A stretch of DNA of 64,000 nt. It comes from Octopus vulgaris. Taxonomy: Eukaryota. The stretch is from positions 80,352,001-80,416,000 of the forward strand of contig OX597818.1 of assembly GCA_951406725.2 (NCBI GenBank). The letters run 5' to 3'. Of the stretch, positions 1-64,000 are shown piece after piece. The notes under the pieces were generated by a model, which saw only the letters and a program-made list of their open reading frames with translations, made no database searches and was not told where the DNA came from. Made by a program: the position numbers and the translations under genes. Within the stretch, counting starts at the first letter, position 1; each line of letters starts with the position of its first letter.

Positions 1-184
1 AAATTTTTAGACCCCTTACCATAGACGAAAAGAATCGGATCACAGTGAGTTCGAATTTTGTGAATGATCACTTTGTTCGTTGACTGATCAGTGAGTAAAA
101 CTGTGGTTTTGAGTCGTTTTGACTGCTATCTTTAGCATACTAGTGCTACAAGTAGTACCCCTCAATATTTATGTACACAAGAGC

Positions 185-413
185 GGCGAGCTGGCAGAAT
201 CGTTAGCACGTCGGGCGAAATGCCTTGCGGTATTTCGTCTGGCGTTACGTTCTGAGTTCAAATTGCGCCGAGGTCGACTTTGCCTTTCATCCTTTCGGGA
301 TCGATAAATTAAGTACCAATCACGCACTGGGGTCGATGTAATCGACTTAATTCCTTTGTCTGTCCTTGTTTGTCCCCTCTATGTTTAGCCCCTTGTGGGC
401 AATAAAGAAATAA
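185..413 (+). mobile_element. tRNA-derived SINE, family A, near full length
   Basis: Head GGCGAGCTGGCAGAATCGTTAGC, box B GAGTTCAAATT, body GAGGTCGACTTTGCCTTTCATCCTTTCGGG, A-rich tail; many homologous copies in the window. Confidence 0.9.
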
Positions 414-740
414 ATATTTATGCACACACACACACATATTTATATGATATATACCTATCTAAACACACGTACAAAATATAGAGATGTAATCATATATAAA
501 CATACTCATACCTATAAACGTTCATATATACATACATAAATACATGTACGCACATATACTATCATATGTACACACGTTTGCTCATATATATGTTTGTGTG
601 TGTGTATTGTATTAATAACATTTTCCACCAAAATATTAACTTACGTTATAAGGTGAAAGTAATAAAACTGATCATGTCTGGCTAACTGTATATATGTGTG
701 CATTCATATATATGTATAAATACACACACGCACATATATA

Positions 741-792
<52 letters not shown>

Positions 793-843
793 ATAAATAC
801 ACACATACATATATACTTATAAATATTATAGCTTTTGTCAATA

Positions 844-915
<72 letters not shown>

Positions 916-1239
916 CAAATGGTTTTATTTGCCAAAAAATGAATTCTTTATCAATGTCAAAGAACTAATTAAACAAAAATATAATCAATTAAATAACAAA
1001 GAAATGAACAATGGGGATAATGAGTGCGTAGGTTCATTATTGGCAAATATGACTCTTCTTAAATACAGACAATATCCGTTTTAACATAGACAAAAAGTCT
1101 TGCCAAACACACACATATACACACATATATCATACATCACGCACACACATAATTGTCCAGGTTGTTATAGTACAAAAAACTAAAAGTGCACAATACACCC
1201 ATGTATTTGAAGTGTGTCGAGGTTGATCTACATTTGTCA

Positions 1240-1690
1240 TATCTTGTACTTGTGTCAGTCATTGGACGGCGGCCATACTCGAATATCATCTTGAGTGGTT
1301 TTAGTAGAACAAATCAACGTAGTTTGTTTCGATTATATTTTTACTACCATGTATCTTTTGTTTCAATGAATGGACTGAATCGAAGAAATTGACCCAGTAC
1401 TTTTTTGTTGATGCTTAGTATTTACTTTGTCGGTTTCTCTTGTTGAACTGCTAAGTTACAGGATATAAGCAAACCAACGCCGGTTGTCAAGCGAAGGACA
1501 AACACAGACACACAGACACATACACATATATGTATACAGACAGGCATACGACGGACTTCCACACAGTTTCCGTCTACCAAGTTCACTCACAAAATATTAG
1601 TCGACGTGGGGCTCTGATGTAAGAGACTTGCCTAAGGTACTGCACAATTGAACTGGATCCGAAACCATGTGGCTGCAAAGCTTGAACCAA
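1240..1690 (-). mobile_element. tRNA-derived SINE, family B (internal microsatellite), decayed
   Basis: Reverse-complement match to family B (TTTCCGTCTACCAA, GGTTGTCAAGCG, CAGTCATT). Confidence 0.8.
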
Positions 1691-1769
1691 TTTTCATATG
1701 TAAAGAAATTAGGATTATCTGCTGGAGTTGATGTTTCATTCTTTCAACCCGCCAGACGACAATAAAGGA

Positions 1770-2270
<501 letters not shown>

Positions 2271-2711
2271 CAGTAAATAAAGGGCGTGACAGAAAACTTC
2301 CGGTATTTTACATGGCCATTGGTGAGGTAGTAGTATAGTTAGTAAAGTGATATGATGGTGCCTTCATGTAGATAACGTTTTATCGTGTTTTCAGTTGCCA
2401 TCACGACGTGGATCGGTGTACACCGTGCCTTTTCTTTTGAAACATGAACTGCACACACTAGCATTGACCACTTCCCAGCATCCACACCATCATCCACACA
2501 CCTACACATGCACACACACCAGCCCTCATCAACACGCACACACACGCTCTCACATACACACGCACGCGCACCTTGATTTTGGGACAACCACTACTTTATT
2601 ATCTCCCTTTCTTACTAGCTCTCCTGCCTGACCACCTCTGTCCGGCCATCGCCATGATTGACCGCTAGCCACTAAAGCTTTTTTATTCTCTCTGTTTATT
2701 TTCTCGAATTC

Positions 2712-2747
2712 CTTTCTGCTGAAGAGCGTAGGCTCGAAGCGTAAAAG
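2712..2747 (+). ncRNA. degenerate minimal type I hammerhead motif (Penelope-type terminal repeat)
   Basis: CTTT-CTGCTGA-A-GAG cgtagg CTC-GAAG-CG-TA-AAAG; stems I and II pair; two core substitutions. Confidence 0.5.
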
Positions 2748-2854
2748 ACTTTTCTCACGTTCCCGAGTGTTAAACTATTACACCTGTTTGTTGTTTACAC
2801 ACCTGTGTTCGTCTTTTGTTTTTTGTAAATTTCAACTAGTGAATAGACTACGAC

Positions 2855-2947
<93 letters not shown>

Positions 2948-3583
2948 TCTTTTATTCGTTTCACTCATTTGACTGCAGCCATGCTGGAGTACTACCTTTA
3001 GTCGAACAGATCGACCCTTTGTAAGCCTAGTATTTATTCTATCAGTCTCTTTTGCTGAACCACGAGGATGTAAATACACTAACATCGGTTGTCAATGTGT
3101 TAGAAAATATCGCAAGATGCACGGTAACACACCGTTGCATCGGAGTCAAGTCTCGGTGGGTGGAAAATGTTCCTGAGAGCGCCTTGGGCGCATGTAGGAA
3201 CAAGAGACTTACATCACCCGAGGAAAGAAGTTTAGAACTATTGAGGTGAGATCGGGGACGAAAGAAGAAGCTAGATGTAATTCTGCAACCACTTTGAAGA
3301 ACGACAACTTTTTCTTAATCCCCAGCTATCGCGGTCAACGCCTTGCCAAGATAAGGGTGCTGAATGGGCCGCCAGAAATATCCATTACCTGATTAGTGGT
3401 GGCCGTCTTGGCAGGTTTAGAAGACGAAGTCACTTGTTTCCGTCTACCAAATCCACTCACAAGGCTTTGGTCGGCCCGAAGCTATACTAGAAGACACTTG
3501 TCCAGAGTGCTATGCAATAGGACTGAACCCAGAACCATGTGGTTGGTAAGCAAGCTACTTACCATAGAGCCACTCGTGTGCCT
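2948..3583 (-). mobile_element. SINE family B interrupted by a LINE ORF1 fragment
   Basis: SINE 3' half at 2948-3095 and 5' half at 3436-3583 flank foreign sequence. Confidence 0.85.
3097..3433 (+). repeat. 337-bp near-identical copy of 7560-7896 (LINE ORF1 fragment)
   Basis: Direct comparison: GT(G/T)TAGAAAATATCGCAAG through GAAGACGAA(G/A)TCAC in both places. Confidence 0.95.
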
Positions 3584-3664
3584 GTATATATATATATATA
3601 TGTAAATATGTAGGCACAGGAGTGGCTGTATGGTAAGTATATATATATATACATATATAATATT

Positions 3665-4035
3665 TTACCTTTTACTTGTTTCAGTCATTAGACTGTCATC
3701 ATGCTGGGCATAGCCTTGAAGAATTTTAGGCGAAAGAATCGACCCCAGTACTCTTTTTTTTTAAGTCTGATATCCGATCGCTTTTACGGGGACATAAACT
3801 CACTAACACCGGTTGTTAGGCGGTAGTAGGGAAAAACAAAGACACAAGGATACACACACACACACACACACATACACAATCACTCACATATATGTACGAC
3901 AGGCTCTTTCAGTTCCGTCCACCAAATCCAATCTTTGGTCGAAGACACTCACCCAAGGTGGCACGCAGTGAGGCTGAACCCAGGACTATATAGTTGGGAA
4001 GTAAGCTTCTTACCACACTGTCACATCTGCACCTG
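3665..4035 (-). mobile_element. SINE family B
   Basis: TTTTACTTGTTTCAGTCATT tail and reverse tRNA head CTTCTTACCACAC. Confidence 0.8.
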
Positions 4036-4879
4036 TATATACCGCTTTTTTTTTACCACTGATATAACCTTGGAGCCTTCGCGCTGACTCCTACGCAAAG
4101 CCTCATTGTAAAAGAAACAGATTTTTAACCCGCACAGAAGGTCATATATTTAGTAGTGCTAAATTAAGTATTTTGCAAAATGAAAGAAAGAAAAAAAAAA
4201 ACCAAAACCAAAAACAAAATAATTTTCTTAAAATCCAGTCAGCTACATGATATTTAATGGAAGAATATAGAATTCCATTTGCCAAAGAATTATTAGAAAA
4301 ACTACAAAGAGAGAAAATCCATTGTGACATATTGACGCCTCTTCAATTTCCTTTTTTTAATACACAGATATTGTAGACAGATTTTGCTAATAATGTAGGT
4401 TATGTCAAAAACTACAGACGAGAAAAGCTGGAAAACTAAACAAGATTATTAAAGAAAAAAATATTTATTAAAGCTGAACTCTAAAAATCTCTTACTAATC
4501 TAGAATGTATAGAATGCTTGTTAAGGAAAAGAAAGAAGCCTGGTTGAACAATTAGTGTAAACAGCATTTTTATAGCTTTGTATTAATAACATTTTCCACC
4601 AAAATATTAACTTACGTTATAAGGTGAAGGTAATAAAACTGATCATGTCTGGCTAACAGTATATATGTGTGCATTCATATATATTTTACATGATGTACTT
4701 TTTTTTACTGTTTTAATAGTTTTAATCATAGGATACTATATTCAGCAGTTTAGGTTTTCGTATTGGCTCTGGTACTTATTTTATCGATCTCTCTTTATCG
4801 GAGATGGGGCGCTAATTTAACGTTTTTTTTTTATTTAGAGTAGGCGTCAGCAAACTTCTTCTATCATTGATAGCTTATC

Positions 4880-5240
4880 GACCCCCATCATGGGAAATTC
4901 TAAAAATGAATGAAAAACTGTTAATTAAAAATAAAAATTTAAAAAATTCTCGATTTAAATGCAATTATTCATTCGCTCCTCCAAATTCCACATATATATA
5001 TATTTTTTGTCATTACTGCTTTTTAAGAAATAATTTCAAGAAATTTAATGAAAATACTTAACGAAATTCATAAAGAACAATAAAAATACTCAGTGATATT
5101 AATACATTGCTATAGTCTGAATATTTAATGTGAAATACGGATTTGGTGACTACTAGTTATTTGTATTGATATTTGGTTAGAAATGAATGAGTTTTAGCTT
5201 TAAATTACAGCACACTTAAGGATTCAGTCCGCTATTAATT
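4880..5240. repeat. AT-rich interspersed repeat, second copy at ~51560-51870
   Basis: Shared CTCGATTTAAA.GCAAT.ATTC and AAGAAATTTAATGAAAATACTTAAC blocks. Confidence 0.7.
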
Positions 5241-5660
5241 TAATACCCTGAATGATAAAATATCATTTTCGGTGTTTACCGGCTCCTTAAATAGCCAGAT
5301 AGACGCCCAAAGATTAATATTGACAACTTTGCCAAAACCTGTTTTACAGAAGCATGAAACAGATTTACACCGGTAACAGCCCCCCCCACACACACACATT
5401 TTGTTATACAATGCACTGCACATTCACTAATCAGACAATCTAGGCCAGAGCTTTTGAAAATTTCAAATTGATGACACATTTTAAAAATGCTATTTTTCAT
5501 GACATAAAAAGTTTCGTTGGCAACTATCATATCATGTTTAATTATGAACGGAGTTGTCACATTACAAACGTTACATGAGCCAGCTGATACTGAGGTTGGT
5601 GTCAAACGAGTGTATCATGCTCTGAAGTAGTGGCTGAGGTCACTAGCTCCCACATACATA

Positions 5661-6180
5661 CCGTAAATCCTCGAGTATAGTCCACCCTTGAGTATAATAC
5701 GCATGGAATTTTTAGGGGGCTGTACCTCTGAAAAATCTAAACCTTGTGTATAATACGCACCCCTTCTCTAACTTCAGTCAAGGAGGTCTATATAACGTCC
5801 TTGGTTTGTAAAAATGTATACGCTAACGTCTTTTATTATTATTGTATATATAACATAATGCAAACGTGTAGCTTTTTTGTGCATTTTGTTTGCAGAAAAT
5901 AAAGAAATAACAGTAATAACAGTAATAACGTTTAATAAATGTTGCTTACTGCAAGTTATGGATGATTCTTTTATGACTTCATTGCTTTCAGGCTTAGCTT
6001 AAGGTATTTTCACACCCGACATCACAAAATTCGTCAGAATAAACATTGCCGGACAGCAAATAGAGACTCGGACATTGCTTAGAAAATAATTTAAATTTTT
6101 AACCTCGTATATAGTACTCACTAGGGATTTTGACCTTTAAATTTTGGGAAGAAATGCGGATTATACTCGAGGATTTACGG
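5661..6180. mobile_element. Tc1/mariner-superfamily (Tc2-like) MITE
   Basis: TIRs CCGTAAATCCTCGAGTATA / TATACTCGAGGATTTACGG, TA on both flanks, subterminal GAGTATA repeats, no ORF. Confidence 0.9.
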
Positions 6181-6219
6181 TATGCATATACATACGTAAT
6201 ACATACACACACACACACA

Positions 6220-6275
<56 letters not shown>

Positions 6276-6589
6276 TACATACATACATACATACATACAT
6301 ACATACATACATACATACACAACTACATGCATGAGAATAGATATATAAAACAAAACACAAATCTGCACATATACATCTATACATACAATATATATGTAGT
6401 TGAAATTCCAATGAAGGAGCCTTGGATCTAGATTAGAAACCGGCTTCTTCTCTATTGGCAATAAGTCACGAAATAAAACTGAATAATGACATACATACGC
6501 ACACACATATTTAAGAAAAAATGAATACGAATGGTTTTTCTGGTATTTTTTCTGATATTTTTTCCACTTTAATAATTAAAATAATAAAT

Positions 6590-6842
6590 AAATGCGCCCT
6601 TTTAAAGCCTAGCCAGGCTCATGGGCCCGGTTTCTCAGTTTCAATGGCGTATGTGTTCCCCAGCTAGACAGGACGCCAGTCCATCGCAGCGTTACTCATT
6701 TTTGCCAGCTGAGTGGACTGGAGCAACGGGAAATGAAGTGTTTTGCGCAAGAACACAACGCGTCACCCAGTCCAGGAATCGAAACCACAATCTTACGATC
6801 ATGATGCAGACACCCTAACCACTAAGCCACGCGCCTCCACAC
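6590..6842 (-). mobile_element. tRNA-derived SINE, family C with V-domain-like core
   Basis: Minus strand GTGGAGGCGCGTGGCTTAGTGGTTAGGG..GTTTCGATTCC and GCGATGGACTGGCGTCC; near-identical copy at 33102-33343. Confidence 0.88.
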
Positions 6843-7188
6843 TAATAATTTGTTGTTTAAAAATCATTTGATATCTAATGATTTGTAGACATCTAATCAT
6901 TTAAGTGGAAAAAAATTATCAGAATAGCCATTCCTATTAATTTTTTTTCCGAATATATATGGTGCTCCGTAAGTTGAAAAAATGTTTGTAATCTTTTCGG
7001 CCTTTTAAAGCCCCATTTTTTTCATTTCTGTTATTACCATTACATTTCTGAGAATGTATGGACTGCGCAGATAGTGGTTTTGTGTAAAAACACCCCTTGT
7101 TTTGCAGGAGGTGAGCTTCAATAATTTTAAAATTTTAACTGCTTTCGGCAAAAACAAATATTTTGCTATTTTCTGTAATTATTTAAAG

Positions 7189-7386
7189 ATGGCTGATAAA
7201 GAAGCCATCATAATGTTCAACAAAGGAACGCGCTACTTGTCGGAAAAAATTGAGAACGTGTAAATAATCGAGAATATATGGATATCGAGTGGCCTAAGCT
7301 TCATGACGTCACCGAGGCGAGAAATATTTCGTTTTTAAGCAACGTCAAAACTTTCGGTATCGACAACAGCAACAGTAGCAGCAATG

Positions 7387-7422
<36 letters not shown>

Positions 7423-8370
7423 ACAATAATAACGCCTCTGCGTCTTTTGCATCAGCGGCAGGAAATATGGAGAGTTACCACATAGATGAAGAATTAAAAC
7501 TGGCAAGAAAAATTGTAAAAAGAAATGAGAGAAGGGTAGCTCTAAACCCTCCATCCGACGTGGTAGAAAATATCGCAAGATGCACGGTAACACACCGTTG
7601 CCTCGGAGTCAAGTCTCGGCGGGTGGAAAATGCTCCTGAGAGCGCCTTGGGCGCATGTAGGAACAAGAGACTTACATCACCCGAGGAAAGAAGTTTGAAA
7701 CTATTGAGGTGAGATCTGGGACGAAAGAAGAAGCTAGATGTAATTCTGCAACCACTTTGAGGAACGACAACTTTTTCTTAATCCCCAGCTATCGCGGTCA
7801 ACGCCTTGTCAAGATAAGGGTGCTGAATGGGCCGCCAGAAATATCCATTACCTGATTAGTGGTGGCCGTCTTGGCAGGTTTAGAAGACGAAATCACAGTG
7901 TTGGAGGTCAAGAAACTACCTAAGCAAAATTGGTTAGGTATAGGTATGGAACTGATCTTGCAATGCAAGCAGGATCATATCGACCAGCTACCCGATCTAA
8001 TCGATCTACTGGATGGTACTCACCTGTTGGTGTTAGTGGAGAGTAGAAGGCCAAGATGCCACACATGTGGATCTGTAAATCACTTAAAGGCTTTCTTCCC
8101 TGAAACAAGGAAAAATAAAGTCCCACTACTGCTAACATTACAAACACCACAAGTGCAAAATCATAAACAAGTGCTCCAAAGTCCTACACCTACTCCCACA
8201 CCCACGCTCACACCCACTCCCAAACCAAGAAAAAGAAAGAGTCTACCTCCGGTTGCCACGGAAAAGCAAGCTTCTCCTGAATGCTCTTCCTCCCAAACCA
8301 ACATCAACTGCAATGACATGGAGAAGGAAGAGCTGAACGATCAATGGATCACAGTAATCGACCAGAATAT
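7189..8370 (+). pseudogene. LINE ORF1 (gag-like, zinc knuckle) remnant, frameshifted
   Basis: RRPRCHTCGSVNHLKAFFP is a Cx2Cx4Hx4(C>F) knuckle followed by a Pro/Thr/Lys-rich tail; frameshifts and stops; no ORF2. Confidence 0.75.
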
Positions 8371-8684
8371 CGCTGGTCATAATGCATTTGTTCGGATTAT
8401 TGTAGCTTTCGAATGATGTTGCTCCACTGGTTAGGCGGGTAGGCCAACATTACCCCAAGAACGAAACACCAGTTCCTTGCAGAGTTACCCATTCACAGCT
8501 GAATGGTCTGGAGCAACATGAAGTGAAGTGTTTTGTTCAAGAACACAACACACTGCCGGTCTGAGAAAGAAAATCACGATCTTGCAAGCCTGACATAACA
8601 TATATTCCATTCTTTCGAATCTGAAGTGTATAACCACAAAATGATCAACAAATAATAAACAACAGGTTATAATATACAGAACTG

Positions 8685-8980
8685 GCTTAGTGGTTGGGGT
8701 ATACGACTCACGATCGTATGGTTGTGATTTCGATTACTGGCGAAGCGTTGTGCCCTTGAGCAAGACACTTTATTTCACGTTGCTTCAGTCAACTCAGTTA
8801 GCAAAATTAGTTGTACCTATGTTACAATGGGCCAACCTTGTCACACTTTGTGTCACATTGAATCTTTCTGAGAACTACGTTAAGACTACGCTCAGCCATT
8901 TACATGTTGATTTCACGAGCAGGCTGTTCCCTTGACCGGATCAACTGGTACCCTCGTCGTCGTAACCGATGGAGTGCCAG
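8685..8980 (+). mobile_element. SINE family C, head H1 plus tail T2
   Basis: TGGCTTAGTGGTTGGGG..TTCGATT..CCTTGAGCAAGACACTTTATTTCACGTTGC; tail shared with 31690-31810. Confidence 0.75.
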
Positions 8981-9311
8981 CTTCTTCTTCTTCTTCTTCT
9001 TCTTCTTCTTCTTCTTCTTCTTCTTCTTCTTCTTCTTCTTCTTCTTCTTCTTCTTCTTCTTCTTCTTCTTCTTCTTCTTCTTCTTCTTCTTCTTCTTCTT
9101 GTTCTCGTTCTTGTTCTTCTTGTTCTTGTTCTTCTTCTTGTTCTTGTTCTTGTTCTTGTTCTTGTTCTTGTTCTTGTTCTTGTTCTTCTTCTTCTTCTTC
9201 TCCTTCTTCTTCTTCTTCTTCTTCTTCTTCTTCTTCTTCTTCTTCTTCTTCTTCTTCTTCTTCTTCTTCTTCTTCTTCTTCTTCTTCTTCTTCTTCTTCT
9301 TCTTCATCTTC

Positions 9312-9385
<74 letters not shown>

Positions 9386-9386
9386 C
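8981..9386. repeat. compound (TTC)n/(TTGTTC)n then (TTA)n(TAA)n microsatellite
   Basis: Directly visible. Confidence 0.98.
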
Positions 9387-9740
9387 TATATGATAAATAT
9401 ATGAAATAAGGCTAAAGCAACTCATGAAACAAATATACACGGAGAAACTTTTCTCGCGTTGAGACAAGACTTGTTTCTGCAAACCAATTTTGCAACTTCT
9501 TTCGTCTGCTAGCTTCAGCAAAAGAAGCTGAATACTTAATCACAAGGGCAGTAATAATTGTTGGGTACTAAGTCACGAGAGGCAATAGTAATTGCTGGAT
9601 ACTGAATGGCAAGCAGAACCTGGCTCATATTTGACCACCCTACCGATCAAGAGGGGAATCAGACTATATGAACTATATGTCGGACTATATAAATCGGACT
9701 ATAACTTCTTTGTTAACAATTTCCGAATAGTTTCCAAGGT

Positions 9741-9925
9741 GGGCGAAATGCTTAGCGGTATTTCGTCTGTCTATACGTTCTGAGTTCATATTCCGCCGAG
9801 GTCGACTTTGCCTTTCATCCTTTCGGGGTCGACAAATTAAATACCAGTTGCGTGCAGGGGTCGATCTAATCGACTGATCGCCTCCCCAGAAATTTCAAGC
9901 CTTGTGCCTAGAGTAGAAAAGAATA
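9741..9925 (+). mobile_element. SINE family A, 5' truncated
   Basis: GAAATGCTTAGCGGTATTTCGTCTG..GAGGTCGACTTTGCCTTTCATCC. Confidence 0.85.
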
Positions 9926-10469
9926 TCCGAATAATTTCCGTCGAGTGAAGTTCACTCAACGCTTTGATCAACCTAAGACTATAGTAAAATTCCCTTGTCC
10001 AAGTACTGCAAAGTTAAATTGAACCTAGAATCACGTTGCTAAGGGAACTTCCTAAACAGATGGTTAGGCAAACGCTCAAGTTGAGATGTTCTCAGTTTAT
10101 ATTTTAAAAATTTATCAACAAAATACGCAAGACTATTTTATGACCATTCGTCGTCTTATAAAATTTGTTACAAGATGAAAACGAGAAGAAAATGGTATAT
10201 TCTTAGTGTTCTATTTCATGTTGTAATCGTAGTACGACCGATATCTTTCGAGCCAATGAGAGATCCTACATGTGGTCATTCGATCAGTTAGAAATAGCAG
10301 TGAAATCTTACTCAAGTTAGATCTTAAGTTCCGAAACGGGAAAATAAAGAAGGTTGGATAATTTGAGCAATGTAGTCCACTTGTAACGATACCCGGAATA
10401 ATGATTGACGAGTGTTTCGACACAGTTTGGGACAAAAAGGTAGAGAGCATTAGCTAAGGACGGAAAGTC

Positions 10470-10491
10470 AAAGAAAGAGAGAGAGAGAGGA

Positions 10492-10522
<31 letters not shown>

Positions 10523-10874
10523 AAGAGAGGGGGGAAGGAGAGATAGGCTAGTGCTGTTAGAGACAGTCAGAGTTAGGAAGGTAGAGAGACAAAGTTAGAT
10601 TCAGATATTCATAGAAACAGAATCAGAGAAGACGGACATAACACACACACACACACACACACACAGTCAGTCAAAGAAAGACAGAAAAAAGAGACACAGT
10701 TAAAGACAGAGAAGCACACATACACACACACACACAATGAGAGAAAGAAAGAGAGAAGCTGTTACGAAGAGAGATATAGAGAGAAAGAGAGAGGTATAAC
10801 AGCGAGAGATAGAACGATAGAAGAGACAAAGGTATAGAGAGACATAATCTATAACGAAAATACAAAGAAAAAGG

Positions 10875-10927
<53 letters not shown>

Positions 10928-11066
10928 CTACAGAGATGTACAACTGGAGACAGATAAATAAAGATAGAAAGAGACAGTGGAAGACAGAGAGAAAGAGACA
11001 GAGACAGACGGTGGTATTGAGAGAAACAACCGGAGGCAAAGATATGAAGAGATAGAAAGACACAGG

Positions 11067-11100
<34 letters not shown>

Positions 11101-11615
11101 GAGAGAGCGAAAGAGAGAGAGAGAAACAGACATAATTGAAAACAAAGATACAAAGAGATTGAGGGGTAGTTAGAGGAAGAGAGAGAGAGAGAGAGAAAGA
11201 GCTAGCTAGCTAGCTAGATAGATAGAGAGGTAGTTAGAGGAGAGAGAGAGAGAGAAAGAGCTAGCTAGCTAGATAGATAGATAGAGAGAGAGAGAGAGAG
11301 GGTGAGAGAGTGTGAGAGAGTGTGTGAGAGAGAGGGTGAGAGAGTGTGAGAGAGAGTGTGTGTGAGAGAGAGTGAGAAAGAGAATGAGAGAGAGAAAGAG
11401 AGAGGGAGAGAGAAAGGGAGAGGGAGGAGAGAGACAGACAGATCGACAACAAGACATAATTGAAGACAAAGATTCAAAGAAATTGAAAGGTAGTGAGAGG
11501 CAAAGAGAGGGAGAAAGAGAGAGAGTGTGAAAGAGCGATTACTAGATAAATAGAAAGAGAGAGAGAGAGAGAGCGAGAGAAAGAGAGAGAGATTTCTACA
11601 ACGTGACAAAGACAG
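10470..11615. repeat. (GA)n-rich low-complexity region with internal duplications
   Basis: GA/GACA tracts; ACATAATTGAA.ACAAAGAT and GGTAGTTAGAGG..GCTAGCTAGCTAGATAG each occur twice. Confidence 0.9.
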
Positions 11616-11804
11616 AAATACTTGCGAAAGAAGTCCAGTCGATTATATCGACCTTTCCATTTGATTAATGCGATATTTTATCGATTTCGGAAGCAAGAAA
11701 AGCAAAGTCCACTTTTCTTGGATATGAAGTCATAACGCTGAAAGGACGTAACTAAATACATCAAAGCATTTTATCTTGACTCAACAGATTCTGTCATCCA
11801 CAGC

Positions 11805-11888
<84 letters not shown>

Positions 11889-11891
11889 GTT

Positions 11892-12430
11892 ATAATTCAG
11901 AGTAACCGACCAGATATTGTGAAAAATCATGCTGAAAAGACCTGGCTTTTGATGGCTGTTGCATCCTCAGCTGACAAAAACACATTTCTTAAAACATTTG
12001 AGAAACTGAGCAAATATAAGGACCTGAAGAAGGTAGAAATCAGAAGAATGTGGCATCTTAAAGCAGTAAAATTACCTGTTGTGATTGGGGCACATGAAAT
12101 TATATTAAGAGGAGCGAGCAAACAAATATGTGAACAATTTCTGGCTACCCAAAATATGTCAACTGCAAAAGATCGTTCCTATAGGTACCTCACATATTTT
12201 ACGTGAATTCCTCTCCATATAAATGCATTTTTATTCATTCAGTTTTATAACAAGATTTATAAAAATATGTTTTTTTTTACACAGGCATCAGTTTTTTTTC
12301 AGTTGCATGGCATTTCGCCAGTTAGCATCTGTTAGCACCGCATTTTTTAGCACCTTTAGAAGCAAAATCATGTTCTTTGACGCGTCTTGAGACTTGGATG
12401 CAGCTCTTACCATTTAAAGTAAAGGCAAAA
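11892..12430 (+). mobile_element. R4/Dong-type LINE 3' fragment (restriction-like endonuclease)
   Basis: NRPDIV..EKLSKYKDL..EIRRMWHLKAVKLPVVIGA matches the RLE PD..D C-terminus; directly follows a (TAA)n tract. Confidence 0.8.
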
Positions 12431-12673
12431 CAAGAAAATTGCAGCAAAGCTGCGTGATAGTGGTGTCAGATGTGGCATGGAGATCATCATATAAATTGTT
12501 TTTTTCTTCGCTTCCGTTTTACGAATTCAGTGTGTACATGTGCATTGCGTGTTCATACTTCTCTTTCAGGTTCCTACTCAAAATTGTTGACAGAGCACAA
12601 CCACCTCACGAACCTGCGTTCGTGAGCAGCGCTTCGCGTTCCGATGGGTGTGAAATAATTCTTTCTGCTGCAG

Positions 12674-13375
12674 GTACTTATTTTATCAATCCTGAAAGGA
12701 AAGGCAAAGTTGACTACGGCAGTGTTTAAATTCAGAAAGCCGGAAGAAATGCTGCTCAGCATTTTGCCCGGTTTCGCAAAAGATTCAGTCAGAATTCTAC
12801 CTTCAATAATAATGATAATGGTTTCAATTTTAGGCTCAGGGCCAACAATTTCGAGGGAGAGGTTAAGTCGATTACATCTACCCCAGTGCTCAACTGGTAC
12901 TTATTTAATTGTTCCTGGAAATAAAGGCAAAATCGATCTCGGCGGCATTTGAATTCAAAACATAAAGTCGGAAGAAATGCTATCCGGCACGCAAAAGATT
13001 TTGTCACATCACCGCCTTTAATAATAGTAATAATAATCGCTTCTACTATGGATACAAATATTTGGGGAAGGATATTCGATTACATCGACGCCAGTGCTTA
13101 ACTGATACTTAGTTCATCGACCCCGAAAGGAAAGGCAAAGTCGACCTCGGCGGAATTTGAAATCAGAACGTGAAGCGCCATAAGAAATGCCGTTAAGCAT
13201 TTAGCCAACGCGCTATCGACTCTGCAAGAGTCACAGCAAACAATTTGAAGGGAGGGGAGCATCGAGATCATCGACCCAGTACATAATGGCTACTTTATTT
13301 TATCGACCTCGAAAAGACGAAAGGCAAAGTTGACTTTGACTTCGACGAGATTTGAACTCAGAACGAAAAGAATCT
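12674..13375 (-). mobile_element. cluster of four to five decayed SINE family A copies
   Basis: Repeated GGTACTTATTT..GAAAGG..AGGCAAAGTCGAC..ATTTGAACTCAGAACG. Confidence 0.85.
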
Positions 13376-13439
13376 ACAGATGAGTAGGAGGATATAATGA
13401 TACGCATTTCATTAAACCACTCTTAAAACTTCGTTAAGA

Positions 13440-13896
13440 TTTGACTTTCCACCCTAGAGCGAGTCTGAAGCGGGTGAGAAAGAATCACTTTGCAGAAAAT
13501 AACAGCGGCGGTAGTGAAAAGCAACGAAGTCATCAAGTTGACAAGTAGCAGTAGATGTAATTGCTGAAGTAACAGTGACAACGGAAGTGCAACATAACCC
13601 ACTCAGCTGCCTCAAACCTCTTCAAATCACTACCTTCTACCGTATCCTAATTCTGCATGAAAGTCTTGTTAGTGATAAGATGGCGGCAGACAACCAACTA
13701 CCGCTCTCACTTTTTCTCTTACATACACACGTACGAACCAAAGAAGGGCGCAAAACGTATTTGGCCGATTTGCTAGAAATAACAGAAGTATCTCCCCCCA
13801 CGCCCCCAAGCTCCACCGCACAGTCCATACCGTGCCATTACAAAACGGAATGCCGCATTAAAAATAAGGTAGTCTGGACTTGTCTCTTGTGTGAGT
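13440..13896 (+). promoter_or_regulatory. candidate promoter / first-exon island
   Basis: Apparently unique, CpG-containing sequence; ETS motif ACGGAAGTG 13581-13589; YY1 consensus AAGATGGCGGC 13677-13687; possible donors at 13869 and 13891 (GTGAGT). Confidence 0.35.
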
Positions 13897-13904
13897 ACTC
13901 GTGT

Positions 13905-13957
<53 letters not shown>

Positions 13958-14070
13958 TATATGTACATATATATATATATAATAAGAGTAAATAATAGCT
14001 TTAACAGTTTTTAAAAAAAACAACAATTATTTACTGGTAGATTTCGGCACGTAAATATAAACATTATTGA

Positions 14071-14241
<171 letters not shown>

Positions 14242-14402
14242 TGTGAGTGATTGTGTATAGAAGAATATATTAATAAAAAGAATTCCAACCTTGTCTGATT
14301 TTCACGTTTTATTTACAATCTTATAATGATATATTATAAGATAATATATTATAATTGAATAAAATAAAATGAAATAGTAGAATGTTAAATGTTCATTCTG
14401 AT

Positions 14403-14447
14403 TGAACTAGTACTTTCATGCATTGAATTCTGCAATCTTCGGGTTCA
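14403..14447 (-). ncRNA. minimal type I hammerhead ribozyme-like motif, CCGAAGA core variant
   Basis: Minus strand TGAAC-CCGAAGA-T-TGCA gaattcaa TGCA-T-GAAA-GTAC-TA-GTTCA: stem I 5 bp, stem II 4 bp, palindromic stem III. Confidence 0.65.
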
Positions 14448-14506
14448 TGTAGTAGTGTTGACAGTCATGCTTCACAATTTTTGACTGTGTATATATATAT
14501 ATTTTT

Positions 14507-14585
<79 letters not shown>

Positions 14586-15304
14586 ATGTACATATATCTC
14601 TTATTATAAAAGGCAGATTTTATCTGCCTCCCTTTGGGAGTTATACAAATCTACAATATAGGATTTCTTCAATTACAATTTACCTAGCAGTTTTAAGAGT
14701 AGAATGCATCGCGTCATGCCAGGTCCAGTTTTTAAAATTTAAACTCCAATTAAGCAAAATTTACAGAAAACTCACATTCTGGTGTGTGTGTCAAATGCTT
14801 TTCTTAGTCTGGTTTACACCACACGCAAACGCACACACACAGTGGGCTACGAATAAAGTGAAACTAATTCAGTGTGTTGACAGGTAGACAATAGAATGCG
14901 ATGACGACTATGACGCTGATAGATACATGAGTAAAATGTATGGGAAGCTAACACATAAGAGTGAGTGAAAATGTTCTTGGAAGAGAGTAAATAGCCAGGG
15001 AGTAATAAAGTAAACATACACTCATACATACATACATACATACATACATACATACATACATACATACATACATACACACACACATACATACATACACACA
15101 CACATACATACATACACACATACATACATACATACATATATATACATACATACATATACATACATACATACACACACACACATACACACACACACAGTAT
15201 TGAAGCTTGAGAACAATCAGATACATCTGCAACACATCTGTTGAAAATATTATTGTTCACACACATACATATACATATATACATACAGAGAGACAGACAG
15301 ATAG

Positions 15305-15335
<31 letters not shown>

Positions 15336-15457
15336 ATCCAGCATGGCCACAACCTCAAGGCTGAAACGTATAAAACAATAACAGAATATAAATGTGTGCA
15401 TGTGTGTGAGAGAGAGAGTGTGTGTGTATGTATGTATGTATGTATGTATATATATAT

Positions 15458-16050
15458 AATAATGCGGTTTTTTCAACAGCTTGAACTAAATGTCAGAGGG
15501 GAATGGGATAAACTACTTATATTAACTTGCTATAAAAGCAGGTAGTAATTTTATCTTGTCTTTATTCATAGTGCAAGTTTTGAAGAGTGCATTTCGATTT
15601 TAACAGCTATTTTTTTCAAAGCTATATTGGAAGTAACAAAGGAGCATATTTGGCATATTTTGCTTTATGAGTTCAATAAAGACAACAACGCAACGGAAAG
15701 TACAAGAAATATTAATGCAGTATATGGGGATTGGACAATAAGCGTAAGGCAGTGTCAATGGTGGTTCCAGAAATTCCGAGCCATAAACTACAGCCTAGAA
15801 GACGAGCCTCATCCTGAAAGATCTGTAGAACTCGACAAGGACATCCTGAAAACCCTGGTGGAACAAAATCTCATCGTAACTGTTGAGGAACTAGCAGAGA
15901 AGCTTGGATTTGGTCATTCAACCATTCATTGAGACCTGTGTGCTATCGGAAAAGTCAGCAAATTGGGTCAATGGGTTCCTCACGAACTTTCCGAGTCTAA
16001 TTGCATGCAGAGAGTGAATGTATGCTTTTCTTTGCTGTCACATCTCACCA
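15458..16050 (+). pseudogene. mariner transposase 5' fragment carried inside the Helitron
   Basis: HILLYEF..WFQKFR..SLEDEP HTH region, in-frame stop, then GQWVPHEL motif; catalytic domain absent. Confidence 0.9.
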
Positions 16051-16067
16051 CTACTGCGCTATGTATA

Positions 16068-16702
16068 TCTATATATATAAAACTGTAGTTGTGTGAGTGT
16101 CTGTCCCCTTCGATTTAGATTCCTAACTACTCCCACATTTTGCGGTGCAGTTTAACCAAATTCGGGTAGCTTATAGTCGTGATTCATATCGAGCCCGTCT
16201 GACTATTAGCGCGCGTCTACGATGAGTCTACAATTTTAAAAATAATTTAACATAACTTTTTATTCCATTTTAATGCATAATTTTTCGTGTGTCGATGGCG
16301 GCGGAGTTGGCGTCCACGCTCACACCTGCACCTGTGGGGAAGGGAGTGTAAGGAAATCAACGTCGTAATGCGTTGTCAAGGAGACCAGCGTTCTTTTAGA
16401 ACAACGACTTCATGGCTTGAAGACACCAAAACAGAAATGGCTAAGAAAGCGTCTACATGAGTCTACGATTTAAAAAAAATTTACCATCGTTTTTTTTCCA
16501 TTTTAATGCATTTTTTCGCTATTATATAAGGAAAGTAACTCTCTAAAAATGTCTACGATGAGTCAACGATTTAAAAAAAAATTACCATCATATTTTTTCC
16601 ATTTTTAATGCATTTTTTGCTATTTTTTGGCTATAACTCTCTAAAAATGCTTATATAGTTATTTCCCTTACAAACCCGAGCAACGCCGGGCGATACTGCT
16701 AG
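16068..16702 (+). mobile_element. inner short Helitron
   Basis: A|TCTATATATATAAAACTGTAGTTGTGTG 5' end; internal ~120-bp repeats (TCTACGATGAGTC.ACGATTT); shares the hairpin-CTAG end. Confidence 0.85.
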
Positions 16703-16797
16703 TATATAATATAATAAGAGTAAATAATAGCTTTAATGGTTTTTAAAAAAACCAACAATTATCTACTGGTAGATTTCGGCACGTAAATATAAACATT

Positions 16798-16885
<88 letters not shown>

Positions 16886-16987
16886 TGTATGTATGTATGT
16901 ATGTATGTATGTATGTTCTCTTTCCTTTTCCGGTCACTGGACTGCAGGATGCTGAAATATCGTCTTCATTATTTGAGCCAATTATAA

Positions 16988-17433
16988 GGTGACGAGCTGG
17001 CAGAATCGTTATCACGCCGGACGAAATGATTAGCGGCATTTCGTCTGACATCACGTTCTGAGTTCAACTGCCGTCGGGGTCAACTTTGACTTTCCTCCTC
17101 TTGGGGGTCGATAAATTAAATACCAGTTACGCATTGGGGTTGATGTAATCGACTGGTCTCTTCCCTCAAAATGTCAGCCCTTGTGCCTATAGTAGAACGG
17201 ATTATTTTAGCCAATCATATTGATTTCAAATTTTGGTACAAGGCCAGGACGTACGAGGGAGGAGCTAAGTCGATTACATTGATCTCAGTATCCAGCTGGT
17301 ACTTATTTTATCGACTCCAAAAGGATGACGGGCAAGGTGGTCTCAGCGGAATTTGAACTCAGGACGTAAAGACGGACGAGATGTCACTAAACATTTAGCC
17401 AGGCCTACTAACAATTCTGTCAACTCATCACCT
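16988..17433. mobile_element. tail-to-tail pair of SINE family A
   Basis: + copy 16988-17203, - copy 17219-17433. Confidence 0.85.
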
Positions 17434-17986
17434 TATTTTAGCCGATAATATTAAAACCAATTCTTATTTTAGTTTGGCACCAATATATGATCAATATGGT
17501 AGCTACAAGTATTTGAGGGTAGGTATTTTGGGGATTGCGGTACCTCTATGGAGAGTAATGTAATCCCTAAGTCACAGTTAGAGTTTGACCTGACGTTCTA
17601 CATGAGTAATGAGGTATCATTTATTGTGCACACTACTAAACTGATAACAGTGTGTAGGCAAATGGTTTTTGGATTCTGATTTCATTCAGAACCAAAAAAA
17701 AAAAAGAAAACGATGTTGGTTCTAGAAGAACATTTGTTCATAGTGGCCTGGACTGCTGCATCAAATTATGCTTGTCGAGTAGAATCAAATTAACACTGGA
17801 GTTTGAGGTAATCCGATGCTGTTACGTTAAGATGATTACTTCAGTGTAACAGATGAGCCACTGGGAGAGGCTCTAATCTCTCGAGCGAAAACATGAAAGA
17901 TATTTCGTTTTGCAATCATAATATACTGCCAATTATATTAAAGGTTTATCAGTCAATACTGTATCCTATCTTTCTTTGCGTGCGCA

Positions 17987-18072
<86 letters not shown>

Positions 18073-18111
18073 TGTGTGCGTGCGCGCGTGTGTATATACA
18101 CACACACACAC

Positions 18112-18350
18112 AAATGGAAGATCGCATAGGTTTTTGCATATAACTTTAGTACTGAAAATTATTCGAACCCATGAACAGAACACCACTGTACAGTGTCAAA
18201 CATTCCATCCTCTCCATCTATAGTCAGGACCTAACATTGAAACAGCGTAGGTCTCAAAGGCCAACAGCTATTCAATACCTTGGTTAAAAACCTGAGAACT
18301 ACGAGGCACAGATGTAGCTGTGTTCAAAGAACGGTTACACAAATTTCATA
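18112..18350 (+). mobile_element. CR1-group LINE ORF2 C-terminal remnant
   Basis: Reads NSVGLKGQQLFNTLVKNLR..GTDVAVFKERLHKF, typical of CR1/L2 C-termini. Confidence 0.6.
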
Positions 18351-18513
18351 ATATGTGTTTGTTTACGTCCCTGCAACTTATTGGTTTAGTAAAAGAGACC
18401 GATAGAATAATGAAGAGGCCCTACAAAATAATCACTGGTGTATATTTGTTTGACTAAACCCGTCAAAGCGCTATGCCAGCATGGCTACAATTCAATGACT
18501 TAAACAGGATATA

Positions 18514-18735
18514 TGAAGGGGTGCTGAAAAGTTCCTGGCTTTGGGTAAAAGAAAATATAGAAGGATCAGTTAATTGTGAGTTTATCCAACATATCCCCCT
18601 TCTCAGATTGACTGACACACTTATTACAGCGGTCCTTCAGTTTTTCTAAGCCCTGTAAAAGTACTCAGAAGTTTAGGCTTCCAGTTAGGCCTTTCGCGAC
18701 AACCTTAAATCCAGGAACGTTTCACTACCCCCTCG
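18514..18735. mobile_element. mariner-derived MITE
   Basis: Imperfect TIRs TGAAGGGGTGCTGAAAAGTTCCTGG / CCAGGAACGTTTCACTACCCCCTCG; TA flanks. Confidence 0.8.
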
Positions 18736-18936
18736 TATAAGACATACACAGCAATAACACCACTATCCCCTAAACCCTACCATCACCAGCAACCGCTGAT
18801 AGTACTACCCCCTCCACTGACATTTCCATCTCAACACCAATACAATCGCCTTCACCTCCATCATCCTCATTTCCATTTGCCACTTCATCGCCGTCATCAT
18901 CATCATCATCATCAACTATAACATAACTGTCTATAC

Positions 18937-19155
18937 CAGTGCTTTTCAACCTTTTTGCTGGAGTGGAACCCCAAGAAAACATTTCACTAGCTCAAGGAAC
19001 CCCTGCGCAATAATTTAATTGTCTTATGCACACATATCTGCACAGGAGAATTAAAAATTACTGTCGATTTTTGCATTTTTGTAACTTCTTGTGGAACCCG
19101 TGGACTGTACTGGCGGAACCCTAAGGTTCCGCGGAACCCTGGTTGAAAACCACTG
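18937..19155. mobile_element. hAT MITE with perfect 8-bp TSD
   Basis: TIRs CAGTGCTTTTCAACC / GGTTGAAAACCACTG; TSD GTCTATAC at 18929-18936 and 19156-19163; GGAACCC subterminal repeats. Confidence 0.95.
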
Positions 19156-19286
19156 GTCTATACCAATTGACTGCTGTCACGCCTTCACTAAACAGTGGCA
19201 AAACCCCCGGTGAACGTGACACAATTAGTATCTACATCGATTGTATGTTTGATCTCGCTCGTTCTCTCTCTTTCTCTCTCTCTCTT

Positions 19287-19344
<58 letters not shown>

Positions 19345-19571
19345 TACATGGAAAAAGAATCGTCTATGTAGATGTTCAACCTGTTAGAAATAGCAGTCAA
19401 ATATCGTCCAAATCAGAGTCTAATATAGCAAAAACAGACGGACGTATTGGCGAGTGTAGTCGACAATACACTGTTGCTGAGAACAAATAAGAGGTGGTGG
19501 TGACGGCTGGAACGCCTTCCATCAGAGGTTTCCTCCATCTACCTGTACTGAGGCTTAAACAACAGCAAAAG

Positions 19572-19608
<37 letters not shown>

Positions 19609-19821
19609 CACAGGCACACAGTCACATAGTCACACAAAATCAAACGGACATAGCCACATAAATATAGTCTCTCTCTCTCTCTCTCACTCTCTCACACGCA
19701 CAAACACACACGCAGTCAATCACATGTAGATACACAGGCATATTACATTGACACACACTCAGAATCAGATACACACTGTCATACAAACAAACAAGCATGA
19801 CACAAACTCAAATACAATATT

Positions 19822-19896
<75 letters not shown>

Positions 19897-20299
19897 CATT
19901 TACATGAAAGAGAATGTCATTGATATTTACTCCAACCACTGAGAAACAGACACTTTCTTCCCCTCCAGTCTTTCACTTCCGCTCTTTCTACCTTTCTCCC
20001 CTCTCTGTTCTCCCTTCTTTCTTGAAACCCACCCAGGAAAAATCTAAACAAACATAGAAAAGCGAAACTAAAGTTTGTAAGAAATTTAATTTGGCGCTTG
20101 TCTCACTCTGCCTCTCTCTTACTACAACTTATCTTTAAAATAAATTAAATATTATTTTCAAATCAGCATAAAAAAGATAAATACAAAAAAATCAATATAT
20201 TTTCGATCTATTCTTAATAACTTGTGATATGTTCAAAAAATGCTTAGAATTAAACTGAAACTAGTAATTTTAATCATTCTGGTTCTAGCAATTCTTTAC

Positions 20300-20700
20300 G
20301 GCCGTACAATGGTATTAGTATAGAGACATTTCTGTGACTGACCAGTCTTAGAAAAATGTATCTACAGGTATAAGACAGATGAGAATTTTATACACCGGAA
20401 GATATACCGGCATGTTAAAACCAGACAGGAATTGTCTACAAGTGGTATGGGTGAATAATCAACAATCGTTTTCATATGGACGACTATAAGGTATAAACTG
20501 CAAATAATAAATAACTAGAAACACTGCTGCAGACAGTTTATGGGTTTAGAGGAATTGATATGACATTCAAATTAGAAAAATGCGCCAAGGATTGAAGTGG
20601 GAGAAGGACCCCATCTCTCAGACTACAGCGGAATGGGGTTCAGTTCTTTGCACAATAGACAAAGAACTGAAGAGTTAAAATGTATGCAATAAATTCAGTA
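20300..20700 (+). mobile_element. R4/Dong-type reverse transcriptase remnant
   Basis: HMDDYKV..LETLLQTVYGF..IDMTFKLEKCAK resembles YMDDLKL..DIGMxFGLxKCA. Confidence 0.6.
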
Positions 20701-21718
20701 CGGATTGGTGAGAAGATTACATGAAACCCGATTACTTATTTTATTGGTCCCGAAAGGATGAAAAGCAAAGTGACTTCGGTGACATTTGAATTCAGAACGT
20801 AAAGACGGACGAACTGCCGCTTAGCATTTGGCCAGGGGTGCTAACAGTTTTACCTGGTCATCACCTTACAGAGAAGTAAAACAAAAATAGAAAGATGGAG
20901 AGATTCTTCCACTGCCAAGAAGTAAATTTCATAACCTTTATGTATCTCAGTCACAAAGGCCAATAATCTGGAGTAAACAGTTAAGAAACGTCGGTCTATT
21001 CAAATAGCGGCCATGTTGGTTGATTATCAATATGGCCGAATTCTAAACAGAACTGTTGCTGAAATATATTGAGTCTATATTATGGATTGACATTTCTTGA
21101 CTGTTTACTTCTGGTGATGTGCCTGAAATATATAAAGGTTATTAAATATATTCCTTTTCCGCATTGTAAGATGCTCTCCTTCTTCATCTTCCTTTTGTTA
21201 TTTTGTTTGTTTTTGTTTTTATCAGAATGTTTAAAGCAAGCTATAACGCCCTTCTTTCAATGGTAGATAGTATATCACCACCACCAACAACGACACAAAC
21301 AACAACACCAACAACAGCAACAACCAGCATCAATAATCACCAGTAGGTAAATAGAGTGTCATTTGCTGTCAAAATCGAATGCTGAATGTGTAGGAATGTG
21401 AGTGTGTGCGCGTGCGAGCGTGTGTGTGTGCATTTGCGTACATGCGTACGTGCGTGAATGCATGTGTGTGTGTGTGTGTTCGCACGTGTGCATGTGTATA
21501 CCTGTGTATGTGCATGTATGCGTGCGTGTATGTGTGTGTATGTGTGTGTGTGTGCATGTGTATGCATGTGTGTGTGTGTGTGTGTGTTTGTGTCTGTGTG
21601 TGCGCATGTGTGAAATAGGTGGGTGTTACGGTAATGATGATGGGAACCTGCTACCGATATCACTACCGGATATCGAACTCTTGGAAGTAACAGAACGGCA
21701 CGTGTAAGTGTGTGAGTG

Positions 21719-21755
<37 letters not shown>

Positions 21756-22047
21756 AATGTTATAGTAGCTGTAGAGGTAGTGGTGGTTATGGAGGACGGT
21801 TTAATGAAGATAGTAAAAGTAGCACTTTTCTTGGTTGCGGTGTTGGTGGTGTTGGTGGTCGTAGTGGCGTTAATGTAGTCTGTTGAAGTGATGATGTGTG
21901 TGATAGCGTTGGTGGTAGTGATGCTGTTGCTGCTGTTGGCGGCGGTGGTAGAAGTGCTAGTGGTGGTGTTGGTGGTAGTGATAGTAAAGAGGTGATTGTA
22001 AGAGATAAATAACCGTGTAGTTTTGTGATGTGGATGGAGAAAGATTA

Positions 22048-22079
<32 letters not shown>

Positions 22080-22393
22080 AGGGTGAGGGAGAGGGAGAGG
22101 GTGAGGGAGAGAGGGGTGAGGGAGAGAGGGGTGAGGGAGGGAGGGAGAGTGGGAGAGAGAAAAAACAGACAGAGACATGGACAGACGGAAGACAGACAGA
22201 CAGAAGCACGAAGCGAGAGTGAACGAGAAAGAGAGAGAGAGGAAGAGAAAGAGAGAAGAGGGAAGGGTGGACAGGCAGACAGGCAGACAGGCAGAAAGAC
22301 AGACAGTGAGACAGTTAGAGAGACGGAAATGAAAAACCGAATGATGAAAGGAAATAAAGAATGAATTGTAAGAAAGGCAGGTACAAATGACGA

Positions 22394-22447
<54 letters not shown>

Positions 22448-22528
22448 GGCGAGAAAGAAAGAAGAAAAACAAGGAAGAAAGAAAAGAAAAGAGAAAAGCA
22501 TTAAGAGAAGCATAATTAAACAAATACA

Positions 22529-22559
<31 letters not shown>

Positions 22560-22872
22560 GAAGAAAAACGACAGAAGATAAACAAAGCAAGGAATGGAAA
22601 AGAGAAGAGACAAAGAACAAGTCAGAAAGATTGAAAGATAAGAAGTTGAAAGAACGATAGAAAGTCATGAACAAAAGGAGGAGGAGGAGGAGGAGGAGGA
22701 AATTGAGTGTAAAGAAGAAATTAGGAGACAAGCAACGAAATAAAATTAATAAGTAAACATTTCTTTCATGAAGCACAAAAGTTCGAGATTCTGAATAAAA
22801 GAGTGTATTACGATGTTGATGCAATTGCTTGAATGTGTGTATGTGGAGAGTGGGGGTTAGGAGGAGAGAAGG

Positions 22873-22926
<54 letters not shown>

Positions 22927-23483
22927 GAGTGTATGAGAGCAGTGCATGCCATCAAAATGACACTGGGGTAAAATATACGAAGCCCAGTATACCCATCATG
23001 ACTACCCGTCTGATAAGGCTACACCAGGCACATGTATCACAACCAAATGTGCGCGACATGGTGATCTCATATCAAGATAAACAGCGCATGACCTTGCAGG
23101 TGGGGCCCAGTCAGAATTTTATTCTGGTCGAGTAGCCCATCCTACTCAAAAGGTCCCGGAATAAGGATTGTTTAAGGATGTTGAACGAACCATCCATGTT
23201 TCCAAAGGTGAATTATCCTAACCTCTAAGAATTCCTTTCAACACACAGCTATGATGCTCCCCTACTACTTCTGCTTGTGATCAGAGATGCACATATCGTC
23301 AGCCACTAAGGGACATGGTCAACTGGTTAAGGTCAAACAACTGATAAGCAAATCTGTGGTAATGAGCAGAATATTTGCTGTAGCCCATCTTTTATACCAA
23401 GACAAAACAATGTACATGATAGCACTTCCAATCAGTTAAGATCAGGAGCCATGCGAGCTACTGCCTGGTACTTCATCAAGGCA
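22927..23483 (-). mobile_element. non-coding element bounded by (TAA)n, copy 1
   Basis: Bounded on both sides by (TTA)n; diverged tandem copy follows; strand inferred. Confidence 0.8.
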
Positions 23484-23507
23484 TTATTATTTATTATTAT
23501 TATTATT

Positions 23508-24062
23508 GAGTGAGCGAGCAGAGCATGCCATCAAAGTGACACTGGGGTAAAATATACGAAGCCCAGTATACCCATCATGACTACCCGTCTGATAAGGGTA
23601 CACCAGGCACATGCATCACAACCATATGTGCGCGACATGGTGATCTCATATCAAGATAAACAGCACATGACCTTGCAGGTGGAGCCCAGTTAGAATTTTC
23701 TTCAGATCGAGTAACCCATCCCGCTCAAAAGGTCCCTGAATAAGGGTTGTTTAAGGACGTTGAACGAAACACCCATGTTTCCAGAGGTGAATTATTCAAA
23801 CCCCAAAGAATCCTTCTCAACACATGGTTATGATGCTCCCCCACTACTTCTGCTCGTGATCAGAGACGCACATATCGTCAGCCACTAAGGGACATGGTCA
23901 ACTGGTTAAGGTCTAACAACTGATAAGCAAATCTGTGGTAATGAGCAGAATATTTGTTGTAGCCCATCTTTTATACCAAGACAAAACAATGTACATGATA
24001 ACACTTCCAATCAGTTAAGATCAGGAGCCATGAGAGCCCCTGCCTGGTACTGCATCAAGGCA
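23508..24062 (-). mobile_element. non-coding element bounded by (TAA)n, copy 2
   Basis: Colinear with copy 1 end to end. Confidence 0.8.
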
Positions 24063-24072
24063 TTATTATTAC

Positions 24073-24153
<81 letters not shown>

Positions 24154-24289
24154 TGGTGTTGTTGGTGGTGTTGTTGTTGGCTATAAGTGAAAAGTAATGG
24201 TTCCAACCGGAAACGAAGACCAAGTACTGTTTTGGCATACCGGAAACGTATCCATTTCTTTCATGGTGGTCATGTAAAGGAGAAATGTG

Positions 24290-24570
24290 AGGATGAGGCT
24301 TTCAAGCTATTCTCGATTAGCTTACCTTTTGTAAAGAACCGTTTCATCATCTTTGCCGTTGTTGTGGCTTTCAAGCTTTCCCCTACTAGCTTACCGTATG
24401 CAAACAATTGATTTGTCGTTGTTGTTGATGATGTGACTTTCCATCTTTTCCCAATTGATCTACCGCTTGCGAAAAATTATTCCATCGTCGTTCTCATTGC
24501 ATTTTCAAGCTATTCCCGGTTAGCTTGTCGCTTGCGATTTATTGATTGCTTTATCGTAGTTGTTGTTGAA
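24290..24570. repeat. degenerate ~69-bp minisatellite, 4 units
   Basis: TTTC(A/C)A.CT anchors at 24300, 24369, 24438, 24503. Confidence 0.7.
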
Positions 24571-25609
24571 TGAGTACATTTTTTCAGTATGCCTCAGACT
24601 TGAGAAAGAAAACGAAAATTTGGACGATCCATGTATTTCTCGAAGACTAATATGACAAGAACGAAGTGGTAAAAGCCGTAACCATAACCAGAAAATCGAA
24701 GAGCGGATTGGGATCGCAAAGAACTCAGCTTTTTATTTCTATGGCAAACAGCACTAAATTAATTAATATAGCTAGCTTGATGGATAGAAAAATAGATGAA
24801 AAGAAAAATAGATAGATGGATTGGAAGGTAGATATATAGCTTGATAGTACGATCGATAGTCTGAGAAGCCGTCAGCGCGATAAATATTTAAACAGACAGG
24901 CAGTAAGATCTGTGTACACACACACTGATATGAAGAGAGAGGAAGAGAGAGGGTAGAAAGAGAAGAAATTTATGCATACATAGGAAAAATACTGAAGTTT
25001 GAGAAAATAATATTGCGTATGTGTACATATATATATATATACACACATGCAAACACACACTCATTACACGTATACTCACACTTATACATACATATACACG
25101 TATGCAAACACATACATATATTCACATATGCCACTCACACGCATATGACAGAGACAGATTCATTGATTGATAAATATAAATATAAATAGACAGACAAACA
25201 GACAGACAGACAGATAAATAAATTGAAAAGATAAAGAAAACCAAGAAAATCCGAAAATTGTTATTATAACTCTTTATATTCCATATTCTATTTTGATTCC
25301 TTTTCTAAAGCCAACTAACCAGCCAACCAACCAACCAACCAACCAACCAGCCAACCAAACAACCAACCAACCAACCAACGAACCAGCCAACAATCCAACC
25401 AATCACTAAAACTGTTTGACTCTCCTCAGCCCTCCTTACTTTACTTAAACATTGAAGCCGCCTCTTGTTCAGCACGATTTCGTTTCCTGTGATCGTCCTT
25501 CACTCATTAACGAGTAAATCAACGTTATATAGAAAAATGGAGGCCATGTTGATTTTCTTTTCAGCAATTCAGTCACGTCTTATCAATTGGTATGTCTTCA
25601 CCAGCATTC

Positions 25610-27450
25610 AATACCTCCTCCTCCTCCTCTTCAAAACCTTCCCCAATACCCATTATTTATACCATCACGGCCGCCGCCACCACCACCACCACCACCTACA
25701 CAGCCACCACCACCACCACCACCACCACCACCGCCGCCACCGCCGCCACCGTCATCATTACTGCTTCAACTGTTATCACAATGAGTTTCACAATAAACCA
25801 TCATGATAAATACCTACAACACCACTAGCCATCACGATCTCCAACAATACCATCGACCTCTGCACCCACCACCACAATCAGCATCATGACCAACGCAATC
25901 ACCACCAACACCTTCACTACAACCACCACCACCACCACTACTACTACTATAACGAACGTCGCCATCACTATCACCAACACTACCACCACTACAACCACCA
26001 ATGTCACACAACCATCGACCTCCCCTCCATCACCAGTACAACCGAGGCTACCACAACTACAGCTAACATCGCCTCAACTACAACCAACCCCCACTATCAC
26101 CACCACAAAAAACAACGTCACAACCACCACTACAACCAACGCCAACACTACTACTACAACCAAGGCTGCAGTCACCACCACCACCACTACTACAACCGAC
26201 GCCACCACTACTACTACTACCACTACAACTACAACCAACGCCATTACTACCGCTACAACCCACACCACCACAACAGCCAACGCCACAAACCAGAACTACA
26301 ATTGACGCCACCATTACCACTACAACCAACGCCACCATTACTATTACAACCACCACCACCATTACAATCAATGCTACCACCACTACTACAATCAACACTG
26401 CGTTAACCACTACAATCAACACCACCACCACCACCACTACAACCAGCACCAGAAGAAATATCTCGGGTTAAACTAAGGAGTTCTATGTGGTCGCCTGATC
26501 TGTTAGAAACAACAGTAAAATCTATCTAAATTCATATTATACGACCTTTGGAAAAAGAAAAAAGAGAACTTTAGATAATGTTGTCTTATCTACATTGTGA
26601 CTTGGGTAAAACTGGATGGTCATATTGGAACAACTTTGATCATAGGCCTGCTCAATCGGACAAATAGCTGGAAACCAACACCAAGAAAGACCATATGTTC
26701 ACCACCACCACCACCACCACTACCACCACCATTATTACCATGACGACCAACAATAAATAACCACACAACAACTAATGACGAAAGCCATACCCATCACTCA
26801 AAGACTATCACAAATATCATCTATCTTCTGTCTTTAACTTGTTTCAGTCATTTGACTGCGGCTATGCTGGAGCACCGTCACTCAAGATCAATCACAACCA
26901 CCATAACTACCAATCCCAGCATAATCACTTATACGATCACCACCACCACCACCACCCCACCACCACCACCATTACCACCTCAATCACCACCAAAACTACC
27001 ATCACACCTACCACTCACCACTACCACCTTAACGACTACTACCATTACATTTCCTTCGACCACCACCACCACCACCACCACCACCAGCATCATCATCACC
27101 ACCATTACATCTAGCAAGCATCACCACTGCCACCACAACGGCAACTACCATCACATTTGCCAACTACCGCCAACACAGTCACTTGCTACAGCTACAACTA
27201 CAACCACAACAACTACTGTTAAATCTACTGCTCAACAGCAACACCAACATCGACACATCCACCAAATCACCGGCAGTTCTATCGCTAACTGCGGCTGCCC
27301 CTAGAATCATTATCATCACCACCATCACAACCATCACAATTACCATCGTAGACACTAATGACTACCATACACAACCACTAACACCGCTTCCGTTGCCGCC
27401 GCCGCACCACTTCACCGTCGTCCATTTTTACCAAACACCAGCCATTGCTA
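25610..27450. repeat. (ACC/ACT/ACA)n cryptic trinucleotide low-complexity region
   Basis: Directly visible; interrupted by short repeat fragments. Confidence 0.9.
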
Positions 27451-27802
27451 TCAATAAAAGTCATTTTCTTTTTGCTTCCCATTTTCTTATTTCCCTTCTA
27501 TATTTGGTCTCCATTCTCATACCTTTTATATACTTAGTCACTGCAGTTCTCATAGCTTTTATATATCCAAACTCGCCAGTTTATTTGGTCTCGTAGTTGC
27601 TTTCTGAGATATAATTACCAACCACTGATTTGATCTGATCTTTTATATTTACACATCATTTAAACCTCCCCATCTCATTCTCTCTATCCTTCTCTCTCCC
27701 CCCCACCTCGCTCTTTCTCTCTTCATTTTCTAGCCGCCCGGCTGCCTGTCTACATTATTTCTATTATATTTCCTCCCTACGTATACACACGCACACACAT
27801 AA

Positions 27803-27834
<32 letters not shown>

Positions 27835-28607
27835 GCGTGTGTATTTGTATGCATACATATATATATACACATATCTATATGTATATGTATAGATGTGCAC
27901 GCGCAAATATATAGCGATATCTAACTACATAATCATACCTCTCTTTCTTAATATCCGTGTCTGAATTTTTCATTCACCAATTTCTTACACTATCTATCTA
28001 GCCCTTTATATAAACATATATACACATCTATGTGTACACACACACGCACACGCACACACGTCCCCCACACACATACATAATCTAAGTGCCTGGTAGAGTA
28101 TAAATGTACGATATTTCCAAAGAAGCACTCAAGCCGAGTTCTGGGCTATCAGCGCTATCATATTCTAGACTAATACCGAAATTCTTCAGGTGTAGAAAAT
28201 CCTGGTTTCACAAATGTAAAACCGATTGTAAAACCGTTGGGTCTAGCGAACAGTAAAATATAATCCAAATATTAAGACAAATAATTACTTTAACAAGTGA
28301 AATGACCTGGTCTTACGTAGGCTTTGAGTTGGGATCTGTGTTTAGGGTTAGCGATTTTCAACCAGGGTTCATATGCTCCTTGGAGTTCATATCAGATTTT
28401 TAGGGGCCCACACAAGCAAAATAGAATATTGGATCCCCATTAGTATTTTAAGGGTCCACGAAAAAATGTTGCCTTAGATGTACTTATTGCAAGAAGCAAC
28501 TAGGTTTCTTTCTCAAATGCCAACGCAAGGGAGTGTGCGAATAACAAAATAGGGATTTTGAAAGACATATCTATAAAGCTAGTTTTTTTAAACATAGAAT
28601 TACTATG

Positions 28608-29028
28608 AGTAAGTGTCATTTTCTATTTGCTTCTATCTAGAAAACAAAGGAAATGACTACTATTCCCTTCAAACTTTGCTTCTGTGACCTGGATATCAAT
28701 GCTTTGAAACTGACCTATTTTCCATTACATCTCTGACAGATTCAGTGTTGAGTTGCTAAAGCAGAAGTAACGTTATAACAAATATTTTGCTCAATACCAC
28801 AGACTTGCTTGTCAGTTACTAGACATTAAACACTTGAGCATGTCCCTTAGTGGCTGACAATACGTGCATCTCTGATTATGAGCAGGAGTAGTAGAGAAGC
28901 ATCATAGTCCTGTATTAAGAGGGATTCTTTGGGGCTTGAATAAATGTAACAAAAGCAAAGTTTGAAGGAAATATTAGTCATTTTTTAAATACTTTCTTGG
29001 GGTAAACAAATAGGAAATAACAGTTACT
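28608..29028. mobile_element. foldback/MITE with ~80-bp imperfect TIRs and a captured internal fragment
   Basis: AAATGACTACTATTCCCTTCAAACTTTGCTTCTGTGAC vs GTAACAAAAGCAAAGTTTGAAGGAAATATTAGTCATTT. Confidence 0.7.
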
Positions 29029-29109
29029 ACCTAAGGACAAAAATCGCATTAGACAGTGTTATATGATTGTGAAACAAAGGAATAAATGTTTAACAAGATA
29101 CTAGCTCTT

Positions 29110-29421
29110 TTTTTTCTCACTTGTTTCAGTCATTGGACTGCAGCCATGCTGGGGGATCGCCTTGAAGGGTTGTAGTCGGAAAAAAATCGAACCCAGCACT
29201 TAAGTTTTTTAAGTATGATATTGGTTTCTTTTGCCCAGCTGTTATGTTACGCAGACATAAACAAACCAGCACCGGCGGTCAAACAGTGCGTGTGTATTGG
29301 AAGGTGACAAACACAGATACAAACACACTCACACACACACATAGACATACTTGCATACACACACGCACACACACACATATACACACACACATATACACAC
29401 ACACATGCACACACACACATG

Positions 29422-29483
<62 letters not shown>

Positions 29484-29770
29484 GTTGCTATTATGTAAAA
29501 GTTTCGTAAATCCAAAACGCTGCTTTTTCAGAAAACGAAAAAAAAAAATTTCACCATAGCAAAACCGTTGTACTACACTTTGATAATTATTGATATCTTC
29601 GCATCTGAAGCAGCTGGAGATACGATAATTTGACCAAAAGAACTGGCTATTGCAAGCAAAAATAAATATTGAAAAAGAAAAAAAAAAGCATTTGGCCAAA
29701 TTTGGACATACGACTGTTTAACATAATACCAACGATATATAAATATATATATATATATATTTATATACAT

Positions 29771-29853
<83 letters not shown>

Positions 29854-30015
29854 GTGCACACACATACAGAAAGAGAGAGATTTTTTCCGTCTACAAAATG
29901 CACTTACCAAGCACTGGTTGGTGCGGGGCTATAGTGGAAGACCCACAAGGTGCCACACAATGGGAATGAACCCGAAGGCCATGGTTGCGAAGCAAGTTTC
30001 TTAACCACACAGCCT
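29110..30015 (-). mobile_element. SINE family B halves separated by microsatellites and unrelated sequence
   Basis: 3' half 29110-29320, 5' half 29880-30015. Confidence 0.65.
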
Positions 30016-31068
30016 TTTCTATACAACTTTATATCTAAAAAAAAAAAGGGGGTGGGTGGAGGGGAAAGAGAAAGCAAGAGATACGTATGTAGTCACAAGT
30101 GAAATGCAGGAGTATGCGCAATCAGTGTCGATCTGGGGCAAAAGAATAACAAACACAAAGGAATAACATGACTATTTCAGCGAATATCTGGCCAGAAAGA
30201 ACGAATGAATCAACGAAGGACTAAATGGCAAAAGTTGCTTGGAATTAACGCAAAACTATTATGTGGTCGTGCTTCTGACAAAGAACATGTTATCAGGGAA
30301 TACTATACGCTAATTAAAAGGGAAATATATTGTAATCAGAGCTCTCTGTGGACAAATAATCAATAGGCACGATATGTTTTGCTGTAACAGTACGCGTACA
30401 CAACATTTAGATTGCTTCAGGGGAAACACTCACACAATACATACATATATATATATACATCTATGTATGTATAGTGTTGGTGTTTGTGCTTATGTATGTA
30501 TTGTGCGTGTATATATTGTTTGTACGTATACATATATCTATCTATATATATATATTATTTATATATGTACATTATGCAGTATTTTACCTGCATAATTTGA
30601 AAGTTTAAACTGGTAATTTTCAAGACTTAACAAATAACAATAAACTGTATATATGTATTATAATACATGAACGTATATGCGCACACATATGTATGCATAT
30701 GCACATACACACCAAAAGACACACACATACGCACAAATAAATTATGTATGTGTGTGTGAGAGAGAGAGACAGAGAGAGAATGTGTGTATGTATGTATGTA
30801 TGTATGTATGTATGTATGTATGTATGTATGTATGTATGTATGTATGTTTGTATGTGTATATATACATTTATAAAGGTGAAAATTCTCAGTCACAATCAAC
30901 TGTTTTATTCTTCCCTATTCTATGAAAATCACCCAGTTTGTATGACTTTTCGTAATTTAGTAAATGTCGGATAAAATTTATGGAAGAAGCGGTCTTTGTA
31001 CTGACTATCAAAATGGTATAAAGCCTTTCAATGACGTGACATAGCAGTTCTTCGGAATGGAATAAACA

Positions 31069-31151
<83 letters not shown>

Positions 31152-31492
31152 ACACACACACTTACTTCACCTCTGCAATAATTTAAAACCTATTTAATAT
31201 TAATACGATGGACTCAATACACTAGAGGATGAAGAACGTTGAAGTTTATTAAAACAGATATTCAACATAGTGGCCATTTTGTTTTACCGTATGTAACGGG
31301 TTTTCAAGAATGATTAATAATGGTATCTAAGAAAAGGACAGTGTATGTCAGCATAGAAGTGCTAAGAAATCTGCATTAAAACACGGTTCTACTAATGAAC
31401 AAATAAAAGTATTACCAAATGAAATGATAGCCGTTAGGAGTAAAGCGTACTATATTATATTTGCATGTTAGTATACTGCTATATGTCTACAG

Positions 31493-32002
31493 TGTGGAGG
31501 CGCAATGGCCCAGTGGTTAGGGCAGCGGACTCGCGGTCGTAGGATCGCGGTTTCGATTCCCAGACTAAGCATTGTGAGTGTTTATTGAGCGAAAACACCT
31601 AAAGCTCCACGAGTCTCCGGCAGGGGGTGGTGGTGAACTCTGCTGTACTCTTTCACCACAACTTTCTCTCACTCTTTCTTCCTGTTTCTGTTATACCTGT
31701 ATTTCAAAGACCCAGCCTTGTCCCATTCTGTGTCATGCTGAATCTCCCCGTGAACTACGTTAAGGGTACACATGTCTGTGAAGTGCTCAGCCACTTGCAC
31801 GTTAATAAAAGAGCTGCGACGTCACAGGTGCCAAGCTGTATCGGCCTTTGTCTTTCCCTTAGATAACATCGGTGGCGTGGAGAGAGGAGGCTGGTATGCA
31901 TAGGCGACTACTGGTCTTCCATAAACAACCTTGCCCAACTTGTGCCTCGGAGGGTAACTTTCTAGGCGCAATTTCATGGTCATTCATGACCAAAGGGGGT
32001 CA
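31493..32002 (+). mobile_element. tRNA-derived SINE, head H2 plus tail T2
   Basis: GTGGAGGCGCAATGGCCCAGTGGTTAGGG..GGTTTCGATTCCC A/B boxes; head shared with 62925. Confidence 0.85.
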
Positions 32003-33090
32003 CAGTATGTCTAAAATAGTGGTTCTTAACCATTTTTTGCATATGGATTCCTTTCATTTCCATTTTACTTTATTAGACATTGAATAATGAAAATATAAAA
32101 AAAGCTAACTGTATTTTTATAATTGAATATTATTAGGAATTACATCAAAAAACAAAAAACAAACAAGAAATACTTTGTGTATTGTAGAAGTATTGATATG
32201 GGTGAAGTTATAAAAGCATTGTAGTCTCCTTATAAAAGCATTGTAGTCTCCTATGTTAAACTGCAGAAATGTAGTCTCCTATATTAAACTGCAGAATGCT
32301 CATGGCTTTCTAAATTTTTCGTTATCCACCTCCGCTTTTTTCAGTTTTGAGGGCGCCCTGACCATATAAATCTTTTTCTTGTCAATGTCTTTAATATGAC
32401 ATTATGTTATCCCATTTTCGTTTTAATTTTTAAAAAATCTATATCCGTGTTTCTCCATCCAACTCAGTGATGTGTCTATTAGCTCAGTCTCCATTTTATG
32501 TTTGTTGGTTTCATTACATTGTTCATGTTTTGTTGCTGTAGGTATTAGTTACTTTGATTCTTTACTAAATAGCCAACCGTGTCTCACTTCCGAAGATAAC
32601 ATCTCTTATGGACGCACTGTGTTTAAAAATACGAAACCATTTCAGGAGCAGGCATACATCGTCCCAGCAGCGTCGGTGAGAATACTAAAGCTGTTGCACA
32701 TAACGAATCTACTAAATATATTTTTACTATACTTTATAATCTTTACTAAATGTATTGTTTTGTTGATGGACACCATATATCTCATAACGAATTTCTAGTT
32801 ATAGAATATTAGCTAAAAGTTATTCGGCACATTTCCACACCCTCTTCTTTCCAACTGTTTGCTTCTAAGTCATTATCTTGTCGATCTTGCACAACGTTTA
32901 AGTTAGCATCAAGTTTTCTGCCAAGTCGGAGAGTACGAGATTTCTATGTATTAAAGTAGTTTGATAAGTAAATTTGACTTTCAATTGTATAGTTTATAAA
33001 CATAAACTATGTTGACTTTCTATTGAAGCTAAAATCTTGTACTCGTATCCGACTATTCTCTTCCTAGCGCCTTCCTATTATGCACTTTTA

Positions 33091-33343
33091 ATAACAAATA
33101 TAAATGCGCCCTTTTAAAGCCTAGCCAGGCTCATGGGCCCGGTTTCCCGGTTTCTATGGCGTATGTGTTCCCTAGCTGGACGGGACGCCAGTCCATCGCA
33201 GCGTTACTCATTTTTGCCAACTGAGTGGACTGGAGCAACGTGAAATGAAGTGTTTTGCTCAAGAACACAACGCGTCCAGGAATCGAAACCACAATCTTAC
33301 GATCATGGTGCTAACACCCTAACCACCAAGCTACGCACCTCCA
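33091..33343 (-). mobile_element. SINE family C with 14-bp TSD
   Basis: ATTA(T/C)GCACTTTTA on both sides; matches 6590-6842. Confidence 0.9.
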
Positions 33344-33976
33344 CATTACGCACTTTTACCACAGTTTTAATATCAAATTTGGAGTTGATAGTGTGTGATT
33401 TGCTGTTGATGTCCTTAATGTTTTCAACAATCATGAATTATGATTGAAATCCTTTTTATTCTCGATATTAGTCCAAAATATCTGGAACAAAATATAGGTT
33501 TTTTGTTATCCCTGCATTAAAAATATTTGCATAAACTTAAAGCTTCAATTTTCTTCAGGTGGTTGGTGCCTCGAAATTATTTGGCAATGCATTGTTGTAG
33601 ACTGATTTAACGATTCCTTCATCACTACTCTAGAAATTACGCCGAGGATTGTGTTTTCACAAGGTTACAACAGAGCCGAAACATGTCAGGGATTATTTCT
33701 TGTAAACCCTGAGAAAAAAAATTGAAACAGTATTATTATTCATGGAAAAACATTGTTTCTCTTCCTCGTATTATTGTTTATAGTTCGCATTTCAATGCTC
33801 CTTACATTAAACATGTTAACACTAATATAATATGAATAATGTCTGGTAGGGTCTCGGCTTTAATGCAGGAGAACCACATATATATATAAACTAAGTGTAT
33901 GCGTATGCATATGAGATATCTGCATGTGTGAGTCTCTGTGAGTGCGTATATCTGTGAGTGTCATTGTGTGTGTGTG

Positions 33977-34016
<40 letters not shown>

Positions 34017-34789
34017 AGGCTGTGGGAGCTTGTTGGACTGACTAGCGAAGTATGGCGATCTCGACTTAATTCGATGTAGGGAAGGCGACTACTGTCTGGC
34101 CAGCTGGTGTACAATATTTACATTAATAACCATATTAATTAGAATACCAATTTATATCGGAAGCAACATACATACATACATACATACATACATACATACA
34201 TACATACATACATACATACATACATACATACATGCACTCATGCATATATACATACAATTACAAACTTACATACGCGCACTTGCATACATACACCTACATA
34301 AACATACATACATGCACATACTTACAGGCACATACATAAATATATATAGAGAAAAATTATGCAGTCAAAGAGGTCAGCTTCTCTACAGATGTAAACAATT
34401 CGAAAGTCTGTGAGAAAGACAATATTTATCGACAACTAATTCGAAATTATAGGTTCTTTACTCAGAATATATATTTATATTTATATCAAAAATTGTTGGT
34501 AAAGCTGGCGATATTAGTAAATAATATAAGTGATAATCACGAAGATCTAGGAATTTCAGACATTGAATGTAACCAGCTGAAACACACTTTACGTATACAA
34601 TCTGTAATCGGAAGCGTAAAAGTATGGAAAACTTTTCTAAATTTAGCATGTAGCAAATATATAATTTTATGTCATCTAAACACCAGTGGTGGAGGTATTT
34701 CTTTGTTAGAAAACATTTCTTTCTCAATGAGGAGAATTCAAATAATTATAAAAGGAAGCTGTTCATATATGGTGGTCGTCATACACATA

Positions 34790-35241
34790 GACGAGTATGA
34801 CCATCGCTGAGAAATTATCTTATACTAGATGTTAAAGACAATGGCTGTCAGCAATGCAGGTGATGAAATTTTAGGTCAATAACAGGTTACACGCAACCAG
34901 TAGGACTCTCGTTTACTAAACCAAGTAGACCAGAAATAAGCCAGTGCAAGATCTTCGGATTTTCAATGAGGCGGGTGTTATTTGGAAATTCCTTCTGCTA
35001 GAGAGATGAGTAAACAAAGACTAAGAGTCACTCACTCCCAACTGCTGAATGATCATTGACTCTACTGAGTTTATCCGGTTTTGACAGGCGTTGATTTTCG
35101 TCCTACTGGGTGTCAAACGAAAAGCACCCTCATTCACAAAGCAGGCAAAGTAGAGTCGCTGGTTTAGTCGTCGACGATCCGACCACGCTGCAGGTTATAC
35201 TGAGTCACATGTTACCAGTAGCAGTTAGATTAACCTGACAT
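34790..35241 (-). mobile_element. ~450-bp non-coding interspersed element (RTE-5'-like; strand inferred)
   Basis: Colinear diverged copy at 56823-57275 (GACGA..ATGACCATCGC ... ACCTGACATA). Confidence 0.65.
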
Positions 35242-35299
35242 ACATACATACATACATACATACATACATACATACATACATACATACATACATACATAC

Positions 35300-35530
35300 G
35301 CTGCTTTCTTCCAAGGAATTTAATGCTCTTAGCTTAGTTTTTTCCTTGGGGCTGGCCAGATTCGAGCATCTCAAGAATAATCAGCTGAAATTGCGAGGAT
35401 AATCTGGTGCTTGACTGAAGGTAGAAAACTTCGAATGACCCGTCCTTATTTTCTTTGTATCATCTATCTGGATGCTTTTTTTGTCCCTTTTTGTATCACC
35501 TAGCTATCCGGATGTTTTGCGTTCTTGTCC
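35300..35530. repeat. interspersed repeat, possibly a Penelope-like terminal region
   Basis: Homologous to ~40300-40490 and, in reverse, ~61130-61340. Confidence 0.6.
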
Positions 35531-35678
35531 CATTTTGTATTTTGTACATACATACATACATACATACATACATACATACATACATACATACATACATACA
35601 TACATACATACATACATACATACACACGCACACACACACATACATACACACACACATACATACATACATACATACATA

Positions 35679-35864
35679 TCTATATATTAATACGCTAAGG
35701 CCGCTGACACGTATTAGCTGAAGGGAGAGTTGAAGAGCGAGAGAAAAAGAGAGAGAGGGAAGTGCTATCGACGTGGGGTAGAGGGAATGTAATAGTTATT
35801 ATGCTAAGACACTGTCAAATGGTTAGAGAGACCGAGAGAGAGAGTTAGCACTCAGAGGAAAGAC

Positions 35865-35938
<74 letters not shown>

Positions 35939-36419
35939 GATTGAAAGCAATGCAGGAGTGGAAAGTAGTTACATGATTTTGTGACAGGTAATAAAAATAA
36001 AAGTTTAGTTTACTATTTCAGGTTTTAATGTTCAACCGTTTCTATATCTTCAATCTGTCGATGAATCTATGTAGATAGATAGGTTTATTGACGGATAGAA
36101 GATAGAAAGACAGATGGCTAGGTACGTAGACACATAGTTAAATCAAAGTGAAATAACCTTAGCAATTCGCTGTGAGTGTTACTTTTACTTTTCTATGTGT
36201 AGCAGCGCAAAGGCTGAGGCCATGCTGGGGCACCGCAATTATTTAGTTTTATTTTCAGTATTGTTAGAGTAGACAGATACATGCATCGACAGAAATGTAA
36301 ATAAAATATGATAGGTAGGTAGGTAGGTAGGTAGGTAGGTATGTATGTATGTATGTAGGTAGGTAGGTAAGTAGGTATGTATGTAGGTAGGTAGGTAGGT
36401 AGGTAGGTAGGTAGGTAGG

Positions 36420-36491
<72 letters not shown>

Positions 36492-36617
36492 CTGATTGAT
36501 TGACAAATTAATTGATTGCCCTTTCAATACTGCCCATGTGGATTCTTTTGAGAAAAAATATACAATTCTATCATACAATTTTCAAAATAATCGTGGAATT
36601 TCCAAGGATACTGCTAG
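35679..36617 (+). mobile_element. non-autonomous Helitron followed head-to-tail by a second copy
   Basis: A|TCTATATATTAATACGCTAAGG start; CGTGGAATTTCCAAGG hairpin and GATACTGCTAG end; the same start recurs at 36618. Confidence 0.7.
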
Positions 36618-36773
36618 TCTATATATTAATACGCTAAGGCCAGATGCGTTACGCTGTCATGTAATTAGTTGAAGGGAGAGGCGAAGAGCGAGAGAAGAAG
36701 AGGGTGAGAGACAGAGAAAGAAAGAAAAGAGAGAGAGGGAGAGGTGTTAACGACGTGAAGTAGGAGGAAAATA

Positions 36774-37005
36774 ATAATCTTTACTACCCACAAGGGGCTA
36801 AACACAGAGGGGACAAACAAAGACAGACAAACGGATTAAGTCAATTACATCGAACCCAGTGCGTAACTGGTACTTAATTTATCGACCCCGAAAGGATGAA
36901 AGGCAAAGTCGACCTCGGCGGAATTTGAACTCAGAACGTAAAGGCAGACGAAATACGGCTACGCATTTCGCCCGGCATGCTGACGTTTCTGCCAGATCGC
37001 CGCGT
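36774..37005 (-). mobile_element. SINE family A, full length, 16-bp TSD
   Basis: AAGTAGG(A/T)GGAAAATA at 36758-36773 and 37006-37021. Confidence 0.92.
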
Positions 37006-37346
37006 AAGTAGGTGGAAAATAAGTGTTATTACGCTAGTATGCTTGTCAAGGGAAGAGAGAGTGGGGGGGGGGGGAGAAAAAGGGAGAGAGAGAGAGAGAG
37101 AGAGAAACAGACAGACAGACAGACAGACATACTGACAGACCGAGAGGTAAACAGACAAACAGGAGAGTGTGTGTTTGCGAAATGAAGCAAGAGAAAAGGT
37201 ATGGCAATTACGTTGAGTGGTTAGTAGAAGAAAGTAGAGAGCAGAAAGGGGGAGATAAATTAGAATTTTTTCACCACGGTAAAGGCAGTGAATTTACTTT
37301 TAGAATACGCCACAAACTTATTTTAACTAATTTAATGTTCATTATA

Positions 37347-37710
37347 GGCGCAGGAATGGCTGTGTGGTAAGTAGGTTGCTTACCAACCACACACGGTTCC
37401 GGGTTCAGTCCCACTCCGTGGCACATTGGGCAAGTATCTTCTACAATAGCCTCGGGCTGACCAAAGCCTTGTGAGTGGATTTGGTAGACGGAAGTTAAAA
37501 CAAGCCCGTCGTATATATGTGTGTGTGTGTGTGTGTGTATATGTTTGTGTGTCTGTGTTTGTCCACCCAACATCGCTTGACAACCGATGCTGGTGTGTTT
37601 ACCTCCCCGTAACTTAGCGGTTCGGCAAAAGAGACCGATAGAATAAATACTAGGTGCTCCACCATGGCCGCAGTCAAATGACTGAAACAAGTAAAAGAGT
37701 AAAAGAGTAT
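37347..37710 (+). mobile_element. SINE family B, young copy
   Basis: GGCGCAGGAATGGCTGTGTGGTAAG..GGGTTCAGTCCC; tail GTAAAAGAGTAAAAGAG. Confidence 0.9.
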
Positions 37711-38096
37711 TTATTCCAAATCACTGCTTGGAGCTGATGCTGTTACTTTTATTCTGACCAGGCGATCCAGTAGTGCAATTCAGTCACTGATGTTGACTGT
37801 ATTTCTAGTTAAAGCTACGGTTTTGAATCTGTCCAGGGTTATCTCTCTTTGCTATTTCTCATTGAGGAAGACTACGGAGCCAGAAACGTGCATCTGGTAA
37901 TGTGGACAGATACGGCATTTTAGACATTTTACCATAAGAGAGAATATTTTCTACGCGCTAACTGCAGCAAATTTGCCCTTGTAAGTTAAAATATGTTGCA
38001 AACATTGCAACTAACCTAAATTTTATTTATTCCTAATCACTGTTTGTCGCTCAGGTATGATCTTTCTTTCTTGGCTCGACTGCCGGCCGCGAAGCA

Positions 38097-38907
38097 TCTC
38101 TTATTATAAAAGGCAGATTTTATCTGCCTCCCTTTGGGAGTTATACAAATCTACAATATAGGATTTCTTCAATTACAATTTACCTAGCAATTTTAAGAGT
38201 ACAATGCATCGCGTCATGCCAGGTCCAGTTTTTAAAATTTAAACTCCAATTAAGCAAAATTTACAGAAAACTCACATTCTGGTGTGTGTGTCAAATGCTT
38301 TTCTTAGTCTGGTTTACACCACACGCAAACGCACACACACAGTGGGCAACGAATAAAGTGAAACTAGATGTAATATTTGTTTCTCTCTATCACGCTGATA
38401 GATACATGAGTAAAATGTATGGGAAGCTAACACATAAGTGTGAGTGAAAATGTTCTTGGAAGAGAGTAAATAGCCAGAGATAGTGATTTGAGGAACACTC
38501 ATACATACATACATACATACATACATACATACATACATACATACATACATACATACATACATACATACATACACACACATACATACATACACACACACAC
38601 ATACATACATACACACATACATACATACATACATATACATACATACATACACACACACATACACACACACACATACACACACACACAGTATTGAAGCTTG
38701 AGAACAATCAGATACATTTGCAACACATCTGTTGAAAATATTATTGTTCACACACATACATATACATATATACATACAGACAGACAGACAGATAGACACA
38801 CACACACACACACATGATCCAGCATGGCCACAACCTCAAGGCTGAAACATATAAAAGAATAACAGAATATAAATGTGTGCATGTGTGTGAGAGAGAGAGT
38901 GTGTGTG

Positions 38908-38939
<32 letters not shown>

Positions 38940-40089
38940 TGTATGTATGTATGTATGTATGTATGTATGTATGTATGTATGTATGTATGTATGTATATAT
39001 AATAATGCGGTTTTTTTCAACAGCTTGAACTAAAAGTCAGAGGGGAATGGGATAAACTACTTATATTAACTTGCTATAAAAGCAGGTAGTAATTTTATCT
39101 TGTCCTTATTCATAGTGCAAGTTTTGAAGAGTGCATTTCGATTTTAACAGCTATTTTTTTCAGAGCTATATTGGAACAGCCTAGAAGACGAGCCTCATCC
39201 TGAAAGATCTGTAGAACTCGACAAGGACATCCTGAAAACCCTGGTGGAACAAAATCTCATCGTAACTGTTGAGGAACTAGCAGAGAAGCTTGGATTTGGT
39301 CATTCAACCATTCATTGAGACCTGTGTGCTATCGGAAAAGTCAGCAAATTGGGTCAATGGGTTCCTCACGAACTTTCCGAGTCTAATTGCATGCAGAGAG
39401 TGAATGTATGCTTTTCTTTGCTGTCACATCTCACCACTACTGCGCTATGTATATCTATATATATAAAACTGTAGTTGTGTGAGTGTCTGTCCCCTTCGAT
39501 TTAGATTCCTAACTACTCCCACATTTTGCGGTGCAGTTTAACCAAATTCGGGTAGCTTATAGTCGTGATTCATATCGAGCCCGTCTGACTATTAGCGCGC
39601 GTCTACGATGAGTCTACGATTTTAAAAATAATTTAACATAATTTTTTATTCCATTTTAATGCATAATTTTTCGTGTGTCGATGGCGGCGGAGTTGGCGTC
39701 CACGCTCACACCTGCACCTGTGGGGAAGGGAGTGTAAGGAAATCAATGTCGTAATGCGTTGTCAAGGAGACCAGCGTTCTTTTAGAACAACGACTTCATG
39801 GCTTGAAGACACCAAAACAGAAATGGCTAAGAAAGCGTCTACATGAGTCTACGATTTAAAAAAAAATTTACCATCGTTTTTTTTCCATTTTAATGCATTT
39901 TTTCGCTATTATATAAGGGAAGTAACTCTCTAAAAATGTCTACGATGAGTCAACGATTTAAAAAAAATTTACCATCATATTTTTTCCATTTTTAATGCAT
40001 TTTTTGCTATTTTTTGGCTATAACTCTCTAAAAATGCTTATATAGTTATTTCCCTTACAAACCCGAGCAACGCCGGGCGATACTGCTAG
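38097..40089 (+). mobile_element. composite non-autonomous Helitron, copy 2
   Basis: Same termini as 14597-16702, A|T target; inner TC start at 39454; ~158-bp deletion in the mariner fragment. Confidence 0.85.
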
Positions 40090-40488
40090 TCTCTTATATT
40101 CCTGCCTCATGACTTTCATGTATGCTCATCTCCAATATTCCTGTCTCAAGGCTTTCCCTCTACACACACCAGTTCAACTTGATTCGTCTTTATTAGTCGA
40201 AAGACACATGTTATTTTCAGTGGTTTCTATTTGTAATTGTGTAGCATTTTCTCTGTTTTTTTTTGTCTTTGTAGTCGTGCACATTCGCTTGCATTCTCCC
40301 CCCAAAATTAATGCTCTCAGCTTAGATTTCTGGGATCAGCCAGATTTGAACAGTCTCAAGTGTAACCGGCTGAAACTGTAAGGAAAATATGCCAACTTGA
40401 CTGATGAGAAGAGGCTGTTTTTGCCTGTCCGTCTTTGTATCGCCTATCTCTCCGGGTGTTTTATTGTCGTCTATTGCGTCCTTGCACC

Positions 40489-40533
<45 letters not shown>

Positions 40534-41289
40534 GTGCTTTCCACTCATTTTCGATCAAATCTCCCGCGAGTTAACTTGGGAGCCCTTGATGACAATGTAA
40601 CATTCATTTAACTAAGGTATCTTTGATAAGCCAGATAAATAGCTAGTGGAGTACTCCTAGTTGAGTAATTACTATTTCCGAAGTTCTGCTAGCTAGGAAA
40701 CATATGTAGCCTGGATTTTTACCCGCTCAATTCCCCAAATTTCAATTTTTATTCGCATACATAGCTGTTGCTAACTGTGAGCTATAAAAATAACTTTTTT
40801 CAGCTTATCGAACTTCAACATGGGGAAACTTTACAACCTTCTACGTCCATAAGCCACTATTGTTTCTGAAAGTTGTGTTTTTTATACCTTCTACGGACCG
40901 CTCGAAGCTTACTAAATGCACCCGTCCTTTGGACAGTTTAACATATAAATAAACGATAAATAGAAAAATGTGATAACAACTAAAAAATATTCTATAATGC
41001 AAATATACGACCATATAGATTAAAAAAAGTATGGAAAACAGTCGAAATAAATAAGTAGGCAAAATCCTTTAACGTTTATAATATTCTCAAACCAAAATCC
41101 TCAAACAATATACACCAATACACATATAAAAAAATTATAGAAAGTAATAATATATAATTACAGTATATAATTAAATGATAAATTTTTAAAATGCGAAAAC
41201 CACTATAACATATTCTCTAATGCCAATATACGACCATAAAGATTAAAAAGGTATGGAAGATCCTACATACAGAAAAACTATGTACATAC

Positions 41290-41494
41290 AACGAATTAGG
41301 GAAAACCCCATGTAAACCACGAATTTCCCGTTTTGTCCATTTACGTGGGAGCTCTGGGCAAAATGTCATAGTGCATGACCATCCTTGGTACATAAGTAAC
41401 GTGTGTGTAAAGTTTGATGGAAATCAGTTGAGAATTGTGAAAACGTGTGTGTTAGTCAATACACACACACATACTGTGATTTATATATGCTAGA
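41290..41494 (-). mobile_element. probable Helitron 5' portion
   Basis: Minus strand TCTAGCATATATAAATCACAGTATGTGTGTG then TTTCCATCAAACTTTACAC; 3' end not located. Confidence 0.45.
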
Positions 41495-42092
41495 TATATG
41501 ATATATATGTTAATGATGTTATTTACAAACTAGTTTAAGAATAACAACAAAATGTTTGCCAATAACAATCCGTTTGACAAAAATCGAGGTCTCGGTCAAC
41601 TCAAGCTACGCGCTCGCATAAACGTGCACACACACACACAAACGTGTGTCTGTGCATGTGTATGTGTACATGGTATGTGAGCATGTGCATTTTTACATGT
41701 ATTTGTGTGCATGTGTAAGTGTTCGTATGCATGTGTGCGTGTGCATGTGTGTGTGCGTGAGCATGTGCCTGTGTGAATGCATATGCATGCATGTGCGTGC
41801 GTGTAAGCATGCATGTGCGTGCAAGCTTGCATGTGTTATGTGTATGTGTTTGTACATCAAATTACACTACATTACGTAACATTAACTGTCATATCGTGCT
41901 ACCATTATAAACTAATGCTATATTTCTTTTTCTCTGGGTACATTTGCACTTAAAGTATATCCTATTCTTTAGATAAATAGAGTGCGTTATAATATCCACG
42001 AGGCAAATGCAATAAATATATATTAGTATATTTACACACACACACGCATGCACGCACGCACGCTCGTACACACACACACACTCTTTAATCTG

Positions 42093-42130
<38 letters not shown>

Positions 42131-42393
42131 ATATTATATACACATCTATAAAAATGTGTATTTATGTATATATAAATGCGATCACTTCGACATCTTACGT
42201 GTAGTACACTGAGCATCTGCATCGGTCATGTCGATTTGATGGAGGGTGTGGGCTCATCTACAGCGCATACATGTGATCACAATAAGCCATTGGTGCTCAA
42301 CCAGAGTCCACATGACCCTTGAGGGTATGTATAAGATTTTGTTGCTAGGAGCTTATGTGCAATATATTGGTTATAATTCTACAATATACAAAA

Positions 42394-42752
42394 CGAGCAA
42401 AACGCCCCCCCGTCCAATGGACGGTGTTGAGTTGTCAAACATTTAAACTAAATTTTCTCAAAACAACTTGTCCGACCGTCCCATAGGCCTCCCCTTTGAG
42501 AAACATTGATTGAACCTAAATTTGAGACACCGGCAAAAGACGGATTTCGACTGATGTACTTGCGCGTACAGCACGTTCACACGGCTTTATCGATCGCATT
42601 CTCACCTGTAATCGATTTTTGTAATTTTTTCAAGACTTATACACGCCCTCATACCGTCGGTATCTACATATTAAATTTGAGCGCAATCTGATGGAGTATG
42701 CCCGAGATCCTACAAGACACACACACAGACAGAACGTATTTTATATAATAGA
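42394..42752 (-). mobile_element. short non-autonomous Helitron
   Basis: Minus strand A|TCTATTATATAAAATACG start; hairpin CCGTCC-ATT-GGACGG; ends CTCG|T (CTAG variant). Confidence 0.65.
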
Positions 42753-42753
42753 T

Positions 42754-43297
42754 AGTTTAACAATGAGTATGTCTGCATTTCGCCCGTCTTTGCGTTCTGA
42801 GTTCAAATTCCGCCGAAGTCTACTTTGCATTTTATCCTTCCGGGGTCGATAAAATGGGTATCAGTTGAGCCCTGGGGTCGATGTAATCGACTTAGCCCCT
42901 CCCTCTTGTGTCAAAATTTGAAACCGATATTTAGAACACCACGGAACATTCTTGTATACGTGTCATTTAGAATTTTCTTCATCGGAGCTGTAAGTGTCCA
43001 CGTTATCCAACCGTAATATACAAAAGTTTAACAATGAGTATGTCGGATGGAATGCTTAGCTGCATTTCATCCGTCTTTACGTTCTGAGTCCAAGTTCCGC
43101 CCAGGTCGACTTTGCATTTTATTCTTTCGGGATCGATAAAATGAGTACCAGTTGATCATTGGGGTCGAGGTAATCGACTTACCCTTGCCTCCCTGTGTCA
43201 AAATTTGAAACCGATATTTAGAACACCACAGAACATTCTTGTGTACGTGTCATTTAGAGTTGTCTTTATCGGATTTGTGAGTGTTCATGTTATCCAA
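42754..43297 (+). repeat. tandem duplication (~270 bp unit) of a SINE A fragment plus flank
   Basis: GTTTAACAATGAGTATGTC at 42754 and 43026; GAAACCGATATTTAGAACACCAC..CATTTAGA twice. Confidence 0.9.
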
Positions 43298-44108
43298 TTT
43301 CATAGGGATGTTGAAGATACGACAGATAGAGAAAAAAGATGGCTGTGGATAATTAAGTGATTTAAAACCGGAAACGGAGGCTCTAATCTGTGCTGACCAA
43401 GAGCAAGCACTAAGAACAAACGACATAAAATACAGAATAGACAACACATCAGAAAGTGATAAGTGAAGAAGCTGTGGACAAAATGGTGAAACCGTATGGC
43501 ATATTACCAGCCAATGTACGCCACTAGCTCAGAAGGAATATAAGAGACGTCACGACAAAATAGCCAGGCTTGTCCATTGGACACTTTGCAACAAGTATGG
43601 ACTTGACAGAGAAAAAAATTGGTACGACCACAAACCTGAAGGCATTGACGAAAATAGAAATGCAAAGATCCTATGGGATTTTATGATTCAGTGCGATCAT
43701 GAGATTGAGAATAGGAAGTCTGACATAGTCTTAATTGAGAAAGAAAACAAACTACGCTGGATCATAGATATAGCATACCCAGCTGACAACAAGGTATGCG
43801 ATAAGGAAGAAAAAAGTCGAGAGGTATGACAGGTTAGCTTGGGAAGTTAAGCAGTTGTGGTCGATGAAAAAGGTAGCAGTAATACCAATAATTATCGGAG
43901 CCCTAGGAACAGTGAGCAAAAATCTCGAGAAGTACGTGGAACAAATAGGAGCTGCAATAAGGGTGGAGCATTTGCAGAAAACAGCACTGCTTGGAACCGC
44001 TCGAATACTCCGGAGGGTGCTCGAAAAATAAGAGGTGTTACCTTAGTTCACTGGTAGTGAACAGCTGACACTGTAGTACATCTCCAGCGTTAGAAGCTGT
44101 GCAAAGAA
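43297..44108 (+). mobile_element. R4/Dong-clade LINE 3' end (CCHC knuckle plus RLE)
   Basis: ETEALICADQEQAL..RSCGQNGETVWHITSQC..YKRRHD..KILWDF..DIVLI..IDIAYP..IPIIIGALG..LQKTALLGTARILRRVL*; followed by TAA-rich tract. Confidence 0.92.
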
Positions 44109-44168
44109 AATAATAATAATAACAACGATAACAACAAAACAACAACAACAACAACAACAACAACAATA

Positions 44169-44201
<33 letters not shown>

Positions 44202-44222
44202 GTGATAATAATGATAATAATG

Positions 44223-44270
<48 letters not shown>

Positions 44271-45194
44271 GCGCATGCTTTTCATCTTCACGAACTCGAT
44301 GAAGTTCCATTCTAAGTCAACATACTGTCCGAAAATAATACAACGTCAGATGAAATGCCTTATGGTGAGGGTTGTCTTAACAACATTGTAGGGCCCAGGA
44401 TGAATCAATGTACCGGGATCCTATAGTATTTAGTTTTTGACAGCGAGGCAAAGCATACTTAGATCAGAAATGGGCCCTTAGACTTCTGGGGCTACGGAGC
44501 AACTACCCAGTGTACCCATGACAGGATTGCGTATCGAATTTGTACCAGCTAGCGACATTCTGAATTCAAATGTGGCCGTAGTCTATTTGAGTATCAGACC
44601 TAATCCGTCGCCCAGTTGAAAGCCTCTACATTGCACTTTAGGTTCTTTTAGCAGAGTGCAAGCATTCGAGTCAGGTGCCCTGGTTTGAGGATATCTTCAT
44701 TCCCCTCTTCTTTCTAGGAAGGCTCTCTAAAGGGTTGTGGGTACTGTGGGAGGCTCTCTAAAGGATTGTGGCTAAGAGATTAAGAACTATATCACAAAAC
44801 CAGAGCAAAAGCGTAATTAAAAAGTGAAATACTGTTTCTTTTTAAGTGTTATTTATAAGAAAATGATGGAACCACATGCAGTCAAATACACAGTCACACG
44901 CACAATCTTACACACAACTTCACTCTTTCCATCTCTCCCTCCCTCTCTATTTCTCTCTCTCTCTCTCACACACTCTCACACTCTTACAGTCTTGCTCTCT
45001 CCCTCTGTCTCTTTCTCTCACAAATACGCAGTCACATATAGTTACGTCTTCTCTCTCATACACACACTCGCAGAGTCTCTCTCACTCTCACACAGTTTCT
45101 CTTTTTCACACACACACACACGCACGCATTCACGCACGCATTCACGCACGCATTCACGCACGCATTCACGCACGCATTCACGCACGCATTCACG

Positions 45195-45259
<65 letters not shown>

Positions 45260-45343
45260 ACACACACAGAGTCTCATTCTCTCTCGCACAGCATTTCACT
45301 CATACACTTAGTCTTATTCACACCATCTCTTTCATTTACACCC

Positions 45344-45389
<46 letters not shown>

Positions 45390-46179
45390 TGACACAGTCA
45401 TACAGTGAATCTCTCGCTGTGTGTCTGTCTACCCCCTCTCTCTCTCTCTTTCACGGAGTCTCACACACATTATTTAGTGGTTTCTTATTTTTGTGGCAGA
45501 GAGCCAGAAATTGGCAAGAAAGGGCCCTAATCAATTGAATTGACCTTTGTACACCAGTGATACTTATTTTTTGACACTGAAAAAATTAAAAAATAAAAAC
45601 AAAAATAATAATAAAGACTAAATCGATAACAGTGGAATTTGAACTCAGAACTTAGCAGAATGAAACTCAATACTGTAAGACATACAGTCTGCTATTGTGC
45701 TTTATTTCTGACAAATTAACACCCTCAAAAAAATAATTTTTTGATTTTTGAGGTTGGCACAAGGCCATAGAGTGCAGAGGAGTGAAAGGAAGTTTGATTG
45801 AAACGATGTTAAGCTGTTTTTTTACTTTATCGTTACTGAAGACGGTTCGAAACGGATATGAACTCGGAATGTAAGAAATAAAAGGCTTCAAGTAAATACG
45901 GTAAGGAGTTTCACTCTAAGTGCTAAGTATCATATGTGCTGTATCAGCATAAATGTTTTGAGAAATGCGAAGCAGAGCGACGCAGAAACGCATGCGCCCC
46001 GCGATGTAGTGACGTCATTCATTGTCCAAAATATAATGTGTCTTTATATAGATCGAGGTGGACAATTTTTTCCAGGGTCTGTTTCTGCAGCGAAAAGTCT
46101 TATCACGTCCTAACACACTCGAACGTGTTGAAGGTAACTTTACACAAATATATATATTATTCCATGCAGCTTCGTTTAA

Positions 46180-46650
46180 CATTATTGATTTCGGGTTTAG
46201 TTTCACTACGTGACACCATGGGCAAGTGCCTGCTGCAATAGACTGGCCCGACCAAAACTGTGAGTAGATTTGGTATACGGAAACTGAAAGAAGCCAGTCT
46301 TGTGTGTGTGAGTGCATATGCACATACACATATATATATATGTGTATATATACATGTGTGTGTATAGAGATACACACACATATATATGTCTGTGTGCATG
46401 CGTACACATACACACATGTGTGTATGTGTGCACGTGTATCTATATGCTTGTGTTTGTGTTGGTCCCCTACCACCGCTTGACAGCCGCGTTGGTTTGTTTA
46501 CCTCTCCATAACTTAGCAGTTCTGAAAAAGAAACTGATAGAATAAACAATGGAGTCGATTCGTTCGACGAAAACCCTTCAAGGAGGTGCCCCAGAATGGC
46601 CGCAGTCCAATGAGTGAAACAAGTAAAATATAAAAGATAAAAAGATAAAG
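46180..46650 (+). mobile_element. SINE family B
   Basis: GGGCAAGTG, GGAAACTGAAAGAAGCC, CGCTTGACA, TGAAACAAGTAAAA. Confidence 0.8.
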
Positions 46651-46949
46651 TGTGCTGAAGTGTCATAAAATGAACGAGCCGGAACCAATAAAATAAACTA
46701 TTAAAAAATGATAAATCTTAACGATGTTTAATAGTTTGTATTTAAGTAGATGAACATAAAGTTTAGGCATTTAAATATGTGTGACTGCTTAAAAGGTTTC
46801 TGCTGAATTAAGTTTTGTGGGGGTTTTAACAGAATGCTACAACCATTATGAATATTGATTTTTAAACATTGGCATATGACTATATAGATAGTTTATGGGT
46901 TATGAATACAGCTAAAATATACAACTTGATGTTACTGAAAACAATCACA

Positions 46950-47808
46950 CACAAGATTGAGAAAATTTCTCGTGAGAATCGTAATGGCTTCCGTTCAAAT
47001 GGAATAGATCAAGAATATTACAAAAACCCGCAAGGTGTAACGGGGAAGAACATACCAACTATTCTATTTTTCGTTGGTTTCACAATAGACAAGGAGAGAA
47101 AATGAGAAAGACAGTGCTACTTCTGATATTCCTAGAGAAACTGTGAAACTGTGAATGCTATAATGATACTATATCAGAACACTGGAGCAAGAGTTCGTTC
47201 TGCAGAGGGAGACACTGGCTTCTTTCATGTAACTACAAGGCGATACCCTAGCGCCACACCTTTCCTCACATGCCATCAAATGTACTAAGGAAAGCATTAA
47301 ACTAAAAAAAAAACAAACTTAGGTTAGACTCTTTCACAGAAAAGAAAGTATAAGGTATCCTATCAAGAAAATTCCAGATGTAGATTATGTGACAATGTGG
47401 CAGTAATCTGTGATCATATGAAATGCCAATATCCTCCCACATCTGGAGAGAAAAAACAAGTGAAATCGGATTATATATCAACGGTGCTAAAACAGAATGT
47501 ATGTCTTACAACCAAGATAGGACTGAAAGCTTGTACTATCTGTGAACGGAGAAGAAATAAAAAATGTGGAGACGTACAAATACTTCGGAAGTCATATCGC
47601 TAAATCCGAGAATGATATGGAAATCAGGATTAGTAAAACATGCGGAGCGCTTAACTGTTTGGATAAGATATGGAAGTCTAATCTTCCATCAAAAACTAAA
47701 ATAGACTACTTTAGAGATATAGTTGAATAACACGGACACTTACAGCACCGATGAAGAAAACTCTATATGGCGTGTACACCAGAATGTTCCGTGAAGTTCT
47801 AAATATAG
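46950..47808 (+). mobile_element. RTE-group LINE reverse transcriptase remnant
   Basis: RENRNGFR..NAIMILYQNT..GDTLAP..VETYKYFGSHI..IRISKT..LDKIWKS..YTRMFREVLNI with many disablements. Confidence 0.8.
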
Positions 47809-47809
47809 G

Positions 47810-49745
47810 TTTCTAATTTTGACACAAGGGTAGCAATTTCGGGGGAAGTGGTTAAGTCGATTACATCGACCCCAGTTCTCAACTGGTACTTATTTTACCG
47901 ATCCCGAAAGGATAAAAGGCACAATCGACTTCGGCGAAATTTGAACTCAGAACGTGAAGACGGACGAAATGCCACTAAGCATTTTGCGATCCTTGTGGTC
48001 GTGAATACAACAAATTAACCATCGAGATTTTAATTTAGAAAGTAAGGTTCGTTAGCTCGCCGGACGATACGCTTAGGGAATTTCTTCCGGCTTTACGTTC
48101 TGAGTTAAAATTTCGGCATGGTTGACTTCGCCTTTCATCCTTCCGAGGTCGATAAAATAATACCAGACAAGCACTAGGGTCCATGTAATCGATTTTCCCC
48201 TCCCCCCAAAATTTCAGGCCTAGAAGAAATTGAGAACGTAGGGTATATAACATAACATTGCAGGGTACTTTGACTGATGCACCGCCACTTCTATTATCAA
48301 CATCTAAATGAGATTTCTAATACGGAGTGAAGGACACAAATAATACGACATATTTTTAAAAATACAGTTCAACCTAACTGCTCATTTAGTTTATAGAAAC
48401 CGAAAGGAAGAGTGGCAAATCGGCGTCGATAGAATTTGATTTCAGTACAAAGGGACGTTATTATATACCACAATGCAATTTTTTTTCTGGCCCTCTACCT
48501 TTTTTGCTGCTTGCAAGAACATACTGATTTTTATTATTTTGTGCCAGTTAAAATAAAGTATCAGCTGAATACTGGAGTTGAAGTAAAAATTGCTGGCTTG
48601 GTGCCAAATTTTGAGATCTTTAATTTTGCGACAGACACTCACAAATTTATTGCGGAGAGAAACAGTGTTATTGAATTGGCCATTTTCAGTCTATATCGAC
48701 TCTTGAAAGAGAAAGAAGATAAAAGTCAAGCACAAACGTAGTTGAATGACTACTGTCGTGGTGGTTTTTGTCGAGATGAAACTACTTTGTTGTTATATCT
48801 TCTGGTAACAATCCAAGAGTTCTACTATAACTAATCAATCAATCAATAAATCAATAAATAAACAGATCAATATATATTTGATGGTAACAGTAGAAACAGT
48901 AGAATGTCGAATGAAATGAGTTGTATCCCATTACATCCGTAGTTCAGATACCGGCTGGGATCAACTTCGCCTTTCATCCTTCGAGGGAGGATAAAATACG
49001 ATAAAGAGTACCAGTGATATACGGAATCGATATCAATCAATCATTGTATTCCACTCTAAATGTGTGTTGTAATACTGATTTCAAAATTTGACACAAGGCC
49101 AGTAATTTCGGGGGATGGAGAAAGGCGATTACATCGACCCCAGTACTCAACTGGTACTTATTTTATTGACACTGAAAGTCGACCATGGCCGAATTTGAAC
49201 TCATAACGTAAATACAGACGAAATGCCGCTAAGCATTTTGTCCAGGGTGCTAACAATTCTTCCACCTTACCCCTTATTGCATCCTGTAATATTTAAGGGT
49301 TGTGGGGTGGAGAGCTGGCAGAATCGTTAGCATACTGGGCAAAACGCTTAGCTTCATCTCGTGTTGAGTTCAAATTCTGCTACGGTCCGCGTTACCTTTC
49401 ATTTTATCGGGGTCGATAGGGTATATACCAGTTGAGAACTGGGGTTGATGTAATTGACTTACCCCTCCCCCGAAATTGCTGGCTTTGTTCCAAAATTTTA
49501 AATCAATATTAAAGGACTGAAATAAGGCAGCGAGCTGGCAGAGTCGTTAGCAAGCCAGGCGAAATGCTTAACGGTACTTCGTCCGACTTCACGTTCTGAG
49601 TTCAAATTCCGCTGAGATTGAATTTACCTTTCATCCTTTCGGAGTGGTTAAAATAAGTAACAGTTGAGCACTAGAGTCGATGTAATCGGCTCATCTCCAT
49701 CTTCAAAATTGCTGGCCTTGTGCCAAAATTTGTAATCAATATTAA
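47810..49745. mobile_element. cluster of six or more SINE family A copies in alternating orientation
   Basis: - 47810-47990, + 48050-48230, + 48890-49060, - 49075-49270, + 49310-49510, + 49525-49745. Confidence 0.85.
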
Positions 49746-50029
49746 ATGATCGAAATAAACGATCATTCAATAGTCGAGTAGTGCAGTGGAAGAGTCGGTA
49801 AGGTGTCTCACTGACAGCAACGATAATCTCAGTTAATCGGTTAATGTCACTATAATACATGAGTAAAAGCTTGCCTCGCTCTTTCATAAAAGAAAACAAG
49901 CAACAAACGATACAATAAAAACTGAGTTTAGGCTTTATTAAACAAAATATTCGAAGTTAAAGGAAGGAAAAAAAAACTGAAAATCCTCAAAATAGTTATA
50001 AATTGTCAGTACACACAAACAGTGCCCGA

Positions 50030-50062
<33 letters not shown>

Positions 50063-50064
50063 GT

Positions 50065-50320
50065 GTGTGAAGACGTGTGTGCCCTAGTGGTTAGGCTGTT
50101 GCACTCGTGATCGCTAGATAGTGGGTTCTATTCCCTGAATGGGCGGATTGTTGTGTTCTTGAGCAATACACTTCTTTTCATGATCACTAAAGGAGTATTG
50201 ACCTGCTCATCTAGCCAACGGAGTGGCGTCGTCTGAAGGCTAAAACAATGCAAACATGCTTTGTGACCAGCGACGTGTAACAACATCTGATAGCTTGGTC
50301 GGTCACGTGGTCACGTGATA
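50065..50320 (+). mobile_element. SINE, head H1 plus tail T3
   Basis: CTAGTGGTTAGG..GTTGTGTTCTTGAGCAA; tail GAAGGCTAAAACAATGC..GGTCACG shared with 63110-63230. Confidence 0.75.
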
Positions 50321-50454
50321 TATCTATATCTATCTATCTATATATATATATCACGTGACCATATACATCTGTTTGTTTCCTACATCACCTGTCTTCGTCG
50401 TTTTTTTTTTCGTGAATTCCCTCCTGTATATATATACATACATACATATATATA

Positions 50455-50617
50455 TGGCTGTGCTGTAGGAAACTAGCTTCCCAACCACATGGTTCCGGGT
50501 TCAGTCCTACACTGCTTGGCACCTTGAGCAAGTGACTTCTACTATAGCTTCGGGTTGACCAGACGCAAACTGAAAGAAACCCGTCGTATATGTGTATATA
50601 TGTGTGTGTGTGTGTGC

Positions 50618-50659
<42 letters not shown>

Positions 50660-50860
50660 GGCCACCGCTTGACAACTGGTGTTGGTGTGTTTACGTCTCC
50701 GTAACTTAGCGGTTCGGCAAAGAAGACCGATAGAATAGGTACTAGGCTTAAAAAAGACAAGTCTTGGGGCCGATTTGTTCTACTAAAACCCTTCAAAGCG
50801 GTGCCCCAACATGGCCGCTGTCAAATGACTGAAACAAGTAAATGATAAAAGATAAATGAT
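50455..50860 (+). mobile_element. SINE family B
   Basis: CCCAACCACATGGTTCCGGGTTCAGTCC ... AAATGACTGAAACAAGTAA. Confidence 0.88.
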
Positions 50861-51179
50861 ATATTTCGCTTAAGCATTTTGAGACTAATAACCTGGTTAT
50901 GCTTCTGAAGAAAGTGTTAGATGAGTATAGAGCGGTAATAAGAAAAAGAGATGACACAGGAAAAACAAATGTTATGTTATGAACTTCATTGGGATCTGGG
51001 TTTCTGGAGACGGTTTAAATGTATTCTTAAAATATTATAACAAGCTATGAAAAGTAATGAGTTAAATATTTCACAGATTCAAATTAATACACTTCTGTTT
51101 GATATTTATTAATCAACTTAAAATTTTTGTACACAGTAAAGAACAATACAGGTACAAATTTATACAGTTCTAAAGTAGA

Positions 51180-52090
51180 GTATTTTTAATCTTCATTCCA
51201 TTTTTAACACGCCGTATATCTTTCATACTTTCGGTGGTCGAGAAAATATGTTCCAGTTGAGCACTGTGACGATGTAATCGACTAGTTCCCTTCCTCAAAA
51301 TATCAGGACTTGTGTGCCTATAGTAGAAAAAAATATTGGTTTCAAATTTTGACACGAGACCAGCAATTTCGAGGAAAGGGATAAGTCAATTACATCGACC
51401 CCGGTGTTCAACTGGTATTTATTTTATTGACGTCCCCGAAATGATGATAGACAAAATTGGCGTTGGCGGAATTTGAACTCAGAACGTATAGACGGACAAA
51501 ATGCGCCCAGGCATTTTACCCGGCGTGCTAACGAGTCTGCCGACTCGTGGTCTTCATTTCTGAAAAATTAAATAACTCCTATAATAATAATAAAAAATAG
51601 ATAAAAAAACTCGATTTAAAAGCAATAATTCCGTCGTTCTTTTGAGCCATTATCACTTTTTAATAAGAAATGTTTAAAGAAATTTAATGAAAATACTTAA
51701 CAAAAATTGATAATGAATAACAAAGCTTCAATGATATTATATTGACATATTCTGAATATTTGATGTAAAATATGTGTCTAGTGAATAGTAGTAATGGCAT
51801 CGATATTTATCTGGAAATTAGAGTTTTTGTTTTAGATTACCATTCTTTTCCAAATTCAGCTCCCTAATTTTTCAGCATTCTTAATATTGGTTTCAAATCT
51901 TGGCACAAGGCCAGCATTTTCGGGGGGGGGGTAAGTCAACTACATTGACCGCTGTGCTCAACTGGCACTTAATTTATTGATCCCGAAGGGATAAAAGGCA
52001 AAGTGGGCCGCGGTGGAATTTGAACTGAAGGTGTGAAGACGGACGAAATGCGGTTAAAGCGTTTTACCAGTTCTACCAGTTCACCGCAAT
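51180..52090. mobile_element. SINE family A copies (+51180-51330, -51335-51550, -51885-52090)
   Basis: Family A body motifs. Confidence 0.8.
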
Positions 52091-52108
52091 TTTAAAAAGT
52101 TGCCTGCA

Positions 52109-52182
52109 GGCGGCTACGGAGAATCAAACGCCGTACCTCTCAGATACCGGCTGAGTGCTCCGTACCATTAAGCTAAGCGGGC
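52109..52182 (-). pseudogene. tRNA-like sequence, Thr(GGT)-type anticodon arm, degenerate acceptor stem
   Basis: GCCCGCT-TA-GCTTAATGGTACGGAGC-A-CTCAG ccGGTat CTGAG-AGGT-ACGGCGTTTGATTCTCCGT-AGCCGCC. Confidence 0.6.
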
Positions 52183-53319
52183 CCCCTGAGCAGCATCCTT
52201 AATATTCCAAATCATTTCAGATGTTTATTGGCCCCTTGGACAGCCACATAGGCCCCCACAACACTTAGGGGTCAATACTGAACCTTTACTGACCGCTTCG
52301 CTTAGATATTAGTACATACTCGTATTGATATGGGGCTTAATCCTTCTGACAACAATTGTAAAACAAAGTGTTTGGACTAGAAAAACAACGATTCTTTCGA
52401 ATCAAATTTGAACTCTTGATACACGAATTAGTATCAGTTATATTCCGATACAGTAAACATACTAACATATCACTTTTATCGGAGATTCATAAAGTTCCAT
52501 AGACATGACGTCCCTGGCGCGTTTGTATGTAATTATACATACGTACATATATACATACATACATAATACATACATATATACATACATAATACATACATAC
52601 ATACATACATACATACATACATACATACATACATACATACATACATGCATACACACACACACACACACACATACACACGTATTCATATATAAATATATAG
52701 TATATATTCATATATATATTTATATATACACACATACACTATGTATGTATGTATGTATGTATGTAGGTAGGTAGGTATGTATGTATGAATGTATTAAGAC
52801 GTTGGCAAAGCTCCTATGTTGGATTGCAGCTCTTTTTGTTAGCTCCGATGCAATGGAAATACTTAAATAGATAACACAAAGCACAGACTTATACATAAAC
52901 ACACACACACACGCATACACACACACACACACACACACGTGTATTCACATATACAGGGGCGTGTGTACAGACGTATAGTCGTATATATTCTTCGTACACA
53001 TACAGATACGTTATGCATGTATTTTACCACGAGCGAAAGGATATAATTAAGTAGAAAACAGACGCACACGATATATATGTACACATACATACATATACAT
53101 ACACACATACATACATATACATACAACATATACATATATACAAATATACATATACAATACACACACACACACACACAGACACACACACACACATACGTAT
53201 ATATGCACGTACACACATATATATATGTATATATGTATGCATACGCACAAATATGTCTAGGTGTACGTTTAAAGCTTGTATTTTATGCACACAGATTTTA
53301 TATATATATATATATATAT

Positions 53320-53471
53320 AGGTTGCGTGGTAAGAAGCTTGCTTCCCAACCACACGGTTCCGGGTTCAGTTCCTTTGCGTGGCACCTTGGGCAAGTGCCT
53401 TCTACTATAGCTTCGTTCCGACCAAAGCCATTTGAGTGGATCGAGTGGACGGAAACTGAATGAACTCCGTC

Positions 53472-53524
<53 letters not shown>

Positions 53525-53765
53525 TATATATATACACATATACATATATATATACAGATATGTATGTATTGTTTGTCCCACCACTATCGCTTGACAACCG
53601 ATGTTGGTGTGTTTATGTCCCCATAACTTAACGATTCGGCAAAAACGAGTGATAGAATAAGTACTGGACTTACAAAGAATAAGACCTGGGTCGATCTGTT
53701 CGACTAAAGACGGTGCTCGGCAGGATGGCCACAATAAAATGACTGAAACAAGTAAAAAAATAAAA
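53320..53765 (+). mobile_element. SINE family B
   Basis: GGTAAGAAGCTTGCTTCCCAACCAC ... GACTGAAACAAGTAAAA. Confidence 0.88.
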
Positions 53766-53767
53766 TA

Positions 53768-53810
<43 letters not shown>

Positions 53811-53860
53811 TACACATACACACATATATATGTGTGTGTGTGTGTATAAGTGTGTGTGTG

Positions 53861-53903
<43 letters not shown>

Positions 53904-54347
53904 TTTATTACATAAGACACTTTGAGCTTTGGTGCCTCTTTAAATATTCTGTTATATTTACCACACATATACATTCGTATTCATGAACGTATGCGTACAC
54001 TCGGTCTGTCAGCCAGGTGCGCACACATATAAGCAGGCACATAAGCATACACGCAATCCCACCACTCCTACAACAGCTACAGTTAAGAGAATATTACATT
54101 TAATCTTTAATCTGGGATTATTGTCGTCTGCGCCTTATCTTGTTAACAGTTAATCAATCGACAACTGTTTGCGCTAATATCAATATAGTGATAGCTAAAC
54201 AGACACAAATACACACAATTAGTCAGGATGAGCACGCTTCTATGATTGTTTACAATCCTTCTGGTGTTTAGATAATGCGGGCATAGATAGAAGACCAGAG
54301 ACGGAATCAACATAAATCTGCTTGTGTGACGACATCCATCTACCTTA

Positions 54348-54401
<54 letters not shown>

Positions 54402-54457
54402 CGCCCGTCCGTCCGTCCGTCCGTCCATCTCTCCCCCTATCTCTGTATGTATGTTTG

Positions 54458-54501
<44 letters not shown>

Positions 54502-54536
54502 TATATACATACATATATGTACATACCTACATATAT

Positions 54537-54579
<43 letters not shown>

Positions 54580-55405
54580 TATATGAGCACAGGACATCCA
54601 AAAAACGTTGAACACAATGAGAAACGGAAACATAAAAACAAAAACATAGAAACGAACTTTTTTCAAACAACGAAAAAAATAGAGAAACGACACATACAAT
54701 GAATATTCCCCTTCTTCAGTTGTCCCTGTTTTATCTACTCCGCGTTTCGAAGGTAAGAACAAGACGCGACTTCGTTGAAGCAGTCCTTCCCGCAAAGCAA
54801 ATTAAATAAAATTCGGGATTTTTTGCGGTGGGTGAAAGTGATAACAAGAACAGGACAGTGGGAACAAAACATTAAAAATAAAAATAAAAAAGTAAAAACA
54901 GTAAAAGACAGAACAATGAGAACAAAGCAGTAAAAACAAACTATGAGGGTTGTTAAGCCAAGACGATGGAAAAATTATTCTGAACGTTTAAGGAGACAGC
55001 TTATGAAGAGACAGGATAAGCCCGTTTAGTCTTTGTGAAGGTAGTAGTCGGAAAGATGGATTCCCTCTCATCACGTATCAGCGACGAGATAGTCGAGGAG
55101 GAGGAGGAGTGAGAGAGAGGGAACGGTGAAGGGGAGAGGAGAAGAATAGGGAAATATATAAATATATATGGATAGATAGATAAATAGATCTATTTGTGTG
55201 AGTGAGTGTGCGTGCGCGCGTCCGATTCATATATAGGTTTGTTAATCAAAGCACGAAAATAGAACTCAAAATGTGTGTATATATATATATTTTTATTATT
55301 AATCGGCAGAAGTTACCGAGTGACTCAAGGGCCAAAAGTTTCGCACACACACAGGCACGCATATACACATAAACACACACACACACACAATATTTTTTAT
55401 AGCTA

Positions 55406-55570
55406 ACAAAGGAACAAGAAATTAAATAATGGACTTCATTAGCTTACAGCTGTTTCTGCTACTAGATGCAACGTACTCATAACCGAGTTTTTGCGTTTCA
55501 CATCATAGCTTCGTCGGAGTTATGAGTGCATTGCAAAGGAAGTTCATTACATAATATCTTGTTCCCTTGT
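55406..55570 (-). ncRNA. long foldback enclosing hammerhead-like motifs
   Basis: 32-nt outer arms (27 matching); inner type I fold with CCGACGA and GAAA cores; extra GAAACAGCTGTA half-site. Confidence 0.6.
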
Positions 55571-56234
55571 CATTTATTTCTTATTATTGCTCTGTACTCG
55601 ACTTATCCTTTTGTTTTTGAAGCATATTTATATTAAGTACCGACACCAGGTTATTAGTATCGATATGCCTAAATGATTGTACTTACTCTAGAAAAGATCA
55701 GGTGAAGGCATACATGCGCACATGTGTATGTGTGTTTGTGTCTGTATGTGTGCGTGTGTGTGTGCGCGTTTGTGAGTGTTTGTGTGTGCATGTACAAATA
55801 TCTTTATTCACATATCTGTAAAAATGTCTATTTGATGAATGGTGTTGTTTATATCTTTCCTGATGAGATTGATGCACAGCCGACCATAATTCTTCCTGTC
55901 AGGCGTATTTTATCTGCAGAGACTGATGCAGTGGAATGACCAAGATGTCTTATCTCATCTTGCTTTCTACATTTCACAATGCATTATTACAGCCGCCTTC
56001 CCTTCCGTTGAACCATGAAGGTTTCTTCTGCACAGTCCGCCGGAACCAATCATCAATGCATAAATAGGCAAGCCCTAATACGCCAATCAAGCCGCAGAAG
56101 GGATCCTGACAGGAACTGCTATTCCAAATGAGAGGAGACCTGCAAACAATATTGGATAAGAAGTGTTCCACCCGACCTCAAACCCTGGAACTCTCGAACC
56201 GGGACTTCACTGCCAGATGCACTACTAGGACATG

Positions 56235-56403
56235 AGGCTTGCTTCCCACCGACATGGTTCAAGGTTCAGTCCTACAGCGTAGCACTTTGGGCAAGTGTCT
56301 TCTACTATAGCCTCAGGCGCCGACCAAAGCCTTGTCAGTGGATTTGGTATGCAGAAACTGAAAAAAGCCCGTCGAATATATATATATATATTCGACGGGC
56401 TTT

Positions 56404-56408
<5 letters not shown>
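56235..56408 (+). mobile_element. SINE family B 5' half ending in a snap-back palindrome
   Basis: Family B head motifs; palindrome 56359-56408. Confidence 0.85.
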
Positions 56409-56461
<53 letters not shown>

Positions 56462-56822
56462 TGACCGGATAACTGAAGAAATGGCGGCGTGGGATTCCGC
56501 CTCGACATCCGAAACTCGGAGTTTTATCATGCCTGCCGAATAATTGTCACGTATTATATTTACTGATATATATACGTGTGTGTGTGTTTGTAAGAAATAT
56601 ATTTTACTTTGTATTGTATAGTTTTATTAAATATTACGATATTTTATCAACATTCCGAAAGTGCATCATAAATTTCAAGTTCACTTTGGATGTTTAAAAT
56701 TTTATTTATTTATTGCTTCCAATTCGAACGTGCACGTATGGATACTCATCACAATATAGACGCATTGGAACTATACCCACCAAACATTAGACACGTATAT
56801 TTATGGTGGTTGTTGACCCGAA

Positions 56823-57275
56823 GACGAACATGACCATCGCAGACAAATATTCTTATTTTAGAGGATAAAGACAATGGCTGTTAGCAATGGTCGTGCTGAA
56901 ATTTAAAATCAATAACGACTTGCACAGTATTGCTAAGACTCACACCTATAAAGCCAAATGGTCCAGACACAAGCGAGAGCAAGATCTGCTTCGCAATGAA
57001 GTGGATGTTAATTCTGAATTTCCTTTTTCTGGAGAGATGGCTAAACAAAGACTAGGGATCTCCCGCTTCCAGCTGTTAAGTGGCCGTTGGCTCTACTGAG
57101 TTCATCCCTCTTTTGACACGTTTTGTTTTCGTCCTGTAGGGTACCCACCAAAAACTACTCTCGTTACTAAGCGGGCTACGTAGGGTGGACAATTTTAGTT
57201 GCCGACGGTCTGACCATGCGATAGTTTGTACTGGGTTACACGATACCAATAACACTAGAGGTGACTACCTGACAT
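56823..57275 (-). mobile_element. second copy of the 34790-35241 element
   Basis: Colinear similarity. Confidence 0.65.
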
Positions 57276-57339
57276 AGCATGTGTATGTGTGCGTGTGTGC
57301 GTTTGTGCATGTGTGTATGTGAATGTGTGCGTGTGTGTG

Positions 57340-57690
57340 TCTTTTATCTTTTATTAGTAGTTTCAGTCATTTGACTGCGGCCATGCTGGGGTACCACCTT
57401 GGAGGGTTTTAGTCAAGAAATCGAGCCCAGGACTTATCTTTTAAGCCTAGTACTTATTCTACCAGCCCCTTTTGCGGAACCGCTAGGGGACATAAACACA
57501 CCAACACCAGTTGTCAAGACACACACAGACATTTCAGATTCTTTTAGTTTCCGTCTACCAAATACAACCAGATGGCTCAAATCGGCCCGAGGCTGTAGTA
57601 GAAGACTAAGGTGCCACGCAGTGGGACTAAACCTGGAACCATGTGGTTGGGAAGCAAGCTTCTTACCACATAATCACACCTGCCCACATA
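57340..57690 (-). mobile_element. SINE family B
   Basis: TTTCAGTCATTTGACTGCGGCCATGCTGG ... GCAAGCTTCTTACCACA. Confidence 0.85.
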
Positions 57691-58087
57691 CTCAAAATGT
57701 ATACCCGTACATATAAAAACATAGTTATATGTAAACTCAATGTCACCACTATCAAATAAAGACTAAATTTCAAGAGAACCAACAGTCGTGAAGAACTCAT
57801 CGAAAATTTTACAGACGCGTATCGAGAGACCTATTAGCAGATTAATAAATTAATAAAGAATTGTTGTACCGCCACAGCAAAAAAACCCTCTTCAAATTAT
57901 TATTGACGGTAAATCGTTGAGAACGAGTAGCTCATAAAACCTTTGGATATCTTTCGCACCATGTCTTTTGCAGCATACCTGCACAAGTGTGTTTCCCATA
58001 AATTTGTTTCCTTATAGAAAAAAAATGGTTAGTTTTTAACCTAATTTTCTACAAATTCAGATTTTTACCGCAAAGACACACGCATAG

Positions 58088-58173
<86 letters not shown>

Positions 58174-58348
58174 ATGTGTGTGTGTGTGTGTGTTTGTGTA
58201 TACATATATATATATATAGAAAACAAAGTTATTTTATTCTACACGGATAGAAATAAAGGAAAAAGGTAAGTGCTTTATCAACTTCTATCTTTCCTGCACA
58301 CACACACATACACACAAACACACTCAAACATATGCGTTTGTGTGTTTG

Positions 58349-58393
<45 letters not shown>

Positions 58394-58769
58394 GTCCGGC
58401 ATCTTTCAGTTTCCGTCTACCAAATCCACTCACAAGGCTTTGGTCGGCTCAAGGTTATATATCGGAAATTACTGTTAAAAACTATTGCACGCATACACAC
58501 TGACACACATCACATATACATCTATAACATGAATCTTGAAATTTTGGAGAAAATTATGTGACGTTTCTCATTATGTATGAGTGTACGTCTACCAATTTTT
58601 CGTTTTTACATTAAATTCCGATATAATCGCAATCTATACCATCTGAAAGTTATTTGTAGAAAATTTCATTAAAAAATACCGAGTCATGCAGAAGCAAAAT
58701 CGACACTTGTGACACTTGTGACACTTGTGAATTATCCAAAACTCCTCCCCGCATCCCACCAAAAATATT

Positions 58770-59190
58770 TTTATTCTTTTATTTTAGCCATTTGACTGTA
58801 GTTATGCTGGAGCACCGCCTTTAGTCGAACAAATCGATCCAAGGCTTTTCTTTGTAAGCCCAGTACTTATTCTATCACTCTCTTTTGCCGAATCGCTAAG
58901 TTACGGGGACCTAAACAGACCAACATCGGTTGTCAAACGATGGTTGGGGACAACACAGACACACAAGCATAAACACACACACACACACATACACACACAC
59001 ATACACACACATACACACACATATATACACGGCTTCTTTTAGTTTCCGCCTAACAAATTCACTCGCAAAGCTTTGGTCGGCTCGAGGCTTTAGTAGAAGA
59101 CACTTGCTCAAGTTGCCACGTAGTGGGATTGAACCTGGAACCATGTGGTTGGTAAGCAAGCTACTTACTACACAGCCACTCCTGCGCCTA
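58770..59190 (-). mobile_element. SINE family B, full length
   Basis: Ends CACAGCCACTCCTGCGCC (reverse head). Confidence 0.9.
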
Positions 59191-59228
59191 TAGCTACACC
59201 TGCACCTATATATATATATATGTATGTA

Positions 59229-59300
<72 letters not shown>

Positions 59301-60515
59301 TGTATATATTCCGTCGAGTCATAGGACTCACAAGGCCATTAACCGGTTTCCTTGGCGCATGTGACCGAGATTACATTTTCTCAGGAGGGAACGCCGGGCG
59401 TTGCAGGGTTAAAAGCCAAGAATTTAAAGGAGATATAAGAAGTCGAGTAAATCACCCCCATTACTTGACTGATACTTATTTCATCGGAACCCCCGCGCCA
59501 CAAAGAATAAAAGGCAAAGTTGACCTTGATGTATTAGAACTCAGAAAGTAAAACTCCGGAAAAAATACTGCTAAGCATTTTGTTCGACGCGCTAACGAGT
59601 CTGCGAACTCGCCGCCGAGCTTCTTACATCTAGTATACACTTAAATTGGCCGTTTAATTAATAGTTTAATCTCAATCAACCCTGATCAAGCAGATCAGGT
59701 CAAAAATGTCGCTTACACGGCCGATCATATCGAATATCTAAAACTACATCATCCAGTAGTGTAGTTCGGGGTTGCAGGTGGAGATTTGGTTGTTGTATCT
59801 AGCAAGTCGAGTTGCGATAGAGAAGTACACTTTTAAGCTCCTCTGACTTGTGCTGAATAGTGTGAAAATTACGAAAAACTTCCAATACGAAAAACTAGGT
59901 GTACACGGAGAATTCACTGTTGTTACTGTCTAAACTGTGTTTGTTGCTTCAAAGTGAATAGAGAGGAAGGAATGAGGGAAGGAAGGAAGGATGGAAGTGA
60001 CAAGAGGAGGCATAAAAGCGGTGCGAAAAATCTTAGCATCTTGAAAGGATTTCCGTCGTAAGAGAGAAAGCTTTGATCACTGAACTGTAGTAATGAAACT
60101 GCATGAGGACATAGCACAGCGTTAGCACGCGCACATACGCACATATACACACATACATAATACACTACAATATCAAAAGGGTGCCGCAAATCTCTCTATA
60201 TATGTACATACACGTACACACATAAACATACACACATATACACATGTAGTATAAATTTAATATATATTATATATTGTAGATATATACTGTCCAATAGATT
60301 TATGCATACATAACCCCACCCCATATATATATAGATGTAGTGTAAATTTAATACATATATATATTGCAGTTATATATTGTCGAATAGATTTATTCACACG
60401 TATACCTCGTGTATGATATATCTATATTAGTATAATTATCATATGTGTATGCATACAAACAAAAAATGAGCGTGTGTGTGCGTGCGTGTGTGTGCGTGCG
60501 TGTGTGTGTGCGTGC

Positions 60516-60570
<55 letters not shown>

Positions 60571-60954
60571 ATAAGCGGCGAACTGGGAAAAAACGTTTCA
60601 AAAACCGAACGGCTTTTCGGTATTTGGTCTGGCTCTCTGTTGCGTGACTTCGATTTGATGATAAATTGTGAGTTCAAACCAAGGCTAACATCAACTTTGC
60701 CTTTTGGGGGCTCGATAAAAGAAAGGTTCTCGAGTGTGTTTAGTGCAAGAGTTCAAGCTCTCGGAATCATTTTGAACCGGGATTCCGGTTTCGGGATATC
60801 TTTCGCGCTTCTTTTTACTAATCTCGGCGTTCCTCTTAAGGAATAAAATAACCACGGCTAATCTCCTTCCCTCCTCGAATAAAATTGTATGTATGTATGT
60901 ATGTATGTATGTATGTATGTATGTATGTATGTGTGTGTGTGTATGTGTGTATGT

Positions 60955-61012
<58 letters not shown>

Positions 61013-61933
61013 ATGTATGTATGTATGTATGTATGTATGTATGTATGTATGTATGTATGTATGTATGTATGTATGTATGTATTATGTATGTATGTATGTA
61101 TGTATGTATGTATGTATGTATTATGTATATGTAAATGTAAAAAAATACAAACTGGGACAAGAACGTGAAACATTTAGAAGACGATACAAAAAACACGGAT
61201 GGGACATTCGAAGCCTTCAATCTTCAGTCAAGAACCGGATCATCTTCGCAATTTCGGCTGATTAATCTTGAGATTGCTCCGATCTGGCCAGCCCCAAAGG
61301 AAAATCTAAGCCAAGCGCATTAGATTCCTTGGAAGAAAGCTTCGAATGTATACAAAACAAGGACGGAAAAACGGACGATGTTACACGAATAAAAATACAA
61401 AAATACGTAAAAACAATAATGATAGCACGAATAAGAATACAAAAATACGTAAAAACAATAATGATAATAATAATAACAAAAACAGGACGTCACAGACAAG
61501 CGTCTTTTCGACAGGACGAGTAAATTTTTGAGCTGGCGTTTGAAGAAAGCCTTAGGGCTACAGAGAGACAAAAAAGTGTGTCTTGCCGCAACGGCTGCTG
61601 GACACGAAAGGCCAGCAATCAGTGGCTAGTCACGTGAGGGAAAGAGAGATGAAAAGAGGGACAGATGAAGAGAGGAAGAAGGGGAACAAGGAACAAAGGA
61701 GGAGGAGAAGAGGAGAGAGAGAGAGAGAGTGAGAGAGAGAGAGAAAGAGACAGATCAAGTGGAGTGCAAAGTGTGAAAGGCAGAGAAATGTAGGAGAGGG
61801 GGGAGAGAGACAGTGTTGTAGAGTCGTACCATGTGTTAAAGAATATATACTTACGTATATCTATCTATATATCAATCTATCTTTCTTTCTTTCGTCTTTC
61901 TCTTTTCTGTCTGTCTGTTTGTCTATCTATCAC

Positions 61934-62000
<67 letters not shown>

Positions 62001-62159
62001 GTCTATCTATCTATTTGTCTGCCTGCCTGCCTGTCAGTATGTATGTATGTATGTATGTATGTATGTATGTATGTATGTATGTATGTATGTATGTATGTAT
62101 GTATGTATGTATGTATGTATGTATGCATGTATGTATGTATGTATGAACATACGTACGTA

Positions 62160-62828
62160 CGAGGGTGGGCTGAAAAGTTCATTGACTGATTATGAAGGAG
62201 TGATGCTAGAGCTGTGAAATTCTGCATGCATTAATTTCAACACTTCTTATTGATAACTGCATTATCTCTTTCCAGGTAAACTGACATCTGACGGTCCAAA
62301 GAACAATTCATTAGTAACTAGTAGCTGCTTTTCTTGAAAATCGACAAAATTTGGTATCGTGGTGTTATCCTGCAGGAAAAGGGTTTAGCCTCCAAGGACA
62401 TTCATGGTGACATGGTTGCTACATTAGGAGATGATGCTCCGGTTTTATCAACAATGCAAAAATGGGTAGCTGAATTTACGAGGGTAAGTGGATATCTTGA
62501 AGATCGCCCAAAGTTTGGACGTCCTACAACTCCAACCAGCGAGGAAAACATTGATCGCGATCGCCAATAAATCATCTACCATCGGTTCCCCTACATGAAA
62601 AAGCATTTGGCTGGGAAGCAGTATAGCAATGATGATGACGTCAAATCTACTTCTGAAGGCTATTTTGACCAACGGGATTAAAGCTTCTTCACCAACAGGA
62701 TCCAGTCATTGAAACACCGACGGAAGAAATGAGTGGACGGTAAGGGAGAGTATGTTGAAAAATAAACCTCATTTGGTCACATTCCATGAGAGTATTTTGG
62801 TCAGCCTATAAACTTCAGCCATCTTTCG
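62160..62828 (+). mobile_element. internally deleted mariner element
   Basis: TA|CGAGGGTGGGCTGAAAAGTT left ITR, decayed right ITR; N-terminus (IHGDMVATLGDDAP..KWVAEF..LEDRPKFGRP) joined to C-terminus (YHRFPYMKKHLAGKQY..GEYVEK*). Confidence 0.9.
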
Positions 62829-62924
62829 TCTGTCTGTCTGTCTGTATGTTTCTATGTATATACATTCACTGAAAAGTAGTTTTTCAACCCAATATTTATA
62901 CATTATTATTTTTAGCTTTGTGAA

Positions 62925-63232
62925 TGTGCAATGGCCCAGTGGCTAGGGCAGTGGACTCGCGGTTGTAGGATCGCGGTTTCGATTCCCAGACTGGGCATTG
63001 TGAGTGTTTATTGAGCGAAAACACCTAAAAGCTCCACGAGCCTCCGGCAGGGGGTGGTGGTGATCCCTGCTGTACTCTTTCGCCACAACTTTCTCTCGTT
63101 CTTTCTTCTGTTGGCCTGCTCGCTTAGCCAGCGGGGTGGCGTCATTTGAAGGCTAAAACAATGCGAAGCGCATTATGACCAGCGATGTGTTGCAACATCT
63201 GATAGCCTAGTCGGTCACGGTGATCACGGTGA
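62925..63232 (+). mobile_element. tRNA-derived SINE, head H2 plus tail T3
   Basis: Head matches 31493-31680; tail matches 50200-50320. Confidence 0.85.
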
Positions 63233-63685
63233 TTTTTAGCTTTATCTACTTCGAGGTCCATCATTAAAAACAAATTCTTGCATGTCTCTCGGAGTTTCTA
63301 AATTCTAATTATTAAAGCATGTAATTTTTAAACAAATATTTTAAGCGTTTTCTTGCATGGCTATGAAACGTAAACTTCATATACAAAAATTGCCTATCAG
63401 TAGAAACGATTTTAGCAATAATGTCTGGCAAATTTTACACATATATTGGGGTGACTATGTGAGTAATAATGTTAAAGTTTTGGAGTTGGCAAATGCTGAA
63501 GGCATAGAAGTTACCTAACGACAAAACAGACTGAGAATGATACATTTCGCATAAAGGATGAGAAAATGTCAAGGTATTACTCTATAGAGAGCTATGTTGT
63601 AGGAAATGACGTTGTTTTACAAAACGAGGTTAAGATACAAAGACGGACTTTAATGTGATATTAAACATAAATAATATTAATAATA

Positions 63686-63776
<91 letters not shown>

Positions 63777-63801
63777 CGACGATGACGATGATGATGATGA
63801 T

Positions 63802-64000
63802 GAAGCACACTCCAGAAAAGGTCACAGAAAATGGGAAAGCAACCATACTCTGGGATATGTCAATACACACAGATAGAGAAATTAAAAGGCCAACAGACAG
63901 GATATAGTTGTCAGAGATCACCGAGAAAAAAAATTGCTTTCTAATCAATGTATCAATACCAACAGTATTTCTCTAAAAGAAATGGAGAAACTTTCAAAAT
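63802..64000 (+). mobile_element. R4/Dong-type LINE RLE fragment, runs off window
   Basis: KHTPEKVTENGKATILWDMSIHTDREIK..DIVV..SLKEMEKLSK; starts immediately after (TGA)n. Confidence 0.85.

Follow-up and report, generated by a model that had tools for sequence, protein, structure and literature searches.

The 64,000 nucleotide stretch of Octopus vulgaris DNA analysed here (the window) is part of contig C5 of a 2.8-Gb genome and contains two segments, copy A and copy B, which begin like one Helitron, carry a piece of a mariner transposon and end with a second Helitron that has its own start. The question raised by this locus is whether such a segment moves as one unit and, if so, how its parts were joined and which enzyme moves it. 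The explanation that we hold with good confidence is that the segment belongs to a non-coding chimera of about 840 copies, with a start from the Helitron family X, an end from a small Helitron and a dead mariner between them, and that it is likely copied in trans by the RepHel of family X.

Layout of the two copies and source of the parts

The features are given below (positions are those of the window).

14597–16702, + strand: copy A (2106 bp), the chimeric non-autonomous Helitron in its full-length subtype, at an A|T site within a (TA)n tract
14597–14866, + strand: outer 5′ end, from the RepHel-encoding Helitron family X (6.8–7.0 kb); 97–98% identity to L184, L347 and L348 over 270 bp
14867–14998, + strand: segment common to the non-mariner chimeras L121, L124 and L138, by sequence comparison
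14999–15457, + strand: cargo of (ACAT)n, (CA)n and (TATG)n tandem repeat tracts, a 60-bp stretch and a SINE-like tail
15458–16048, + strand: 5′ half of a decayed mariner, 76–87% identity to free copies
15627–15932, + strand: mariner HTH frame, 101 codons, TTG start and TGA end (Pfam HTH_48, E 3.2e-20)
16049–16067, + strand: 19-bp linker between the mariner piece and the inner element, only in composites
16068–16702, + strand: inner non-autonomous Helitron, 635 bp, supplier of the 3′ end; 3506 exact starts
16675–16702, + strand: 3′ palindrome (16675–16690) and terminal CTAG, the sole such palindrome in the element
38097–40089, + strand: copy B, subtype with a ~157-bp mariner HTH deletion, 1993 bp, at an A|T site in a dispersed repeat

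The alignment of copies A and B shows homology that starts at a TC (positions 14597 and 38097) and ends at a CTAG (16702 and 40089), with an A on the 5′ side and a T on the 3′ side of both copies and with unrelated flanks. It thus bears out the coordinates, the 5′ TC, the 3′ palindrome with CTAG, the A|T targets and the unrelated flanks given in an earlier note on this DNA. The parts named there (outer 5′ end, microsatellite, mariner 5′ fragment, and inner Helitron with its TC at 16068) were all recovered as well. The common 3′ core displays a divergence of 0.55% (908 columns). Copy B lacks about 157 bp, corresponding to positions 15633–15789 of copy A, which is most of the mariner HTH. The copies also differ in microsatellite length and by a variant at positions 271–311 of A; this variant, together with the ~157-bp deletion, makes them different subtypes. 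The element is a chimeric Helitron, i.e. one Helitron's 5′ end and the whole of a second Helitron, separated by a dead mariner piece. Its ends are of different Helitron origin, family X for the 5′ end and the inner family for the 3′ end.

The first 282 bp of copy B are 96–99% identical to five RepHel-encoding family-X elements. Near the outer 5′ terminus (14611–14629) there is a hairpin with an 8-bp stem that folds better than shuffled sequences (z −2.9). By folding it is clearer than the 3′ palindrome, which is imperfect and has no advantage over shuffles (−4.5 kcal/mol, z −1.0). The adjoining segment at 14867–14998 is related, in inverted orientation and with 77–81% identity, to the 5′ region of a third Helitron family (L182/L183), and comparison with L138 suggests that it is likely a piece of an older family-X 5′ untranslated region. 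Among the loci compared, the 60-bp cargo stretch is found only in composite copies. The cargo tail (about 15335–15400), which is SINE-like, is 74–80% identical to dispersed repeats in ten loci.

The inner Helitron is a variant with a 39-bp deletion and ~100-bp subrepeats. Its exact start has 3506 matches genome-wide, and no mariner piece precedes 22 of the first 30. The family is present as a standalone element, mostly in a 513-bp form, and the composite contains the 635-bp variant, whose 39-bp deletion joint has 718 exact matches genome-wide (none for the reversed control). Among 100 listed sites of the 635-bp variant, six fall outside the lists of composites (four on C1 found by script and two on C2 by visual inspection). 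Of these, the first is a composite, and the second is a composite whose inner start has received an extra element. A further three (L311, L313 and L315) are standalone and display the ancestral allele at position 102 together with other shared alleles, and the sixth (L312) has the composite allele at 0.3% distance. The ancestral alleles mark the standalone copies as sisters of the composite's inner element and not its products, and the inner donor subfamily therefore predates the capture. The 3′-end donor thus existed independently, as seen from the 22 of 30 inner starts and the standalone sisters. In L243, L312 and L313 a 506-bp inner variant is followed directly by the 635-bp variant, which is possibly a dimeric unit or a repeated insertion at the inner start.

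The junction between the mariner piece and the inner element has 698 exact matches genome-wide. No match was found for the reversed controls of this junction, of the inner start or of the outer start (698, 3506 and 3317 matches, respectively), and the matches are therefore not due to chance. A recapture estimate on C1, where 68 junction matches and 71 exact WVPHEL matches overlap in 59 cases, gives about 840 copies genome-wide. This supplies the count of composites against the inner element that the earlier note had called for, 698 exact junctions (an estimated ~840 copies) to 3506 inner starts. Twenty fetched loci with the mariner piece, 14 picked for having no exact junction and six for odd frame lengths, are all composites or derivatives of them.

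Ninety-six distinct full copies were extracted; these are not a random sample, as many were chosen as best matches. The composite copies (94 aligned) differ by 0.6% from their subtype majority and by 1.4% pairwise, and the family is young, high-copy and non-autonomous. There are three main subtypes: the full form, one with the 157-bp deletion and one with a 296-bp deletion. The first 30 copies on C1 comprise eight full copies, one with the 157-bp deletion and 21 of a third class, which is defined in this count only by absence of the other two markers. The composite-type allele at position 39555 accounts for ~24%, 14%, 3% and <1% of the summed contig depth in organisms A, B, C and D, where depth is not equivalent to copy number; this is a weak hint of a recent burst limited to a lineage. 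The contigs of the other species are too fragmented and do not show the junction.

Other repeats are present in the window. Two inverted copies of a dispersed 160–200 bp repeat, presumably a SINE, adjoin the 3′ side of copy A at 16984–17436, and many more occur window-wide. Short repeats of 97–98% identity are at 3097–3433 and 7560–7896 and at 607–713 and 4578–4684; the first pair overlaps the long frames 7254–7712 and 7856–8416, neither of which has a Pfam match. Tandem duplications are at 22937–24061 (~560 bp, 93%) and 42773–43297 (287 bp). Other than the mariner frame, seven long frames in the window have no Pfam match, and an Rfam scan of the window gave no matches.

Joining of the two ends and the mobilizing enzyme

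A Pfam search shows RepHel loci to be numerous; 20 were taken first and 22 more were inspected afterwards. The outer 5′ end of the composite opens two of the first 20 (L184 and L185). Nineteen of the later 22 are family X, with the 5′ motif seen in 17. Family X displays a Helitron_like_N domain in L185 and a PIF1 domain in L359. Its 3′ region is its own and unlike that of the composite: the 3′ ends are 89–93% identical over the last 28 bp and the region upstream is different, as is expected for a chimera. L184 and L185 are 98.6% identical, which, set beside the 1.4% pairwise divergence of the composites, indicates that family X and the composite are similar in age. None of 19 inspected family-X loci has an uninterrupted RepHel frame (the longest is 1351 aa).

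The exact outer start has 3317 matches genome-wide. Behind 22 of the first 30 on C1 the mariner is absent. Among 20 such loci, retrieved as long stretches (L121–L140), 15 have a segment of the inner family in the same orientation, and the remaining five terminate in another region with identical last 33 bp. At least four other chimeric families among these loci carry the family-X 5′ end with different cargo, and in four loci a 290–510 bp fragment of the family-X helicase lies behind the inner-family segment. Formation of chimeras is routine among elements with a family-X 5′ end. The earlier note had proposed that a new 5′ end was paired with a downstream 3′ end. The pairing of ends stands, but the 5′ end was pre-existing, being 96–99% identical to family X, and it would be better to say, from these identities, that a pre-existing 5′ end acquired a new 3′ end.

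The termini, the A|T targets without duplication, the copy number, the youth of the family and the source of each part are matters of observation. The order of the parts suggests the route by which they were joined, and it fits a read-through model. A small Helitron would have been located just 3′ of a truncated and decayed mariner. A family-X 5′ end without its own terminator would then have landed upstream, either through a 3′-truncated insertion or through a join at a microsatellite. RepHel would nick at the 5′ TC, pass through the cargo and the inner TC, and halt at the first hairpin with CTAG, which is that of the inner element. Recent amplification may have followed, with internal pieces shed to give the three main subtypes and with the 5′ module exchanged with other family-X elements at least once. 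By analogy, RepHel would mobilize the element through a rolling-circle intermediate.

It had also been claimed that the steps of capture are visible in this segment. This did not hold, as no donor locus and no bypassed 3′ end came to light. When the linker was searched for without an adjoining inner element, the one match was a mutated composite, and a fuzzy scan of the fetched loci for the linker gave one unrelated partial match. At up to four mismatches the only 3′ palindrome within the unit is the terminal one. Absence of a bypassed 3′ end argues against plain end-bypass of an intact element, which would retain one; the alternatives are that the upstream copy was 3′-truncated, that a deletion came later, or that the template was switched at the microsatellite.

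A somewhat unlikely alternative, but the one that survives best, is assembly by recombination or template switching, in which a pre-existing non-autonomous element of family X became fused, at or close to the (ACAT)n tract, with a locus containing the mariner and the inner Helitron. The first ~400 bp of the composite are common to non-mariner chimeras and the match stops just before the microsatellite; lack of a bypassed 3′ end within the unit also agrees with such a join. In addition, the first 313 bp of the third subtype are 97% identical to the family-X RepHel element L359, after which the shared segment follows. This 5′ variant indicates at least one exchange with a family-X element and not deletion alone. 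A filler-DNA route has been argued for insect Hel1 (PMC6544945), which also speaks for this reading. On the other hand, the order of 5′ end, host DNA and whole Helitron in one orientation is what read-through predicts, and an inner-family segment lies in the same orientation in 15 of the 20 further elements that begin with the family-X 5′ end. Neither route excludes the other.

The mobilizing enzyme could also belong to another young RepHel family (L186–L200) and not to family X, which we consider improbable. In its favor, all 15 inspected copies of this family are ~6.15 kb in length, are 97.6–99.8% identical and have stop-free frames of 1081–1744 aa. The family's 5′ end is similar to the outer as well as the inner start of the composite (over the first 22 bp), and its last 36 bp are 83–89% like those of the composite. 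However, the composite 5′ end is 96–99% identical to family X over 270–313 bp and only ~75% identical to L186–L200 over 30 bp. Moreover, few inner-only copies derive from the composite, although the start of L186–L200 is equally like the inner start. The RepHel of family X is thus preferred as the enzyme that copies the composite. As a separate observation, many L186–L200 copies (e.g. G000:C4:115355000-115364900) have stop-free RepHel frames of 1549–1744 aa, and judged by these frames the family is a candidate naturally active animal Helitron.

The mariner passenger and transposition of the unit

In the captured mariner piece the left inverted repeat is short of its outermost 18 bp, and nothing remains past the WVPHEL linker region. 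A protein search for its source gave a single relative (P0001, 78%), and free copies were located through L134 instead. These are ~1.27 kb long, with terminal inverted repeats in 19 of 30. The captured piece differs by 7.4% from the majority sequence of the free copies, close to the 9.0% average of 28 free copies themselves; hence it was probably old when captured, and these distances suggest that it had probably decayed before capture. Insertion of a mariner into a Helitron, or mobilization of the unit by mariner, is out, given the shortened left repeat (by its outermost 18 bp) and the missing right half.

The earlier note had pointed to a mariner HTH open reading frame at 15627–15932. The Pfam HTH_48 match supports the domain, but the frame opens with a TTG at the place of the ATG seen in 22 of 30 free copies, and contains no in-frame ATG. 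The WVPHEL sequence lies 3′ of a TGA. The whole HTH frame is kept in eight of the first 30 copies on C1 (in order of position). A marker in the untranslated region, limited to two of the three subtypes, has 249 near-exact matches compared with the ~840 copies. A frame without a start codon that is deleted in most copies looks like a passenger, and as judged from the sequence the mariner piece appears to be one, with nothing that indicates a function. Domestication of the HTH in the manner of SETMAR or F-box A2 does not agree with the missing ATG and a whole frame in 8 of 30 copies.

That the HTH was kept because it is useful, as a dominant-negative repressor or a recruited domain, is very improbable. 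Most of the 150 best protein matches have an open frame, and seven of 19 distinct changes in full-length copies are synonymous compared with an expected 20–25%, but this excess is small and biased since 30 of the loci were picked by best protein match. Mariner HTH domains have been recruited elsewhere (PMC12062965), which is a point in favor of use. The absence of an ATG, the eight whole frames among the first 30 C1 copies and the 249 marker matches relative to ~840 copies all speak against it, and the mariner piece is therefore best regarded as a passenger.

The target sites are those expected of Helitrons. Ninety-four of the 96 full copies begin with TCTC or TCTT. Canonical HLE1 elements end in CTRR with a palindrome of 16–20 nt located 10–15 nt from the end, and the composite has CTAG, 16 nt and 12 nt, respectively. 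A T follows all 96 copies and an A precedes 87; six of the nine non-A copies are directly behind the CTAG of another Helitron. When the 71 microsatellite or tandem sites are set aside, all 25 clean sites are A|T, and no duplication exceeds 3 bp except for one within a TATG tract. A Helitron 3′ end precedes six of the 96 copies, and an outer 5′ end follows eight. Membership in HLE2 (Helitron2/Helentron), elements that display short terminal inverted repeats and T|T insertion (PMC11417382), is rejected as the sites are A|T and the two ends are not complementary.

In each of four runs, 10–21 contigs from the target repeat of copy B leave the reference at 38104 and continue like the right flank. 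These read-through contigs, which start near 38057, represent the empty site in paralogues of the dispersed repeat. Empty A|T sites, for which the earlier note had asked, are thus seen in paralogues of the copy B target in 4/4 runs, but no orthologous empty allele was found. The right flank of copy B resembles its 5′ start over 8 bp, but this does not reflect a target duplication: every copy begins in this way, and the empty paralogues contain the 8 bp once.

The named refuting condition, homology of flanks past the termini, is not seen in most copies. Hundreds of dispersed copies with the same termini, the empty paralogues and the standalone inner element uphold the claim that the segment was transposed as a unit and did not arise by segmental duplication. 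Two composite copies in L068/L070 and L101/L105 (G000:C1, 7.55 Mb and 8.52 Mb) have identical flanks and represent a true segmental duplication that includes the element.

For the family as a whole, segmental duplication, a local hop between A and B, or an assembly artefact is scarcely credible in view of the 698 junction copies and the 25 of 25 clean A|T sites. Copies on C1 do cluster (11 of 80 neighbour gaps are <50 kb compared with 1.4 expected), and two minority alleles of the inner part are common to A and B, for which short gene conversion between them is possible. Against this, seven of the 11 close gaps are <5 kb, the flanks are unrelated, most subtype-diagnostic sites distinguish A from B, and both subtypes are also present on other contigs; Helraiser shows no local hopping (PMC4778049). 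The 23.5 kb distance between A and B that had been remarked upon is correct, but gives no evidence of a local hop, since they belong to different subtypes, each found on other chromosomes. Copies A and B are not parent and daughter, and both are products of a transposing chimera.

Start-site use and relation to known Helitrons

From 174 distinct 3′ flanks, 59 were kept after excluding microsatellite and tandem sites. These display a T, a W-rich run, and then A at +10 to +12 (81, 75 and 64%). The A count at these positions is 2.20, compared with 1.41 in shuffles of the same flanks, and none of 2000 shuffles reaches 2.20. In an earlier subset of flanks the motif was present in 28 of 48, compared with 48 of 1244 background sites. 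The motif mirrors the elements' own 5′ ends. No literature on a Helitron target motif resembling the 5′ end was found, but the Helraiser structure paper may discuss it, and novelty is therefore unproven.

L245 (G000:C5:128509567) and L246 (G000:C3:36836472) are 1.14-kb derivatives with a normal CTAG end. They start at one internal TC in the mariner untranslated region, which is preceded by A and has only these two exact matches. This TC is a cryptic start, similar to the outer start. Escape through the inner start is infrequent (about 1 in 100), and a poor fit to the enzyme of family X is the likely reason for this low use. Head-to-head outer 5′ ends, a few to ~160 bases apart, are present in L018, L022, L028, L232, L242 and L249, and head-to-tail Helitron joins are many.

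Tentatively, and with some doubt, the targets may resemble the elements' own 5′ end, such that Helitrons pile up at each other's ends and the swapping of 5′ ends acts as a modular assembly line, with the outer start used in ~840 copies, the inner start about once in 100 and the cryptic start twice. If targets are self-like, Helitrons would accumulate at each other's starts and ends, and the start of one enzyme-coding family would be fitted to many bodies of cargo plus inner element.

Several known systems are comparable. HelibatN539 of vesper bats has one Helitron's 5′ end and another's 3′ end around captured DNA (PMC4224331), and was explained by the model of Tempel et al. 2007 (as cited in PMC4224331). 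Two Helitron ends likewise flank captured DNA as a single mobile unit in the octopus composite. Unlike HelibatN539, which has a known parental locus and a piece of the KCNQ5 gene as cargo, the composite has no donor found, a cargo of decayed transposon and microsatellite, and ends from different families.

In Helraiser from Myotis the 5′ end is essential, the 3′ end is dispensable, and read-through gives new 3′ ends (PMC4778049). The composite is similar in its 5′-driven transposition, replaceable 3′ end, A|T targets, an AT-rich preference that is strongest on the 3′ side, and new ends through insertion beside other Helitrons. The Helraiser text, as far as available, gives AT-richness only, whereas the 3′ flank of the composite has a positional A-run at +10 to +12 like its own 5′ end; also unlike Helraiser, two copies start at a cryptic 5′ site within the cargo.

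Nesting and stepwise capture in maize Helitrons give internal termini, and internal sequence is lost with time (PMC3288121). The composite shares the nested origin of internal termini and the internal loss. Maize elements mostly keep extra 3′ pseudo-termini, but the composite keeps an extra intact 5′ start and a single 3′ end. For O. vulgaris, 178 recent Helitron insertions in eight families and abundant Tc1-mariner are reported (PMC13282606); the available portion gives counts and no family structure, and the composite may already be a consensus in that repeat library.

The composite is of a known kind, a compound Helitron, its mechanism is known, and no principle is changed by it. It is a well-documented case in a group for which no Helitron family structure was found in the literature searched. 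As a passenger, a piece of dead mariner was multiplied into several hundred new copies when its own family had long since decayed, and repeat annotation may thereby show a false recent burst of mariner. If the self-targeting reading is true, the composite provides a natural count of start-site competition within one molecule. The target motif, the rare use of the inner start and the start born within the cargo bear on the open matter of how RepHel chooses its start and target sites. The motif and the start-site hierarchy are the parts most worth testing, and young RepHel families are present in the genome. One 5′-end family heads several chimeras in this octopus, and the composite is a clear but ordinary case of the way in which Helitrons likely take up and spread bystander DNA.

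Follow-up and report, generated by a model that had tools for sequence, protein, structure and literature searches.

Head-to-head truncated repeat ends, likely Penelope-like, and a single predicted hammerhead in a foldback of Octopus vulgaris

The foldback at positions 55406-55570 of the window, i.e., of the whole 64,000-nucleotide stretch of Octopus vulgaris DNA analysed here, is best explained as two truncated repeat ends lying head to head, likely inserted in one event by the enzyme of a Penelope-like element (PLE, RT + GIY-YIG) and carrying a single hammerhead motif, whose folding the foldback would, by prediction, prevent. We assign this reading a probability of roughly 85%. The evidence consists of two distinguishable arms, two sites at which the 3' ends of the family fall, the repeat family itself, one motif where two had been proposed, and stubs of comparable layout made by a young element of the same genome.

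On the minus strand, the 165 nt of the foldback have a minimum free energy (MFE) of -57.7 kcal/mol (z = -7.27), and 0 of 200 shuffled sequences was equally stable, in line with an earlier note on this DNA, which had described a 165-nt foldback. A recount confirmed its 27 matches in 32 positions for the outer arms, the second, inner long stem is also real (15 of 18 positions of the inner arms match), and every motif string that it quoted lies where it was placed. Its hairpin was thus correctly recognized, but its right boundary was not, as the inverted arm continues on the plus strand to 55676. The following features were annotated at the locus.

55373..55389, plus strand: (CA)n microsatellite near the short end of arm 1 (sequence; family-wide microsatellite bias)
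55406..55521, minus strand: arm 1, a 5'-truncated repeat copy, short-ended and without tail (nhmmer, profile positions 222-337, 88.7 bits)
55518..55519, no strand: head-to-head junction with a 2-nt overlap (AG) compatible with both arms (sequence)
55518..55676, plus strand: arm 2, an inverted 5'-truncated copy, long-ended with a tail of ~100 nt (nhmmer, from profile position 262, 88.4 bits)
55536..55538, plus strand: position of the net deletion of 26 nt by which arm 2 lost the 3' core (nhmmer alignment; MFE structure)

Both long stems represent arm-to-arm pairing, because a second, inverted copy of the repeat adjoins the first. Arm 1 carries the complete hammerhead motif and is 80% identical to the family majority over 116 nt, while arm 2 (84% over 164 nt) begins near the apex of stem II, ends at family position 224 and is devoid of either core half. 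Since arm 2 starts late, the loop of the foldback is the arm 1 segment beyond its reach; since it also carries the deletion, the 3' core of arm 1 is bulged from the foldback. The AG overlap would correspond to microhomology at the junction. Contigs of three runs (X1, X3, X5) span the junction, which is therefore not an assembly artefact. A target-site duplication (TSD) was sought at the window locus and none was found. A second, 3'-only fragment of the same family is present at 50861-50990 on the minus strand (profile 303-452), beginning a few nt beyond the cut site predicted below.

The repeat is abundant in the genome searched, which is 2.8 Gb and microsatellite-rich. The best 40 of 380 candidates obtained with the 165-mer all match, at 72-89% identity (self excepted), other family segments used as queries returned 1317 and 1278 candidates, and a 26-mer spanning the 3' core gave 283 exact matches, versus 0 for its reversed control. 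Genome BLAST, a check suggested in the earlier note, thus places the sequence in a dispersed family and not among single-copy DNA. Based on ~0.91 identity per site, the copy number may be roughly 2,000-5,000. After the exclusion of 16 ids (duplicates, including segmental ones), a profile scan of L001-L135 yielded 146 pieces from 103 loci, these being top BLAST matches and not a random sample. Mean identity to the majority is 88% and the best 95% (87 copies), so the family appears to be old.

The arrangement of the pieces in these 103 loci recalls that of the window. Thirty-five pairs are head-to-head (28 within 60 nt), none is tail-to-tail and eight are on the same strand, with seven of the latter being collinear pieces of one copy. 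The 3' ends cluster at two sites ~100 nt apart (59/146 and 58/146 pieces), and 24 of the 28 close pairs combine one short and one long arm. Microsatellites were detected at most 40 nt past the end in 36/59 and 30/58 pieces, respectively (66/117 overall), compared to 12% of random positions. The 5' ends of the arms are variable, 28 out of 56 falling at profile positions 198-238, around the 5' side of the hammerhead, and the position of the junction differs widely among the 28 close pairs. Direct tandems or head-to-tail monomers were absent from the 103 loci with 1.5-kb flanks, within which a unit >1.5 kb could escape. Family-like pieces were also present in four presumed RNA contig sets, whose contigs carry no information on strand, end or level. 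Long near-perfect DNA palindromes were observed near family copies in L204:2409-3948 (1546 bp, 97%) and L008:1867-2313 (447 bp, 96%).

Concerning the hammerhead, the order of the motif in the family is AGCT, 5' core, A, an 11-pair helix, an internal loop, a 7-pair hairpin, A, GAAA, CAGCTG, UA and AGCT. Its parts in the window are listed below.

55511..55517, minus strand: hammerhead 5' core C3-A9, CCGACGA, a C4 variant (alignments; CpG-decay counts)
55457..55510, minus strand: stem II region of 54 nt, with an unpaired A at either end (55510, 55457) (alignment, folding)
55499-55509 with 55458-55468, minus strand: lower helix of stem II, 9 of 11 pairs in the window
55496..55499, minus strand: inner GAAA of the earlier note, a private substitution and no core (1/107 copies; no preceding helix)
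55484-55490 with 55473-55479, minus strand: upper hairpin of stem II, 5 of 7 pairs in the window
55445..55456, minus strand: hammerhead 3' core, comprising GAAA, the self-complementary 8-mer ACAGCTGT (55446-55453) and U16.1-A17
55441..55444, minus strand: 3' strand of stem I, AGCT (sequence)

The type I core order C3-A9, G12-A15.1, U16.1-H17 is present in the window, with C4. A short stem II with G10.1-C11.1 directly beside G12 is absent, its place being taken by the 54-nt region with an extra A on both sides. The stem I partner at 55518-55521 reads AACT and forms three of four pairs, because the junction cuts into it. Every core letter is kept in 27 of the 84 full-span copies (C or U allowed at position 4), two of which (L003, L004) also retain stem I, the palindrome and at least nine stem II pairs; stem I and II pairs are 76-94% intact across the family. 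An inter-molecular duplex of ACAGCTGT is predicted at -11.1 kcal/mol. The hammerhead is predicted from its sequence to cut between 55445 and 55444. This corresponds to the site after GUA (55445/55444), the only one of the two sites proposed earlier that the family supports, while the one after CUC (~55485) finds no support in it. The element GAAA-CAGCTG-TA with its palindromic stem III was rightly recognized and is family-wide, and the attribution to a type I hammerhead of the Penelope/retrozyme kind, located in a repeat family, is likewise supported.

The nested arrangement of ribozymes that had been proposed does not emerge from the same data, as its two "half-cores" together make up a single hammerhead, whose 5' and 3' parts are separated by the 54-nt stem II. 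With an MFE of 0.0, the 11 nt that separate CCGACGA from the first GAAA do not fold into a helix. This GAAA is restricted to one of 107 family copies, namely the window, the commonest form being GATA (54/107). No other core having stems II and III of its own was found to be conserved in the family.

Covariation, whose analysis had also been suggested, was not seen for the stems in the alignment of family copies, with at most four double changes per pair; the variation of the stems fits neutral decay from few sources, and at two stem sites that are dimorphic (17, 33) pairing is retained as a wobble. The hammerhead models of Rfam, a further check named in the earlier note, gave no match up to E = 10 in 54000-57000, in L003 or in the ORF-linked motif of L176, and since the latter is also unmatched these models appear to miss such variants generally. 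The hammerhead fold thus rests on motif and complementarity. In an intact copy, with the foldback absent, the lowest-energy fold was computed at -26.0 and the hammerhead fold at -20.8. None of the 56 arm 5' ends lies within 3 nt of the predicted cut, profile ends being accurate to several nt.

The cytosine at position 4 deserves separate attention. Among the first 100 of 141 pattern matches, positions 4-5 read CG in 24, TG in 46, CA in 21, TA in 2 and other letters in 7, as counted by hand with a pattern that left positions 4-8 open. The respective figures in a set obtained with a coreless query (n = 21) were CG 2, TG 9, CA 7, TA 1 and other 2, which resemble those of neutral CpG sites downstream. 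CA at positions 4-5 is best explained as a decayed ancestral CG, and C4 was likely ancestral in about two-thirds of the copies, with U4 sources accounting for about a quarter. A comparison of 1733 site pairs did not reveal a subfamily linked to C4. U4C has been described as a natural hammerhead variant with reduced activity in vitro that still allows viroid infectivity (Perreault et al., 2011, PMC3088659), and recent hammerhead descriptors accept CYGANGA (PMC13481778). A short repeat unrelated to the family, seen on the minus strand in L152 and L188, also contains a minimal hammerhead with this CCGACGA core.

A parent ORF was also sought. The longest copies have at least ~800 nt upstream of the hammerhead in common, a part that proved to lack open frames when read in all six. 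Visual inspection showed a DKG-like string there, on the opposite strand, which was dismissed as chance, and a further step upstream reached a different repeat family and not an extension of the parent. When the PLE proteins of the genome were used in tblastn, one marginal match was obtained in 135 loci plus the window; 20 extended loci gave no meaningful RT/GIY-YIG match and 30 GIY-YIG loci no match to the family profile, in a search that covered a small share of the family copies. No prior description of the family, or of C4 in PLE hammerheads, was found in mostly open-access literature, Repbase and Dfam excluded. Three family motifs, looked for because of a possible link to Naiad elements, were absent from the available text of the supplement of Craig et al., a weak result given that this text is line-wrapped. 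Judged from sequence, the family behaves like the end of a PLE and is a candidate member of this group, neither a linked ORF nor a tandem having been found in the loci searched.

It is possible, if unlikely, that the family represents a protein-free, retrozyme-like element and not the 3' end of an autonomous one, in which case its RNA circles would be copied in trans by a Penelope enzyme and the insertion would proceed in the same way. The common upstream part without an open frame and the lack of a PLE protein close to the copies are consistent with such an element. However, the animal retrozymes described in the available text of PMC7229834 are tandem units of ~300-390 bp and no head-to-tail monomer repeat exists in the 103 loci, while an old family would lose most of its full-length copies under either model.

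The head-to-head stubs of the preferred reading have a living counterpart in this genome, in which at least 150 GIY-YIG matches were recorded. A young element, found in L194 (G000:C1:27840500-27850499) and also in L176 and L195-L200, forms a 4271-bp tandem unit with frames of 454 and 775 aa, the latter matching GIY-YIG and scoring 29.5 bits for RVT_1, just below the cut-off of 29.6. Its CxxxxCxxC linker is taken by us to suggest the Neptune clade. An assignment by this linker agrees with PMC8557442. The hammerhead of the young element gave 1146 exact pattern matches, the first 100 of those listed comprising 98 CCGAAGA, 2 CCGAATA and no U4, and it combines a basal U-U mismatch in stem II with a palindromic GTAC. 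Six chosen close inverted pairs of this element are head-to-head stubs in (TA)n, each with a tail of ~30 nt on one arm (read by eye). An RT + GIY-YIG element in this genome therefore makes the same stub layout.

Several other hammerhead-like motifs were noted, and the type I core with a palindromic stem III also occurs in at least six other repeat families of the genome. A second young element (L166, L168-L175) has a 781-aa RT + GIY-YIG frame and, ~870-1100 nt past the ORF, a hammerhead-like motif with a U3-A8 core variant in 9/9 retrieved copies. L167 / L144 (G000:C1:183005500-183013000) belongs to another family and forms a near-perfect head-to-head pair; its core is canonical and its stem II region measures 59 nt. 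Single examples of type I hammerhead-like motifs are found in L088:55 (plus strand, stem II region of 51 nt), in L173 (minus strand, 42 nt at offset 7202 and 16 nt at offset 2762) and in L171 (minus strand, 28 nt at offset 7218), the last having a C4 core. An AT-rich repeat family (L230, L236, L238, L241; 948 candidates) carries a hammerhead-like motif with a stem II region of roughly 60-100 nt and a CG-rich palindromic stem III, several of its loci being head-to-head by eye. The GIY-YIG match in L153 (G000:C30:5221180-5221329) has the look of an exon of a host SLX1-type nuclease and not of a retroelement. The 3' end of Naiad_Obim in the supplement of PMC8557442 has GAAAC before CTGATGA, i.e., in reversed order, and no link to the window family was seen in the text available.

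A MITE or foldback DNA transposon, with the outer arms as terminal inverted repeats and the hammerhead letters incidental, would account for a short, non-coding sequence with inverted ends and many copies. Nevertheless, we consider it very improbable, as a close partner arm exists in only 28 of the 103 loci, the 3' ends fall into two clusters but the 5' ends are variable, no TSD was found, and all core positions occur in order together with a palindromic stem III, as they do in the other families mentioned.

Turning to the state of the locus, the hammerhead copy in the window is probably dead. The earlier note was right in suspecting this, but the deviation in CCGACGA is not mainly due to decay, since C4 looks ancestral. 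The pair probability of stem II is 0.0 in the 165-mer compared to ~0.5 in arm 1 alone, and the hammerhead fold of the window reaches -9.9 versus -57.7 for the foldback, so that the foldback is predicted by modelling to destroy stem II and block the hammerhead. A contig of organism B, a related species, shares the locus and shows a 24-nt deletion from 55495 that eliminates CCGACGA, along with four further differences (one contig, one sample). In the family, wobble-keeping and wobble-breaking transitions are equally frequent (0.075 vs 0.074, p = 0.61) and a strand-asymmetry test was negative. The copy has likely decayed neutrally after insertion. Co-option of the hairpin as a host regulatory RNA, e.g., a small-RNA precursor, could be imagined from its predicted stability on both strands and from the sharing of the locus with organism B; it appears highly unlikely to us, because the arms differ at 8 of 50 positions, close to the general decay of the family, and organism B carries the deletion and differences just described. 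Finally, the self-cleaving terminal cassette of the earlier note, a hammerhead within a hammerhead cutting after CUC and GUA, can claim a strong foldback and both motif strings but is hardly tenable, given that the inner GAAA is private and the inner stem II absent, the junction position varies among the 28 pairs, the bulge is due to the deletion in arm 2, the core is deleted in the organism B contig, and the long stems of the supposedly working cassette stem from a second inverted copy.

As to how such a pair may arise, the enzyme would nick both strands of an AT-rich or microsatellite target and start cDNA synthesis internally on the RNA, at two places separated by ~100 nt. Each cDNA would end prematurely, either at the stem II hairpin or close to it, and a short overlap would join the two into a head-to-head, one-tailed pair. 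The hammerhead of the source RNA may have cut slowly after GUA, either as a dimer through the palindromic stem III or with the aid of protein. A Penelope protein has been reported to cut and extend both target strands, with two internal RT starts defining the tail, and in that system the hammerhead depended on protein, while insertion in vitro could proceed without the hammerhead (PMC11167929). Self-priming on an antisense template has been proposed instead (PMC3846280); the present data are compatible with either route, although the unequal arm ends on both sides are more simply fitted by two priming events.

The window locus, a decayed stub in a known layout, matters little by itself. Hammerheads with a C4 core and long stem II appear to be common in the Penelope-type repeats of this genome and are missed by Rfam, so counts of such ribozymes are likely too low. 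A tentative idea, which we regard as doubtful, is that Penelope-type elements of this lineage repeatedly use deliberately weakened hammerheads, with C4, a basal stem II mismatch and, in five or more unrelated families, a stem II arm of 42-80 nt; this long arm would bind or pause the element's protein, licensing cleavage only in the RNP and setting the cDNA stop and the inversion. Whether Penelope hammerheads must cut is an open point in PMC11167929 and PMC8557442, and the young, intact RT + GIY-YIG element with its near-fixed C4 offers a natural test of the need for cleavage.

Compared to known systems, the family shares with the animal non-LTR retrozymes of PMC7229834 and bioRxiv 10.64898/2026.07.22.740005 its non-coding nature, a type I hammerhead and a proposed Penelope-dependent mobility, while it differs from them by the absence of tandem monomers and by its dispersed, 5'-truncated copies. 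The core change is identical to that of the U4C variant (PMC3088659), although here it is found in animal retroelements, being likely ancestral in most of the window family and near-fixed in the young one. With the type I hammerheads of PLEs (Cervera and de la Pena, 2014, PMC4209133) the family has in common the order of the core, a 4-bp stem I, the palindromic stem III and the extra nucleotide after A9. In contrast, its stem II spans 54 nt, with an internal loop and a second hairpin, whereas 7-8 bp are called larger than usual in the text available; it also places A against A where stem II meets the core, and about two-thirds of its source copies likely had C4. The Hydra/Chlamys table in File S2 of PMC8557442 includes cores in which an additional nucleotide flanks stem II on either side, and the same file contains an ACAG..CTGT-type stem III as well as one plant PLE whose 9-bp stem II carries a long loop.

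The closest match is provided by the EN+ PLEs, for which inverted 5'-truncated pLTRs with a one-sided tail have been described (PMC8557442; PMC3846280). At ~100 nt, the family's tail exceeds the 30-40 nt reported, and no linked ORF, partial tandem or TSD was seen for the window family. However, head-to-head arms, variable 5' truncation and a one-sided tail are alike in both (PMC8557442; PMC3846280; PMC11167929), as are the microsatellite or AT-rich flanks and a type I hammerhead located 130-230 nt from the 3' end.
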